Below are positions 1 through 64,000 of a DNA stretch of 64,000 nucleotides, piece by piece (within the stretch, counting starts at the first letter, position 1; each line of letters starts with the position of its first letter). The DNA is from Myxococcota bacterium (lineage in GTDB: Bacteria > Myxococcota_A > Polyangia > Nannocystales > Nannocystaceae). The stretch spans positions 44,132 to 108,131 of the forward strand of contig JBCCHT010000041.1 in NCBI GenBank assembly GCA_039028615.1. The letters run 5' to 3'. The notes beneath the pieces are model-generated. The model ran no database searches. It was not told where the DNA came from and saw nothing but the letters and a program-made list of their open reading frames with translations. Both the position numbers and the translations under genes were made by a program.

Positions 1-337
1 GAAGATCATCAAGAAGACCTGCACCGAGGTGCTCGAGCGCCTGAACGTGCAGACCAAGCTTCTCGATCTGGCCATGGAGCTCGAGGAGATTGCGCTCAAC
101 GACGACTACTTCATCGAGCGCAAGCTCTACCCGAACGTCGACTTCTACTCGGGCATCATCTACAAGGCCATCGGCATCCCCACCGACATGTTCACGGTGT
201 TGTTCGCCATCGGCCGCCTCCCGGGTTGGATCGCCCACTGGGCCGAGATGCACTCGGCGCCGTTCCGCATCAGCCGTCCGCGGCAGATCTACACCGGTGC
301 CACCGAGCGCTCGTTCACCCCGCTGAGCAAGCGCTAG
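1..337 (+). CDS. gltA: Citrate synthase, C-terminal part (runs off the left edge)
   Basis: [18 protein letters not shown] and [14 protein letters not shown]...RPRQIYTG citrate synthase motifs; stop TAG at 335-337. Confidence 0.96.
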
Positions 338-472
338 CGCGACCCACCCGACTCGGGTGAAGCCAAGAGCCGCGGCACCATGCTGCGGCTCTTTTGCGTG
401 GTGGGTCGGGCCGCCGTGCGGAGGGCTGCGCGTGGTGGTCGTGGACGGGCCCTGCTACCGTCGCGGGCGCTC

Positions 473-1810
473 ATGGACGATCTGGTTGCTCGCGATAGTC
501 GTGTGCTGTGGCACCCGGCCACCCACTTCGAGGACCTGGCGCGGCTGCCGGTCACGCCGATCGTGGAGGCCCAGGGGGTCTGGCTCATCGCCGAGGACGG
601 GACGCGGATCCTCGATGGGATCGGGTCGTGGTGGACCTCCATCCACGGGCACGGACACCCGCGGATCGTCGAAGCGATCCAGCAGCAGGTCGCTCGGCTC
701 GACCACGTGATGTTCGCTGGGTTCACCCATCGGCCCGCGGTGGAGCTGGCGGAGAAGCTCATCGAGGTGGCGCCGCCCGGCTACGGCAAGGTGTTCTTTG
801 CCGACTGTGGCTCGGCCGCGATCGAGGTGGGGCTGAAGCTGGCGTTTCAGTCCCACCACCAGCGGGGCGCCACCGAGCGCACGCGCTTTGCCGCGCTGAA
901 CAACAGCTACCACGGCGAGACCCTGGGCGCGCTGGCGGTGTCCGGCAGCGACGCCTACCGCAGCACCTTCGCCCCGCTGCTGCTGAAGCCGCTGTACCTG
1001 CCCGTACCCGCGTTCGACGACCACGACCTCGAGGACATCGGCGCCGAGCAGGGCGCGGACAGTGCCGAGGCGGACGCAGCCGTGGCCGCGTTGACCGAGC
1101 ACGCCGACGAGCTCGCGGCGCTCATCGTGGAGCCCCTGGTGCAGTGTGCGGGGCGCATGCGCATGATGGGCACCGGTTTCTACCGCCGCATCGTCGAGCA
1201 CGCGCAGAGCCTCGGCATCGTGGTCATCGCCGACGAGATCGCGGTGGGCTTCGGCCGCACGGGGCGGCTGTTCGCCAGCGAGCACGCCGCGGTGCGCCCC
1301 GACCTGCTGTGCCTGAGCAAGGGCCTGTCGGGCGGCGTGCTGCCGCTCTCGGCCGTGCTGGTTCGGGCCGGGTTCGAAGACGACTTCAAGGGCTCTCCCG
1401 CCCGCAGCTTCCTGCACAGCCACACCTTCACCGCCAACCCGGTCACCTGCGCGGCGGGGCGGGCGAGCCTCGGGATCTTCGAGGACGAGGACGTCATCGC
1501 TCGGCTGCCCGCCCGGGCGGCCGCCATGGCCGAGCGACGCCGGGAAGTCGCGCGCCGCTGCCCCGCCATCGTGCACCACCGCCAGGCGGGCATGATCACG
1601 GCGTTCGAAGTCGCTCCACGCGCCGGGCACCCGGGGCCCAAGGACGGCCGCCTCGGCCTGGCCCTGCGCGAGGCCGCGTTGCGACGAGGGGTGCTGCTGC
1701 GCCCACTTCATGACACGATCTACTGGATGCCGGCCCTGTGCATGGACGACGACGCGCTCGACCGCCTGGCGCAGGTCACCATCGAAGTGGTCGAGGAGGT
1801 CCTGGGATGA
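473..1810 (+). CDS. bioA: Adenosylmethionine-8-amino-7-oxononanoate aminotransferase (class III PLP)
   Basis: LWHP, DGIGSWWTSIHGHGHP, YHGETLG, IADEIAVGFGRTG and LSKGLSGG (PLP Lys) motifs. ATG 473 preferred over the ORF-track start at 380. Confidence 0.92.
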   Translation: MDDLVARDSRVLWHPATHFEDLARLPVTPIVEAQGVWLIAEDGTRILDGIGSWWTSIHGHGHPRIVEAIQQQVARLDHVMFAGFTHRPAVELAEKLIEVAPPGYGKVFFADCGSAAIEVGLKLAFQSHHQRGATERTRFAALNNSYHGETLGALAVSGSDAYRSTFAPLLLKPLYLPVPAFDDHDLEDIGAEQGADSAEADAAVAALTEHADELAALIVEPLVQCAGRMRMMGTGFYRRIVEHAQSLGIVVIADEIAVGFGRTGRLFASEHAAVRPDLLCLSKGLSGGVLPLSAVLVRAGFEDDFKGSPARSFLHSHTFTANPVTCAAGRASLGIFEDEDVIARLPARAAAMAERRREVARRCPAIVHHRQAGMITAFEVAPRAGHPGPKDGRLGLALREAALRRGVLLRPLHDTIYWMPALCMDDDALDRLAQVTIEVVEEVLG

Positions 1811-3177
1811 AGACTCGGGTCGGGCTCGCCGCGGCGCTGCTGCTGCTCACCAGCTGTGGTGAGAGCCTGCCCACCGTCTCGCTCAAGCTCTCGAAGAACT
1901 GCAACCAGCTCGAGGTCGTCACGCTGGCGCCCGCGGTCGGTCAGGGCGAGGACGAAATCGTGCTCGACGTGGCCGCCGACAGCGGCGTGGGCGACACGGC
2001 GTGGGTCTTGGTCCGGCGCACCAACGTGCCCAGCTCCGATGCGCTGGTCGTGCAGAGGGTCGGTCAGCAGGGCGTGCTCTTCGAGCAGCCGCTGCCCTTT
2101 CCCGACGACCTTTGGCCCGCGCTGTCGCTCCAGCCCGATCCAGAGTCGGGACGTGTCTGGGTCATCCGTCGCGAGCCTGGCGTCTACGAGCTGGTTCGCA
2201 TCGCGCCCGACGACCTGGCTCGACCGATCCTCGGCTCCGACAACCTCATCGACTTTCCCAGCGACGGGGGCCTGTGCGCCCCCGTGCCCTGCGACACCAA
2301 CAACTGGCCGCGCACGCTGATCTTCCTGCCCAACGGGCCCTTGCTGGCCTCGATGCCCCCCTTCTCCGTCGACGCGGCGCTCACCGTGGAGGTGACGGTC
2401 CTCGATACCGACGGCGCGCTCATCCGGCGCACGAACGAGCAGACGCTGAGCTTCGAGCCGCCCTGCTCCTCCGAGGGTCCCGAGGGCGAGGCGTTCTGTC
2501 AGGAGGAGCGCGACAGCCTGCTGTACCCGCAGATCACCATGCTGGGCGTGCAGCAGGACCCGCGCCAAGACCAAACCGTGATCTTCGGCCATCGCACGCG
2601 ACGCATGGTGTTCATGGAGCAGGAGTTCCCCATCGACTCCGCCGACGTGTTCATGGTCACCATCTCGCTCGAGGGTCAGACGCCGGCCGGGGTGCTGCGC
2701 TCGTACTCGGGCTTTTTCTCCGGCTCCGACGGGGCACCCGTTGGGCACTCCCCCACCCCCACCACCGAGCCCCCCTTCGGCGTGGCCATCGATCGCTTCG
2801 CGTCCTACGGCTTGTTCACCAACGGCGGCGTCGTGCCACGCCTGGTGCAGCTGCCCTACGACAACCCCGACTTCGAAGAGCTCACCGCCCGCTCGCCGCT
2901 GTCGCTCGACTCCCAGTTGCTGCAAATGGACCGCGATCTGGCGCTGGGGCACGTCCGCGACGGGAACTGGGAGCTCATCAAGTTCTTCCCCGACGATCCG
3001 TCTCGCTCGGGCGAGTTCACCTACCGCACCGACGCCCCCATCGAAGAGGCGGTCGCGGGCGGCGTGGGCACCTTCATGCTGCGCAAGACCGACACCGTGC
3101 CCGAGGTCGTGCGCGTGCGCTGCGTGGAGGACGAGGCCGAGCTCGAGCCCGAGCTCGACGTCGAGACCACCAACTGA
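1807..3177 (+). CDS. Hypothetical lipoprotein
   Basis: MKTRVGLAAALLLLTSC lipobox; ATGA overlap with the bioA stop; GC3-biased frame. Confidence 0.8.
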   Translation: MKTRVGLAAALLLLTSCGESLPTVSLKLSKNCNQLEVVTLAPAVGQGEDEIVLDVAADSGVGDTAWVLVRRTNVPSSDALVVQRVGQQGVLFEQPLPFPDDLWPALSLQPDPESGRVWVIRREPGVYELVRIAPDDLARPILGSDNLIDFPSDGGLCAPVPCDTNNWPRTLIFLPNGPLLASMPPFSVDAALTVEVTVLDTDGALIRRTNEQTLSFEPPCSSEGPEGEAFCQEERDSLLYPQITMLGVQQDPRQDQTVIFGHRTRRMVFMEQEFPIDSADVFMVTISLEGQTPAGVLRSYSGFFSGSDGAPVGHSPTPTTEPPFGVAIDRFASYGLFTNGGVVPRLVQLPYDNPDFEELTARSPLSLDSQLLQMDRDLALGHVRDGNWELIKFFPDDPSRSGEFTYRTDAPIEEAVAGGVGTFMLRKTDTVPEVVRVRCVEDEAELEPELDVETTN

Positions 3178-3195
3178 GCGGTGTTCGAAACGAAC

Positions 3196-3233
3196 GAAGC
3201 GACCGGTGAACCCGTGGGTTCACCCGCCGCTTC
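3196..3233. terminator. Hairpin between convergent genes
   Basis: GGTGAACCC-GT-GGGTTCACC core with outer GAAGCG/CGCTTC pairing. Confidence 0.55.
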
Positions 3234-3258
3234 GGGTGGGCCGTAGCCGAGGGCCGAA

Positions 3259-4380
3259 TCAGCCGCCGTCGACCGCGGTGGCCACGTCGCGCAGGTTCTC
3301 GGGCGGGAAGAACGCCTGGGCCGGGATGGTCTCCTTGGCCCCGCCGTCCTTGGACCAGCTGAGGGTCAGGCCCGCCTCGGTGTCGGCGCCCTGGTAGTAC
3401 AGCAAGTCCAGACCGTACTCGCCGGGCTCGACGAACAGGACCTCGCACTCTTCACGGGTCGCTCCCGAGCCGTCGACGTCGACGATGGGCGTCTGGTCGA
3501 GGAAGAGCAGCGCGCCGTCGCCCGCCGCCAGGCAAATCTCGTACTCACCGCTCTCGACGATGTTGAGCGAGCCCTGGAAGTGGATGCCGAAGCTCTGGGT
3601 CAGGCCCGCGACGCCGTTGGCCGCTTCACCGGCCGGGACATCGAGGTCGTCGACGCCGATGAGTGCCACGGGGGCGCCGAGCTCGTTGAAGTTCGGCACC
3701 TCGGTCGCGCCCGCGTCGACGGGGTAGACCATGCCCATCAGGCCGTGACCGACGATGGTGCGCGGCTGGCCGAAGGCGCCGTCGGCCGCGGTGCCGACGA
3801 AGGTCCCCTGGCTCTTGGCTCGGTTGCGCTTGTTCATGCGCTTGGTGCCCTTGCCGACCTCGGCGGCGCCCTTCCCCTCGGCGAGGACCTTGGCCACGAT
3901 GACGCCCGGAGTGACCTCGACCACCTCGGCCTTCTTGCCGCCGATGAAGACGTTGGCCTTCGAGGCGTCCTCGGGGAAATCCGAGCCGTAGATTTCGACC
4001 ACGCTGCCCACGGGAGCGGAGGTCGGGAACATACCGGCGACCTCGAACTCGGCCTTGAGGTTGGTGGGCGTCGGTCGGGGCTTGTCGCCACCCGAGACCG
4101 GAGGCTTCGCTGTGGTCAGGGTCACTCGCTTACCGAGTCGACCACCGCCGTCGCGCGTCGAGGTGGAGGAGCGGGGCTTGGGCCGCTCGGTGGGCGTGGC
4201 CGCCGTGTTGCCACCGTCGGCCGGGGTCGAACCCCCGTCCGCGGCTCCACCCTCGTCGGTCTCGGAGTAGAAACCGTCGTAGGTGCCGGCGTCGGGGTTC
4301 TCGGAGTCTTGCGACTTGTTGGAGGCGCAAGCGACGCTCAGCGCGAGACAGGCGAGCAGGAAGGAATGCGAGCGAATCAT
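3259..4380 (-). CDS. Lipoprotein with IPT/TIG-like and C-terminal PA14 domains
   Basis: LSVAC lipobox; PTSAPVGSVVEIYGSDF...VFIGGKKAEV (IPT/TIG-like); FGIHFQGSLNIVESGEYEICLAAGDGALLFLD...LLYYQG...LSWS (PA14-like). Confidence 0.8.
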   Translation of the reverse strand: MIRSHSFLLACLALSVACASNKSQDSENPDAGTYDGFYSETDEGGAADGGSTPADGGNTAATPTERPKPRSSTSTRDGGGRLGKRVTLTTAKPPVSGGDKPRPTPTNLKAEFEVAGMFPTSAPVGSVVEIYGSDFPEDASKANVFIGGKKAEVVEVTPGVIVAKVLAEGKGAAEVGKGTKRMNKRNRAKSQGTFVGTAADGAFGQPRTIVGHGLMGMVYPVDAGATEVPNFNELGAPVALIGVDDLDVPAGEAANGVAGLTQSFGIHFQGSLNIVESGEYEICLAAGDGALLFLDQTPIVDVDGSGATREECEVLFVEPGEYGLDLLYYQGADTEAGLTLSWSKDGGAKETIPAQAFFPPENLRDVATAVDGG

Positions 4381-4579
4381 GGTGATGCTGTCCTTGGTCC
4401 TTGCGGGTGCGGGTGGTCAGACGCAGGTCCGTGGGGCGGCATTCAGGCCCTAGCGCTGATGGCGCAAAATGCCCCGCTGTGGCCCTGCGGGTGCCACGCC
4501 CGGGCATCATCGGGCACCGCGCCCAGGGCTGCAACTGGCGCTTCGGGCCGGTCGCCACAGTGGAGCCCAACGCTCCCGC

Positions 4580-5326
4580 TCACGTGTCGCGATTGCGGGC
4601 GCGCAGGCGAACTTTGCCCCGCACCGTGGCGACCTCGAACTCGACCTTGGAGCCATGTCGCTCGCGGAGCTTGGGCAGCTCACGGCTGAGTTTTCGCGCC
4701 AGGGCCCGCACGGTGAGCCCCTGGGTGTCCTCGCCCGCCGCCTTCTTGGCCTGAACGAGGTTATCGAACAGCTGTTTGACCTCGGTGTTCTTCATGCCGG
4801 GCACCGCCTGAGCGGGCGACGGACGCTTGCCCGCGCGCGGCGGCGGGGGTGGAGGCGGCACCCCGGGGGGACGTGGCGTGGTCGGGTTTGCCGCAGCGGC
4901 CACGGACGGCGATGCGGCGGCCTCGGCCTCCTCGGGCGTCGGCTCGGGGACCCGCCGGGTCTTCTCGAGCGCGGCAATCGCCTCCTGGCGACGGGCCGAT
5001 CTCATCTGGAGATCTCGACGGTACGTGCCCTTTTCGATCTGCCCCAGGATCCGGGTCCAGTAGTGCTGGTACGTGACCAGCCGCGCCCGCAGGCCCTGCA
5101 TCCGAAAGCGCAGGACCGTGGTGCGCATGTGCTCTTTTTGGAGCTGCCTCAGGTGCAGCTTGACCTTGCGATGCCTCGCGGTCGGAGGCGTGCGCTCGAC
5201 CCCGAGAAAGTACTTTTCGTACGCAATGCGCAGATCCTCGATCGCCTCCTCGAAGGCATCGAGCAAGCGAGCCAGCTCCGCAGACGAAGCCGTGTTGTCG
5301 CCCCCCTTGGCCAAGCGTGCGGGCAT
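4580..5326 (-). CDS. MXAN_5187 C-terminal-domain-like protein (myxobacterial)
   Basis: LRIAYEKYFLGVERTPP...YQHYWTRILGQIEKGTYRRD, a poly-Pro linker, and C-terminal VEFEVATVRGKVRLRAR. Confidence 0.7.
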   Translation of the reverse strand: MPARLAKGGDNTASSAELARLLDAFEEAIEDLRIAYEKYFLGVERTPPTARHRKVKLHLRQLQKEHMRTTVLRFRMQGLRARLVTYQHYWTRILGQIEKGTYRRDLQMRSARRQEAIAALEKTRRVPEPTPEEAEAAASPSVAAAANPTTPRPPGVPPPPPPPRAGKRPSPAQAVPGMKNTEVKQLFDNLVQAKKAAGEDTQGLTVRALARKLSRELPKLRERHGSKVEFEVATVRGKVRLRARNRDT

Positions 5327-5431
5327 CGTAGCACGCAGACCCACCCCCGCGATGACGCAGCTCCCGCACTCGAACGCATCGAGCGGACTTTGCGCCAGAC
5401 AACTCCGCTCCGTGATCTATGCTCGCGGTTC

Positions 5432-7075
5432 GTGGGCAACTTCTGGGCCTTCATCCTGCTCATCGGGCCACTCATCCTGATCCATGAGCTCGGGCATCTG
5501 ATCGCGGCCAAGCTGGTCGACGTCAAGGCGCCGCGTTTTTCCATCGGCTTCGGGCCCGCCCTGCTCAAGTTCCGACTGGGCGAGACGGAGTACTGGCTCG
5601 CCCCGATCTTGCTCGGCGGCTACGTCAAGCTGCTCGGTCAGGATCCCAGCGAACGCGTCTCGCCCGGCGAGGCCGATCGGTCGCTGTCGTCCAAGCCGAT
5701 GTGGGCCCGCATGTTCGTGCTCAGCGCGGGGCCGGCCGCCAACCTGCTGCTGCCCATCTTCCTGTACTTCCTGTACTTCCTCGCACTGGCTCCGACTGCG
5801 GTGCCCCCAGCCGTGATCGGTACCGTCGTCGACGGCACCGCGGCCGACCAGGCCGAGCTGCAGCAGGGCGACCGCATCGTCGCCATCGATGGCGAGGACG
5901 TTCGCTCGTGGCGGGACATGAGTCAGCGAATCGCCGACGCGCCCGGGCGCGAGCTGGAGCTACAGATCGAGCGGGACAGCGAGCGCATCGACCGCGTCGT
6001 CACGCCGCAGAAGCGAATGCACCGCAACGCGCTCGGGGTTTCCATCCCCATGGGCCGCCTGGGCGTGCTGCGGCGCTTCTACGCTCCGCAGATCGGCATC
6101 ATCGACGACGAGTCGCCCGCCTACGCCGAAGGCCTGCGTACCGGAGACGTCATCACCTCGATCAACGGCGAGCCCGTGCGCACCATCGAGGAGCTCGAGC
6201 GCATGCTCGAGGGTACGGGCGACAGCCTCGTGCGCCTGACCTACCTGCGCGCCGAGCCGGTGGCGGGTCCGCTGGGCACCTACTTGTTCTACGAGTCGGC
6301 CCACGCCCAGCTGCTGCCGCGCAAGGACGAGGACGGCAAGCTCACCACCGGGCTGCTGCCCGCCAACGCCTTCATTCGCCACGTCGACGCGGGCTCACCC
6401 GCCGAGCGAGCGGGCATTCGCTCCGGCGACCGCATCCTCGAGGTCGACGACGTCGCCTTCTCCAAGTGGGAGTTCTTGCGCGAGGTCCTGTACCAGAAGC
6501 AGGAACGCCCCATCACCCTGGTCGTGCAGTCGCTGGGCGAGGCCAAGCCCCGCAAGATCGAAGTCGCCCAAGAGATTCGAACGTGGCGCGACATCTACAA
6601 GCAGGATCGCCAGTCGCTGTGGTTCGGGGCCACGCCCTACGAAAAGTGGACCCTCGCCCCGCCCGAGCCCATCCGCGGCCGCTTCACCTACGCCCTGGCC
6701 TCCGCCCTCGAGGAGACGGGCGCGGTCATGTCGATGATGTGGACCACCCTGCAGCAGCTGCTGACCTTCGAGCGTGGCGTCGAAGACCTCTCCAGCGTCG
6801 TCGGCCTGTTCAACGTGGCGGGCACCGCCGCCGAGCAAGGGCCCTCCGAGTTCCTGATCTTGATGGCCTTGCTGTCCATCAACCTCGGCTTCGTGAACCT
6901 GCTGCCGATCCCCGTGCTCGATGGCGGGCATCTCATGCTCTACGCGATCGAGACCGTGCGTAGAAAACCGCTCGGGCAGCGGGCACGGGAGATCACGACC
7001 GCCGTCGGCTTGGTGATCATCTTGCTGCTGGTGCTCATCGCGGCGCGCAACGACATCGTGCGGTACTGGCTATGA
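5432..7075 (+). CDS. rseP: RIP (site-2) metalloprotease with several PDZ domains
   Basis: HELGH zinc motif, FSIGFGP, LGGYVK, AGPAAN, three PDZ-like GDRI/GDVI segments, NLLPIPVLDGGH; GTG start at 5432. Confidence 0.95.
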   Translation: MGNFWAFILLIGPLILIHELGHLIAAKLVDVKAPRFSIGFGPALLKFRLGETEYWLAPILLGGYVKLLGQDPSERVSPGEADRSLSSKPMWARMFVLSAGPAANLLLPIFLYFLYFLALAPTAVPPAVIGTVVDGTAADQAELQQGDRIVAIDGEDVRSWRDMSQRIADAPGRELELQIERDSERIDRVVTPQKRMHRNALGVSIPMGRLGVLRRFYAPQIGIIDDESPAYAEGLRTGDVITSINGEPVRTIEELERMLEGTGDSLVRLTYLRAEPVAGPLGTYLFYESAHAQLLPRKDEDGKLTTGLLPANAFIRHVDAGSPAERAGIRSGDRILEVDDVAFSKWEFLREVLYQKQERPITLVVQSLGEAKPRKIEVAQEIRTWRDIYKQDRQSLWFGATPYEKWTLAPPEPIRGRFTYALASALEETGAVMSMMWTTLQQLLTFERGVEDLSSVVGLFNVAGTAAEQGPSEFLILMALLSINLGFVNLLPIPVLDGGHLMLYAIETVRRKPLGQRAREITTAVGLVIILLLVLIAARNDIVRYWL

Positions 7076-7821
7076 AGTGGCTCCTGGCCTTCGATGCCTC
7101 GACGCCGCGCTGCGTGATCGCCCTGGGGCGAGCAAGCGCCGAGCGTCACGAGCTGGTCGTTGCCGACGACCAGGACGAGGTCCAGAACCAGGCCTCCGTA
7201 CGGCTGTTTCCGCGGATCGAGCAGGTACTGTCGCAGGCGGGGATCGAGGCGAACGAGCTGGCGGCCGTCGCCTGCGGCCGTGGGCCGGGTACCTTCACCG
7301 GGACTCGAGTCGCGGTCGCGAGCGCCAAGGGGCTGGCCTATGGGCTCGGGTGTCCCGTCGTCCCGATCAGCACGCTCGGGGCGGTCGCCGCCAGTGCCGA
7401 TCACGAGGGCTCGGTGTTGGCGATCACCGACGCGCGACGCAGCGAGGTCTACGGCGGGCTGTGGCGCTGCGTGGGGCTGTCGGGCAATGCTACTCCAACC
7501 GTCGAGGCGGTCGATGACGAACAGGTCATCGGTCTGTCGGCGCTGCTCGAGGGCCTCGCCCCGCGACCGGAGGACCTGCGAGTCGTCGGTAGTGGGGTCG
7601 AGCCTTATCGGCAGGTCTTGGTCGACGCGGGACTCGAGGGCCAATCGCAGGCGCTGCCCGGACCGAGCGCGAAGGGTCTGTGGGCGGTCGCCACGGCCGC
7701 GTGGGTCGCCGAGCAAGCGTGTCATCCCGCCGCGCTCGATGCCGTGTACCTGCGAGCCAGCTACGCCGAGATGGGGCTCAACACGCCCAAGCGCCCCTTC
7801 GTGAAGAGCCCCTTCGTGTGA
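7072..7821 (+). CDS. tsaB: tRNA threonylcarbamoyladenosine biosynthesis protein TsaB
   Basis: LAFDAST, GRGPGTFTGTRVAVASAKGLA, DARRSEVY; ATGA overlap with rseP. Confidence 0.93.
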   Translation: MKWLLAFDASTPRCVIALGRASAERHELVVADDQDEVQNQASVRLFPRIEQVLSQAGIEANELAAVACGRGPGTFTGTRVAVASAKGLAYGLGCPVVPISTLGAVAASADHEGSVLAITDARRSEVYGGLWRCVGLSGNATPTVEAVDDEQVIGLSALLEGLAPRPEDLRVVGSGVEPYRQVLVDAGLEGQSQALPGPSAKGLWAVATAAWVAEQACHPAALDAVYLRASYAEMGLNTPKRPFVKSPFV

Positions 7822-7832
7822 TCACGACCCGG

Positions 7833-9197
7833 CTACGCGGGTGGCTCGGGCAGGTCGACGATGACGAGCTTGAGGAACTCGTCGCCGGCCGTCATCTCGT
7901 AGGGCGTCGCGGCGGGCACCCGCACGCAGACGCCGGGTCGCAAGTCCCGAGTGTCGTCGCCCTGCCGCAGGGTCCCCTGGCCGACGGTCACCACCCAGCA
8001 GCGGTCGCGGTCGTGCGAGCCGGCGAGGACCTGTCCCGGGCGAATCTCCACCGCGCCCACGTCGGCGCCCACCGAGGTCCCGAGGTGCTCCTGCCGGCCC
8101 CACGCGTGATGCCGGATGGGATGAGCCTCGGCTTCGACCCGCCCCTGCCCGCGCAGCGTCTCGACGATGCCCTTGACCTGCTGGCTTCGCTTGCGCGGGG
8201 CGACGAGGACGGAGTCGGCCGTCTCGACGACGACCATGTCCTGCAGACCGACGGCGGTCAGCAGGCGATGGCGAGCGTGCAGCAGGGTGCCGCGGCAGTC
8301 GGTGGCGATGACGTCGCCTTCGCAGACGTTGTCGTCGGCGTCTTTGGTGCCGACCTCGTGCAGCGCCGCCCACGAGCCGACATCGCTCCAGCCCGCGTCC
8401 AGCGGCACCACGACCGCGCGCGAGGTCTTTTCCATGACGGCATAGTCGATCGAGTCGGACGGGCAGGCCTCGAAGGCATCGGCGTCGACGTCCACCACGA
8501 CGCCACGACGGGTCGCGGCCTCGAAGGCCCGTTCGCAGGCCTCGCGCATCTTCGGCCGATGCTGCCGCAGCTCCTCGAGATAGGTCGCGGCCGAGAACAA
8601 GAACATGCCGCTGTTCCAGTAGTAGCCGCCGGAGTCGAGGTAGCGCTGCGCGGTGGCGGCATTGGGCTTCTCGACGAAGGACCGCACCCGGCTGGGCTGC
8701 CCCGGGGTGGCGGCCTTGATGTAGCCGTAGCCGGTGTGGGCGCTGCGGGGCACGACGCCGAAGGTCACCAGCTTGCCCGCCTCGGCCAGCGGGCGCCCCT
8801 CGTCCACGGCCGTACGAAAGGCGGGCTCGTCCAGCACGACGTGGTCCGCGGGCAGCACGAGCAGCAGCGGCGAAGGCTCGCCCGCGGGGGTGCTCGCCTG
8901 GGCGGCGAGGGCGGCCAGCGCGACGGCGGGCGCGGTGTTGCGCCCCATCGGCTCCACGAGGATCGCCGCGGCCGGGGCATCGATGTCGGCGAGCTGCTCC
9001 TGCACCAGCAGGCTCTGCTGTGCGTTGCAGGCCACGAGCGGGGACTCGAGTCCGCTGAGGCCCCGCAGGCGCTCGACCGTCTGTTGCAGCATGGTCGCGT
9101 CACCCACGAGCGGCAGCAGCTGCTTGGGGTGAAGACGACGCGAAACCGGCCATAGCCGTGTGCCCGACCCACCCGAGAGCACCACTGGGATCAGCAT
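7833..9197 (-). CDS. manC: Mannose-1-phosphate guanylyltransferase with a degenerate C-terminal cupin (PMI-like) domain
   Basis: PVVLSGGSGTRLWPVSR..PKQ, EPMGRNTAPA, FVEKP, WNSGMF, SIDYAVMEKT, GWSDVGSW. Confidence 0.93.
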   Translation of the reverse strand: MLIPVVLSGGSGTRLWPVSRRLHPKQLLPLVGDATMLQQTVERLRGLSGLESPLVACNAQQSLLVQEQLADIDAPAAAILVEPMGRNTAPAVALAALAAQASTPAGEPSPLLLVLPADHVVLDEPAFRTAVDEGRPLAEAGKLVTFGVVPRSAHTGYGYIKAATPGQPSRVRSFVEKPNAATAQRYLDSGGYYWNSGMFLFSAATYLEELRQHRPKMREACERAFEAATRRGVVVDVDADAFEACPSDSIDYAVMEKTSRAVVVPLDAGWSDVGSWAALHEVGTKDADDNVCEGDVIATDCRGTLLHARHRLLTAVGLQDMVVVETADSVLVAPRKRSQQVKGIVETLRGQGRVEAEAHPIRHHAWGRQEHLGTSVGADVGAVEIRPGQVLAGSHDRDRCWVVTVGQGTLRQGDDTRDLRPGVCVRVPAATPYEMTAGDEFLKLVIVDLPEPPA

Positions 9198-9347
9198 GGT
9201 CGCTCCGTAGCGGGTGGGTGGTGCACGTCGTGGTTCATGGTCGTGGTCAGCGCCGTTTTGCGCCCCGCACCGTAGACCATCCCGCTCGGCTCGGACATCC
9301 CCGGCCGGGCTTGCGCGCGGGCCCGGCGACGGGCCAACGTCTCGGGG

Positions 9348-10118
9348 GTGAGCGCCGTCCAGATCGACCGCACGCCCCCGGTGACGACCGTCGTCCTGTC
9401 TCGCCCCGAGGTACGCAATGCAGTGGATGGTCCGACCGCTCAGGCGCTCGCGGATGCGTTTCGCGAGTTCGATGCCGACGAGCATGCTCACGCGGCGGTG
9501 CTGTGGGGCAATCACGGCTATTTCTGTGCCGGCGCCGATCTACAAGCGATCAGCCGCGGCACGCCCAACCGGCTCGCCCCCGACGGCGACGGTCCCATGG
9601 GTCCCTCGCGCATGCGACTGAGCAAACCGGTGGTGGCGGCGATCTCCGGACACGCCGTCGCGGGTGGCCTCGAGCTCGCGTTGTGGTGCGACCTGCGGGT
9701 GATGGAGGAAGACGCGGTGCTCGGCGTGTTCTGTCGCCGCTTCGGCGTGCCGCTCATCGACGGCGGCACGGTGAGGCTTCCGCAGGTCGTTGGGCTCGGG
9801 CGTGCGCTCGATCTGATCCTCACCGGGCGACCGGTGCACGCCGCCGAAGCGCTCGCGATGGGCCTGGTGAATCGGGTCGTCCCCAAGGGCCAGGCGCGCG
9901 AGGCCGCCGAGGCGCTCGCGAAGCAGATCAGCGGCTTTCCTCAGACCTGTGTACGCAGCGATCGGGCCGCGGTCTACGACGGGCTCGGGCTCCCGCTCGA
10001 TGAGGCGTTGCGGGTGGAGTTCCAGCACGGTCAACGAGCGCTCACCGACCCCGATCTCATCGCCGGAGCGACGCGGTTTTCCCAGGGAGCCGGACGCGGC
10101 GGCTCCTTCGACGACTAA
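9348..10118 (+). CDS. Enoyl-CoA hydratase/isomerase (crotonase family)
   Basis: RPEVRNA, FCAGADL, AVAGGLELALWCDLR, LILTGRPV. Confidence 0.92.
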   Translation: MSAVQIDRTPPVTTVVLSRPEVRNAVDGPTAQALADAFREFDADEHAHAAVLWGNHGYFCAGADLQAISRGTPNRLAPDGDGPMGPSRMRLSKPVVAAISGHAVAGGLELALWCDLRVMEEDAVLGVFCRRFGVPLIDGGTVRLPQVVGLGRALDLILTGRPVHAAEALAMGLVNRVVPKGQAREAAEALAKQISGFPQTCVRSDRAAVYDGLGLPLDEALRVEFQHGQRALTDPDLIAGATRFSQGAGRGGSFDD

Positions 10119-10268
10119 CGGCTCATCTCGGAAACCCTCGTGGGGTGAGAACGTGGTCAGCGTCGGGGGCTGCAGGACGGTCGTGCGACCACGAGCGTGA
10201 CCCGCCCGGACTCGTTTCGCTCCAAGCGTAACCCGCCGGCCCCCGGTGCCGATCCAGCTGCGACCCTC

Positions 10269-11360
10269 ATGGCTCTCATCGACCAGTCCTTCTCCCTTCG
10301 CTGCGGGCTCGAGGTGCCTCAACGCATCGCGATGGCCCCGCTGACCAACATCCAGAGCGAACCGGATGGCACCCTCGGGGAGCAAGAGCTGCGGTGGCTC
10401 GTGCGACGGGCTCGGGATGGCTTTCGCTGGATCAGCACCTGCGCCGCGTTCGTCAGCGAGGAGGGCCATGCATGGCGAGGGCAGCTCGGAATCTCCAATG
10501 ACGCTCAGCTACCGGGGCTCCGCCGGCTCGCCTCCGCGCTGCGGGGCCACGGCGCGGCGGCGGTCGTGCAGCTGCACCACGGAGGTGCCAAGGCGGACCT
10601 CGCTCCCGACCGTCGACTGAGCACTGCGGACGGAGGCCCCCAAGACAGCCGCGGCGCCTCCGAGGCCGACATCCACCGCGTCATCGAGGACTTCGTGGCC
10701 GCCGCCCAGCGTGCCGAGCACGCCGGGTTCGCGGGCGTGGAGATCCATGGCGCCAACGGCTACCTGTTCACGCAGTTCCTCGCCCCCGAGGACAACCCCC
10801 GCACCGATGCCTACGGCGGTGACCTGCCGGGGCGGGCGCGCTTCCTTCGGGAGACGCTCCGGGCCGTCCGAACCAGCGTCAGCCCGGGCTTCGCGGTGGG
10901 CGTCCGCATCTCACCCGTCGACGTGTGGAGCCGGCGGGGGCTCGTCCTCGCCGATGGTGTGCAGGTGGGCCAGTGGCTCGCCGACGACGGAGCGGACTTC
11001 GTGCACCTGTCGCTCATGGACGCCGGCGGTCCCGCCCCCCACGAGCCTGATGCCGGTCTCGTCGCTCGTGCGTTCCGCGACGCGCTGCCCGGCGACGTGC
11101 CGATCTTCGCCGCTGGCGGCATCTGGACCCGCGAGGACGCGCAGCGGGCCACCGAGGCCGGCGTCGACGTCGTCGTGCTGGGTCGAGCCGCGATTGCCCA
11201 CCCCGACTGGCCGAGCGCCTCGGCCGACGCCAACTTCCAACCCGCGCGCCCCGTGTGGTCACGGAAGCACATGCAAGAGGTCGACGTCGGTGACCGCTTG
11301 CTCGAGTACCTGGGCGGCTTCCCGGGCATGCTCGAAGGTGGAGCGCCCCCCCGGGGCTAG
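10269..11360 (+). CDS. NADH:flavin oxidoreductase (Old Yellow Enzyme family)
   Basis: RIAMAPLT, QLHHGG, AGFAGVEIHGANGYLFTQFL, RTDAYGG, LGRAAIAHPDW; alternative start at 10197. Confidence 0.92.
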   Translation: MALIDQSFSLRCGLEVPQRIAMAPLTNIQSEPDGTLGEQELRWLVRRARDGFRWISTCAAFVSEEGHAWRGQLGISNDAQLPGLRRLASALRGHGAAAVVQLHHGGAKADLAPDRRLSTADGGPQDSRGASEADIHRVIEDFVAAAQRAEHAGFAGVEIHGANGYLFTQFLAPEDNPRTDAYGGDLPGRARFLRETLRAVRTSVSPGFAVGVRISPVDVWSRRGLVLADGVQVGQWLADDGADFVHLSLMDAGGPAPHEPDAGLVARAFRDALPGDVPIFAAGGIWTREDAQRATEAGVDVVVLGRAAIAHPDWPSASADANFQPARPVWSRKHMQEVDVGDRLLEYLGGFPGMLEGGAPPRG

Positions 11361-11397
11361 CGGTCCGCCGCCGCCCGGCCCACGATTGCGAACAGGG

Positions 11398-11682
11398 CTA
11401 CGGTCCGATCAACGCCTGGGTCGACAACACGGAACCGGTCTCGGGATCGAGCACCGCCACCACCAGGTGCGTCTTCACTCGGCGTTCGGTGAGCAGCACG
11501 ATGAGCCCCTCGGGCCCGACGAACGCCTCGTGGGGCTCGGGCAGCGTGCCCTCGAATTCGTGCTCGGCCGGTCGCATCGCGTTCACGGGGGTCGTCCATC
11601 GACGACCACTGCTGCGGGTCGAGCGGGTGATTCCAACCCGTTGCGCGACCGCGTCGATGGCTGAGGTGCCCACGACAGCCAC
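11398..11682 (-). CDS. Possible small hypothetical protein or gene remnant
   Basis: Only plausible frame in the gap downstream of the TetR gene; no recognisable motif and no clear start. Confidence 0.3.
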   Translation of the reverse strand: MAVVGTSAIDAVAQRVGITRSTRSSGRRWTTPVNAMRPAEHEFEGTLPEPHEAFVGPEGLIVLLTERRVKTHLVVAVLDPETGSVLSTQALIGP

Positions 11683-11797
11683 CGCGCCCGCCCGTACGAG
11701 CGCGCCTACGAAATACGCGGTGTACCTCGAGAGTGGGCAACGCGGCCGCCGTCGGCGGGGACCACGTCATCTCCTCGCGATGGTCTCGAGATGAGCG

Positions 11798-12484
11798 TCA
11801 GGCCTGGCCGCGCTTGGGTTTGCGACCACGGTCCTGCAGCGCGATCAGGCGACGGAACAAGCCCGGTCGGTGCAGGACCGAGGCGCCTCCCAACAAGGTG
11901 AGGGTAGCCGAGTACAGCGCCTCGTCTTCGAAGCCCGGTCCGTTGGTCCGTCGACGGGCCCACGACTCCAGCGCGACGAAGAAGCCATCGTGGAGTCGAC
12001 GACCGAGGCGCACGGGATCGATCTCGAGCTCCAACGCGCCCTCGGCCCGCGCTCGCTCGAGCAACGGCAGGGCCATCTGCTCCGCCCGCAGCATCGCGGG
12101 CAGCGATGAAGCGCCGACCTGCCCGCGATGCTCGTGCACGGCCAACGCGAGCGCACGAAACGAGGGCGCGTCTTGCCGGGCGAGTCGCACCGCGGTTCGG
12201 GTCCTCTCGAGGATCGCCTCCAGGGGGTCGGCCGCGTCGACGAGGTGCGCGGTGGCGGTCGCGAGCCGACCGAGCCCGTGGTCGACCAGCGCCCCGAGCA
12301 CCGCGTCGCGATCGCCGATGAGGTTGTAGATGGTGTTGACGCTCAGCCCCGCCTCGTCGGCGAGCTTTCGCATCGACAGCGCCGCGGCGCCTCCGTTCGC
12401 GACCAGCGTGCGCGCCCCGGCCATGATCCGCGCCCGTCGATCCGCCTGGCTGCGCTGAAGCTGCGTCGTGCCGTCGCTGGCCAT
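11798..12484 (-). CDS. TetR/AcrR family transcriptional regulator
   Basis: N-terminal HTH RARIMAGARTLV..GG..LSMRKLADEAGLSVNTIYNLIGDRD. Confidence 0.92.
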   Translation of the reverse strand: MASDGTTQLQRSQADRRARIMAGARTLVANGGAAALSMRKLADEAGLSVNTIYNLIGDRDAVLGALVDHGLGRLATATAHLVDAADPLEAILERTRTAVRLARQDAPSFRALALAVHEHRGQVGASSLPAMLRAEQMALPLLERARAEGALELEIDPVRLGRRLHDGFFVALESWARRRTNGPGFEDEALYSATLTLLGGASVLHRPGLFRRLIALQDRGRKPKRGQA

Positions 12485-12510
12485 GAGCTGACACAGCGTG
12501 TCAGTTCATG
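12482..12510. promoter_or_regulatory. Probable TetR autoregulatory operator
   Basis: CATGAGCTGACAC-AGC-GTGTCAGTTCATG: 13-bp arms with 1 mismatch, overlapping the TetR start codon. Confidence 0.7.
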
Positions 12511-12535
12511 TGCCGAAGTCCAGCCCAATCCCGAT

Positions 12536-13108
12536 TCAGGGCTCGTTGGGGGCTTCGTCGGCCGCGGGCACGCGCTCCAGCGCGCCCGGCAACGCCGGCA
12601 GCTCGACCACTTCGCCCTCGAACGCCTGGTCGAGATCGACGAAGCGCATCAGGTTGGTCCCCTGCCCGATCGCGGGCCACGAGGGCAAGGGCGCCCGGGC
12701 CTGGCCCTGTTCGTCGAGCATGTGGCTGCGGTCGGTACACAGCGTGGCTCGGTAGCGCGCGGCGGAGATCACTCGGCACCGAGCGGTGAACGGCGCCTCG
12801 AAGCCCGCGGGAAACGCCAAACTCTGCCGCAGGTAGATCGACATCGGCACGGGCATGCCGAGGGTGGAGTCGACGTCCCAGATCATCCACCCCGTCGGGC
12901 CGCGTGCGGCCATTACCACATGGTAATCCCAGACTACGGGCTGCTGAGGGGCAGGTGCGGCGCGTTGGTGCATCACCGCCACCGTGCGCGACGAGTTGGA
13001 GATGAAGATCGCGGCCCGCGGCTGCCCCTGCACCAACGGGTCCGCACACATCTGCCAGACGTTCTCCTCGCAGTAATAGGGCGCGGGCGTGAAGGATGGA
13101 GTGGTCAT
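12536..13108 (-). CDS. Protein N-terminal glutamine amidohydrolase homologue (NTAQ1/WDYHV1 family)
   Basis: YYCEENVW, FISN, PVVWDYHVV, WDVDSTL, RVI.A..Y, DRSHM.D..G and NL..F motifs, collinear with eukaryotic NTAQ1; ATG at 13108. Confidence 0.9.
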   Translation of the reverse strand: MTTPSFTPAPYYCEENVWQMCADPLVQGQPRAAIFISNSSRTVAVMHQRAAPAPQQPVVWDYHVVMAARGPTGWMIWDVDSTLGMPVPMSIYLRQSLAFPAGFEAPFTARCRVISAARYRATLCTDRSHMLDEQGQARAPLPSWPAIGQGTNLMRFVDLDQAFEGEVVELPALPGALERVPAADEAPNEP

Positions 13109-13248
13109 CGGAAAGCCGGGGATTCGGAGAGCGAATCGTACCGCACAACTCGCCGCAACCATCACGGGCACGACCACGGGTGGCCCTGCGTGGAGTCGAA
13201 CTGCGATACCGTTACGACTGGCGTAGTGGCCCAACGGGAGTCTCGACC

Positions 13249-14187
13249 ATGCCACACCAGCTGTGGGCAACGTTCAGTGTCAAAGACCATTGTCGGCGGG
13301 GTTCGTTCATCGCGGAGGTCCTGCTCTACGACAAGTTGATCATCCCGGTCGTCCCGAAGGCCGAGGATGGCCTGCCCGAGGAAGAGGCCACCAAGGAATG
13401 GCAGCGGTGGACGGACAACGGGTGGGACCCCGAGCGACAGGACCGAGTCGTGGCGATCCTGGGAGACCTCGCCCGCCCGGTTCCCTGGATCCGAGAGCGC
13501 CAGGACGAATGGCAGCAAGAGAAAGTGCAGCAAGTGGCCGCCGATGCGCGCCGCGATGGCTATTTCATGACCGGGACCGTGCTGGAGCGCTTCGCCCCAG
13601 CCATGGCCGAGACGGTGGTCGCGGTGTCGCACTACGACGACGTCGAAGCGCTGAAGCGAGGGCAGCACATCCGCCGCACGACGCCCGAAGACAAGCTGCC
13701 TGGTAGCACCGTACTCGCCGTCCTCGGCCGTGAGTTGCTGGTGCCCGATCACGTGGGCAAAGACGACTTCGGCGCGCTGGAGGACGCGGTCGAGGTCGCT
13801 CGCACCACCGACTATCGCCAGCGTCGACGGTTGCTCTACGAATGGCAGAGGGACTTCATCAAAGACGGAGACTTCACCGACGCGACCGCGGTCATCGAAG
13901 CCGTCGAACACATGAAGACGCTCGTCGCCGACCTGGAGGAAGCCACTCGGCGCGCCAAACGATGGACCACGATCAAGAAGATCTTCTCGTTCTTCAAGCT
14001 CGGCACGAAGGTCGCCTCGGTGACCGCGCCCGCCCTGGCTCCGATCACCAAGGGCGCAGAAGTGGTGGTGGACATCGGCACCTTCGCCGCGAACGCAATG
14101 GACAACGACCCGGTGCCGAGCGACGAGGGGCTGCCAGCCGCGACCTTGCTGCTCGATGCACGGCAACGGCTGGAGATCGAACAATGA
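13249..14187 (+). CDS. Hypothetical protein, family not recognised
   Basis: 312-codon ORF with GGGAG RBS before ATG 13249; WATFSVKDH..EVLLYDKLIIP..W..W...GWDP N-terminus and a helical C-terminus. Confidence 0.75.
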   Translation: MPHQLWATFSVKDHCRRGSFIAEVLLYDKLIIPVVPKAEDGLPEEEATKEWQRWTDNGWDPERQDRVVAILGDLARPVPWIRERQDEWQQEKVQQVAADARRDGYFMTGTVLERFAPAMAETVVAVSHYDDVEALKRGQHIRRTTPEDKLPGSTVLAVLGRELLVPDHVGKDDFGALEDAVEVARTTDYRQRRRLLYEWQRDFIKDGDFTDATAVIEAVEHMKTLVADLEEATRRAKRWTTIKKIFSFFKLGTKVASVTAPALAPITKGAEVVVDIGTFAANAMDNDPVPSDEGLPAATLLLDARQRLEIEQ

Positions 14188-16181
14188 GCGAGCGCGAGAC
14201 CGTCGTGACCCTGTCCTGTCGAACCATGGCCGCGTGCCTCCCCTGCGTCGTGCTCGGGTGCGCACAACCGGAGCTCGACCCCGAGGTGGGACCAGCCCCG
14301 CAGGTGCAGCCCGATCTGCCCGAGGACCTGTGCGTGACCCCGCTGTCCGCCGACGAGCCCTACTGCAACTCGAGCCTGGCCGATGGGCCCTGGGCCATGT
14401 CGCATCGCACGAGCTACGCCCAGGGCTCGTCGCCGCTGCCCGCCCCTGCCGCCGACGCAGTGAGCACGGCCGCCCGCCAGCAGGTGCCGGGCATCCCCGT
14501 GGTCTTGGCCACCACCGCGCCCTACGAGGACGGCGGTCGGGCGATCTGGGCCGCGGTGCAGGGCTTCGACAACGCCATCGCCAAGCTGGATCACGAACGC
14601 TTCGAGATGGTCGACATCTACGTGCCGGCCGAGCGCGAGGACGACCCGCCCATGATCCCGCTGGGACTGACGGGGGCCTACTCCCTCGTGGATGCGCAGG
14701 GGCGCTTCGTGGTGGCGCGTGCCCGGCTGCTGTCGCGCTACGGCGACGAAGTCCCGGGCCAGCGCGACTCGGCCATCGCCCTGCAAGACCGCACCACCCT
14801 GCCCGACGCGTGGTTCTGCACGGCCGACGATCTGGTGGCGGGCATCGGCCTCGCCTACGACGGCGCCCTCATCCTCGTCACCGAGCAGGGCCAGGTCATC
14901 GCGGTCGACGAAGGCCCCGAAGGCCTCGACCAAGCGGGAGCTCGCATCGCCTCGATCAACGGCCCGCGCTGCACCGACGGCACGCCCGCCGAAGAGCTCG
15001 AGGTCGTCTCCAACAACGTGGCCATCGACGAGTCGGGCGGGATCTTCGTGGTCTCGAGTACCTCGATGCATCGCTTCGACCACCGCGACGGGACCCTGCA
15101 GCCGCGCTGGTCCGCGCCCTACGAAGGGGAAGGCAACCTCAGCCCGATTCGGCTCGGGCCGGGCTCGGGCTCGACCCCCAGCCTGATGGGTACACGCGCC
15201 GACGAGGACCGCTTCATCATCCTCACCGATGGCCAGCAGCTGATGCACCTGGTGTTCATGTGGGCGGACGACATCCCCGAAGGGTGGACCCCCATCGCCG
15301 AGGGCAAGGACCCGCGCATCGCCTGCGAGGTGCCCATTCGCTTCGGCGACGCTTCGGCCACCGACTCGATTTCCGAGCAATCGGTGCTGGTCCGAGGCCA
15401 CGCCGCGGTGGTGGTCAACAACCTGGTCACGGACCCCACGCTGCTGGACGGAATCGCGGCGATTCAGAACGTGGTGACCGCCCTGGAGAGCGGCGTCCCG
15501 GACAAGCAACCCTTCGGCATCCAGCGCGTCGACTGGGATCCCGAGGCCCGCGATTGCGTGGTGACCTGGGAAAATCCCGACATCAGCATCCCCAACGGCA
15601 TCCCCACCATGAGCACCGCGACGGGGCTGTTTTATGGCATCGGCAAGCGCGACGGCGCGTGGGGCCTGGAGGCGGTGGACTTCGAGACGGGGCAGTCGCG
15701 AGGTTTTTCGCCCACCACCACGCAGTGTCCCGAGGACTACGCCGCGTTCGGTCCCGCCGCCGCGATCCCGGAGGTCGTGGCCGCGCTGCAGGCCGAGCCG
15801 CAGTACTGCGAGAACTCGCTGTACGCCGCGACCACGGTGGGCCCCGACGGCATGATCTACACGGGCACGCTGGGCGGCATCACCCGCTATGTGCCCGACA
15901 CGGTCGGCGAAGCGAGCGTGGAGAGCCAGGTCGCCGGGGCCTTGGCTCAAGCCGACGACCTCATCGGGCGCGCGCAGCAGGGGGCCGATTCACAGCTCTT
16001 CGACGCGACCGAGGCCATGCAGCGCGCGCTGCTCCAGGTGCGCGAGCTCGGAGCCCTGGAGCTCGACGAAGACACCGAGGCCACCCGAGCGGAGGTCGAG
16101 GACGCCCTGGTCGTGGCCCTGCTCACCGAAGACGAGGCCGAGCGCGAGCAGGCCCTCGCCCGCGCCCGCGAAGTGCTATGA
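14184..16181 (+). CDS. Hypothetical secreted protein or lipoprotein, possibly a beta-propeller
   Basis: VVLGC lipobox-like segment; repeated strand motifs (NNVAIDESGGIFVV, GSGSTPSLMG, YAATTVGPDGMIYTG); helical C-terminal tail; start could be 14226. Confidence 0.75.
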   Translation: MSERETVVTLSCRTMAACLPCVVLGCAQPELDPEVGPAPQVQPDLPEDLCVTPLSADEPYCNSSLADGPWAMSHRTSYAQGSSPLPAPAADAVSTAARQQVPGIPVVLATTAPYEDGGRAIWAAVQGFDNAIAKLDHERFEMVDIYVPAEREDDPPMIPLGLTGAYSLVDAQGRFVVARARLLSRYGDEVPGQRDSAIALQDRTTLPDAWFCTADDLVAGIGLAYDGALILVTEQGQVIAVDEGPEGLDQAGARIASINGPRCTDGTPAEELEVVSNNVAIDESGGIFVVSSTSMHRFDHRDGTLQPRWSAPYEGEGNLSPIRLGPGSGSTPSLMGTRADEDRFIILTDGQQLMHLVFMWADDIPEGWTPIAEGKDPRIACEVPIRFGDASATDSISEQSVLVRGHAAVVVNNLVTDPTLLDGIAAIQNVVTALESGVPDKQPFGIQRVDWDPEARDCVVTWENPDISIPNGIPTMSTATGLFYGIGKRDGAWGLEAVDFETGQSRGFSPTTTQCPEDYAAFGPAAAIPEVVAALQAEPQYCENSLYAATTVGPDGMIYTGTLGGITRYVPDTVGEASVESQVAGALAQADDLIGRAQQGADSQLFDATEAMQRALLQVRELGALELDEDTEATRAEVEDALVVALLTEDEAEREQALARAREVL

Positions 16182-16191
16182 CCCCGATCGC

Positions 16192-16761
16192 ATGGCACTG
16201 ACCGGCGACCGTCTCCCCGAGGTTCGTGCGCAGCGCGTCGCCCTGCGCTGGCTCACCGCCGCGGACACCGACGACATCTTTCGCATCTACTCCGATCCCG
16301 AGGTGATGGCGTACTGGAGCACGGTCCCCATGAAAGAGCGGGCTCAGGCAGGGGAGCTCATCGCCAGCGTGCACCGCCTGTACGCGGAGCACAGCCTGTA
16401 CGAGTGGGGCGTGGTCCGGCTCGAGGACGAGCGGACCATCGGCACGCTGACGCTCGCGTCCATCGACACCAGCAACAAGCGCACGGAGATCGGCTTCGCC
16501 CTCGCGCGCGATGCCTGGGGCCAGGGCTTCATGCGCGAGGCAGTCACGGCGGGCATCGACTTCGCCTTCGACACGCTGGGCCTGCAGCGCATCGAAGCGG
16601 ACGTCGACCCGGACAACGCCGCCTCGCTGCGCCTGCTCGACACGCTCGGCTTCGTGCGCGAGGGGCTGCTCCGCGAGCGCTGGCGCGTGGGCGGCGGAGT
16701 GCAGGACTCGGTGATGCTCGGCCTGCTCCGCCGCGAGTGGACTGCCCGCGACCGAGGGTGA
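16192..16761 (+). CDS. GNAT N-acetyltransferase (RimJ/RimL-like)
   Basis: EIGFAL...WGQGFMREAV, IEADVDPDNAASLRLLDTLGFVREGLLRE. Confidence 0.92.
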   Translation: MALTGDRLPEVRAQRVALRWLTAADTDDIFRIYSDPEVMAYWSTVPMKERAQAGELIASVHRLYAEHSLYEWGVVRLEDERTIGTLTLASIDTSNKRTEIGFALARDAWGQGFMREAVTAGIDFAFDTLGLQRIEADVDPDNAASLRLLDTLGFVREGLLRERWRVGGGVQDSVMLGLLRREWTARDRG

Positions 16762-16785
16762 TGCCGACCGGCGCGACGGGGCGCC

Positions 16786-17769
16786 TCAGCTCATGCGAAT
16801 TTCGGTGTGCGGCCCGATGCCCATCTGCGTGGCACCACCGCCCGGAGCCCGACGCACCAGCTCGACGCCGTCGAGCCCCGCTCGCACCAGATCGCGACGC
16901 AGCATGTGCAGCAGCAGGTTGAGGTCGGCGCTCGACTTTTCCTTGCCCGGCCACACCGTGTTCAGCACGGTGGAGTCGGGCACCAGGTCTCCCGCCCAGT
17001 AGGGCGCAGGCGGCTTGAGCAGGCACGCGAGCAGCTCGCGACACTCGTCGGAGACATAGGCGCTGTGAGCCGTGCCCGCGATGTGCAGGTGCAGCCGAGC
17101 CCCCCGCGGGAGCGTCTGCAGGTGCACCTGGGTGGGCGAGCCGGGGCGCGCGTTGTCTTGGGGCCCGACGGTGGTGTCCGTATGCAGGCGCCCGGAGGTC
17201 ATCACTTGCACCCGATGCCCCCCGACCACGATCACCGTGCCCGGGCCGATGGGTAGCACTTCGCCCACCTGGTGCGGCTTCGGGTTGCGACCGATCACCG
17301 CCTCCATACCGAGCTCGACGAACAGCCGCTGCTGCGCGCTCTGGAGCCGCAGCGCGGCCGGAGGCAGGTCGTCGAAGCGCACGTCGTCGTTGGGGCCTCC
17401 GCCCAGCGTCAGCGGGCTCTCGTCGACGCCGAACATGCCGCCGCCCACGACTCGCATGACCCACGCGGGTTCCTGCTGGACGCCCTCGGCTCGCTCGACC
17501 TGCACGGAGACCTCGAGGCCCGGCACCGCGATGCGGTCGCCCTCGGCCAGCGTGCTCCCGTCGACCGCCTCGCCGCCCACCCGCGTCGGCGCACGGCCCA
17601 TGGCCACCACGTGCGGGCCTTCGGGGGTCACGTGCACGAGGGCGTGATGGCGGCTGGCCTGCGGGTCGTGGAGCACCACGTCGCAGTCGAGGCCTCGTCC
17701 AATGAGCACTCCGGCGCCGGCCACCCGCACCTTGCTTTCATCGGGAAGACAGAGCCACCAGGTTTCCAT
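16786..17769 (-). CDS. FHA-domain protein with a second FHA-like segment and a C-terminal winged-HTH-like domain
   Basis: IGRGLDCDVVL..PQASRHHA (FHA); LTLGGGPNDDV (degenerate FHA); ELLACLL...VLNTVWP...LNLLLHMLRRDL (OmpR-like wHTH). Confidence 0.75.
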   Translation of the reverse strand: METWWLCLPDESKVRVAGAGVLIGRGLDCDVVLHDPQASRHHALVHVTPEGPHVVAMGRAPTRVGGEAVDGSTLAEGDRIAVPGLEVSVQVERAEGVQQEPAWVMRVVGGGMFGVDESPLTLGGGPNDDVRFDDLPPAALRLQSAQQRLFVELGMEAVIGRNPKPHQVGEVLPIGPGTVIVVGGHRVQVMTSGRLHTDTTVGPQDNARPGSPTQVHLQTLPRGARLHLHIAGTAHSAYVSDECRELLACLLKPPAPYWAGDLVPDSTVLNTVWPGKEKSSADLNLLLHMLRRDLVRAGLDGVELVRRAPGGGATQMGIGPHTEIRMS

Positions 17770-17951
17770 CGAGGGTGTCACGCGCTGGATCAGCGTATCC
17801 GATGCGCGCCTTCGCGCCTCAAAGAATGACGAATCCGTAAAACGGAGCCCGTTCGATGCGTCCGAGCATTGTTCCGCGCTGTGGGTGCTTTGCCCACCGC
17901 CGGCGACGCATCCCGAATTGTGGGGGAGAAATTTACACGCGAGACCGACCG

Positions 17952-18797
17952 CTACCCGAATACGGGGAGGACTCGTTCTGCGTACAAATGATCGAGCATG
18001 CCCTGCATCGTGGTCTGCGTGTGATGGGCGAGCTCGCCGGCGTGGTCCCAGGGGCCCGACGGCATGGCCTCACCGATCTGCACCGTGATCTTGGCGGGCA
18101 GCGGCAGGTAGGGCAGCGCGCAGGTGGGGCCGAGCAGCACGCCCCACGGAGCCGCGAGCACGATGGGCAGCGAGTGCACCCGCGCCCACCGAGGCAAGCG
18201 CAGCGCATTGGCGAGGCGACGACCCTGCCGCAGCACGACCAAGGTCTCGTGCGAGCCCGCGCCCACGATGGGCACGATGGGCACGTCGTGCTCCTTGGCG
18301 AGGCGAGCGAAGCCTTCGCGTCCGGCCAGCACGACCTTGCGACGGTCGCGATAGGGACGGAGCGTCTCGATGTCGCCGCCCGGGAACACGAGCAGCTTGT
18401 GGCCTTGCTCGAGCACTTGATGAGCGGTGTCGCGACTGGCGGGCACGATGCCCACCGAGCGCAAGACCTCGGCCACCTTGGGGTGCTTGAACAAGATGTC
18501 GTGCGCGAGGATGTAGACCGGCCGGTCGTACCCGCGCGTGCGGTAGTAGTGCACGAGGAACAACCCATCGACCGGGCTCAGCCCGCCGTTGTGATTGCCG
18601 ACCAACACCGCCGGACCCTCGGGCACATGCTCGAGACCACGCACCTGCAGTCGGTGGTATCGCGCGAGCAACTCGAACCCCCGCACGCTGGCCTCGATTG
18701 CACTCGGTGAAACCGGAGTCAGCTCGGGTGCAACTTCGGCTCGCAGTGCGTCGACGATCGTTCGCACGCGACGACGAAGCGGACGCTCGCGAACCAA
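17952..18797 (-). CDS. Lysophospholipid acyltransferase family protein (PlsC/DAGAT-like)
   Basis: GLEHVP, VGNHNGGLSPVD (catalytic His...Asp motif), VFPGG, GFARLA...VPIVP. Confidence 0.9.
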   Translation of the reverse strand: MVRERPLRRRVRTIVDALRAEVAPELTPVSPSAIEASVRGFELLARYHRLQVRGLEHVPEGPAVLVGNHNGGLSPVDGLFLVHYYRTRGYDRPVYILAHDILFKHPKVAEVLRSVGIVPASRDTAHQVLEQGHKLLVFPGGDIETLRPYRDRRKVVLAGREGFARLAKEHDVPIVPIVGAGSHETLVVLRQGRRLANALRLPRWARVHSLPIVLAAPWGVLLGPTCALPYLPLPAKITVQIGEAMPSGPWDHAGELAHHTQTTMQGMLDHLYAERVLPVFG

Positions 18798-18867
18798 GTC
18801 GCGGACGGCTCCCGCGAAATTCTCGAGCGGGGGCGTCGGGGTTGCGCCGACGTTGCCAAGGCCGGCG

Positions 18868-19803
18868 TTACTGTAGGTGTGAACCTCGATGCGCAGACTG
18901 TGTCACACCCTGCGCAGGCGCGTCGACCTCGCGGGGTCGATTTCGTGAACTGGCCGAGATCGCCGTTCGAGCGAAGCTCACGACGCGATCGGTGACGGCC
19001 TGGGGCTGCTCGAGGTAGCCGCAGTGCCCAAAGTCGTTCCAGATCTCCACCTGCGCTTCTTGCGGAAGATGGCGGAGGAAGAACTGCAGACTGGAGGGGG
19101 GAAGGATTCGTTCCTGGCGTCCCCAGAGCATCAGGGTGGGCATCGAGAGCCCGGACAGCTCCTCGGGTCGCAGCAGGTCGTCGGTGTCGAGGCTGTCGAG
19201 CATGCGCCGCAGCTGCTCGTTGGTGAAGCGCCCTCGGATCGCGTGGGCGAGCACGTGACGGAAGCCGGGCGGAGAGCTGGCGAGCATGCGGTCGACGAAG
19301 CGCAGCGCCTCGCCGTGCCGATCGACGCGGAAGGAATCGAGGAGCTGTTGCAAGCCCTGGTCATCCATCGGCGCGCCGCCGGGGCACACGAGCACCAGAC
19401 CACGAACCTTGTGGGGCGAGCGGGCGGCGTAGCGAATCGCTCCGAAGCCACCCATGGAGGTGCCGAGCAAGATGACCGGCTCGTCGATGAGTCGATCGAG
19501 CACCTCGAACATGCCGTCTTGCATCGTCTGCCGACAAAGGCCCTGCGGCGGGACTTCGCTGAAGCCGTGACCGGGGCAGTCGGGTGCGACGAGCCGACGG
19601 GTATGAGGAGCAAAGCGCCGCAGCAATCCCATGTAGGAGATGGCATTGGCCGAGAAGCCATGGAGCATGACGACCGGCGGCAGGTCACCGCGGCCGGGGC
19701 CATCGAGCGCATGCAGCCGACCCACGCTGGTCTCCAGCCAACGGCTTCGCAGTCCCCAGGCGTTGAGGACTCGTCTCGCTATGCGTTCGGACCGGGTCAG
19801 CAT
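18868..19803 (-). CDS. Alpha/beta-fold hydrolase (lipase/esterase-like)
   Basis: LHGF, PDCPGHGFS, GTSMGG nucleophile elbow, WGRQE, GHCGYLE. Confidence 0.9.
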   Translation of the reverse strand: MLTRSERIARRVLNAWGLRSRWLETSVGRLHALDGPGRGDLPPVVMLHGFSANAISYMGLLRRFAPHTRRLVAPDCPGHGFSEVPPQGLCRQTMQDGMFEVLDRLIDEPVILLGTSMGGFGAIRYAARSPHKVRGLVLVCPGGAPMDDQGLQQLLDSFRVDRHGEALRFVDRMLASSPPGFRHVLAHAIRGRFTNEQLRRMLDSLDTDDLLRPEELSGLSMPTLMLWGRQERILPPSSLQFFLRHLPQEAQVEIWNDFGHCGYLEQPQAVTDRVVSFARTAISASSRNRPREVDAPAQGVTQSAHRGSHLQ

Positions 19804-19958
19804 CGGACGAAGACCATCCAAGCAATTTGGACGCCGACCTGTCCATAAGTCGTCGTTTTTGGCGGGTGCAGCTGTGGCACGGATCACAGGGTCGCGCAGC
19901 CTCGTGCGCACGCTCGCCGTGCACTACGGTGCGCAGTCGCGATCGGATCGCCGCCCGT

Positions 19959-20723
19959 TCAACGTTCGCGGGCGTGATCGCGGTAGTAGTCGACGACCGA
20001 CTCCGCCAAGCCGTCGATCACCAAACCGCGCTGCGCACCATCGAGCAAGCGACGGCCTTCGTGCGGGTGATCGAGGAAGCCCGCTTCGAAGAGCACGGCC
20101 GGCATGCGAGCGCCCATCAACACATCGAAGCCCGCCTGCTTCACGCCACGGTCGACCCGGCCGGGAAAGCGCTCCGCTTGTTCTTGCTGGATGCGTCGAG
20201 CGAAGCCCATCGCACGCGCGCGATGGGTGATGAGCTCGAGCTCCCGAACCATGGTCATCGCCTGGGCCCGGGCCGCCTCGCCCTCGTCGGTGCCCCGCGC
20301 GGTCACGGCGGTGTCCCGCTCGGCCAGGTCGAGGTCGAGGACGTAGGTCTCGAAACCGGTCTGTGGGCCGGCTCCCGAGGCGTTCGCGTGCAGGCTGATC
20401 ATCAGGTCGGCCTCCGCTGCATTGGCCCGCGCCACCCGCTCGGCCAGGGTCACCGTTTCGTCGCCGGTCCGGGTCAACACCACCGTGGCGTGGGGAAGCC
20501 GCTGGGCCAGCGCCCGACGCAGCTCTTGGGCCATGGCCAGGGTCACGTCCTTTTCGCGTATCTCCCCGTCAAAGGCCACGCAGCCGCCGTTGGTGCCGCC
20601 GTGGCCCGGGTCGATCGCAATCACGAAGGACCGCTCCACCACAGGAACGGGCCCCGCTGTCGCCCCGATATCGGGGGTCAGAGCCAACAGACCGAGGGCC
20701 AACAGGGCGCTTCCCAATCGCAT
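19959..20723 (-). CDS. N-acetylmuramoyl-L-alanine amidase (Amidase_3)
   Basis: Signal peptide; IDPGHGG, EKDVTL, LTR, ISLHAN and LFEAGF zinc/catalytic motifs. Confidence 0.93.
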   Translation of the reverse strand: MRLGSALLALGLLALTPDIGATAGPVPVVERSFVIAIDPGHGGTNGGCVAFDGEIREKDVTLAMAQELRRALAQRLPHATVVLTRTGDETVTLAERVARANAAEADLMISLHANASGAGPQTGFETYVLDLDLAERDTAVTARGTDEGEAARAQAMTMVRELELITHRARAMGFARRIQQEQAERFPGRVDRGVKQAGFDVLMGARMPAVLFEAGFLDHPHEGRRLLDGAQRGLVIDGLAESVVDYYRDHARER

Positions 20724-20799
20724 ATCCTACATGTAGGGCAATCAGCTCCAGATCGAAAATATCCCTCGAAACGTCCAGGATGCTAGACCTCGTCCGTTC

Positions 20800-22395
20800 G
20801 TGCCGCGTCCGCACTCCACCGCGCCAATCCTTGCGGCGACTGCGCTGATCGGTGGCGTCCTCCAGATCATGGCCACCGTGATGCTGGGGCTCGCGCCGCT
20901 GGAGCAGCTGCGCGTCGTCGAGGCCGAGGGTGCCCGCCCTTACCTGCTCGGCATGTTCGCCACCATCGTCGGGCTCGTGGTCGTGTGGTTTCTGCGGCGC
21001 AAGCCGTTGATCGCGGTGGTGGTGCTGCTCGCGTGGCAAGGCGCCGTGTTCTGGCCGCTGAGCGCACGCACCAGCTCGCTCGGCCTCGCCTTCCACGGCG
21101 AGTACGTGATGCACCACTTCACCGGGCTCGTCGCCGCGGCGACGTGCATCGCGGTCGCCAGCAGCTGGGTGCGGCAGCCCGACCTGGGGCGAGCCCGGCT
21201 CGTTCCGGCCGCGCTTGTGATCGCGGGTGCGTTGTCGCTGCTGGCCGCCCATGTGCTCGAGCAACCGAGCATCGGCGAGCGCGGGTGGCCGTGGCTCGAG
21301 CGCGGAGGCGCAGCGGCCTTGCTGCTCGCGTGGGGCCTGGCGTTGGCGACGATGGGCCGCCATCACTCTCCCGGTCGGCTGCGCATCGTGGCCGCGGTGT
21401 TGTTGGTGCCGTTCTTGGTGCGGGTGGCCTACGCGTGGCCCGAAGGCCTGGCCGGCGCCTCGGTGGTCGACGAAGGCCGCACGCCACTGATGATCGCGAT
21501 GTTCATCGCGGCCATGACCACCTTCGCGTTGTTCCGTCCGAACCTCGCCCCCAGCATTCGCACGCTGGTGCTGGCGTTCTCCGGGCTCGCCGCGCTGCTG
21601 ATGTACTACTTTTATCGGCACGGCTTCGGCGAGCTCGAGGCCGGCCTGGGTGGGCTCGCGCAGTCGATGTTCGCGTTCTCCCTCCCCTACCCCACCTATC
21701 TTCCCGCCTGGAAGGTCTGGGGCGTCATGCTGGGGCTGTTTGCGATGTTCGGCTCCGCGTACGCGGGGCTGGTCAGCTCGACGCAGCGGGCCCGCGGCCT
21801 CGCCCTGGCGCTGCTGGTGGTGACCGGGCTGGGCCTGTCCACGCCGCCCTTGGTGCTGATGACCGCCGCGGGCGCCCTGCTGTGGATCGACTCGCTGCTC
21901 GATACGCCCGTCATCACCCCCGCGGCCGCGCCCACGATGCCGATGACCGACATCATCCAGGACGCCGCCGCGCAGCTCGACGCGCCCGGGCTGGTGGTGA
22001 TCGATGACGGCAACGAGTCGCTGCTCGCCATGCGCGGTGACGTCAACGACACCACGGTCGATCTTCGCGCTCGACGATCACGGCGCGGCGAGTGGGAGCT
22101 GACCTTGCAGGTCGGCGTGCTCGGCCGCAGCCGCCCCATGCTGCGGCTCATCCCCGAGCTGGGCGACGCGGGCCATCGCCCCGCGCACCTGCTCGGCCGT
22201 ACGCACTTCGCCCAGGGTCAGGTCCGCAACCTCGAGCTGCTGGACGACTCGCTCTTCGACGCGCTGATGCCCTTCCGGCAGGCCCACGTCGAGTTCTGGG
22301 ACGCGGGCACCCGGGTACGGCTCGGGGCCGCGCTCGGCAAGCTCGACGGCCAGACGCTCGCGACGCTCATTCGCGAGCTGACCTCGATGGATTGA
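20800..22395 (+). CDS. Hypothetical polytopic membrane protein with a soluble C-terminal domain
   Basis: About 12 hydrophobic segments followed by about 160 hydrophilic residues. Confidence 0.8.
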   Translation: MPRPHSTAPILAATALIGGVLQIMATVMLGLAPLEQLRVVEAEGARPYLLGMFATIVGLVVVWFLRRKPLIAVVVLLAWQGAVFWPLSARTSSLGLAFHGEYVMHHFTGLVAAATCIAVASSWVRQPDLGRARLVPAALVIAGALSLLAAHVLEQPSIGERGWPWLERGGAAALLLAWGLALATMGRHHSPGRLRIVAAVLLVPFLVRVAYAWPEGLAGASVVDEGRTPLMIAMFIAAMTTFALFRPNLAPSIRTLVLAFSGLAALLMYYFYRHGFGELEAGLGGLAQSMFAFSLPYPTYLPAWKVWGVMLGLFAMFGSAYAGLVSSTQRARGLALALLVVTGLGLSTPPLVLMTAAGALLWIDSLLDTPVITPAAAPTMPMTDIIQDAAAQLDAPGLVVIDDGNESLLAMRGDVNDTTVDLRARRSRRGEWELTLQVGVLGRSRPMLRLIPELGDAGHRPAHLLGRTHFAQGQVRNLELLDDSLFDALMPFRQAHVEFWDAGTRVRLGAALGKLDGQTLATLIRELTSMD

Positions 22396-22402
22396 TCGCT
22401 CG

Positions 22403-22732
22403 TCAGTTCGACGAGAAGTAGTAGCGCATGGCCTCGAACCAGCCGGGCTTGCCCGCGAGCTGCTCGAGCTCACCGTCGTCGAGGTAGACGCCACCGCAGC
22501 TGAAGCACTTGTCGACCTTGACCCCGCGGAAGGTGATCTCGTCGAGGCTCATCCCGCACTTGGGGCAGCGCATCCAATGAGCGGTCTTGAGCTCGGAGCG
22601 CTCGGTCTCGGTGAGTTCGCCGTGATCGCGCTCGCGCTCGGCTCGACGACGATCGAGCTCCTCGCGTGAATGTTGATCGCTGGCGCCTTCGCTCACCCTT
22701 CCTTGTTCGCCCGTCGCGTGGGTCCCCGTCAA
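22403..22732 (-). CDS. Small zinc-ribbon protein (zf-TFIIB-like)
   Basis: MRCPKCG...VKVDKCFSCGGVYLDDGELEQL; start uncertain. Confidence 0.85.
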   Translation of the reverse strand: MTGTHATGEQGRVSEGASDQHSREELDRRRAERERDHGELTETERSELKTAHWMRCPKCGMSLDEITFRGVKVDKCFSCGGVYLDDGELEQLAGKPGWFEAMRYYFSSN

Positions 22733-22825
22733 CTGGTTTCGAGACGTGCGCGGTTGTGCGACCCGCCGACCGCCGCCATGGGCGAGGCAACGAAGTTCGA
22801 GCGGACCGCGGAAGGCCCGACCGGA

Positions 22826-25285
22826 TCAGCCGTGCTTCTCGACGTAGGCCAACGCGGTGGGATCCCGCGGGCGCAGCTCGAGCAGCTTGCGGTAGTGGCC
22901 GACCGCCTTGGAGGTCTGCCCCATCTTCGCCGCCGCCTTGGCCGCCTGTCGGACGGCCGGAGCAAAGCTCGGCGACTTGCGGAGGATCTTCTCGAAGCTC
23001 TCGAGCGCCTGGCCGGTCCGGCCCTGCTTGGCCTGGGCCAGACCCATGCACAGCTGGAGGTCGAGATCTCCGGGGCGCCGGGCCTTGGCCTTGCGCAGCA
23101 GCTCGAGGCCGTTCTTCACGTCGCCCGAGTCGACGGCATCGCAGCCGCGACCGATGAGTGAATCGACGGACTCGGTCTTGGGCTTGCGCGCCGCCGGGGC
23201 CTTGCCCGACTCCGACTCCGCCGCTCCGCCGGAGCCACTGTCGCCCGCGGTCTCACTGCCACCGGTCGTGCTTCCTGCCGCGGTCTCGGCCCCGCCTTCG
23301 CTGTCCTTGGGGGGCGGCTGGGCACCGGTGCCCGCGGGGGTCGGCGTACCAGCGGTCGCCGTCCCGGCCACGCTCGGGGTCGACCCGGCGGCGCCGCCCT
23401 TCACCAGGGCCATCGCGGTGGGCTGCCCGGGCACCTTGTCGAGCACGGCCTGCGCCACGGTGCGGGCCTTGGCCTCGTCGCCCGCTCGCTTGTAGGCCAC
23501 CGCCAGGGTCAGCTGGGCCAGGGCGCTGCGCTCGGGCAAGCCTTCGAGGCCCGCGATGACGCCGTCGGGCAGGGCAGCCGCGGGGTCGCGCCACAGCGGC
23601 GCGGCATCGACCAGCGGGCGAAGCTCGCCGCTGCCGTCCTCGGGCAGCAGCGGGAGAATCTCGGCGGCGGGTCGCCCCTGCGCCAGGCGCATGCGAGCCC
23701 GCACTCGCGTCATGTTGGTGCGATCGGCGACGTCGTCGACCACCACGCTGCCCAGGATCCGGGTGGCTCGCTCGACGTCGTCGGAGGCCGTGTCCGAGCC
23801 CTCCACGCCGACCGCCGCGCCCAGGGCATGATCGATCGCCCGCGTGGACAGCAGCTCGACCTGAGCGAGCTTCATGGCGGCCACGCCCGAAGCCGGAGTG
23901 CCGCCTGCGTCGAGCCGCGCCTGCAGGGCCGCCTCGGCCTCGCCCAGCGCGACCGGGTCGAGGCTCGCCATGGCGGACCGAGCCGCGTCGAGCTCTTCGA
24001 GCTTGGCGACCTCGTCGTCGCCCTTGCCCGCCAGCTGCCCGGCGAAGTCGAGGACCTTGGTGCGAATGCTGGGCACGCCGAAGACCACCGCGACGCCGGC
24101 CAGCAACCCCAGGCCGGCCACCCACGGCCAGGTGCGGCGCGGAGGCTTGTCGGAGGGCCCGGCGATGTCGCGGGCGAAGGTCTTTTGGCGGCGACGGGGT
24201 CCGCCCGGCGCCGAGCCGAGCTTGGACGACTCGGCGGGCTCGCGACGGCTTCGCTTGGGACCGCTCGGCTCGCGCGGGCTGACTCGCGGACGCTCGACGG
24301 CGATGGCCGAGCTGCGAACCTGGGCGCTCTCGGCCGCATCGGGCTCACGCGGCCGGACGGGGACGGGGACCTCTTCCTCGTCGTCGTCCTTCGCCTCGGG
24401 CTCGTCGGTCTCGTCCGGCTCGGCATCCGCGTCGACGCGGTTGGTCACCGACTCGAGCATCGACTTCACGTCGTTGGGGACCTCGTCGGCGCCGTAGATC
24501 AGCGTGGTCTTGGCCGGGCGTGGCGGAGGCTCGACCGGAGCCTGCTCGCTCACCTCCGCGATCTTGTCGACGCGCGCGGTCGGAGTGTACGGACGCGGGC
24601 GCAATCGCACCGCCGACTCGTCCATCATCGCGGCCGCTTCTTCGGGCGACAGCTCGGGCTCGGGCTCGAGCTCTTCCGAGTCGATGCCCACCTCGGCCAT
24701 CGGGAACGGCATCGGCCCCGAGGTCTCCGCGCGCTCCTCGGGCTCTTCGGGGGGAACGGTGGTGCGCTCGGACTCCGGCTCGACGGCGGGCGCGAGCGTG
24801 GCCGACGGCATCAGCTGGTCGAGCCCGGGCGTGTCGACGACCAGGATGTCGGTGTCGACCCCCTGGACGACGGGCATCGTGCCACCGAAGCTCGGCGGCG
24901 GACCCAGCTCATCGATCGCGGACGAAGGGTTCTCGGCCGGGTCGACCCGCTCGTAGACCTGCGGAAGATCGGAGAAGCCCGAGAACACGTCCGAGAACTC
25001 GGGCATGTCTCCCAGGCGCAGCCAGTGCCGACCCGTTCGCGACACCATGTCGTCCGGGTGTAGGCGCCCCTCCTCGATCCACATCCGAAGTGTGTTGAGG
25101 TCGGGTGCCGTAAACAGCAGGTCTTCGACGGTGCGAATTTGCCACGGGTGTTCGCCCGTGCCCTGCGGGGGCTCGACGGGGAAGACGTAGCCACACACCG
25201 AGCAGCGTACGGTCGCACCCTCGGGACCAATCTGCTGGTCTTCGAGTGAGAACTCGGTGTGGCAGTTCGCGCAACGAACGATCAA
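22826..25285 (-). CDS. Zn-ribbon (MJ0042-type)/GYF-like/TM/TPR protein, AgmX/GltJ-like N-terminus
   Basis: MIVRCANC..F...QIGPEGATVRCSVCGYVF; LRMWIEEGRLHPDDMVSRTGRHWLRLGDMPEF (GYF_2-like); long acidic Pro-rich linker; one TM helix; C-terminal TPRs. Confidence 0.85.
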   Translation of the reverse strand: MIVRCANCHTEFSLEDQQIGPEGATVRCSVCGYVFPVEPPQGTGEHPWQIRTVEDLLFTAPDLNTLRMWIEEGRLHPDDMVSRTGRHWLRLGDMPEFSDVFSGFSDLPQVYERVDPAENPSSAIDELGPPPSFGGTMPVVQGVDTDILVVDTPGLDQLMPSATLAPAVEPESERTTVPPEEPEERAETSGPMPFPMAEVGIDSEELEPEPELSPEEAAAMMDESAVRLRPRPYTPTARVDKIAEVSEQAPVEPPPRPAKTTLIYGADEVPNDVKSMLESVTNRVDADAEPDETDEPEAKDDDEEEVPVPVRPREPDAAESAQVRSSAIAVERPRVSPREPSGPKRSRREPAESSKLGSAPGGPRRRQKTFARDIAGPSDKPPRRTWPWVAGLGLLAGVAVVFGVPSIRTKVLDFAGQLAGKGDDEVAKLEELDAARSAMASLDPVALGEAEAALQARLDAGGTPASGVAAMKLAQVELLSTRAIDHALGAAVGVEGSDTASDDVERATRILGSVVVDDVADRTNMTRVRARMRLAQGRPAAEILPLLPEDGSGELRPLVDAAPLWRDPAAALPDGVIAGLEGLPERSALAQLTLAVAYKRAGDEAKARTVAQAVLDKVPGQPTAMALVKGGAAGSTPSVAGTATAGTPTPAGTGAQPPPKDSEGGAETAAGSTTGGSETAGDSGSGGAAESESGKAPAARKPKTESVDSLIGRGCDAVDSGDVKNGLELLRKAKARRPGDLDLQLCMGLAQAKQGRTGQALESFEKILRKSPSFAPAVRQAAKAAAKMGQTSKAVGHYRKLLELRPRDPTALAYVEKHG

Positions 25286-25345
25286 CGGCCGACCTGCTGG
25301 CGGACGTTAGCATAGGGGGCGTCTGGACCGCGTACGGGCCCAGAG

Positions 25346-25552
25346 TCAGCCCGCGAGCCGGCTGATGATCCCGCCGCCGAAGGCCACGACGACCACCACC
25401 GCCAGCAGAGCGCCGAAGAGCTTCATGGCCTGGGGGATCCCATGGATGGGCTCCAACCCCGCCTCCGCCCCGCAGTTGGGGCACGCCAATGCGGCATCTC
25501 CGTCGTCCGGAGCGGAGAATTCATGATGGCATCGCGCGCAGAGGTAGGACAC
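25346..25552 (-). CDS. Small zinc-ribbon membrane protein
   Basis: YLCARCHHEF...CPNCGAE plus a C-terminal TM helix. Confidence 0.75.
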   Translation of the reverse strand: MSYLCARCHHEFSAPDDGDAALACPNCGAEAGLEPIHGIPQAMKLFGALLAVVVVVAFGGGIISRLAG

Positions 25553-25688
25553 GTCGCCTCTTCCCTACCGAGCGGTCGGGACCCTGTCAAGCAAACCCCG
25601 CGAAGAGCGCCGCAGGTTGCGTCTGTGTTCATGCGGCCTTTTCGCGCGGTTTACGGCCGCGGCTCACGCCGGGTGGCACACTACCGGG

Positions 25689-26405
25689 GTGCGACTGCTG
25701 CTCATCGAGGACGACCCCCGGCTGGCCGAGCACACGGCCGAGTATCTGCGGGACCACGACGCCGAAGTGGAGATCGTGGCCGACGGCGCGGTGGGCCTCG
25801 AGCGAGCCGCCGCGGGGGAGCACGACCTGGTGCTGCTCGACCTGATGCTGCCCGGCCTCGATGGCCTCGAGGTCTGCAAGCAGCTGCGCCAGCGCTCCTC
25901 CATTCCCGTCATCATGCTGACCGCGCGCGGCGACGAGATCGATCGCGTGGTCGGCCTGGAGCTCGGGGCCGACGACTACCTGCCCAAGCCCTTCAGCCCC
26001 CGCGAGCTGCTCGCCCGCATTCGTGCCGTGCTGCGACGCAACGCGGGCACCAGCGATGCGGCCGAGGCCCAGCGGGTGGAGATTGGCCCGCTGCAGATCG
26101 ATCGCGACCGCCGAACCACACAGGTCGGCGAAGCGGCGCTCGAGCTGACCGCCTACCAGTTCGACCTGCTGTGGGTGCTGGCCCGCAGCGCGGGCAAGGT
26201 GCTGTCCCGCGAGCAGCTGCACGCCCACGTCCGACAGCTCCGCGGCGAGCCTTCGATCGAGTTCGACCCCGCCGTCGACCGCTCCATCGACGTGCACATG
26301 AGCAAGGTCCGCGGCGCGCTGAGCTCGGTCGACGCCCGGGCCAAGACCCTGATCCGCACCATTCGCGGCGTGGGCTACGTGCTCAGCGACGAGGACGGAT
26401 CATGA
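25689..26405 (+). CDS. OmpR-family response regulator
   Basis: LLIEDD, LLDLMLPGLDG, MLTARG, GADDYLPKPF, RSIDVHMSKVR, IRTIRGVGY. Confidence 0.95.
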   Translation: MRLLLIEDDPRLAEHTAEYLRDHDAEVEIVADGAVGLERAAAGEHDLVLLDLMLPGLDGLEVCKQLRQRSSIPVIMLTARGDEIDRVVGLELGADDYLPKPFSPRELLARIRAVLRRNAGTSDAAEAQRVEIGPLQIDRDRRTTQVGEAALELTAYQFDLLWVLARSAGKVLSREQLHAHVRQLRGEPSIEFDPAVDRSIDVHMSKVRGALSSVDARAKTLIRTIRGVGYVLSDEDGS

Positions 26406-27847
26406 GCGGCGAACCGGCCAAGACCCCGCGCAAGCGCAGCGGCAGCCTGTTCACGCGGATCTTCCTGACCTTCCTGGCCACCGCGCTCGCCTCCGCGGTC
26501 GTGGCCGCCGTCTCCGGCTACACCTTCGCCACGCGCTTTTCTTCGGAGTGGATCGAGGAGACCACCGCGGCCATCGACGAGCACGCCACGGACTTCCAGG
26601 CCGCGGTCGGAGACGAAGCCGCGCTCGCCCGCGAGGCCCAGGCGCTGGGCGAGAGCCTCGACGCGATGGTCGGCGTCTACGATCGCCGCGGCCATCGCTT
26701 GGCCGGTCGCGGCCGCGGCCGCTTGCCACCCGGCGCGGTCAAGCGCCACCGCCTTCGCAAGGGTCGACCGGTAGTCATGCGCCGCGGCCCCCTCGACCCG
26801 CCCGGCGTCGTCTATGGACTCAAGGACCCGATCACCGGTCGGGTGGCGGCGATGGTCATGGTCATGCCCAGGCGCGGGACTCGAATCTGGGGCCCGCTGA
26901 TCGCCCTGGGCCTGATGATCCCCGTGCTGGGCGCGGGCGCGTGGATCCTCAGCCGCTCGCTCACCCGCCGACTCGCCCGCATCGAGGCCAGCGCCGACCG
27001 CATCGCGCACGGCGAGCTGCGGCATCGCATCGAGCTGGATCGCGAGGTCCCCCGCGACGAGCTCGACCAGCTGGGCGGGGCGTTCAACGAGATGGCCGAG
27101 AAGGTCGAAGCGCTGCTGCAAGGCCAGCGCACGCTGCTGGCCAACGTCAGCCACGAGCTGCGCACGCCCATCGCCCGCATGAAGGTCCTGGTCGAGATCC
27201 TCCAGGAGCGCGTGGTGACGCTGCGCGAGCGCACCGAGGAGTCCCGGCCGATCCAGCGCCTCGACAAGGGCCTGGGCGATCTGTCCACCGACATCGTGGA
27301 GATCGAGACGCTCATCTCCGACTTGCTCACCAGCGGTCGGCTCGAGCTTCGCCACGGCGCCGCCGCGGCCGTGCAGGCGCAGACCATCGCCATCGAGCCG
27401 CTGCTCGAGCGCGTGGCAAACAAGGTGGGCGCCCAGGCCTCGGTGCAGGGCGACCCGACCTTGCATGCCGACCCGCTGCTCGTGGAGCGACTGCTGTCGA
27501 ACCTGCTGGCCAACGCGCGACGGGCCTGCCCCGAGGGCACCATCACCGTCTCCGCGCGGCCCGGCGCCGCCCAGCCCCAGACCGCAGGCGTCCCCGCGAC
27601 CGAGCTCGTCGTCGAAGACCAGGGTCCGGGCGTGGCCGTGGCCGACCGCGAGTCGATCTTCGAGCCCTTCACCCGACTCGATCAGGCCCGCGATCGCGAC
27701 CGTGGCGGGGTCGGGCTGGGGCTGTATCTGTGCCGGCAGATCTGCCTGTCGCACGGCGGCTCGATCGAAGTCACCGACCGCGAAGATGGAGCGCGCGGAG
27801 CCCGTTTCGTCGTACGGCTGCCCTCGCGGCCCCCCGTAGCCTCCTGA
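26402..27847 (+). CDS. HAMP-domain sensor histidine kinase
   Basis: Two TM helices, HAMP domain, SHELRTP H-box, NLLANA, DQGPGV, FEPF, GLGL; ATGA overlap with the response regulator. Confidence 0.95.
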   Translation: MSGEPAKTPRKRSGSLFTRIFLTFLATALASAVVAAVSGYTFATRFSSEWIEETTAAIDEHATDFQAAVGDEAALAREAQALGESLDAMVGVYDRRGHRLAGRGRGRLPPGAVKRHRLRKGRPVVMRRGPLDPPGVVYGLKDPITGRVAAMVMVMPRRGTRIWGPLIALGLMIPVLGAGAWILSRSLTRRLARIEASADRIAHGELRHRIELDREVPRDELDQLGGAFNEMAEKVEALLQGQRTLLANVSHELRTPIARMKVLVEILQERVVTLRERTEESRPIQRLDKGLGDLSTDIVEIETLISDLLTSGRLELRHGAAAAVQAQTIAIEPLLERVANKVGAQASVQGDPTLHADPLLVERLLSNLLANARRACPEGTITVSARPGAAQPQTAGVPATELVVEDQGPGVAVADRESIFEPFTRLDQARDRDRGGVGLGLYLCRQICLSHGGSIEVTDREDGARGARFVVRLPSRPPVAS

Positions 27848-27912
27848 GCGCCACTCGGGGTCCGCGCCGACTGTGGCGCCCACGCACCCACGGGGCGGCT
27901 ATCCTCCGCGCC

Positions 27913-28587
27913 ATGGAGGCCTTCCAACGGGACTTCGTCGATCTGCTCGTCGAGTACGACGTGGTGCGCTTCGGCGAATTCACCCTCAAGTCCGGGCGTC
28001 GCTCGCCATACTTCGTCAACGCGGGGCAGCTTCGCACGGGCGACGCGATCGCTCGCCTGGGTCGCGCCTACGCGGCGCAGCTGCTGCACCAGCGCGTCGC
28101 CTGTGACCTCGTGTTCGGGCCCTCATACAAGGGGGTCCCGCTGGCGGTGGCCCCCGCCGGGGCCATGGCCGCGCGCGGGCACGACGTGGGCTACTGCTTC
28201 GACCGCAAAGAGGCCAAGGACCACGGCGAGGGCGGCACCTTCGTCGGCATGGCGCCGACCGATGGCATGCGCGTGGTCATCGTCGACGACGTGATCACCT
28301 CGGGTCGCTCCATCCGCGAGGCGGCCGAGCTGCTGCGCGGCGCGGCCAACGTCGAGCTGACCGCGGTGGTCATCGCCGTCGACCGCCAAGAGCGAGGCAA
28401 GACCGACCGCAGCACCCTGGCCGAGCTCCGCGACGAGCTGGGCGCGCCGATCCTGCCGCTGCTCACCGTTCGTCAGCTCGTCGACGACCTGCACTCCCGC
28501 ACCGTCGGCGGCCGGCAGATCATCAACGACGACAGCAAGGCCGCCATCGAGGCCTACCTGGCCGAGCACGGCGCCCACGGGGCCTGA
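27913..28587 (+). CDS. pyrE: Orotate phosphoribosyltransferase
   Basis: FGEFTLKSGRRSPYF, FGPSYKG, RKEAKDHGEGG, IVDDVITSG. Confidence 0.96.
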   Translation: MEAFQRDFVDLLVEYDVVRFGEFTLKSGRRSPYFVNAGQLRTGDAIARLGRAYAAQLLHQRVACDLVFGPSYKGVPLAVAPAGAMAARGHDVGYCFDRKEAKDHGEGGTFVGMAPTDGMRVVIVDDVITSGRSIREAAELLRGAANVELTAVVIAVDRQERGKTDRSTLAELRDELGAPILPLLTVRQLVDDLHSRTVGGRQIINDDSKAAIEAYLAEHGAHGA

Positions 28588-28643
28588 GGCCACCGGTCAC
28601 CCGCTCGCCACGAGCCCGAGGATTTTCGCTATCGTCGAGGCTC

Positions 28644-29324
28644 GTGGCGACACGCATGCAGTGGGGACGCTCGGCCCTGGCCTTCGCGATGATGGCCGGC
28701 AGCGTCTCCGCCTGCGATGAACCCGACGATCCCTGGGCCCCCGAGCGCCTCGCCGAGATCGCCCGCGCCCGCGGCGACGCACAGGGGCACGAGCGCACCG
28801 GCGTCTACCAAGGGGAGTACTTCGCCATCGACTGCCCCTGCGAGGAGCTGGATCCCGCGCTCGACCTGTCGCTGTGCACCGCGCTCGACCAGCTCGGCAC
28901 GCTGGGGCTCCCGGGTACCGTGCAGATCGAGCTGATCGAGGCCGACGGTCAGGTACGGCTGGCCACCCCCGATCTCGTGCTCGAAGGCGTGGTCAACGAG
29001 GGGTTGGTGCCGATCTACTGGGGTCCGATCGACACCGAGGGGCAGCTCCAGGGCGCGGGCATGCTCGAGGTCAACAGCCTGCTGGCGCGGGGCCGCGTGC
29101 AGGGCCTGGCCGAAGGGCAGGTCTTCGAAGACCAGCTCCAGCTCGAGATCCGGCAGCGCTACGCGCTCCAGACCGAGGTCAGCCTCGGCGCCGACGAGCC
29201 GCTGACGGTCGAGCGCTTCGAGTGCGAGGAGCACATCAGCTTCGACCTCCAGTGGGATCGCCTCCCGACCCCCACCGACGACGACGGCGAGCCGGACGGC
29301 GGCGGAACGGGCGACGGCGACTGA
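28644..29324 (+). CDS. Hypothetical lipoprotein
   Basis: AMMAGSVSAC lipobox; beta-rich body; alternative ATG at 28656. Confidence 0.75.
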   Translation: MATRMQWGRSALAFAMMAGSVSACDEPDDPWAPERLAEIARARGDAQGHERTGVYQGEYFAIDCPCEELDPALDLSLCTALDQLGTLGLPGTVQIELIEADGQVRLATPDLVLEGVVNEGLVPIYWGPIDTEGQLQGAGMLEVNSLLARGRVQGLAEGQVFEDQLQLEIRQRYALQTEVSLGADEPLTVERFECEEHISFDLQWDRLPTPTDDDGEPDGGGTGDGD

Positions 29325-29364
29325 GCGCCGCCGTCGAGTCCATTCGGAAGACCCGGGCCGACCG

Positions 29365-31305
29365 TCAGTGGGCCAGCGTCACGACCCGCGCCACGCCGAT
29401 GGCGTTGTCGGTCTTGGGCACCTCGACCGTCGTCCGGAACACCACGTGGGAGCCATCGGGGGTGAGGCGGGGCGAGTCGTCGGGATGCGGGTTGCGGGTG
29501 AGCACCTGCACCGAGCCTCCGTCGGTGGGCACCACGATGACCTCGGAGTCGCCCGGCTCGTTGGAGTCGTACATGCCGCCGTTGGCCACCGCGGCCAGCC
29601 ACTTGCCGTCGTTCGACACGTGCAGCGACGAGACGCGACCTTCATGGGTCAGGGCCGTGGCCTGGATCTCGTTGGAGTCGAGGTCGATGACCGCGGGCAG
29701 GCCACGCTCCTCCCGGCTGGGCGGAGGCGGGGGTTCGTAGGCCGGTGCCAACAACGTGGGATCGACCGGCTCTTCCTCGACCTCGGCCGAGGCCTCGGCC
29801 ACCGGGGGTGACGCGAACAGCTCGGGCAGGCTGGCGGGAAGCTCGAGGCGATAGGCCTTGCTGGGTCGCGAGCCCGTGGTCACCACGATGACCGGCGAGT
29901 CGCCGCGCCGTCCCACCGCGAGGTCGTTGAGCTTGCTGGCGTTCTCGAACACGGTCGAGGGCAACGCGAGCACCTTCAGCGGGGTCTGCGTGTCGAACAG
30001 GAACACGCGCGCGCCCTCGTAGCCGCGACCCAGCGCCACCAAGTAGCGGTCGCTGGCCCAGGCCACGCGCTCGAGCTCGATGCCGTCGAGCATGCCGAGC
30101 ATCAGCTCGTTGTCCTGGCCCGGCGTGACCACGCTGACCACCGCCTGACCGCTCGCCATGCCGACCAAGGCCACCTGGCCATGGCCGGCGGGTTCGGGCC
30201 GACCGAGCCCGGGCGCCACCGACTTGAGGGCCCCTTGGGCCTTCCAGGGGCAGCTGCCCTGTGCGGCGGTGTCGAGGGTGAACACCTCGAGTCCGCGGGC
30301 ATAGGTCTTGACGATGAGCGAGGCCCCGTCGTCGCCGAAGTAGTACTTCGGCGCGTCGCTGAGCGGCAGCTCGCCGCCGAACAGCGCCTTGCAGGCCTCA
30401 CGCTCGGCGGCCTCGGCCCCCGGCTTGCCGACCCACATGCGGTCCTGCTCGTCCTCGTCGATCCACGCGCGCAGAGCATCGCGAGTCCTGACGTGATGCT
30501 GGCGACCGATGGACAGCACGGCGCCGTTGGCCAGCGGGAACGCGACGCCCTGCTCGAGCGGGGCTCCCACGGTGGTGGGCTTGGGCTCCCCCCGCTCCTT
30601 GTCACCGAGCTCCCGCCGCACGCCCATGAGGACCTTGTCGGCGAGTGCCTCGGCCTGCGGCACCTTGGCGAGGTGATCGAGCGCGTCGCGGAGACCATCG
30701 CGGAGCTGGATGGCGGCGATGGACGCCCCTTCGGCGTCGGGCAGCGCCTCGGCGAGCTTCGGCTGAGCGAACAGGGCCTGCAGCACGACCGCCAGCGATC
30801 CCTCGAGCACGCCCTTGCCCTCGGGGTTGACCGTCATGACGTGCGGGAAGGCGAAGTCACCCACCGACAGCACGGCGAAGCGCACGTGGTCGGGCATGGG
30901 CTGGACCTCTTCGATGTCGAGCGGGGAGAAGTCGACGCCCTGCGGCTTCTCGAAGATCACGTAGCCGTAGCCGAAGCGATCGGCCAACGCCATGATCGAC
31001 TCGATACCGTCGGTCTCGAGGTCGGGCACCTCGTCGCGGGCCTTGAGCTGCCAGGCCTCGAAGGTGCTCAGCTCGAGCTCGAAGCCCACGTCGCGCAGCG
31101 CCAGGCCCAGGTTCTTGTTGGTGCCCACATAGAGCACCTTGGTCGCGCTCTCGGGGTTGCCCGTCCCTTGCTTACGAAGGAAGAAGAACCAGCCCGCGGC
31201 CCCCAGGGCCAAGCCGAGCAACAACAACAGGGTGATGACCTTGCCGCGGCTGCTTCGTTGCAGCGCCTCGAGATCCGACCGTGAGCCCAGCTCTACGTCC
31301 GCCAT
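29365..31305 (-). CDS. Membrane-anchored hypothetical protein with C-terminal TolB/PD40-like propeller repeats
   Basis: N-terminal TM helix; VSNDGKWLA and DSPRLTPDGSHVVF PD40-like repeats. Confidence 0.75.
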   Translation of the reverse strand: MADVELGSRSDLEALQRSSRGKVITLLLLLGLALGAAGWFFFLRKQGTGNPESATKVLYVGTNKNLGLALRDVGFELELSTFEAWQLKARDEVPDLETDGIESIMALADRFGYGYVIFEKPQGVDFSPLDIEEVQPMPDHVRFAVLSVGDFAFPHVMTVNPEGKGVLEGSLAVVLQALFAQPKLAEALPDAEGASIAAIQLRDGLRDALDHLAKVPQAEALADKVLMGVRRELGDKERGEPKPTTVGAPLEQGVAFPLANGAVLSIGRQHHVRTRDALRAWIDEDEQDRMWVGKPGAEAAEREACKALFGGELPLSDAPKYYFGDDGASLIVKTYARGLEVFTLDTAAQGSCPWKAQGALKSVAPGLGRPEPAGHGQVALVGMASGQAVVSVVTPGQDNELMLGMLDGIELERVAWASDRYLVALGRGYEGARVFLFDTQTPLKVLALPSTVFENASKLNDLAVGRRGDSPVIVVTTGSRPSKAYRLELPASLPELFASPPVAEASAEVEEEPVDPTLLAPAYEPPPPPSREERGLPAVIDLDSNEIQATALTHEGRVSSLHVSNDGKWLAAVANGGMYDSNEPGDSEVIVVPTDGGSVQVLTRNPHPDDSPRLTPDGSHVVFRTTVEVPKTDNAIGVARVVTLAH

Positions 31306-31522
31306 ACGGCCCACACCATCGCACAGATCGCAACGTCCGCCAGCCACTGGACAGTGGCTGATCTGGGCCGATGACCGCAATGACCCCACCACGAGCCATC
31401 GGCGGCCCTTGGGCGCTGGCGCTTACCGCGAATCGGCCATGGGGGCGGCCACGATGCCGGCAACGGGCACGGTCTCACCGCGCGACGTCACCGAGTCGCG
31501 ACCCCGCACCGGTCGCAACGGT

Positions 31523-32425
31523 TCAGCCCGAAACGGCGGCTCGGATCCCGTTGGCGATGATCCCCAGCCCCTGCCCGACCGGCGGCAAGGCACCGCGATC
31601 TCGTTGGGCGATCCATCGCGGATGGCTCTCGGGATAGAGGTACGCCTCGGGGTGCGGCATCAAGCCGAACACGCGCCCGGTGGCGTCGCACAGCCCGGCG
31701 AGGCCTCCCCCCGAGCCGTTGGGGTTGTCGGGCCAGGCTTCGGTGGGCTCGCCGTCGGCGTCGACGTAGCGCACGGGAGCGAGGTGCTCGGCGAGCACCC
31801 GAGACCGCGTCGGCTCGTCCGCGAAGATCAGCTTGCCCTCACCGTGGCGGCTGGGCACCTCGAGCGGGACCCCGGTGCTGCCGCGCGTGAACACGCAGGG
31901 GCTCTGCGGGTCGACGGCCAGGCGGACCCAGGCGTTGCGATAGCCGAGCCGGTCGTTGTGCACGAGCGAAGCCTGCTGCGGGGCGAGGCCCTGCCCCGGC
32001 TCGCGATCGAAGGCGGGAAGCAAGCCGAGCTTTACGATCGTCTGGAAGCCGTTGCAGATCCCGAGCACCAAGCCGCCGTCGTCGACGAAGCGAGCGAGGC
32101 GATCCCCGAGGCGGAAGCGAAGTCGGTTGGCGAACACTCGCCCCGACGCGATGTGATCGCCAAAGGAGAAGCCGCCCACGAACACCAGCAAGCCGGCCCC
32201 GTCGAGCGCAGCCCCGTTGCCCTCGAGCACATCGCCCACGTGCACGATGTCGGCCCGGGCTCCCGTCATGCGGATGCCGGCCGCGGTCTCGGCCTCGCAG
32301 TTGAGCCCGTACCCGGACAGGACGACGGCCCGAACATCCGCGGCGCCTTCGACCGCGGTCGGGTCGAAGTTCCACGGTCCTCGGTCCCAGGCGTGTGACT
32401 CGGCCAGCAGGGCGTGCTCGCTCAT
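31523..32425 (-). CDS. purQ: Phosphoribosylformylglycinamidine synthase, glutaminase subunit
   Basis: GLNCEAET, GGFSFGD, LGICNGFQ (catalytic Cys), HGEG, NPNGS, GLMPHPE. Confidence 0.94.
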   Translation of the reverse strand: MSEHALLAESHAWDRGPWNFDPTAVEGAADVRAVVLSGYGLNCEAETAAGIRMTGARADIVHVGDVLEGNGAALDGAGLLVFVGGFSFGDHIASGRVFANRLRFRLGDRLARFVDDGGLVLGICNGFQTIVKLGLLPAFDREPGQGLAPQQASLVHNDRLGYRNAWVRLAVDPQSPCVFTRGSTGVPLEVPSRHGEGKLIFADEPTRSRVLAEHLAPVRYVDADGEPTEAWPDNPNGSGGGLAGLCDATGRVFGLMPHPEAYLYPESHPRWIAQRDRGALPPVGQGLGIIANGIRAAVSG

Positions 32426-32452
32426 CGCGGGCGAAGCTACACCATCTGCTCG

Positions 32453-33250
32453 CTACTCGCCGGTGGTCCCGGTCGCGCCGCCGCCGGTCTCTTCGCCGCC
32501 GGTTTCCTCGCCACCGGAGCCGCCGTCGTCGTCGGTCATGATGTCCGCGCACTTGACCGGGAACATCTCGGGACGCTCCGACGAGTCGGCGAGGCGAATC
32601 GCCGCGAAGGTGGAGCCCTCCAGCGAGGCCTGAATCGGGGAGAGCACGTCTCCCGTCACGGCGCCGCACCACGCGTTTTCGCCGCGGATCGTGCCTTGGA
32701 GCGTGAGATTCGCGGTGATGTCGGACCCGGTAATCGGGTTGGCCATGCCGGTGACATTCGTCTCGCCGAAGTCGACCATGAACGATCCCCCGGTGGCCGT
32801 GGTGTCGACGACGATGGGATCACCGACGGGCTCGCGCGGCGCGGTCGTGCTGCCGACCTCGAGGGACAGCGGCTGGAACGAGATGTTGACCGGACCGTCG
32901 CCGGTCGACTCGTCGAGCGTCGCTTCGACGTCGGCGACGAACTGCAGGGGCAAGCCGGGCGCGATCGACGTTTCGAGCGCGAGCAAGTAGACCCCGGTGA
33001 TGTCCGGGAAGACCTGGCCACCCTCGCCAAAGTCCATCGGCGGCAGGTCGAGCCGGGGCTCGGGGCGGTCGCGGTCGTCTTCCGTCTGCTCGTTGAACGA
33101 GTTGTACTTGCCCTCGGCATCCGGGCTCGGACAGCCGGTGGCCAGGCCCAAACAGCACAGGCCGCCCAACACGGCACCCCATCGGCCCCGAGCGGGGAAC
33201 GAAGCGTGGCGAGAACCGGTGGAGCGCTGGTGGAACTGGGTGTTCGTCAT
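32453..33250 (-). CDS. Hypothetical lipoprotein (beta-rich)
   Basis: LGLATGC lipobox; beta-strand-rich body; Gly/Thr/Glu tail. Confidence 0.78.
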   Translation of the reverse strand: MTNTQFHQRSTGSRHASFPARGRWGAVLGGLCCLGLATGCPSPDAEGKYNSFNEQTEDDRDRPEPRLDLPPMDFGEGGQVFPDITGVYLLALETSIAPGLPLQFVADVEATLDESTGDGPVNISFQPLSLEVGSTTAPREPVGDPIVVDTTATGGSFMVDFGETNVTGMANPITGSDITANLTLQGTIRGENAWCGAVTGDVLSPIQASLEGSTFAAIRLADSSERPEMFPVKCADIMTDDDGGSGGEETGGEETGGGATGTTGE

Positions 33251-33442
33251 GCGAAGTGAGATCCCCGGGTCGGACCCGTCGTGCGTGCAGTTGGCGGGAC
33301 GTCGGTTTTTTGCGAAGCTGACGTCCCGTCGCCGGTCGGCACAGTGTAGAGCCCCCGACCCGGAGACGACAAGCACCTGCCGGAGCATCGCCCGGCAACG
33401 CAACCGCAAAGACCGAGGCCAGAGCCAGTGAGGACGTCGCGG

Positions 33443-34924
33443 ATGAGTCGAAAGACGAACATGGGGATCGAGTGGGGGCTAGGCCTTTGTGCCGCCCTCT
33501 TGGTGGGATCGTGGGCCACGGACGCATCGGCGTCCGGCTTCTCTGCTGCCCGTTTCGGCGGCGAGCATGGTCACCCCACCACCGACAACGCCACGGCGAT
33601 CTATTACAACCCAGCGGGTATAGCGCTATCGAAGGGCACGCACGTGTTCGTCGACGCGACGACCGTGCTGCGTTGGGCGAGCTACGAACGGCCCGCCTCC
33701 GCCATCAACGATCCGATGGGAGCCGAGGCCGCTCCCGGTGCCAACGACGGCAAAGCGACCCTGTTCAACGGGATCGCAGCGCCCTTCGCCGGCGTCACCT
33801 CGGACTTCGGCACCGACTTCATCTACGGCGGTCTGGCCGTGTACTTCCCCTTCGGCGGCTCCGCCGTGTGGGATCAAAACCCGGCCTACTCGGGCAGCGA
33901 GACCTACCCCGGGGCGGTCGACGGCACGCAGCGCTGGTACTCCATCGACGGCACCATCCGCTCGATGTACGTGACCGGTGCGCTCGGCTTCAACATCCGC
34001 AAGATCGGCCTGAGCCTCGGCGTCAGCGGTAGTGCGATCCGAAGCGAGGTCGTCACCATCCGTGCCCGCAACACCGACGGCACCGACGACCTCGTCGACC
34101 CCAACGGCAACCTCAAAGAGGGCCGCAGCTACATCGACGTCAACGGTTGGCAGGGTGGCTTCGCGGTGGGTGCCGTCTACAACGTGCTCGCCCGCGACAA
34201 GCCCGAGGACAAGCACAAGGTCTGGATCGGAGCGTCGTACACCAGCCAGCCCAACGTGGTCGGCGGCATGACGCTCACCGGCGATCTCAACAACACGCTT
34301 GCCCTCGCCGACCCGGCCGTCACGCCCGTCGAGCTCACCCAGACGCTGCCCGACATCGTTCGCCTCGGCGTCCGTTACCGACCGATCGACAAGGTCGAGC
34401 TCCGCCTCTTCGGCGACTACACGCGCTGGTCCGTCTTCGACAAGCAGTGCGTGCTCGACTCGAGCGTCGACGGCCGAAGCTGCGAGTTCGACAACGAGGA
34501 CACCGCCCTCGACGACCCCGAGAACTTCGGCGGCGCGGGTGATGGAGTCGTCGGCGTCACCCAGCACCTTCCGCGCTACTGGAAGGACGGCGGCGGCGTC
34601 CGCATCGGCGGCAGCTACTGGGTCCTGCCCCAGCTCGAGATCTACTTGGGTACCGGCTTCGACTCCACCGCCGTGCCCGTGCAGACCCTCGACGCTGCCC
34701 TGATGGACATGAACAAGGTCAGTGCCTCGGCCGGTACCCGCTGGCAGATCATCAAGCACCTGGCCGTGTCCCTCACCTCCACCTCGCTGTTCTTCTTCGA
34801 GGTCGACACCGCCGGCGACAACGCGCTCAACGAGTTCCAGTCGCCGACCCGGCAGCCCAGCGCCGAGGGCGTGTACAACCAGTTCTTCCAGCTGTTCAAC
34901 GTCTACGTCGACGTCAGCTTCTAG
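33443..34924 (+). CDS. FadL/OmpP1/TodX-family outer-membrane transporter
   Basis: Signal peptide, then SGF...DNATAIYYNPAG hatch motif, YFPFG, LPDIVRLG, DYTRWSVF and a terminal Phe; GAGGA RBS before ATG 33443. Confidence 0.88.
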   Translation: MSRKTNMGIEWGLGLCAALLVGSWATDASASGFSAARFGGEHGHPTTDNATAIYYNPAGIALSKGTHVFVDATTVLRWASYERPASAINDPMGAEAAPGANDGKATLFNGIAAPFAGVTSDFGTDFIYGGLAVYFPFGGSAVWDQNPAYSGSETYPGAVDGTQRWYSIDGTIRSMYVTGALGFNIRKIGLSLGVSGSAIRSEVVTIRARNTDGTDDLVDPNGNLKEGRSYIDVNGWQGGFAVGAVYNVLARDKPEDKHKVWIGASYTSQPNVVGGMTLTGDLNNTLALADPAVTPVELTQTLPDIVRLGVRYRPIDKVELRLFGDYTRWSVFDKQCVLDSSVDGRSCEFDNEDTALDDPENFGGAGDGVVGVTQHLPRYWKDGGGVRIGGSYWVLPQLEIYLGTGFDSTAVPVQTLDAALMDMNKVSASAGTRWQIIKHLAVSLTSTSLFFFEVDTAGDNALNEFQSPTRQPSAEGVYNQFFQLFNVYVDVSF

Positions 34925-34956
34925 GACACCGCTCGCCACGGGCGAGCGAACGCGAC

Positions 34957-34989
34957 GATGGCCGTCACCCCGCTGGGGCGACGGCCATC
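34957..34989. terminator. Hairpin between the convergent FadL and peptidase genes
   Basis: GATGGCCGTCACCCC-GCT-GGGGCGACGGCCATC followed by TTCGTTTGT. Confidence 0.7.
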
Positions 34990-35020
34990 TTCGTTTGTGG
35001 GGTGGAGCCTCGTCGGGCCT

Positions 35021-37822
35021 TCAGGGGCCCGAGGGCGTCTCTGCGGCGGGCTTCGGCTCCGCCGTGGGTGCGGCGGGCTTGGGCTCCGCCGCGGGCTTGG
35101 GCTCCGCGGCCTTGGGCTCGCCCGCGGGCTTGGGCTCGCCCGCGGGCTTGGGCTCTTCCTTGGGCTTGGGCTCTTCCTTGGCCTTCGGCTCGCCCGCCGC
35201 CTGGTCCTCGCCCTTGGCCTTCGGCTCCTCGGTGGGCGTCTTGACCGGCTCGGAGGGCGTGTCCGCCAGGGCGACCGGGGCGGGCTTCTTGCCGCCGCTC
35301 GGCTCGGCGTTCTTCACATGCGCATCGAACCAGTCGAAGGACTCGGCGAGCACGTGCAGCACCGACTCTCGGGCGGAGTACCCGTGCGACTCGCCCGGGA
35401 GCATGACCAACCGAGCGGTGCCGCCGTTGCCCTCGAGCGCCCGGAACAGCCGCCGCGACTGCAGCGGATAGGTCCCCGAGTTGTTGTCGACCTCGCCGTG
35501 CACCATCAGCAGCGGCTCGTCGATCTTGTGGGCGGCGAATAGCGGCGAGACGGTGACGTAGGTGTCGGTGGCCTCCCACAGCGTGCGGCGCTCGCTCTGG
35601 AAGCCAAAGGGCGTCAGGCTGCGGTTGTAGGCGCCCGAGCGGGCAATGCCGGCGCGGAACAGGTCGCTGTGGGCGAGCAGGTTGGCGGTCATGAACGCGC
35701 CGTACGAGTGACCGGCCACGCCCACGCGGTCCCGATCGGCGGCGCCCGACTCCACGGCGGCATCGATGGCCGCCTCGGCCGACCACACCACCTGGTCGAT
35801 GAAGTTGTCGTTCATCGTCTCAGGCTCGCCCACGATGGGCATGGCGGCGTTGCTGAGCACCGCATAGCCCTGGGTCAGGAACATCAGCGGTGAGGTCCCG
35901 GCGAGGCGAGTGAACTTGCGCGGCGCGGCGCGGACCTGGCCCGCGGTGTCGCCGTCGTTGTACTCGAGCGGATAGGCCCAGATGACCAGCGGCAGCCGCT
36001 GTCCCTCTTCGTAGTCGGGCGGCAGGTACAGGGTGCCGGACAAGGGCACGCCGTCGCGCCGGGTGTAGCGGAGGATCTTCTTGCTGATGCCGGTCAGCTG
36101 CGGGTGCGGATCGGCCAGCTCGGTGATCTGCCGCGAGCCAGCGGCATCGTCGACGAAGAAGTTGGCCGGCGTCTGTGCCGACTCGCGACGCACGACGAAC
36201 GCGTCCCGCTTCTCTCCCACGAAGTCGATGAACTCGGCGTGCGACTCCCCCTCGGACTGCATCAGGCGCTGGGTGTTGCCCGTCGCCAGCTCGTAGCGGT
36301 CGAGGAAGGGCCGGTTGCCCTCGGGGCTGGCCCCGGCGCCGTCGAGGTAGATGTTGCCCTCGTGCACGATGACGACCTCGCTGCCGTCGGGCAGCACCTT
36401 GGTCACCGGGCTGCCCTGGTTGGCGTACACGTCGCGAGCGCTGCGATCGAAGAGCACCTTGGGCTCGAAGCTGGGGTCGTCGAGCTCGTGCAGCCGGGTG
36501 GTGAGCCAGCGACGGTCGCGGTCGTACTCCCGCACCAAGACCTGGCCGGAGCGCTCGGTCCACGACGCCCGCGACAGCCGATGCTGCACCCGCAGGCGCT
36601 CCTCGGGCGTGTCGGCAAAGGGCGCGGCGTGACTCATGAGCCGATCGCGATGCTCGACCTCCTTGCGCGGGTCACCGCCGTCGAGGGCCTCCGTCCACAC
36701 CAGGGTTGCCGGGCGCTTGGGCTGCCAATGCACCGCCCGCGGCCCGGTCCGCACGCCCTGGATGGGAATCTGGTCGGCGACGTCCTGGTCCGCGACGCGC
36801 CGCACCACCTTGGCCTTGGGGTCGAGAACCTCGATGACCCGCGGGAACCGGTAGTAGGGCACCGTGTAGGAGAAGGGCCGGCGAATCCGCTCGACGAGGA
36901 CGTACTGGCCGTCGGGCGAGGGGTCGGCCCCGCTGAGCAGCCCGGGGGCACCGAGCGTGCGCGTCTCCCCTTGCAGGTCGATGATCACCAGCTGGCTGGT
37001 GGCGAAGTGCTCGAAGGCGTCTTCGTCGGCCGCGTTGGCGAGCAAGTCCTGATAGGTGCGGTTTTGGGCGGCCTTGCCCGCGGTGTCCTGCACCACGGGC
37101 CCGCGCGGCACGGTGGGTCGGGCGGGCGGCGCCCCCAGGTCGGGCGGCACCTGCCGCACCAGCAGCGCCTGACTGCCGGGCATCCACACGAAGGGCGAGC
37201 CGAGGATGTCGTTGACCTGCAGCGTGCCCAGGCGCCGCGCCTTGCCGTCGGCGGCGCTGGCCACCCACAGCTCGAGGCCCGAGTTTCCGTCGCGCGTGAA
37301 GGCCAGGTGAGACCCGTCGGGCGACCAGATCGGCCAGGTGATCCGCGACCCGGCGGGCAGCGTGACGTCGACCTTGGCCCCCTCGCCGAGCGGCTCGAGG
37401 CTCACCGACGAGATCCATCGGGTACGGCGTCGAGCGTGGCGCTGGGCGTCGATGCGCATCCCGGCCAGGCGCTCGAAGGGCCGGGTCACCAGATCGATGC
37501 CGGGCAAGGCCTCGCGGGTGTACAGGCCGAGCCACTTGCCCTCCGGCGATACGCTGACGAGCGGAGTGGGCGGAGCGTCGACGATCTCGACGACGTCGGC
37601 GGAGGGCAGACGATATCCAGAGGCATGCACGGGGTCGGCTTGCTCCGAACGTTCACCGGGCGTCGTGGGCGACACGGGTCCGGGCGTAGGGGTGGCCTTC
37701 GCGGGCTTGGGCGCATCCTCGGGCGAGGGTGAGCTACACGCGATGGGCAGCAGCGAGAGGCCGCCTACGAGCCACCCGGCAACGCGCGTGACACTGGGAG
37801 TACGAGCACGAGATCCCGACAA
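35021..37822 (-). CDS. S9 family serine peptidase (glutamyl-endopeptidase-like) lipoprotein
   Basis: LLPIAC lipobox; propeller domain; WAYPLEY, GHSYG nucleophile, ARSGAYNRSLTPFGFQ, HGEVDNNSGT, ESHGY. Confidence 0.92.
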   Translation of the reverse strand: MSGSRARTPSVTRVAGWLVGGLSLLPIACSSPSPEDAPKPAKATPTPGPVSPTTPGERSEQADPVHASGYRLPSADVVEIVDAPPTPLVSVSPEGKWLGLYTREALPGIDLVTRPFERLAGMRIDAQRHARRRTRWISSVSLEPLGEGAKVDVTLPAGSRITWPIWSPDGSHLAFTRDGNSGLELWVASAADGKARRLGTLQVNDILGSPFVWMPGSQALLVRQVPPDLGAPPARPTVPRGPVVQDTAGKAAQNRTYQDLLANAADEDAFEHFATSQLVIIDLQGETRTLGAPGLLSGADPSPDGQYVLVERIRRPFSYTVPYYRFPRVIEVLDPKAKVVRRVADQDVADQIPIQGVRTGPRAVHWQPKRPATLVWTEALDGGDPRKEVEHRDRLMSHAAPFADTPEERLRVQHRLSRASWTERSGQVLVREYDRDRRWLTTRLHELDDPSFEPKVLFDRSARDVYANQGSPVTKVLPDGSEVVIVHEGNIYLDGAGASPEGNRPFLDRYELATGNTQRLMQSEGESHAEFIDFVGEKRDAFVVRRESAQTPANFFVDDAAGSRQITELADPHPQLTGISKKILRYTRRDGVPLSGTLYLPPDYEEGQRLPLVIWAYPLEYNDGDTAGQVRAAPRKFTRLAGTSPLMFLTQGYAVLSNAAMPIVGEPETMNDNFIDQVVWSAEAAIDAAVESGAADRDRVGVAGHSYGAFMTANLLAHSDLFRAGIARSGAYNRSLTPFGFQSERRTLWEATDTYVTVSPLFAAHKIDEPLLMVHGEVDNNSGTYPLQSRRLFRALEGNGGTARLVMLPGESHGYSARESVLHVLAESFDWFDAHVKNAEPSGGKKPAPVALADTPSEPVKTPTEEPKAKGEDQAAGEPKAKEEPKPKEEPKPAGEPKPAGEPKAAEPKPAAEPKPAAPTAEPKPAAETPSGP
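35040..35232 (-). repeat. Coding tandem repeat (mostly 18 bp) giving an (EPKxxx)n C-terminal tail
   Basis: Repeated GGGCTTGGGCTC units on the + strand; protein EPKAKE EPKPKE EPKPAG EPKPAG EPKAA EPKPAA. Confidence 0.85.
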
Positions 37823-37844
37823 TGTCGGCGAAGAATACCAGGTT

Positions 37845-40814
37845 CTATGCCGTCGCCAGGGCCCCGGAGAAGCGCTCCCGCACCGCGTCCACGCTCACAT
37901 CGACGACCGATGCACCACCCTGTCGCACGCGCAGACGTGCCTGGGTCGTAGGCGCGCCTACCCGACCGATCTCACGCAACCCATGCTCACCCAGCTGCGC
38001 GCGCACGGCGGGAAGATCGGCGTCCTTCACCGTGAGCAGCAAGCGCCCCGTGCTCTCGGACCACAGGGCCACTCCGGCGGGTAAATCCGTGCCGTCCAGG
38101 TCCACATCGACGTCGAGGTGCGCGGCCATCAACGTATGCGCCAACGCCAGCCCGAGACCACCGCGGCCGAGCACGTGGGCCGATGCGATGAGCCCGGCAT
38201 CACGGGCCGCGGCGAACGCCTGGTAGCGAGCGGCGAACGCCTCGGGATCGGTCCGCGGCACGTTGGGCAACGCCACGCCCGCGCGGCGGCTCGCCTCGCT
38301 GCCGCCCAGCTCGTCGCGCGTGTCTCCCAGAAGCAGCAGGTGGTCGCCGGCGTCTCGCGGCACCAAGCTCATCGCGCCCGAGACATCGGCCATCTGTCCC
38401 ATCACCGACACCAGCAGCGTCGGCGGGATCGAGATCTTGACGCCGTCGAGCATGGCGTCGTTCTTCATCGAGTCCTTGCCACTGATCAGCGGCAGACCGT
38501 AGGCCTCGCACGCCTCGCGCAGCCCGGCACAACACTCCACCAGCTGCGCCAGCTTGTGCGGACCATCGGGGGTCTTGTCGCTGAGGATCGGGTCGGGCCA
38601 GCAGAAGTTGTCGAGCGCCGCCAGTCGATCCCAGCGCGCGCCTACGGCCAGGGCCCGACGCACCGCTTCGTCGACCGCGGCCTGGGCCATCGCGTGCGCG
38701 TCGAGGTCCGAGTAGAAGGGATGCACGCCTTCGCCGAGCACCACCCCCTCGGGACGACCGTGACGCACGCGCAGCACGGTGCCGGCCGAGGGCACGTCCT
38801 GCTGCACGCCGACGAAGGGCTTGATGACCGACAGCCCCTTGACCTCGTGGTCGTAGTGCCGCGACAGCGGCTCGTCGCAGCTGAGGTTGGGTGCTCCCAG
38901 AAGCTCGAGCAGGCGCTCGCCCTGCCCTTGCGCCCCGCGGAGCTGCTCTACCACCACGGCGTCGGGCGGCTCGGTCGCGGGCGGCTCGTTGCGGGCGAGC
39001 AGCGACGCCTTGGGCCAGCCCTCGTGGAGGAAGCTCAGCGGCAAGTCGACGACCTGGGTGTCGCCGTGGCGCACGTCGAAGCGACCGTCATCGGTGAACT
39101 CGCCGAGCACGGTGGCCTCGACCTCGCGCAGCTCGGCCAGCGCCAAGAACTCGTCGAGCTTGCCGGGGCGGACCGCGATGGTCATGCGCTCCTGGGCCTC
39201 GCTGATCAGCGTCTCCCACGGGGCGAGCCCGGGGTACTTCAGCGGCGCCTTGGCCAGGTCGATGCGAGCGCCACCCGTGGCCTCGGCCATCTCGCCCACG
39301 CTGCTCGACAGACCGCCCGCGCCGTTGTCGGTCATGGCGCTCATCAGCCCGCGATCGCGAGCCTCGGCCAGCATGTCGAACATCATCTTCTGGGTGATCG
39401 GGTCGCCGATCTGCACCGCCTGCACGGGCGAGCTCTCGTCGAGCTGCACGCTGGAGAAGGTGGCGCCGTGGATGCCGTCCTTGCCGATCCGACCGCCGAC
39501 CATGACCACGAGGTCGCCGGGCTCGGTGTACTTCTCGTGGGTGGGCTGGCCCGCCGCCTCGACGGGCATGACGGAGACGGTCCCGCAGAACACCAGCGGC
39601 TTGCCGAGGTAACGATCGTCGAATAGCTCCCAGCCGCGGGCGTAGGGAATGCCGCTTTGGTTGCCGCCGTCGATGACCCCGTGGTGGACGCCGTCACGGA
39701 TGCGCCGCGGGTGCATCAAGCCGGTGGGGATCTTGCCCTCGTGGCGGGGATCGCCGAAGCAGTAGCCCCACACGTTGGCGAGCAGGTCGGCGCCACGCCC
39801 GGTGCCGAAGGAGTCGCGGTTGACCCCGACGATGCCGGTCATCGCCCCGCCGTAGGGGTCGAGAGCGGACGGCGAGTTGTGGGTCTCGACCTTGTAGACG
39901 ATGTGATCGGCGTCGGAGCAGCGCACCACGCCCGCGTTGTCGTGGAACACGGAGACGAGGAAGGGCGCGTCCTTGGGGTCGAGGCCCTCGCGCTGGCGCC
40001 GCTGAGCGACCGCCTCGGTGGTGCCCCGGATGTAGCGCTTGAACAGGCCCTCTTCGATCTGCTCGCGGTTGCCCTCGGCGTCGGTGTAGTCGATGGGCGC
40101 GGCGAAGATCTTGTGCTTGCAGTGCTCGCTCCAGGTCTGGGCGAGGCACTCGAGCTCGGCGTCGGTGGGGTCGCGCCCGCGCTCCACGAAGTGAGCCTGA
40201 ATGGCCTTCATCTCGGCCAGGCTCAGCGCCAGCATGCCCTGCTGGGAACGAGCCACCAGCGCCTCGTCGTCGGCCTCGCGCAGCGGAATGATCTCCACGG
40301 CGGGAGCCGCCTCGGTGCCCGCCGTCGGCACCTGCAGGTCGAGGGTACGCGGCACGGCCAGCACCCGGGCGCTCTCGATGAGTCGGTTGTGCAGCAGAGA
40401 ATTGGCCGCCTGCTGCACCTGAGCCTCGCTCAGGCCCTCGAACAGGTAGAGGGTGGAGGTATAGGCCCGGCCGTCGAGCGCCCGCCCCAGGCAGTCCTCG
40501 GCGGCCCGCTTGACGCTGGTGCCCACGCTGTCGGTGACGCCCGGACGCAGGCTCACCTGCAGCGCGATGAGCGAGTCGCCCTCACCGTCGGCGAGCACCC
40601 CGAGGCCTCCTCGATCCGCCACCGGATCGACGAGCGCGTCGGCCACTCGCTTCGCCTCGTCGTCGCTCAGGCCGAGGTCGAGGTGAATGACCCGCCGGGT
40701 TCGCAGCGACTTGGGTCGAAGACTCAGCCAGGTGTCCAAGCGCTGCACCGTCTGCACGGCCAGCGCATCGACCAGTCCAGGTCCTACCTCGATCTCGACG
40801 CGGTGGATCGCCAC
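37845..40814 (-). CDS. purL: Phosphoribosylformylglycinamidine synthase, synthetase subunit with an N-terminal PurS-like extension
   Basis: AQTWSEHCKHKIF, KVETHNSPS..DPYGGA.TG, GKDGIHGATFSS, DNGAGG, SEAQERM, LDNFCWPDP, ISGKDS; GTG at 40814 preferred as start. Confidence 0.95.
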   Translation of the reverse strand: MAIHRVEIEVGPGLVDALAVQTVQRLDTWLSLRPKSLRTRRVIHLDLGLSDDEAKRVADALVDPVADRGGLGVLADGEGDSLIALQVSLRPGVTDSVGTSVKRAAEDCLGRALDGRAYTSTLYLFEGLSEAQVQQAANSLLHNRLIESARVLAVPRTLDLQVPTAGTEAAPAVEIIPLREADDEALVARSQQGMLALSLAEMKAIQAHFVERGRDPTDAELECLAQTWSEHCKHKIFAAPIDYTDAEGNREQIEEGLFKRYIRGTTEAVAQRRQREGLDPKDAPFLVSVFHDNAGVVRCSDADHIVYKVETHNSPSALDPYGGAMTGIVGVNRDSFGTGRGADLLANVWGYCFGDPRHEGKIPTGLMHPRRIRDGVHHGVIDGGNQSGIPYARGWELFDDRYLGKPLVFCGTVSVMPVEAAGQPTHEKYTEPGDLVVMVGGRIGKDGIHGATFSSVQLDESSPVQAVQIGDPITQKMMFDMLAEARDRGLMSAMTDNGAGGLSSSVGEMAEATGGARIDLAKAPLKYPGLAPWETLISEAQERMTIAVRPGKLDEFLALAELREVEATVLGEFTDDGRFDVRHGDTQVVDLPLSFLHEGWPKASLLARNEPPATEPPDAVVVEQLRGAQGQGERLLELLGAPNLSCDEPLSRHYDHEVKGLSVIKPFVGVQQDVPSAGTVLRVRHGRPEGVVLGEGVHPFYSDLDAHAMAQAAVDEAVRRALAVGARWDRLAALDNFCWPDPILSDKTPDGPHKLAQLVECCAGLREACEAYGLPLISGKDSMKNDAMLDGVKISIPPTLLVSVMGQMADVSGAMSLVPRDAGDHLLLLGDTRDELGGSEASRRAGVALPNVPRTDPEAFAARYQAFAAARDAGLIASAHVLGRGGLGLALAHTLMAAHLDVDVDLDGTDLPAGVALWSESTGRLLLTVKDADLPAVRAQLGEHGLREIGRVGAPTTQARLRVRQGGASVVDVSVDAVRERFSGALATA

Positions 40815-40842
40815 GCGGGTCTTGTTCCCTTGGCTCACCCGC

Positions 40843-40867
40843 CTGTCAAGCGGGTGTCGCTTGACAG
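40843..40867. promoter_or_regulatory. Perfect inverted repeat containing TTGACA on both strands (operator and/or divergent -35 elements)
   Basis: CTGTCAAGCG-GGTGT-CGCTTGACAG; on + strand TTGACA (40861) - 17 nt - CACGAT (40884). Confidence 0.6.
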
Positions 40868-40962
40868 CGCGCCAGAAGCGCGACACGATGCTGATACGAC
40901 GCCGCTGGTCGCCCAAAACGGGAGATCACTGACGCGCCGTGCTCACAGCATGAGGTGAGAAA

Positions 40963-41514
40963 ATGACGCAGTCGGACGACGCGACCGCGACGGTTCCGAA
41001 TACCGAGTCCGCGGACAATGCCTGGGCCGAGTCCCTACGCGAGGTCATGTGCAAGGTCATCGCGACCCTGCCCGACCACGCGACCCTGGGCGAGCTCATC
41101 GAGGCCACGCGGAGTAACGGGGCCATGGCGCCCATTCTCGACGTCTTCACCGTGCAGGAGCTCATCGACGCCGCCAAAAAGCGCCCCAAGCCGCCGGCCA
41201 AGAGCAGCAAGGACGACGAGATCCAGTACGACGAGGACGGCAACCCGGTGATGGATCTCGACGCCGCCCCGGCCGTGATCCGGCGCCGGGCCGACGTGCC
41301 CGACGGAGATCTTCGGGTCCTGCGCACGCTCGCCGACCGCGGACCTCAGCGCGAGGTCGATCTCACCAACAACGCCAGCCTCACTGGCGAGCAGCTCCGC
41401 CTGCTCATCCGCCACCTCCGCAGCAAGGGTTTCGTGCACGTGGAGGGCAGTGGCGCCAAGCGCCGGCTGAAGATCACCCGCCACGGCAGCGCGTACCTGC
41501 GTCGCAACAGCTGA
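40963..41514 (+). CDS. Putative DNA-binding protein with a C-terminal winged helix-turn-helix
   Basis: RVLRTLADRGPQREVDLTNNASLTGEQLRLLIRHLRSKGFVHVEG...LKITRHG (MarR/ArsR-like wHTH); GAGGTG RBS. Confidence 0.8.
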   Translation: MTQSDDATATVPNTESADNAWAESLREVMCKVIATLPDHATLGELIEATRSNGAMAPILDVFTVQELIDAAKKRPKPPAKSSKDDEIQYDEDGNPVMDLDAAPAVIRRRADVPDGDLRVLRTLADRGPQREVDLTNNASLTGEQLRLLIRHLRSKGFVHVEGSGAKRRLKITRHGSAYLRRNS

Positions 41515-41576
41515 CCGATACAACCGACACCGCTCCCCTCTCCGGTCCGACTGCCCCGGCAGGGGCAACCAAAGAC

Positions 41577-41609
41577 GAACGCCGCGGCCCCTTCGGGCTC
41601 GCGGCGTTC
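41577..41609. terminator. Hairpin between convergent genes
   Basis: GAACGCCGCG...CGCGGCGTTC with a CTTCGG loop region. Confidence 0.7.
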
Positions 41610-41634
41610 CTCGTTTGCGCGTCGTGGGTTCGGC

Positions 41635-43191
41635 CTAGCCGATGCCGCCGACCGCGTCGGAGATCACACCGGTCAGGCAGCGAATCGCGGGGCTGAAGTC
41701 GGTGTCGCAGATGGACTCGATGCAGCAGCGAATCTGCTCTTCACCCTCTTCGTTGACGGTGTTGAGGCTCTCGCAGACCTCGCGGATACGCACCGGCGGG
41801 ATCGCCTGGCCCGTGAACTCGCCCTTGTCGTTGGTACCGGTGCAGCCGGGGCCGATGTCGCCGAACTCGAAGATCTTGTTGGCGGCGGTGGTCCCCGTGT
41901 CCCACTCCGCGGGAAGGATGTCACCCGCGGGATACGGGAAGGAGATCCAGTTGCGGTACAGCAGGTCGGCAGCACCACCCGCGGTGGGCTCGAAGGGCGG
42001 CTCGGGGTTGTGCGCCACGACCTCGGGCACACCGAGGATGCCGAGCATGATGACCTCGCGGTCCTGACCGGTGGCCAGGTAGTCGAGGTACGAGGTGTAA
42101 CGGCTGATCGGGTGGAGCACCTCGCTCTCGGACGAGGTGCAGCCGCCCTCGTAGAGCCCGTCCCCTTGCACGTCGGTGCAGGTCACGCCCGAGTTGAAGC
42201 AGATGGCCGACGTGGTCTGCGGCACCTGGGTCTCGGGGTTGATGTTCCAGTACAGGGTGTTGTCGATGTCGGTGAAGAACGAGTAGCCGTTCGGAGCCGC
42301 CACCGAGCAGTCCATCTCGTCGGTGATGACGACGATGCCGAGGATGGAGCCCTCGCGAAGGAAGCCGCGCGGCGTCTCGGCCCACTCGGGGTCTTCGTCG
42401 CAGGCCTCGTTCTGCGGGTTGTTCCAGCAGGCCGTCTCGTTGATGGCCTGAAGCATCGTCTCGAGCGGCGCCTCGTAGCCGCAACCGTCGATGCCCTGGG
42501 GGCCGATGCAGGACAGCGCCGCACCGACGTCGTCGTTGGGCACGTTGCTGAAGCCGGGGCCGAAGTTGATGAACTGGTCGCCCGGCGCGATGTCGGCGGG
42601 GCAATTCTCGGTGCACGCCTCTTCGATGATCTCGGGGTCCATCGGGTCCAGGCCGGTGAAGCGCTGGATACGAGCGTTGCAGCCCTGATAGACGGGCGCG
42701 CCTTTCCGAGGCACGTAGTCCGGCTTGTAAAAGGCCGTGCACAGCGGGTGACCGAAGTCCGAGGTGGTCACCATGATGTTCACGTTGGGCGTGACCGGGT
42801 TGCCCTCGGGATCCTCGAGGTCCTGGAGCTCGTCGACCAGCTGCTGGAAGTTGCGAGCGAGGTTGAGCTGCTCCTCACCCATGGTGCCGGAGTTGTCGAT
42901 GACGAAGAGCAGGTCGATGAGGTCGCAGCTTCCGTCGATGCTGCAGGCGACCATGTCGGTGTCGTTCGAGGCGAGGTCGAGAAGCTCTTCCTCGGTCTCG
43001 TCACCGTCGTCGAGATCGTCGGCGCCCGTCGTGTCCATCCCGGTCGTGGTCAGACCGGGAGGGGTCTCCGAGGTCGCGCCGTCGTCCGCCGCTGGATCGA
43101 TCCCATCATCACCGCACGCAACGATGACCGTCGCGCCGAGTCCCCAGGCCGCGATGGCCATTCCCAAGGTTTCAAGCTTTCGCATCTTCAT
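41635..43191 (-). CDS. Cys-rich VWA-domain lipoprotein, paralogue 1
   Basis: VIVAC lipobox; IDLLFVIDNSGTM (MIDAS-like), GCGYEAPLE, VITDEMDCS, CCIESICD. Confidence 0.85.
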   Translation of the reverse strand: MKMRKLETLGMAIAAWGLGATVIVACGDDGIDPAADDGATSETPPGLTTTGMDTTGADDLDDGDETEEELLDLASNDTDMVACSIDGSCDLIDLLFVIDNSGTMGEEQLNLARNFQQLVDELQDLEDPEGNPVTPNVNIMVTTSDFGHPLCTAFYKPDYVPRKGAPVYQGCNARIQRFTGLDPMDPEIIEEACTENCPADIAPGDQFINFGPGFSNVPNDDVGAALSCIGPQGIDGCGYEAPLETMLQAINETACWNNPQNEACDEDPEWAETPRGFLREGSILGIVVITDEMDCSVAAPNGYSFFTDIDNTLYWNINPETQVPQTTSAICFNSGVTCTDVQGDGLYEGGCTSSESEVLHPISRYTSYLDYLATGQDREVIMLGILGVPEVVAHNPEPPFEPTAGGAADLLYRNWISFPYPAGDILPAEWDTGTTAANKIFEFGDIGPGCTGTNDKGEFTGQAIPPVRIREVCESLNTVNEEGEEQIRCCIESICDTDFSPAIRCLTGVISDAVGGIG

Positions 43192-43675
43192 GGTCGTGAC
43201 GTCTTCCGTTCGTAGCGCCGCAGGCTCGAATGTTGGCGTCCGGGCTCGGCTTCCGAGGAAGCCGCTCATCTCCATGCCCCGAATCCAGGCACCAGTTTGG
43301 CAAAAGGGACCGGGAGCAAGCAAGCAATTGCGGCACGGACACGACGTGCGTTTTTCGGTCGCGGGCACCGCCCCTACCCTTGCCCACCTCGCATCGTGAG
43401 CTGCGGCACGACCGTCGATCGAGGTGTTGCTTCGGCACCGTGCACTGCCGCTCACATGCCGAAGTCACACGTCGAGGGTCGCTCACCGACTACGGCCCAA
43501 TAGCCGTCGAAAACAAAGGCCCGAAGCCACCAAAACTGGTGCACGAATCCTTCACCATCGACACGTGATTCCGACGACATCGTCGCTTTGTGCCGAAGTG
43601 GACGGGATCGGAACCGGGTTCCGCAGTCCCGCGGTGGCGTCTTTCGCAGTTGGGCTCAACGCATTCGAAACGACG

Positions 43676-43706
43676 GCACCGCTCGAGCCGGTGGCGCGAG
43701 CGGTGC
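43676..43706. terminator. Hairpin just downstream of VWA paralogue 2
   Basis: GCACCGCTCG...CGAGCGGTGC 10-bp stem. Confidence 0.5.
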
Positions 43707-43747
43707 GAAACGATTGCCGCGTGGGGCAACCGATGGCCACGGACCGA

Positions 43748-45256
43748 TCAGCCCGGAGTCGTGATGCTCTCCTGGATGATGCCGGTCAGGCAGCCGATGG
43801 CGGGACTGAAGTCCTGGTCGCAGATCGACTCGATGCAGCAACGAGTGTCCGCCGCCTCGGGGCCGAGGTTGAGGGACTCACACACCTCTTTGATGCGAAC
43901 CGGCGGGATCGCCTGACCGGTGAACTCGCCGAGGTCGTTGGTGCCGGTGCAACCCGGGCCGATGCCGAAGTCGAACTGCTTGTCGGCGGCCGTCTCCATG
44001 GCGTTGAACTCCTCGGGCAGGATGTCGCCGGTTGGGTACTCGCCGTCGCGCCAGTTCCGGTACTCGAGGTCGAACACGCCGCCCGCGATGGGCTGGAACG
44101 GAGGATCGGAGTTGCGCTCGGTGACCAGCGGCACGCCCAGGATGCCGAGCATGATGACCTCTTTGTCCTGGTTCTCGCGCAGCTCCTGGATGAGGTAGTT
44201 GGTGTAGCGCGTGATGGGCTGCAGGTGCTCGTCGGTGTTCGAGGTGCAGTTGGAGTACACGCCCATGGCGTCGGGGCCGTCGCAGGTGACGCCCGCGTTC
44301 CAGCAGATGGCCGAGCTCGCCGCCGGCATCCCGCTGTCGGGGTTGACGTTCTGGAACCCCGCGTTCTCCATGATGGTGTAGTCCTTCACGGAGCAGTCGG
44401 CCTCGTCGGTGATCATCGCGATGGCCAACAGGGCGTTTTCCCGCAGGAAGGGCCGCGAGCCCTGGTTCCACTCGGCGTCCGGGTTGAGCGCCTGGAGCAT
44501 GTTCTCCAGCGGCGACTCGTAGCCGCAGCCGTTGATGCCCTGCGGGCCCAGGCACGACAGCGCCTGAGCAGCCGGCGAGTCGAGCGTGCCGTCGCCGTCG
44601 ATGTCGACCGGCGTGACGCTGTCGGGAATGTTGTCGCCCTCGGGGTTGAACGCGATGTACACGTCCTCGGGCTCGACGTCGTTGGGGCACAGGTTCTCGC
44701 ACGCCTCGGGGACCGAGGTGGTACCCAGAAGGTCGGTGAAGTCCGTCAGCCGGGTACGGCACGACGAGTCGACCGGGGCTCCGCGCGCCGGGTCGTAGCC
44801 CTCGGGCTCGAAGGGCGTGCACAGCGGGTTGCCGAAGTCCGACGTGGTCACCATGATCTGGACGTCGGGATTGACCGGCATGCCCGCCGAGTCGGTCAGG
44901 TTCTCCAGCTGCTCGATGAGCAGCGGGAAGTTGCGGGCGAGGTTGAGCTGCTCCTCGCCCATGGTGCCCGAGTTGTCGATCACGAAGAGCAGGTCGATCT
45001 GGTCGGTGCACCCCGTGTCGCCGATGTTGCAGCCGGGATTCGTGCCGGAGCCGTTGCCCGCATCGAGCAGCTCGCCGGTGTCCTCTTCTTCGCCCGCCGT
45101 CATGCCATCGGCGTCGGTCCCCGCCGTCGCCCCCGGCAGCGGCAAGCCCGAATCCATGTTGCCGTCGTCGGAACTCCCCTCGGTGCCACAGGCCAGCGAT
45201 AGTGCGCCGACCGCCAAACCGGTGATGAACAGAGGTGTCAGGTCAAGTCGCTTCAT
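43748..45256 (-). CDS. Cys-rich VWA-domain lipoprotein, paralogue 2
   Basis: LSLAC lipobox; IDLLFVIDNSGTM, GCGYESPLE, MITDEADCS, CCIESICD; GAGGA RBS. Confidence 0.85.
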   Translation of the reverse strand: MKRLDLTPLFITGLAVGALSLACGTEGSSDDGNMDSGLPLPGATAGTDADGMTAGEEEDTGELLDAGNGSGTNPGCNIGDTGCTDQIDLLFVIDNSGTMGEEQLNLARNFPLLIEQLENLTDSAGMPVNPDVQIMVTTSDFGNPLCTPFEPEGYDPARGAPVDSSCRTRLTDFTDLLGTTSVPEACENLCPNDVEPEDVYIAFNPEGDNIPDSVTPVDIDGDGTLDSPAAQALSCLGPQGINGCGYESPLENMLQALNPDAEWNQGSRPFLRENALLAIAMITDEADCSVKDYTIMENAGFQNVNPDSGMPAASSAICWNAGVTCDGPDAMGVYSNCTSNTDEHLQPITRYTNYLIQELRENQDKEVIMLGILGVPLVTERNSDPPFQPIAGGVFDLEYRNWRDGEYPTGDILPEEFNAMETAADKQFDFGIGPGCTGTNDLGEFTGQAIPPVRIKEVCESLNLGPEAADTRCCIESICDQDFSPAIGCLTGIIQESITTPG

Positions 45257-45504
45257 TGGTCCGTCCTCATCGTTCGTGGCTCGACGACTCGTACAGTCAC
45301 CCTCCCCCGGCGACACGAGACTCGACCCTTCCGCATTGCTTACAGGCTACCACTTGCAACGGCGTCTGGGACCCTCTGCGTGCCGTTTTTTGGCCGTTTC
45401 GAAGATCCAGATTTCTTGAGCCGAATGCCCGGGGTGATGTCGTCCAATGGGAGAGTCTGGAGTTTTCCGGTGCCGGCCCATTGCCGGGGACCCGCCCGTC
45501 GGTG

Positions 45505-45540
45505 GCAGGTTCGTGGTGCAATGCAGCATCACGAACCTGC
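45505..45540. terminator. Long hairpin directly downstream of leuS
   Basis: GCAGGTTCGTGGTGC-AATGCA-GCATCACGAACCTGC: 15-bp arms, 1 mismatch, no U tract. Confidence 0.55.
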
Positions 45541-45551
45541 TCACTAGGGTG

Positions 45552-48245
<2,694 letters not shown>

Positions 48246-48369
48246 GGCGAGCCAACGCTAGGCCGTTTTTACGGCGTTTGCCAGGGGCACCACAGTGTGC
48301 GTTCCCATGGCCTCATTCGGGGTCATGGGAGCCCTTGCGAGGCCTCGGACCGGGCGCCATCGTACCGGC

Positions 48370-49428
48370 ATGCTGCGCTACCGATTGTTGGGACCCACGG
48401 GCCTCCGCGTCTCCGAGCTGTGCCTGGGCACCATGAGCTTCGGCGACCAGTGGGGCTTCGGAGCCGACGAAGCCACGAGCCACCAGGTACTCGACGCCTA
48501 CGCCGAAGCGGGCGGCAACTTCCTGGACACCGCCAACAAGTACCACGGGGGCCAGACCGAAGAGATCGTCGGGCGCTGGCTCGGCTCCAACCGCGACCGC
48601 ACGGTGGTCGCCACCAAGTACACGCTGGCCATGGATCACGCCGATCCCAACACCGCGGGCAACCATCGCAAGAACATGGTGCGATCGGTCGAGGACAGCC
48701 TGCGGCGGCTCGGCACCGACTACATCGATCTGTACTGGGTGCACGCGTGGGACGACTACACCCCCTACGAAGAGACGATGCGGGGGCTCGACGACTTGGT
48801 GCGCTCGGGCAAGGTCCTGTACGTGGGCGTCAGCGATACGCCGGCCTGGGTCGCGTCGGCCTCCAACGTGCTCGCCGAGCTGCGAGGGTGGACGAGCTAC
48901 TGCGGCCTCCAGATCGAGTACAGCCTGCTCGAGCGCACGCCCGAGCGTGACCTGCTGCCCATGGCCGAGCAGTTCGGCATGTCCGTGGTCGGCTGGGCTC
49001 CGCTGGGCGGCGGCGTCCTGACCGGCAAGTACACCCGCGGCGACGGCAAGGCCGAGGACTCGCGACGCGCCCAGGGCAACAGCGCCCGCGGCCGCACCAG
49101 CGACCGCAAGCTCGCGATCGCCCGCAAGGTCGACGAGGTGGCCGATGCGATGGGAGTCACCTCCGCCCAGGTCGCGCTCGCCTGGGTCCGCTCCCGGGGC
49201 TATCGCTACATCCCCATCGTGGGCGCACGGAAGGTCGAACAAATCAAAGACAGCCTCGGCGCCGCGACGATCGAGTTGAGCGACGAGCACCGCGCCGCGC
49301 TCGACGAGGTCAGCCGGATCTCGCTGGGCTTCCCCCACGACTTCCTCACCGCGGGGGCCGTGCTCGACCTGGTGCGAAGCGAGAGTCGAACGCGACTGGA
49401 CGGCCGCCCCGCTCGTGACGGAGGCTGA
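48370..49428 (+). CDS. Aldo/keto reductase
   Basis: GLRVSELCLGTM, GNFLDTANKY, VATKY, SLRRLGTDYIDLYWVH, QIEYSLL. Confidence 0.95.
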   Translation: MLRYRLLGPTGLRVSELCLGTMSFGDQWGFGADEATSHQVLDAYAEAGGNFLDTANKYHGGQTEEIVGRWLGSNRDRTVVATKYTLAMDHADPNTAGNHRKNMVRSVEDSLRRLGTDYIDLYWVHAWDDYTPYEETMRGLDDLVRSGKVLYVGVSDTPAWVASASNVLAELRGWTSYCGLQIEYSLLERTPERDLLPMAEQFGMSVVGWAPLGGGVLTGKYTRGDGKAEDSRRAQGNSARGRTSDRKLAIARKVDEVADAMGVTSAQVALAWVRSRGYRYIPIVGARKVEQIKDSLGAATIELSDEHRAALDEVSRISLGFPHDFLTAGAVLDLVRSESRTRLDGRPARDGG

Positions 49429-49485
49429 ATGAACCGAGCTGAACAAAGCGTGGCTCCACGCACCGCCTTCCGCTATCGTGGTGCC

Positions 49486-50385
49486 ATGCTGCGGCCTCGC
49501 GTTCCGGGACTTCGTCCGATCGCTCTAGTGCTGGCCACCACCGTCGCCAGTACTTCGGGGGCCACGGCCCTCGCTGCCCCCGACCAGGGTTCGGCAGAAT
49601 CTGCCGAAGACCCGCTGGCACCCGCTCAGAAGCTCTACGAGCGAGGTCGGGCCCAGTTCGACACTGCGGATTATGACGCAGCGGTCGATGCCTGGACCGA
49701 TGCTTATGCGCTCGTCCCCGACTCCGCCGAGGGCACCCAGATCAAGGTCTTGCTCATCTACAACATCGCCACCGCGCGAGAGAAGGCGTTCGACGTCGAC
49801 CACGACCCGACGCAGCTACGAAAAGCCAAGATCCTCCTGGGCAACTTCGAGCAGAACATCCCCGGGCTCTATGGCGAAGGGGCCGAGGCCGATACCGAGC
49901 GGGCCCGCGTGCAGGCGAAGATCAAGGAGCTCGACGAGCGCCTCGCCGAGTACGAGCGCTCGCAAAACCCCGAGCCCGAACCGCAGCCCGAACCCGAGCC
50001 GGAGCCGGAGCCCGAACCCGCCGACGTGACCGACGACCCTCAGCCCGATCCCGCGGCCAAGGGCCTCATCATCGGGGGCGCCGTGGGCCTGAGCCTCGGT
50101 GCTGCGGGCCTGGGCGTGATGGCGGCCGGAATCGGCATGGGCAACGGCGCCAACGATCTGTCTTCACTCGAAGACGACGACATCGAAGGTCGCCGGGCGC
50201 AGTTCGAACGCGGCCGAACCGGCAACACGCTGGCGATCGCAGGCGGCATCGCGGCCGGCGTCTTCGTGGTGGCCGGCGGAGTGATGCTCGCGTTGGGCCT
50301 CAAGCGCAAGCGCTCCAGCAACGTCGCGCTGCTGCCCAGCGTGGGGCCGCAGAGCGCATCGCTGAGCCTACGCGCTCGCTTCTAG
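49486..50385 (+). CDS. Secreted TPR-like protein with an (EP)n linker and C-terminal hydrophobic segments (myxobacterial type)
   Basis: Signal peptide; AQKLYERGRAQF...YDAAVDAWTDAY...LIYNIA TPR-like helices; EP repeats; two TM-like segments; terminal ARF. Confidence 0.8.
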   Translation: MLRPRVPGLRPIALVLATTVASTSGATALAAPDQGSAESAEDPLAPAQKLYERGRAQFDTADYDAAVDAWTDAYALVPDSAEGTQIKVLLIYNIATAREKAFDVDHDPTQLRKAKILLGNFEQNIPGLYGEGAEADTERARVQAKIKELDERLAEYERSQNPEPEPQPEPEPEPEPEPADVTDDPQPDPAAKGLIIGGAVGLSLGAAGLGVMAAGIGMGNGANDLSSLEDDDIEGRRAQFERGRTGNTLAIAGGIAAGVFVVAGGVMLALGLKRKRSSNVALLPSVGPQSASLSLRARF

Positions 50386-50405
50386 GCCGCTCCGCCATTC
50401 GCAAT

Positions 50406-50432
50406 CCCGGGGGCATGCGCATCGCCCCCGGG
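50406..50432. terminator. Hairpin between convergent genes
   Basis: CCCGGGGGC...GCCCCCGGG. Confidence 0.5.
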
Positions 50433-50451
50433 TCATGCACATGGGCCGACG

Positions 50452-51624
50452 TCAGCGATCGGGGTACGCAGCCACGACCACGTCGTCGACGATCCATCCC
50501 ACCGGCGGCATCCCGGTCGGGAACACGCCCTGCCAGCAGTTGGAGCAGTCGTACGACATCACGAAGATGATGTGATACGTGTTCCCCGCGACGCTGTCGT
50601 CGAGCTCCAATACGACGTCTTGGAAGCCCCCCGGCGTGGTCCCGACGTACGCGGGAGAAGGCATCGCGTCGGAATACAAGGGGTTGGGGTTCTCGCCCGT
50701 TGCCACGCACCCACCGCTGTCGTCGAGCTCGGTGGGCGTCCCCATCGGAGGGCCGATGGTCTGGGGCATCTGCATGCCGCCGCCGGACGGCATCAGCCAG
50801 ACCACGCCCCCATCACCGAACAGCGTGCCGCAGTCGGCATCGATCATCCCGTTGCCGTCGAAGCGGATCGAATGGCTGAAGTGCACCTCGTAGTGGAAGT
50901 CGTCGGGGAGCTCGTCGGGGAACTCGATGGGGACGGTGGAGAGCATCGCCGCCCCGGGCATCTCCGAGTACATACCGCTGCTCCACGCGCCAGGCCCTCC
51001 CCCGCCGCCACCCAAGACCCAGCCTTCGACCTCGATCTGGTAGTCGCCATCGATCCCGGGGAACGCCGGGATCGTCGTGGCCCATAGCTCGGCCGACTCG
51101 CCCGGGTCTTCCATGTCGTCGAAGAACAGGGTCTCGGTGCAATACTCGGTGCAGCTCGGCTCGTCGCCGTCGGGCTCGTCGCACTGCTCACCCGCGAGCG
51201 TGTTCACCACGCCGTCACCACACTCGACGGCGGTGCAGTCGGCATCACACTCTTCGTCGCCTTCTTTGCCCTCGTCGCATTCTTCGCCGTCTTCGACGAT
51301 CTCGTTGCCGCAGACGGCCTCGGGCGTGCCGCTGCTCGAGCCATCCACCGCCGTCGTACCCGACGTGGTGCCGTCACCAGTGGTCGTGCTTCCGCCGGTC
51401 GTACTGCCCGAGTCGGCCGCCGCCGTATCGGGTGGCCCCCCGCAGAAACCTTGTTCACAGCTCTGTCCCTGCCCGCAGTCGTCATCCACGAGACACGGCA
51501 GACCCAGTGCATTGGCACCATCGAAACAGGATGTCGCCCCCGCAGCCCCCAGCAATAGCGCCAATAGTGCGCCCGCCGGTTGCCCCATTATTCCAAGACC
51601 TCGCGCCGCTCGATCCATATGCAT
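50452..51624 (-). CDS. Lipoprotein with Myxococcus-type cysteine-rich repeats (DUF4215-like) and a C-terminal beta-sandwich
   Basis: AGATSC lipobox; C..DDDC..GQSC..GFC; CGNEIVEDGEECDEG and CGDGVVN..GEQCD repeats; FFDDME...GWIVDDVVV; start uncertain (51624, 51618 or later). Confidence 0.82.
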   Translation of the reverse strand: MHMDRAARGLGIMGQPAGALLALLLGAAGATSCFDGANALGLPCLVDDDCGQGQSCEQGFCGGPPDTAAADSGSTTGGSTTTGDGTTSGTTAVDGSSSGTPEAVCGNEIVEDGEECDEGKEGDEECDADCTAVECGDGVVNTLAGEQCDEPDGDEPSCTEYCTETLFFDDMEDPGESAELWATTIPAFPGIDGDYQIEVEGWVLGGGGGGPGAWSSGMYSEMPGAAMLSTVPIEFPDELPDDFHYEVHFSHSIRFDGNGMIDADCGTLFGDGGVVWLMPSGGGMQMPQTIGPPMGTPTELDDSGGCVATGENPNPLYSDAMPSPAYVGTTPGGFQDVVLELDDSVAGNTYHIIFVMSYDCSNCWQGVFPTGMPPVGWIVDDVVVAAYPDR

Positions 51625-51694
51625 GATTGGACGTCGAGTGTACCGCACCCCCAGGGGCAGCGCCGGTCGCAGTATTGGTGCATTCTTGGACCCC

Positions 51695-53041
51695 ATGACT
51701 TGCTTTGCTGATCATCAACGCGCGTGGGTCTTGCGTTTCGCGTGGGGGCTGACTCCCACAATGCTGATCCTGCCGAGCTGCGGAGATGACAGCGGCAGCA
51801 ATGGCAGCGCAGAGTCGACGTCGACCGGCAGCACGGGAACGAGCGGAACGACCGAAGTGGTGGTCGATGGCACCGAGTCGATGGGCACCACTGAAGCCGT
51901 CGTCACCAGCAGTACGACTTCATCCACCGGCGAGTCCGGCAGCACCACCGAACCCGATCCCACCACGGGATCGAGCGGAGGCATCGGCTGCGGCGATGGA
52001 ATTCCCGAGTCCGGCGAGCTGTGTTTTCTCCCATCCGTGATGGTGAGCGACGTACCGACCGGCGCGCTCGCCCTCGGCGACCTCGACGGCGATCTCGCGT
52101 TGGACCTCGTCACCGGACAGCTCGATTCCATCGCGGTTCACCTCGGCAACGGCGACGGGACTTTTGCTCCGGCCACGACCATCGCGACGCCGTCGGGTGT
52201 GCTCGGCGTAGCCATCGCCGACTTCGATGGCGACCTCGTGCCGGACCTCGCCGTCGCCAACACCGGCGACGACTCGGTCGGCATCCACCTGGGCAACGGC
52301 GACGGGACCTTCGGCCCGCCCGACCTCGTGCCCGTGGGGGAATCACCTCGGGGATTGGCCGCGGCCGACTTCGATGGCGACGACCTCGACCTGGCGGTGG
52401 TCAACGAAGCGAGCGAGACGGTCAGCATCCTCATCGGCCAGGGCGACGGCAGCTTCGTCGCCGCGCCGCCGCTGGTTGTGGGTACCAACCCCACATCAGC
52501 CACCGCGGTCGATCTCGACGGGATGGGCCCCGTCGACCTCGCCGTGCTGAACTTCGGCGGCGGGAGCATCAGCGTGTTCTTGGCCGGGATGGGCGGTTTC
52601 TCCCCGGAAACTGCGTTCACCACCGGGGTCGGGCCGCGGGCCCTCGTCGCGGGCGACTACGACGACGACGGCAGCATGGACCTGGCCACACCCAACCAGA
52701 TCAACGACAACGTCGCCTTCCTGCGCGGCGATGGGGTCGGCGGCCTGTCCAAACCGTTGTTCTTCTCCACCGGAGGAGGCCCACGCGAGGCGGCGGCGGG
52801 CGACTTCGATGGCGACGGCATGCTCGACTTGGCCATCGCGCTCGAGAGCGAGAACGCCATTGGAATCCTGCGTAGCGACCGTCGGGACGCCGTATCGTTC
52901 GAATCGGGCGAGCCCCGCCCCACCCTCCAGCGCCCCATCGCACTCGTGGTCGGCGACCTCGATGGAGACACCGTCGACGACATCGTGGTGGGCAGCGTCG
53001 AAGTGGGCGGTGGCACGGCGGTGGTGCTCGCGAACCCCTGA
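51695..53041 (+). CDS. FG-GAP/VCBS-repeat lipoprotein (integrin-alpha-like propeller)
   Basis: LILPSC lipobox; Ser/Thr stalk; seven (G/A)D(L/F/Y)DGD..DL repeats with LGNGDGTF. Confidence 0.9.
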   Translation: MTCFADHQRAWVLRFAWGLTPTMLILPSCGDDSGSNGSAESTSTGSTGTSGTTEVVVDGTESMGTTEAVVTSSTTSSTGESGSTTEPDPTTGSSGGIGCGDGIPESGELCFLPSVMVSDVPTGALALGDLDGDLALDLVTGQLDSIAVHLGNGDGTFAPATTIATPSGVLGVAIADFDGDLVPDLAVANTGDDSVGIHLGNGDGTFGPPDLVPVGESPRGLAAADFDGDDLDLAVVNEASETVSILIGQGDGSFVAAPPLVVGTNPTSATAVDLDGMGPVDLAVLNFGGGSISVFLAGMGGFSPETAFTTGVGPRALVAGDYDDDGSMDLATPNQINDNVAFLRGDGVGGLSKPLFFSTGGGPREAAAGDFDGDGMLDLAIALESENAIGILRSDRRDAVSFESGEPRPTLQRPIALVVGDLDGDTVDDIVVGSVEVGGGTAVVLANP

Positions 53042-53159
53042 CACGGGCGCCCGCACTCTCACCCTCGTCACGACACGAGTGTCAGAGTCGAGCGTCCCGC
53101 GATGGACCTGGAGGCAACCAAGCCCGCCAAACCACGTCGTCTCGCGCTCCCGTCACGAG

Positions 53160-53176
53160 TTGGCCCGCCGTTGGCA
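53160..53176 (+). promoter_or_regulatory. Possible sigma-54 (-24/-12) promoter
   Basis: TTGGCCCG-CCGT-TGGCA: correct GG-N10-GC spacing, two mismatches to YTGGCACG-N4-TTGCW. Confidence 0.3.
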
Positions 53177-53225
53177 TCATCTGCGCGCCGGTTGATATGG
53201 TGGGAGTGCGATGCGAGTACGGAGG

Positions 53226-55271
53226 ATGAAGCCTTGGGTTTGGTTTGCGGCACTGAGCATCGCGGGCACCACCGGCTGTAGCGATGGAGGCCTGGCCGGC
53301 GTCTTCGGTGACGACGACGGCGGAGGCACGGCCGATGGCGAGGGCGCCGACACGGGGAACGCCCCCGGAGCCGACGACGAAGGCGGCACGGGAGACGGCG
53401 CCGGAGCAGACGAGACAGGGACCGGCGGAGCCGATCCCTCGGACGGTGGCGACGGCGAGGATGCAAGCTGCGACTTCGACTGCGGCGAGGGCGGGGCGTG
53501 CGAGCTCGACGAAGACGGTGCCGCCTACTGCAGCTGCGCCGACGGCCACGCCGCGTACGGCATGCGCTGCCTGCCCTGCACCCCCACCGATGGGAACGTC
53601 GAGGTCGACATTCCCATGACCACCCTCCGCGCCGAGTTCCTGCTCAACGGAACGCCCTTCCCCGACGCCGTCTACGAGCACGGCGAAATCACCCTGCGGG
53701 TGCCGGGCACCGGCGAGCGCATCCGCCTGGGCGACACCCGCGGCGTCTCGGGCACGGACGAAGACGTGGCGGTGCTCCCCGGCGAGTACGACGTCTACTA
53801 CACGCGAGTGCAGGGTGGAGACTTCGCCCCCGCCAACGAGGATGCCCGCGTCGGGCACGTCAGCATCCCCGACGAAGACTTCTACAGCCTGGTCATCGAC
53901 GTCACCGCGATCGACATCAGCGGCACCTTCTTGATGAACGGGGAGACGGCCCCCGACGCCGTCTACGAGAACGGTGAGGTCTACCTCCGCAACCGGGCGA
54001 CCGGCGACGAGGTCCAGCTCGGCGAGACCCGGGATCAGAACTTCAACCTCGTCGTGGTGCCCGGCCACTACGACGTCCACTACCGCAACCTGCAGAACAT
54101 CGACCTGGCGCCGCTGAACGCGAATGCCCGGGTCGGCGAGATCATCGTCTCCGAGTTCGACAACGACTTCGAGATCGCGATCGAGGGTACGGAGCTGAGC
54201 GGGGCCATCACCATCAACGGCGAGGCACCGCCCGACGCCATCTACGAGAACGGCCAGATCTCGCTGCGGGACTACGACACGCACGACGAGATCATCCTCG
54301 GCGAGACGCGTAACGGCAGCTTCGCGCAGACGGTGGCTCCGGGCCAGTACGAGGTGGTCTACCGACGACTGCTGGGCGGCGACTTCGTGCCGGTGAACAC
54401 CAACGCCGTGCTCCAGACGGTGACGGTCGGCGGCGACTCGATGACGCTCGACGTCGAGATTCCAACCGCGGTCGTGGCGGGCACGATCACCGTGGGAGGT
54501 GGCCCCGCGCCCTCCGATCCCACCAACGACGGCGCCATCATCCTGCGCAAACCGGAGACCGGCGACGCCGTGCTGCTGGGCAACACCCGCGAGGGCGCCT
54601 ACTCGCAGCACGTCATCCGCGACAGCTACGAGGTCTACTACCGCCAGGAGACCAGCAGCGGCCAGATCCCCATCAATACCAACGCCCGGATCCAGCCCAT
54701 CGAGGTCACCGGCCCCGCCAACTTCGACATCGACATTCCCATGGTGAACGTCAGCGCGGACATCACCCTCAACGGGGAGGTGCCGCCCGAGTCGTCCTAC
54801 GACGACGGCCTGCTCTACCTGCGGGACAAGGGCACGGGCGACTCGGTGCTGCTGGGCAGCACCCGCATCGAGGACATCGATCGACCGGTCGTGCCCGGGG
54901 CCTACGAGCTGGTCTACGTGGTGGAGGCGGCCGGGCCCACCGTGCCCGTCAACGCCGAGGCCGAGCTCGGCAACGTCGACGTCTCGCTCGACCCCGCGCT
55001 GTCGGTCGACATCCCCGTCGTCGACTTCGGCGGCGGCGTGCGAGTGGATGGCGAGCCGCCACCCAGCGGCCTGTACAACCAAGCCGACCTCGTGCTGCTC
55101 GATGCGTCGACCCTGGACACCATCTATCTGGGGCGGCTGACCGGGGGGTCCTTCGACCAGCAGCTCACCGACGGCACGTACATCCTCACCTACCGCGGTC
55201 AGACGAGCTCGGGGGCCATCCCTCGCAACGCCGACACCGCGCTGGGGTGCTACCAGCTGACCTCGAAGTAG
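53226..55271 (+). CDS. Lipoprotein with an EGF-like module and six tandem ~92-aa beta-sandwich repeats
   Basis: AGTTGC lipobox; Gly/Asp linker; CDFDCGEGGAC...YCSCADG....RC; six NG..P...Y..G...LR...TGD...LG.TR...PG.Y.V.Y...P.N.NA units; alternative ATG at 53211. Confidence 0.85.
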   Translation: MKPWVWFAALSIAGTTGCSDGGLAGVFGDDDGGGTADGEGADTGNAPGADDEGGTGDGAGADETGTGGADPSDGGDGEDASCDFDCGEGGACELDEDGAAYCSCADGHAAYGMRCLPCTPTDGNVEVDIPMTTLRAEFLLNGTPFPDAVYEHGEITLRVPGTGERIRLGDTRGVSGTDEDVAVLPGEYDVYYTRVQGGDFAPANEDARVGHVSIPDEDFYSLVIDVTAIDISGTFLMNGETAPDAVYENGEVYLRNRATGDEVQLGETRDQNFNLVVVPGHYDVHYRNLQNIDLAPLNANARVGEIIVSEFDNDFEIAIEGTELSGAITINGEAPPDAIYENGQISLRDYDTHDEIILGETRNGSFAQTVAPGQYEVVYRRLLGGDFVPVNTNAVLQTVTVGGDSMTLDVEIPTAVVAGTITVGGGPAPSDPTNDGAIILRKPETGDAVLLGNTREGAYSQHVIRDSYEVYYRQETSSGQIPINTNARIQPIEVTGPANFDIDIPMVNVSADITLNGEVPPESSYDDGLLYLRDKGTGDSVLLGSTRIEDIDRPVVPGAYELVYVVEAAGPTVPVNAEAELGNVDVSLDPALSVDIPVVDFGGGVRVDGEPPPSGLYNQADLVLLDASTLDTIYLGRLTGGSFDQQLTDGTYILTYRGQTSSGAIPRNADTALGCYQLTSK

Positions 55272-55289
55272 CCCGCCGCTTCCCGGCCC

Positions 55290-55331
55290 AAAAAAGAAAA
55301 GAGCCGACCCCGAGGGTCGGCTCTTTTCGTT
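55290..55331. terminator. Bidirectional intrinsic terminator
   Basis: GAAAAGAGCCGACCC-CGA-GGGTCGGCTCTTTTC perfect 15-bp stem with A/T tracts on both sides. Confidence 0.9.
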
Positions 55332-55364
55332 CGTGGGGGCGACCCGCTCAGCCGCCCGCAGGCG

Positions 55365-56678
55365 CTAGTTGCTGGACAGCTTCTCCACCAGCCACAGCGA
55401 CAGTCCCTCGTTGAAGGTGATGAGCAGCAGCGCCCCCAGCATCAACAACAAGAAGGGCACCGCCATCCGGTACAGCTGCACCACCGGCCGGTTGAAGGCC
55501 AGCGACGAGATGAACAGGTTCAGCCCCACCGGCGGGGTGATGTAGCCGATCTCGAGGTTGGCCAGGAAGATGATGCCCAGGTGCACGGGGTGGATGCCGT
55601 ACTGCGCCGCGATCGGGGTGATGAGCGGCACCACCACGATGATCGCGGAGAAGATGTCCATCAGGCAGCCCACGATCAGCAGGAACACCGTGAGCAGCAG
55701 CAAGAAGGTCGTGCGGCTCTCGATGTGCCCCTGGATCATGGCCAGGATCTTCATGGGCACCTCTTCCTGGACCAGGTAGTTGGTCAGGCCGAGCGCCACC
55801 CCGAGGATGATCATGATCGAGCCGACCAGGACCATCGACTCGCGAATGACCTTGAACAGGTCGGGGACCTCCGGGTCCTTCGACCACACCTTGATGTCGC
55901 CGTAGACGAACACCTCGATGATCACGAGGTAGATGGCACACACGGCCGAGGCCTCGGCGATGGTCACCAAGCCCTTGGTCACGAAGGGAATGCCGTAGAT
56001 CCCGATGATCACCACGACCGGGACCATCAGCTCCCACTTGGCCGCCCAGGTCGCCCGCACCGCCTCGCCGAGGTCGAAGGGCGTGCGCACCACCTTGTAG
56101 CGCTGGCCGGTGTACAGCGAGTAGCCGCCCAGCACGGTGAGGAAGATGAGCCCGGGCACGATGCCCGCGATGAAGAGCTGGTCGATGCTGGTCCGACCGA
56201 CGATGCCGTACAGGATGATGGGCAGCGACGGGGGGAAGAGCAGACCGATGGAGCCACTCGAGGTGATGAGACCGAGGCTGAACTTCTCGGGGTACTTCTC
56301 GCTGGTGAGGATGGGATACAGCAGCCCGCCCAGCGCGATGATGGTGACGCCCGACGCCCCGGTGAAGGTGGTGAAGAACGCACAGGAGACGACCACCACG
56401 ATACCCAGGCCGCCCGGCAGCCAGCCCAGCAGGGCCCGGCTGACCCGCACCAGGCGATCGGCCGCCTTCGACTCGGCCATGAGGAAGCCGGCGAAGGTAA
56501 ACAGCGGGATGGTGATGAGGTGGGGGTTGGTGGCGAGCTTGTAGTGCTCCTCGGCCAGGACCACCAGGTCCGTGCCCGAGGCGCTGAAGTTGGCCATGCC
56601 CGACCCGCCGAGCACCACGAACAGCGGCGCTCCCAACAGGGCCAGGACCAGCAAGACGATGCCGATGATCGCGGACAT
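55365..56678 (-). CDS. dctM: TRAP transporter large permease
   Basis: LITIPLFTFAGFLM, LLGWLPGGL, SGSIGLLFPPSLPIILYG, IHPVHLGII..NLEIGYITPPVGLNLF. Confidence 0.95.
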   Translation of the reverse strand: MSAIIGIVLLVLALLGAPLFVVLGGSGMANFSASGTDLVVLAEEHYKLATNPHLITIPLFTFAGFLMAESKAADRLVRVSRALLGWLPGGLGIVVVVSCAFFTTFTGASGVTIIALGGLLYPILTSEKYPEKFSLGLITSSGSIGLLFPPSLPIILYGIVGRTSIDQLFIAGIVPGLIFLTVLGGYSLYTGQRYKVVRTPFDLGEAVRATWAAKWELMVPVVVIIGIYGIPFVTKGLVTIAEASAVCAIYLVIIEVFVYGDIKVWSKDPEVPDLFKVIRESMVLVGSIMIILGVALGLTNYLVQEEVPMKILAMIQGHIESRTTFLLLLTVFLLIVGCLMDIFSAIIVVVPLITPIAAQYGIHPVHLGIIFLANLEIGYITPPVGLNLFISSLAFNRPVVQLYRMAVPFLLLMLGALLLITFNEGLSLWLVEKLSSN

Positions 56679-58114
56679 TAGTTGGACCCTCCCTTCGGAT
56701 CGTCGTCGGATGATTCGCCGTCGGGCGGCGGCTCCGGTCTGCCGTCGTTTTTGGTCACCGCCTCGGAGTCGGGCTCCGAATCACGCGGGGGAGCCGGCGC
56801 GGGCTCCTCTGCGGCTTCGACCTGCGGCAGCGGCTTGACCTCGGGCTCGGCCCCGGCGCTGGGATCCACCACCGACTCGACGAGCCGCAGCGCAAAGTGG
56901 AAGGCGAGCAGGCCGAAGCCCACCGGGAACATCAGCTGGATCTGCCACTCCTGCGCCCAGGGCAGAATCTCGTTGGGATACTCCTGCCCGATCTTCACCA
57001 GGTCCCACCCTGCCCCCGCCAGCATGATGCACACGTAGAGCGAGACCAGGTTGAGCACCACCGGGATGACCCGCTGGGCCGGAGCCGGCAGGATCTTGCT
57101 GAGCGCGTCGATGTTGATGTGCTTGCGGCGGTGGGTGGCCAGGCTGGCGCCCAGGAACGACACCATGATCACGAGCTGACGCAGGAAGACGTCGATCCAC
57201 TCGAGCTTGATGGAGTCGATGAACTCGATGCCGCGGGCGGCAAAGGACCCCGCGGGCGGGGGCCCACCGACGGGGCCTTCGTCGGCCTGGGGCTTCGCCA
57301 CCGCGTCGATGCTGGGCAGGTTGGCGAACATGTCCTCGTCGTCGCCGAAATCGTCGTCACCGAGGTCGTCCTCGCCGAGGTCGTCTTCGCCGGCATCGTC
57401 GGCCGCCGCGTCGTCGCCCTCCCCGGCTCCGCCTCCGAAGCCTCCGAAGTCGTCGGCCCCGCCGCCATCGGCGTCGCCCTTCGGCTCGTCTTCACCGAAG
57501 CCGCCGCCAAAGCCACCGAAGCCGTCGTCGCCCGCGGGTGGGGGATCGGCCTTGGCCACGGCGGCCGGCTTTGCGGGCTCTTCTTCTTCGTCCTCGTCGA
57601 AGCCTCCACCGAAGCCACCGAAGTCATCGCTGGCCTTCGGGGCGGGCTCGGGTGCGGGCGGTGCCGACTCGGGCTTGGGCTCGGGTGCAGGCGCGGGCTC
57701 TTCTTCCTCGTCCTCGTCGAAGCCTCCCCCGAAGCCGCCGAAGTCGTCTCCGCCGGCCTTGGCTTCCGGCTCGGCTCCGGCTCCGGCTTCGTCCTCGTCG
57801 CCATCGAAGCCGCCCCCAAAGCCGCCGAAGTCGTCGCCACCGGACTTGTCGTCCTTGTCGACCTCGTCGGGTTTCGCCTCCTTCGACTCGACCGGATCGG
57901 CCTTTGCCTCCGGGGTCGCGTCCGCAGCCGCCTCGGACGACGCGTTGGGGTCGATCGGGGGGCCGCTGTGTGCCCAGTACACCTGCAGGGGCACCAGCAC
58001 GTTGCGGTACAGCACGTTGTACCCGGCCAGGGTCAGCATGGTCAGGACGAGCACGACCGCCAGGGCCGACTCGACTCGAATCAACATGCCTTCCAGCTCA
58101 CGGAGCTTCCGCAT
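56678..58114 (-). CDS. dctQ: TRAP transporter small permease with a large low-complexity insertion
   Basis: TM1 ending YNVLYRN, then after the insertion W..VFLRQLVIMVSFLGASLATHRRKHINID (DctQ signature) and two more TM helices; stop overlaps the dctM start. Confidence 0.88.
   Translation of the reverse strand: MRKLRELEGMLIRVESALAVVLVLTMLTLAGYNVLYRNVLVPLQVYWAHSGPPIDPNASSEAAADATPEAKADPVESKEAKPDEVDKDDKSGGDDFGGFGGGFDGDEDEAGAGAEPEAKAGGDDFGGFGGGFDEDEEEEPAPAPEPKPESAPPAPEPAPKASDDFGGFGGGFDEDEEEEPAKPAAVAKADPPPAGDDGFGGFGGGFGEDEPKGDADGGGADDFGGFGGGAGEGDDAAADDAGEDDLGEDDLGDDDFGDDEDMFANLPSIDAVAKPQADEGPVGGPPPAGSFAARGIEFIDSIKLEWIDVFLRQLVIMVSFLGASLATHRRKHINIDALSKILPAPAQRVIPVVLNLVSLYVCIMLAGAGWDLVKIGQEYPNEILPWAQEWQIQLMFPVGFGLLAFHFALRLVESVVDPSAGAEPEVKPLPQVEAAEEPAPAPPRDSEPDSEAVTKNDGRPEPPPDGESSDDDPKGGSN
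57430..57840 (-). repeat. Five coding copies of a DD(G)FGGFGGG(F) motif, each followed by an acidic run
   Basis: GAAGCC.CC.CC.AAGCC.CCGAAGTC-like units near 57804, 57717, 57597, 57497 and 57430. Confidence 0.9.
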
Positions 58115-58190
58115 GCGGACACGTGTACCGCATTTTCGGCTCTTGGGGGGCTATGGCCCTTCCGCCCGCCTTCGACCCCTGAACGTACGA

Positions 58191-58220
58191 AGGCCCGCGT
58201 CGCAGCTGCGTCGCGGGCCT
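58191..58220. terminator. Hairpin between dctP and dctQ (attenuating or mRNA-stabilising)
   Basis: AGGCCCGCG...CGCGGGCCT with a self-complementary CGCAGCTGCG centre. Confidence 0.5.
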
Positions 58221-58242
58221 CGGCGTTCCGAATCGGCGTTTG

Positions 58243-59268
58243 CTAGCGGCCGAGGTGGCCCATCAGCTCGTCGATGAGGGCCGGCTCGAACACCGAGCCG
58301 GTGAGCTCGGTACGAACCTTGTCGGCCACGGTCTTCCAGGCGCCGAAATTCTCCGGCTTGATGACCTCGATGCCCTTGTCGACCAGAGCGGTCATGGCCT
58401 TCTTGTTGTCACGCCGAATGCGCTTGAGCAGGGCCTTGTTCTTGGCCCGGCTCACGTCGTGAAGGATTTGCTGGATCTCGGGGCTCAGCTTCTCCCACGA
58501 CTTCACCGACAGCACGGAACCACCGATGGTCATCGCCAGCTTGAGGTCGGTGATGTACCGCGCCTTCGTGTACCACTGCAGCGCAATCGCACCGTAGGGC
58601 GAGTTGAGGTAGGCGTCGATCATGCCGGTCTGGAGGCTCGACATGACGTCGGGCACGGCCAGGGGCACCGCGTTGACGCCGGTGACCTTCATGACGGTGT
58701 CGGAGACCGGATCGGCCTCCCACTTCCACATCTTGGTCTTCTTGGCGTCGTCGGGCACGCGGATGGGCGTGTTGGAGAACAGGTACGTGAAGCCCACGTC
58801 GCCCCAGTTCCCGTCGAGCAGGAAGCCTTCCTTCTCGAGCAGGCCCTCGAAGGTGCCGCTCATCGCGTTGCGGACGCGGTCGAGCTCGGAGTAGTTGCGG
58901 AAGAGCATCGGCAGCTGGAGCATCAGCAGCTGCCGGTTGATGACGCCGAGGCCGACGTTGGTCACCGCCGCGCCGTCGAGCTGCCCGGTTCGCATCTTGC
59001 GGACCATGGCCGGCTCGTCACCCATGGTGCCGCCCGCGTAGATCTTGATGGCGACCGCACCGTCGGTCTTCTCTTTGACCTCCCGCTTGATCTGTTGGAA
59101 CGCCTTTTCCCAGGTCGAGCCCACGGGTGCCAGCGTGGCGATGCGGAGCTTGTGAAGGGGGGCACCCTTGGCGATGAGCGGGAAGCCGCTGGCGACCGCG
59201 GCAGTCGCGGCGGCCGACCCCTTGACGAAGGTACGGCGGGAAGCTTTTGCAGGCGTTTTCGATGTCAT
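58243..59268 (-). CDS. dctP: TRAP substrate-binding protein (TPAT P component) with a Tat signal
   Basis: SRRTFVK twin-arginine signal; LRIATLAPVGSTW, IYAGGTMGDE..MVRKMRTGQLDG, VMSSLQTGMIDA, ALQWY. Confidence 0.93.
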   Translation of the reverse strand: MTSKTPAKASRRTFVKGSAAATAAVASGFPLIAKGAPLHKLRIATLAPVGSTWEKAFQQIKREVKEKTDGAVAIKIYAGGTMGDEPAMVRKMRTGQLDGAAVTNVGLGVINRQLLMLQLPMLFRNYSELDRVRNAMSGTFEGLLEKEGFLLDGNWGDVGFTYLFSNTPIRVPDDAKKTKMWKWEADPVSDTVMKVTGVNAVPLAVPDVMSSLQTGMIDAYLNSPYGAIALQWYTKARYITDLKLAMTIGGSVLSVKSWEKLSPEIQQILHDVSRAKNKALLKRIRRDNKKAMTALVDKGIEVIKPENFGAWKTVADKVRTELTGSVFEPALIDELMGHLGR

Positions 59269-59351
59269 GAGGTCGGTGCTCCTAGAAACCCGAGGGCGCC
59301 CAACGCTTTTACCCGAAGGGCGCTAGGTCTAAAAACGCCCGGCGGGCACGT

Positions 59352-60290
59352 CTATTCAGAAAGGATGATTTCGTCGACGTGTTTGGCCCAGAAACGGGCG
59401 CGATCACGCGCAATTTCGTTGGTCAGGCGCAGATCTGGGTGTTCGGTCACATCCGCCTCAGCCACCTTGGCGATCATCTCGTCGAACAGCGCCCGGTCTT
59501 GCACCATCGTCGCGTAGAAGCGCGCCACGAGGAACGGCAGGAGCAGGTTCTCGCCGTGCGCGGCCAAACCCTCGTCGAAGAACTTCTTGGCGACTACGGG
59601 ATCACCGCCCAGCGCGGGCGGCTTGCTCGCGTGGAACACGCCGAGCAGCGCGTAGGGAGCCCCCGCGTTGTAGTCGGGATCGAGCTCGAACATCCGGTTC
59701 ATCAGCATCTCGATCGACGACAGGCCAGACATCAAGTGGGGATCGTCCTTGGCCAGGTTCACCGCCGAGGCCCAGCCGTAGACCGCCCAGAACAACCCGG
59801 GTGCGTCCTCTTTGTCGAGCTCGGCCACCTCGGCCGCGAGGGTCTCGAGGTCACTGGCGAAGGCGGCCTCTTTGAGCTTGGGTCGATCCAACCAACGGAA
59901 GCCGTACTCGCGCGCGCGCAGGTAGTGGATCTTCGCTCGGCGAGCGAGGTCCTCGACGTCCTCCTCCGGCCCGTCGATCTGCGCGTGCTCGAGGTCTCCC
60001 TCGACGATGCCGAACGCGTAGGCGTTGTAGCCCCGCGCCAACAGCAGCAGCAGCTCTTTGTTCTCGGGCGAGGAGACCAGGAAGGTCTCGAGGGTCTTGA
60101 GGCTCGCCGGGAACGCGTAGCGAGCGAACTCGAGATCGGCCTCGCGATCCAGTGCCACCGAGCCGTAGTCGAGCGCCTTGGAGGTGGTGTTGGCGGTCAA
60201 CCGGTTGACGTTGCAGCCGCTCGTCGCGAGGGCTCCCAAGACTCCGGCGATGGCGGCCCGGCGGGCCCACGTGATGATGCGAGACGACAT
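59352..60290 (-). CDS. TRAP transporter TatT (TPAT T component) lipoprotein
   Basis: LATSGC lipobox; E.DLEFAR.AFPASLKTLE, SPEN..LL...A.GY..YAFG, A...YLRA..YG, PPALGGD...AK.FF; first gene of a T-P-Q-M operon. Confidence 0.87.
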   Translation of the reverse strand: MSSRIITWARRAAIAGVLGALATSGCNVNRLTANTTSKALDYGSVALDREADLEFARYAFPASLKTLETFLVSSPENKELLLLLARGYNAYAFGIVEGDLEHAQIDGPEEDVEDLARRAKIHYLRAREYGFRWLDRPKLKEAAFASDLETLAAEVAELDKEDAPGLFWAVYGWASAVNLAKDDPHLMSGLSSIEMLMNRMFELDPDYNAGAPYALLGVFHASKPPALGGDPVVAKKFFDEGLAAHGENLLLPFLVARFYATMVQDRALFDEMIAKVAEADVTEHPDLRLTNEIARDRARFWAKHVDEIILSE

Positions 60291-60387
60291 GATGTGCTCC
60301 AACCTGGGGTGCAGGCGCGCGAGTATGGCAACGGGCCGCCCCGCCTCGCAACGGTCCCCGGATTTTGAGACCCTGTGCCCGGACGCC

Positions 60388-60816
60388 ATGCCTGCTTCCA
60401 AGCCCTCCATCGCCTGGCTGCTGCCGCTGTGTCTCGCGGCCTGCGAAGATCGCGTGGAGCAGTGCAATCGCCTCATCGGGCCGCTCAACCCCTATACGGA
60501 GGCCATGATCCACGGGATGGAGGGGCTCGCTCGCGTCGAGTCCGACCCCACCGCGATCGATAAGTGGCTCGAGGTGATCGACGCCGCCGACCGGGAACTC
60601 GGGGCGCTCGAGTTCAAGAACGAGGAGCTGGCCGGGTTTGCGCAGCGGTATCAGCGACAGCTCGGAGATGCCCGCAAAGCGGCCACCACCATGCGCGACG
60701 CCGCCAAGACACGCGACGTGAAGGCGCTGCACGCCGCGGCCAAGCAAGGCGACGCGTTCCTCGAGGCGCAGGCCACGTTGGTCGAAGAGCTGAACGCGTA
60801 CTGCACGACCCCGTAA
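60388..60816 (+). CDS. Small helical lipoprotein
   Basis: LCLAAC lipobox; all-helical pattern; Cys near both ends of the mature protein. Confidence 0.78.
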   Translation: MPASKPSIAWLLPLCLAACEDRVEQCNRLIGPLNPYTEAMIHGMEGLARVESDPTAIDKWLEVIDAADRELGALEFKNEELAGFAQRYQRQLGDARKAATTMRDAAKTRDVKALHAAAKQGDAFLEAQATLVEELNAYCTTP

Positions 60817-60920
60817 ACGGCGCTTCGTCGCGCTGGGGCCCACATCGGGGCGACAACGCTCACGCGAGTGCGTCGCAGCGGTTTGTTCCGTAGGCACCGC
60901 GGTGTACCCTGGCGCCGAGC

Positions 60921-61979
60921 ATGAACTTCGATCCCGCCGCCGATCCATGGGGCACGGCGATGTTGGCCAGCGCCGTTCTCTGGGTCCTCTCGGCCCTGAT
61001 CGGGGTGGTCGCGACGCTGGCCGGGACCACGCGTCGCGCCGGGGGCCGACTCATGCTGTTGTCCCTGCTGGGCTTCCTCGTCGCCGCGGGCGGAGGCACC
61101 TGGGAGCGCATCCAGGTCGCCGATGCGGAGGCGAACAAGCCCGTGCCGCCCAAGCCCCGCGAGATCGTGGCGCCCAAGCCTCCGGCCGATCCCGACGATG
61201 GCGAGGTCGCGGCGGACGATGGCGACGAGATCTGGGCCGACAAGCAGCCCGCGCCCGAGCCCGAGACGGACACGGCCGTGGCAGATGCACCGCCGGGCGA
61301 CGAAGACCCCGACGGCGACGAGCCGGTCGAGGCCATCGCTGATACGCCGCCTCCTCCCGTGACCCCGCCGACTCCGGTCGTCGACGTGCAGCTGCCACAG
61401 GTGGACCCGCTGCCGGGCGATCCCAAGGAGCAGGGCAAGGTGATTCGGGCCCGGCTGCGGAACGCGACGCGAGTGGTCGACAGCCCGCGTGCGTGCGCGT
61501 CGATCGACGATGTCGCCCAAGCATGGGCCGAGCTGCGAACCGTGCCCAACGAAAAGCCCTGGGCTCGGCGGGCCGAGGCGCTCGTCGAAGACCTCGAGGA
61601 CTGCCGCAAGCGCCTGCTCTACAGCGCGAGTCGGCGAGTGCGACGGCAACACGTCGATGCTCGCGATGCGTTCGCAGACGAAGCCGCCAACCGCTTCCGC
61701 AAGGACTACGACCTCAAGGTCGCGGTCACCATCAGCGGCAACTCGCACGAGCGACTGCGCATCGGTGGTTCGGGTCTCGACGCCGCCAAGGCCCAAGAGA
61801 TCATGAACGGCGGCTTGCAGGCAGAGCTGGTGGCGCTTCAGTTCGCCCACGTCGTCTTGTCGGACACCAAGAACCCGAAGACCTATACCTTCGAGGTCAC
61901 GCCCGACCAGCAGCTCGGCCGGCCGGAGCTCACCGCGGTGGGGCTCGGCAAGCCGCTGGCGCTGCCCGAAGCGCCCTAG
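60921..61979 (+). CDS. Hypothetical membrane protein (2 TM helices, acidic Pro-rich linker, C-terminal domain)
   Basis: Two N-terminal hydrophobic helices, a Pro/Asp/Glu linker and a globular C-terminus. Confidence 0.78.
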   Translation: MNFDPAADPWGTAMLASAVLWVLSALIGVVATLAGTTRRAGGRLMLLSLLGFLVAAGGGTWERIQVADAEANKPVPPKPREIVAPKPPADPDDGEVAADDGDEIWADKQPAPEPETDTAVADAPPGDEDPDGDEPVEAIADTPPPPVTPPTPVVDVQLPQVDPLPGDPKEQGKVIRARLRNATRVVDSPRACASIDDVAQAWAELRTVPNEKPWARRAEALVEDLEDCRKRLLYSASRRVRRQHVDARDAFADEAANRFRKDYDLKVAVTISGNSHERLRIGGSGLDAAKAQEIMNGGLQAELVALQFAHVVLSDTKNPKTYTFEVTPDQQLGRPELTAVGLGKPLALPEAP

Positions 61980-61995
61980 CACCGACAACCAACGG

Positions 61996-62034
61996 AAAAA
62001 GGCCTCGGCCCCACCCAAAGGTGAGACCGAGGCC
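61996..62034 (-). terminator. Intrinsic terminator
   Basis: AAAAA-GGCCTCGG...CCGAGGCC; U tract on the minus strand after the PH-domain gene. Confidence 0.65.
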
Positions 62035-62054
62035 GGGTTTGTGGAGGGGTCGGG

Positions 62055-62669
62055 TCAGCGAGCGGGGCGAGTGTTCGCCTCGATGCGGCGAAGCAGCTCC
62101 AGCATGTCGCTGCGCTCCCGGGCGCTCTCGATCTCGCGGTACGAGCGAGCGCTCATGTCCTCGACGGTCGGGCCGCCGGAGCGACGGTTGACCTGATGGA
62201 CTCGGTCGAGGATGAGCTTCTGCATCGCGGGCGCGTCGGTGATGGCCAGCATGCGAGCGCCGGACATCGCCTCGCCGGTCATGTCGCGAACGACGACCGA
62301 GCGCAGCCCGAGGGCCTTCTCCAGCCAGGTGCAGGAGATGGCGACGTCGCTGACTCTCTCCAGCGGGATGCTGCGGGCACGGAAGCCGATGATCCCGTTG
62401 GTGACGATGATGCGAGAGTTGGTGACCCAGTAGCGGTGCTTGTCGATGTAGGCTCGCAGCGCGAAGTAGACGATCGGCAGGGCCAGGATCCCGATGACCG
62501 AGATGACACAGACGAACGCCGCACAGACCATGAGATAGCGGAACAGCGGGTCCCGCATCGGGGTGCCTTCGACCAGCACCTTCTCGCCCTCGGTCAGCTT
62601 CAAGCCGAAGCGAGGGTCCAGGGAGGAGGCGGTGGCCGGAAGGTTGGTGGCCCGCGGGGCCATCTTCAT
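62055..62669 (-). CDS. Bacterial PH-domain (bPH_2/YdbS-like) membrane protein
   Basis: LTEGEKVL, hydrophobic hairpin, RYWVTNSRIIVTNGII...SIPLERVSDV.....LEKALGL. Confidence 0.85.
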   Translation of the reverse strand: MKMAPRATNLPATASSLDPRFGLKLTEGEKVLVEGTPMRDPLFRYLMVCAAFVCVISVIGILALPIVYFALRAYIDKHRYWVTNSRIIVTNGIIGFRARSIPLERVSDVAISCTWLEKALGLRSVVVRDMTGEAMSGARMLAITDAPAMQKLILDRVHQVNRRSGGPTVEDMSARSYREIESARERSDMLELLRRIEANTRPAR

Positions 62670-62758
62670 TGCGGTCGTGGTCACGGTCCTGGAGCTACCC
62701 AGGCTACGTGCCTGCCATTCCTCACGAAGGTCGAATTCGGCGGAAAATCGTACGCGGC

Positions 62759-63388
62759 TCAGGGGGTGAGGCTCGAGCAGAACTCGACCGTCTCGGCCTG
62801 AACCCGGGGCCCTCCCGACGCGCTCTCGCACCACACCGCCTTGCCCGCGAGCTCGCGGCGGACCTGGGCGAAGTACACGGGGCCCCACTCGTTGGCTTCT
62901 TGGAAAGTCACCACCCAGCCGTCGTCGAGGGTCTCGGTCTTCACGTTGCGGCGTGAGCGGAGGGCTCGATGCTTGGTGGCCGCCTCGGCGGTCGCGGGGC
63001 GAGGATCGGCGGCCGGGATCACGATGGCGACGAAGTCGGAGGCTCGCACCAGGGTGCCGCCTTCGATCGCCGCGGGCCCGACCGTGGTCCCGGTCGGGGC
63101 GACGGCATGCAGACCGAGCTCGGGCAAGGCCAGCTTCGCCATGCCCTCGGCGACCGCCGCAGGCGGAGGCTCCTCGTTGGTCTCGGGCTTGGTGTCCGGC
63201 TCGGCCTTCGAAGGCGGCTTCACGTCTGCCTCGGCCGGGGGCTCTTTCGGTTGGTCCGGGCTCGGCTTCGCGGGCGCGGGTTTCTCGGCGGCCGAGGGCG
63301 GTGACGTGGGTGGTGCATCGTCGCAGCCGGCCGCCAGCGAAAGCGCCAGCAGCGAAGAAAGAACGACCGTGGGGCTCGCCGTGCGCAT
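62759..63388 (-). CDS. Hypothetical lipoprotein
   Basis: LSLAAGC lipobox; Pro-rich linker; small C-terminal domain with two Cys. Confidence 0.78.
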   Translation of the reverse strand: MRTASPTVVLSSLLALSLAAGCDDAPPTSPPSAAEKPAPAKPSPDQPKEPPAEADVKPPSKAEPDTKPETNEEPPPAAVAEGMAKLALPELGLHAVAPTGTTVGPAAIEGGTLVRASDFVAIVIPAADPRPATAEAATKHRALRSRRNVKTETLDDGWVVTFQEANEWGPVYFAQVRRELAGKAVWCESASGGPRVQAETVEFCSSLTP

Positions 63389-63394
63389 CGAGTC

Positions 63395-64000
63395 TCAGCC
63401 TCGCTCGTCGAGTTCAGCGATGGCCCGCTTGGGGGCGACCGCGCGGTAGCTCTCTTCGATCCACTCCATCAACACGGAGGGCGGGGGCATGGCATCGGGC
63501 GGGATGCGGACCGAGACCCAGCCCGAGCGGCCCAGGCCGTAGCCAGTGGGGTTGGCGAAGGGCAGCGAGAGCACGACGTCGCCGCTATGCGGCAGCTTGA
63601 CCGACATGCCGAAGCCCTCCCGGAGGTAGTCGTCCGTGCTCATGCCGAAGAACACGAAGACCTTCTTGCCGACCTTGGCCACGCTCTCGCCCCAGGGGTG
63701 ATCTTCCCAGGCCTGGGGCAGCTGTAGCGACCACGCGAGCATCTGCTCCCGCATCTGCCGGGACACGAGCACGGCGGAGTCCGCTCCCTTCTTCTTTGCG
63801 CCCGTCTTCTTCTTTGCGGCCGTCTTCTTCTTTGCGCCCGGCTTCGTCTTTGCGCCCGTCTTCGTCTTTGCGGCCGTCTTCTTCTTTGCGGCCGTCTTCT
63901 TCTTTGCGGCCGTCTTCTTCTTTGCGGCCGTCTTCTTCTTTGCGGCCGTCTTCTTCTTTGCGGCCGTCTTCTTCTTTGCGGCCGTCTTCTTCTTTGCGGC
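63395..64000 (-). CDS. MmcQ/YjbR-family protein with an N-terminal Lys/Ala repeat tail (5' end lies outside the window)
   Basis: LPQAWEDHPWGESVAKVGKKVF...SVKLP...PTGYGLGRSGWV...WIEESYRAVAPK; the frame stays open upstream through the repeat. Confidence 0.88.
   Translation of the reverse strand, partial: AAKKKTAAKKKTAAKKKTAAKKKTAAKKKTAAKKKTAAKKKTAAKTKTGAKTKPGAKKKTAAKKKTGAKKKGADSAVLVSRQMREQMLAWSLQLPQAWEDHPWGESVAKVGKKVFVFFGMSTDDYLREGFGMSVKLPHSGDVVLSLPFANPTGYGLGRSGWVSVRIPPDAMPPPSVLMEWIEESYRAVAPKRAIAELDERG
63788..64000 (-). repeat. 18-bp tandem repeat (about 12 copies visible) encoding AAKKKT
   Basis: CTTCTTCTTTGCGGCCGT units, with a few variants at the left end. Confidence 0.97.

Follow-up and report, generated by a model that had tools for sequence, protein, structure and literature searches.

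An intact NTAQ1-family N-terminal glutamine amidase gene in a myxobacterium and its possible coupling to the bacterial N-degron pathway

The window (the whole 64,000-nucleotide stretch of myxobacterial DNA that was analysed) includes a gene for a protein of the NTAQ1 family, here designated P0002. The genes found at this locus are listed below.

9348..10118, + strand: enoyl-CoA hydratase (ECH) gene, identified by a profile match; a synteny marker and not a functional part
11798..12484, - strand: TetR-family regulator gene (PF00440), 51 bp downstream of the amidase gene and on the same strand
12536..13108, - strand: NTAQ1-family N-terminal glutamine amidase gene (P0002), 190 aa, identified by PF09764, alignment and an AlphaFold model
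13249..14187, + strand: gene for a hypothetical protein of 312 aa with a DUF6236-like lead from Atlas features, divergent from the amidase gene
13842-16181, + strand: long ORF, start probably near 14184, with a lipoprotein-like N-terminus and no Pfam match

The amidase ORF extends from an ATG at 13108 to a stop at 12536 on the minus strand and encodes 190 residues. A longer alternative of 244 aa, with a TTG start, overlaps the start of the divergent gene, and the ATG is favoured because homologues are approximately 178-190 aa long. The GC3 of the gene (0.874) is host-like, lying within the range of the neighbouring genes (0.76-0.91), and there is a single copy in the genome. The motifs that the initial annotation had recognized are all found in the order given, namely YYCEENVW, FISN, PVVWDYHVV, WDVDS, DRSHM and NLMRF.

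The assignment to the NTAQ1 family made in that annotation was confirmed by the profile search and the structural comparison that it had proposed. The PF09764 (Nt_Gln_amidase) profile matched residues 10-170 of P0002 with 135.2 bits, far above the cut-off of 27 (E 2.6e-39), and the match covers model positions 3-177 of 184. Human NTAQ1 (PDB 4W79) aligned with P0002 across residues 10-158 (E 4.6e-23), and a search of P0002 with the NCBIfam profiles gave no match. An AlphaFold (AF2) model built from a 145-row alignment had a pLDDT of 95.6 and a pTM of 0.91. Foldseek returned 17 matches to this predicted structure at E<=0.001, and the 16 listed were human NTAQ1 chains with TM of about 0.8 (best match E 7e-16, TM 0.81). 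The next fold was that of protein-glutaminase (E 0.016, TM 0.34). The model therefore has the alpha-beta-alpha fold by which NTAQ1 is defined. Of the named relatives, Paraliomyxa miuraensis P0024 is the closest, with 66 % identity and an existing annotation as protein N-terminal glutamine amidohydrolase, and the genome records closest to P0002 are labelled Myxococcota and Nannocystaceae. The ORF in the window is a genuine, intact NTAQ1 in a myxobacterium and, judging by its sequence, it is probably active.

As the catalytic Cys is already at residue 13, a signal peptide is impossible in P0002, in agreement with the earlier reading. Of 260 homologues scored, 220 have the Cys among their first 20 residues, and just two of the longer N-termini are weakly hydrophobic. 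The position of the Cys and the rarity of hydrophobic N-termini therefore indicate that the NTAQ family is cytoplasmic.

In human NTAQ1, the catalytic triad is Cys28/His81/Asp97, with further contacts by Trp78, Asp79 and Tyr80 (passages of PMC4214742). [quoted passage not shown] The equivalent residues of P0002, with roles assigned by counting along the sequence alignment to human NTAQ1, are as follows.

Catalytic triad: Cys13/His63/Asp78, equivalent to human C28/H81/D97
Alpha-amino-binding residues: Glu14, Asp61, Tyr62, His129 and Met130, equivalent to human E29, D79, Y80, H148 and M149
Backbone contact: Trp60, equivalent to human Trp78

The triad that the initial annotation had reported is thus intact. 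Conservation was examined in 363 unique prokaryotic homologue rows (from 373 domains), a set that comes partly from motif-seeded searches, and is to that extent biased toward conservation, and partly from a phmmer search that was not word-seeded. In this set, C13, E14, D61, H63, D78, H129 and M130 show zero substitutions, with 0-4 gaps each. Position 62 is Y in 360 rows and F in 2; at position 60, W stands in 358 rows, with F in another 3. The alpha-amino-binding residues are thus essentially invariant across at least six phyla, and we infer that bacterial NTAQ proteins would recognize a free N-terminus in the same way as the human enzyme.

Because the triad and the alpha-amino-binding residues are retained and near-invariant, the chemistry of the human enzyme can very probably be extended to P0002, namely deamidation of an N-terminal Gln. 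P0002 would be a soluble cytoplasmic amidase with a papain fold. Peptides or protein fragments would be bound by their free alpha-amino terminus and, where the first residue is Gln, its side-chain amide would be hydrolysed via a thioester on Cys13, giving Glu and ammonia. Because Met is not cleaved off before residues larger than Val (passages of PMC9351520), substrates with an N-terminal Gln must come from endoproteolysis.

The gene neighbourhood points to descent at a constant position. Nine related loci have an enoyl-CoA hydratase gene arranged tail-to-tail with the NTAQ gene, its product being 69-78 % identical to the one in the window. Most of these pairs are in an RseP-TsaB-ECH block that the window also contains. 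Sharing of the block indicates that this position was inherited vertically; it does not indicate an operon. Between the enoyl-CoA hydratase and amidase genes, the window has three insertions (an OYE gene, a 94-aa ORF and the gene for TetR), none of which has a homologue in the other loci. For TetR, a search at E<1e-10 of the 109 loci apart from this genome's own found none. The TetR gene is possibly co-transcribed with the amidase gene; a search for a sigma-70-type promoter gave no match.

On the other side, the 312-aa hypothetical protein matched unnamed clusters and one cluster with 27 % DUF6236 members in the Atlas features (0.97-0.98), and it has no Pfam or PADLOC match and no homologue in the other NTAQ loci. 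The long ORF at 13842-16181 shows no link to the amidase in other loci. Clustering of neighbours, together with a scan of 61 flanking ORFs, which were chosen by a crude gene caller that left the amidase unplaced in 26 of 80 loci, found no conserved neighbour of NTAQ genes that recurs across lineages. In one lineage, a gene for an FHA-domain protein lies directly upstream of the amidase gene on the same strand (L045:4357-4986, L057:4396-4980 and L098:4317-4961).

Two other possibilities for the locus were rejected. When the Bpt, Aat, ClpS and ClpA proteins of this genome were compared by tblastn with 110 flanking loci (80 with up to 5 kb per side and 30 with up to 1.5 kb), in a search that detected its positive controls, there were no matches to bpt, aat, clpS or clpA, and an operon with N-degron genes was dismissed. 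In genome G086, one aat gene is about 3.1 kb from the amidase gene. A mobile element was discounted, as there was no plasmid or phage match and no PADLOC match.

The family is widespread. A phmmer search over representatives at 50 % identity gave 1736 matches (domains of life pooled), and at least 467 stretches were confirmed in a pattern scan across 185 579 species genomes. The 80 loci kept are from Myxococcota, Planctomycetota, Melainabacteria, Gammaproteobacteria, Acidobacteriota, Lentisphaerota, Bradymonadales and others. The amidase was found in 48 of 401 genomes in this genome's phylum and in 15 of 291 in Planctomycetota. The expectation that bacterial members were already in databases was correct: a 2023 supplementary table (PMC10318531) counts PF09764 members in bacteria (198), archaea (1), eukaryotes (1103) and viruses (1), and named annotations exist.

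Phylogeny was examined using an IQ-TREE tree of 102 rows, 74 of them prokaryotic (109 loci thinned to 73, plus the query) and 28 taken as eukaryotic, some of these being unnamed and assumed to be so; six partial rows were dropped. The tree is unrooted, protists are sparsely sampled and land plants are missing from the named rows. The 74 prokaryotic rows are split from 27 eukaryotic rows with support of 98/88 (bootstrap not fully settled), and the query clusters with L034, L038 and L081, which are Nannocystaceae-type sequences, at 100/98. The row left ungrouped in this count is P0285, which is nested among bacteria on a long branch; in this protein of 974 aa, the amidase is at the N-terminus, accompanied by a precomputed PF12309 domain. 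Its placement reflects either a second transfer or an artefact. The sole amidase with an archaeal label, L043 (record titled Bathyarchaeota), clusters with a gammaproteobacterial copy (99). Its flanking ORFs have the same lengths as those of L044 and its genome has bpt, and L043 is possibly a misbinned contig.

The amidase is also found fused to other domains. P0267, P0268, P0272 and P0275, the last labelled Myxococcota, have a common N-terminal domain that by Pfam is MMACHC (cobalamin-processing CblC)-like in three of the four. The partners in P0163, P0188, P0211, P0230, P0271 and P0125 are low-molecular-weight (LMW) phosphotyrosine-phosphatase (two clusters), UDP-glucose pyrophosphorylase (UDPGP), DUF309 (two) and a PrmA-like methyltransferase.

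The initial annotation had envisaged that the amidase could feed a Gln -> Glu -> Leu-Glu -> ClpS branch, and had named phylogeny and co-occurrence with bpt, aat and clpS as the checks. All of bpt, aat and clpS-clpA were found here, on contigs other than that of the amidase gene. The control genome, E. coli K-12, has aat and clpS and gave no match to Bpt or PF09764. The Bpt of the myxobacterium passes the NCBIfam PRK01305 cut-off. In passages of PMC9351520, the donor-pocket residues are named as A/A/Q/L for Bpt and S/S/E/Y for ATE1. Those of this Bpt, mapped through an ungapped stretch of the alignment with yeast ATE1, are A178/S196/Q200/L212, which agree with Bpt at three of four positions and lack the Glu277 of ATE1. 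The catalytic K227 and the Arg motif of the acceptor pocket are retained. On these residues, the donor pocket is classed as Leu-type. A search for NTAN1 (PF14736) gave no match in this genome, in a run where no positive control matched either.

The presence of bpt in other amidase carriers varies with lineage. Relatives are not independent, and all of the p values that follow therefore overstate. In Planctomycetota, bpt was found in 13 of 15 carriers compared to 62 of 276 non-carriers (OR 22), or in 12 of 14 carriers when the centre genome, which had been selected as a carrier, was omitted. In this genome's own phylum, any ATE_C match was counted in 18/48 carriers and 103/353 non-carriers (p 0.24), leaving 30/48 carriers with no Bpt/ATE (ATE_C) match. 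With six weak matches set aside, bpt was in 14/48 carriers and 101/353 non-carriers (p 1.0). ATE_N, indicating canonical bpt, was found in 13 of the 47 other carriers, and there were no ATE_N matches among the 31 carriers in families f20, f34, f41 and f62. In families f1-f19, which we assume to be the class of this genome, bpt was in all 6 carriers and 32 of 78 non-carriers (p 0.007). A family-stratified test (CMH) gave p 0.13 for canonical bpt, and p 0.012 when a divergent Bpt/ATE-like family (see below) was also counted. For carriers only, with no non-carrier background, clpS was in 44 of 47 and aat in 45 of 47, and bpt was in 35 of 50 further carrier genomes, including 9 of 10 from Melainabacteria/Cyanobacteria. 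These 50 come from the 80 scan loci, the records left out being mostly Nannocystales and Polyangiales.

Some lineages show a real coupling of the amidase to Bpt, and others show none. Absence of bpt from carriers had been named as evidence against the proposed branch, and it applies in part: bpt is missing from most carriers in this phylum and present in nearly all of those in Planctomycetota. The branch is possible in this genome, which has bpt, aat and clpS-clpA, but, because many carriers are without bpt, it cannot be the only role of the family.

Two ways in which carriers apparently without bpt might nonetheless modify an N-terminal Glu were considered and rejected. A broader Bpt/ATE profile, which recovered 6/6 canonical bpt loci in a local control, found no hidden divergent Bpt in 18 near-complete bpt-less genomes, a set that had no known positive within it and in which two genomes are single contigs and the record of Sulfidibacter corallicola is complete. 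The Glu of the GESM motif in Aat has a role in binding basic N-termini. This motif is kept in 21/21 aligned Aat rows, and an Aat with its specificity switched to acidic acceptors was discarded. The Aat of family f20 (L120, L121, L124, L128, L129, L130 and L133) is without approximately 30 N-terminal residues (an FP...GLLAxGGDL stretch) that are present in other Aat.

The weak ATE_C matches in this phylum come from a divergent Bpt/ATE-like family of proteins of approximately 350 aa, encoded at the following positions.

L140:2365-3411, genome G086
L141:2098-3156, genome G161
L142:76-1197, genome G301
L143:2226-3266, genome G132
L144:1952-2959, genome G102
L145:2049-3107, genome G152

Members of this family fall below the NCBIfam PRK01305 cut-offs, and no ATE_N match was found in the three carriers searched. 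They retain the catalytic Lys, and their donor pocket, which is S, T/S, E, Y/F/H, resembles the S/S/E/Y of ATE1, unlike the A/A/Q/L of Bpt. The family is hence a candidate for a true bacterial arginyltransferase. In family f20, such a gene was found in 3/14 amidase carriers and 0/20 non-carriers (p 0.06).

The explanation that we prefer, with a probability of about 50 %, is that P0002 and its relatives are true amidases that are coupled to Bpt facultatively and have a Bpt-independent use elsewhere. In this organism, the new N-terminal Glu would most likely accept Leu from the genome's Bpt, and the resulting Leu-Glu-protein would pass to ClpS and ClpAP, so that the bacterial N-degron pathway would have a tertiary tier. 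We propose only tentatively, from the genes present, that this three-tier pathway of Gln -> Glu (NTAQ), Leu-Glu (Bpt) and ClpS-ClpAP operates here. It could exist in some bacteria, namely this myxobacterium, many Planctomycetota and Obscuribacterales. Less likely than the three-tier pathway is that the eukaryotic Arg/N-degron pathway derived its Gln branch from the deep prokaryotic NTAQ branch together with the bacterial Bpt/ATE-type transferases, including the divergent family with its Arg-type donor pocket, a proposal that relies on a tree without a root.

Whole lineages have the amidase and no detectable Bpt, and the enzyme must therefore also be useful alone, most simply, perhaps, in clearing Gln-ended fragments. 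N-terminal pyroglutamate blocks aminopeptidases. The same chemistry could belong to peptide catabolism altogether without Bpt, with the N-terminal Gln of imported or internal peptides converted to Glu before it cyclises to pyroglutamate, and with ammonia released. We consider this the main rival to the preferred explanation, possible but less likely than it. The 30/48 carriers without a Bpt/ATE match are consistent with it, as are scattered neighbours, which include DPP-IV-like S9 peptidases (L077 and L089), an amino-acid permease (L042), and a gamma-glutamyltranspeptidase and a Lon substrate-binding domain (L080 and L107), but these neighbours are few and lineage-local. Pyroglutamyl peptidase is enriched in carriers (33/48 compared to 134/353), and this genome has no match for pyroglutamyl peptidase or glutaminyl cyclase. 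However, catabolism leaves the strong enrichment of bpt in Planctomycetota unexplained. The simple form of this reading, in which the amidase replaces pyroglutamyl peptidase, was refuted, as the association is positive and largely tracks families f20 and f41.

Other activities and origins fit less well. The alternative raised in the initial annotation, a repurposed papain-like enzyme acting as an internal-Gln protein glutaminase, a free-glutamine amidase, a small-molecule amidase or a protease, has been weakened and is now improbable. The fold is common to protein-glutaminase and transglutaminase-like proteins, the fusions (LMW-PTP, UDPGP, DUF309, methyltransferase and the MMACHC-like domain) are varied, and activity on free Gln is compatible with the sequence. 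However, all five alpha-amino-binding residues, in addition to the triad, are invariant over at least six phyla, the structural match to NTAQ1 (TM 0.8) is far above that to protein-glutaminase (0.34), and there is no signal peptide. A regulatory enzyme devoted to one partner or substrate encoded nearby, TetR here and FHA proteins elsewhere, is suggested by the same-strand TetR gene 51 bp downstream, the FHA genes directly upstream in L045, L057 and L098, and the two LMW-PTP fusions. As the TetR gene is missing from all other loci and no neighbour family recurs across lineages, we regard this as very unlikely. Least credible is a recent transfer from a eukaryote, contamination or a non-functional relic. 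Although the distribution is patchy (48/401 and 15/291) and the unrooted tree is compatible with an ancient transfer from eukaryotes to bacteria, the gene is in a 108-kb bacterial contig, has host-like GC3 and shares its block with nine related loci. It also clusters with Nannocystaceae-type sequences at 100/98, with the prokaryotic rows on one side of a 98/88 branch, its catalytic residues are invariant, and there is no plasmid or phage match.

If the preferred reading is true, the bacterial N-degron pathway would gain, through an active N-terminal Gln amidase that feeds Bpt, a tertiary tier that has been thought eukaryotic, and the carriers without Bpt would point to a second use of N-terminal Gln deamidation. 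Against this, the family and its bacterial members were in catalogues before, the locus shows no operon or system anatomy, and nothing sets P0002 apart from hundreds of other copies. P0002 is a new member of a known family, the bacterial branch of which is catalogued and functionally unstudied in the literature searched. Other bacterial PF09764 members have automatic annotations, and the literature searches, judged by titles and the starts of abstracts with most subscription papers outside reach, found no functional study of any of them.

Among known systems, the Chryseobacterium protein-glutaminase (PDB 2KSV, 3A54 and 2ZK9) has, like P0002, the fold of a papain-like Cys-His-Asp deamidase, with a TM of 0.34-0.35 and 11-13 % identity between them. 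This protein-glutaminase is secreted and acts on internal Gln. P0002 has no match to its profile (PF18626), and has its Cys at residue 13 and no signal peptide or pro-peptide.

[quoted passage not shown] However, the amidase gene lies apart from bpt, aat, clpS and clpA and is not obligately co-inherited with them. The secondary destabilising residues are Arg, Lys, Met and Thr (Aat) and Asp and Glu (Bpt), according to passages of bioRxiv 2021.07.26.453911, PMC4052509, PMC11441550, PMC7966870 and bioRxiv 2024.03.11.584350, with Thr reported as an Aat acceptor in the first of these. In these five accounts, the passages on the pathway do not go beyond primary and secondary classes of destabilising residue and mention no deamidation, which agrees with the earlier statement that none has been described.

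Human NTAQ1/WDYHV1 (PF09764; PDB 4W79, 3C9Q, 6KGJ and 8JJ*/8JK*) is the closest system of known function. P0002 has the same predicted fold (TM about 0.8, with 31-32 % identity in the structural alignment), and shares the Cys-His-Asp triad, all of the alpha-amino-binding residues and the single-domain size. It differs in that its host is bacterial, the tree places it on a prokaryotic branch apart from the eukaryotic rows and it is known here from its sequence and a model. To our knowledge, no ubiquitin-proteasome or ATE1 step follows deamidation in a bacterial host. Unlike for human NTAQ1, only Bpt could act downstream of P0002, and Bpt is missing in many carriers. The nearest counterpart is Paraliomyxa miuraensis P0024, which, with 66 % identity to P0002 and a location in the same synteny block, shows no essential difference from it.
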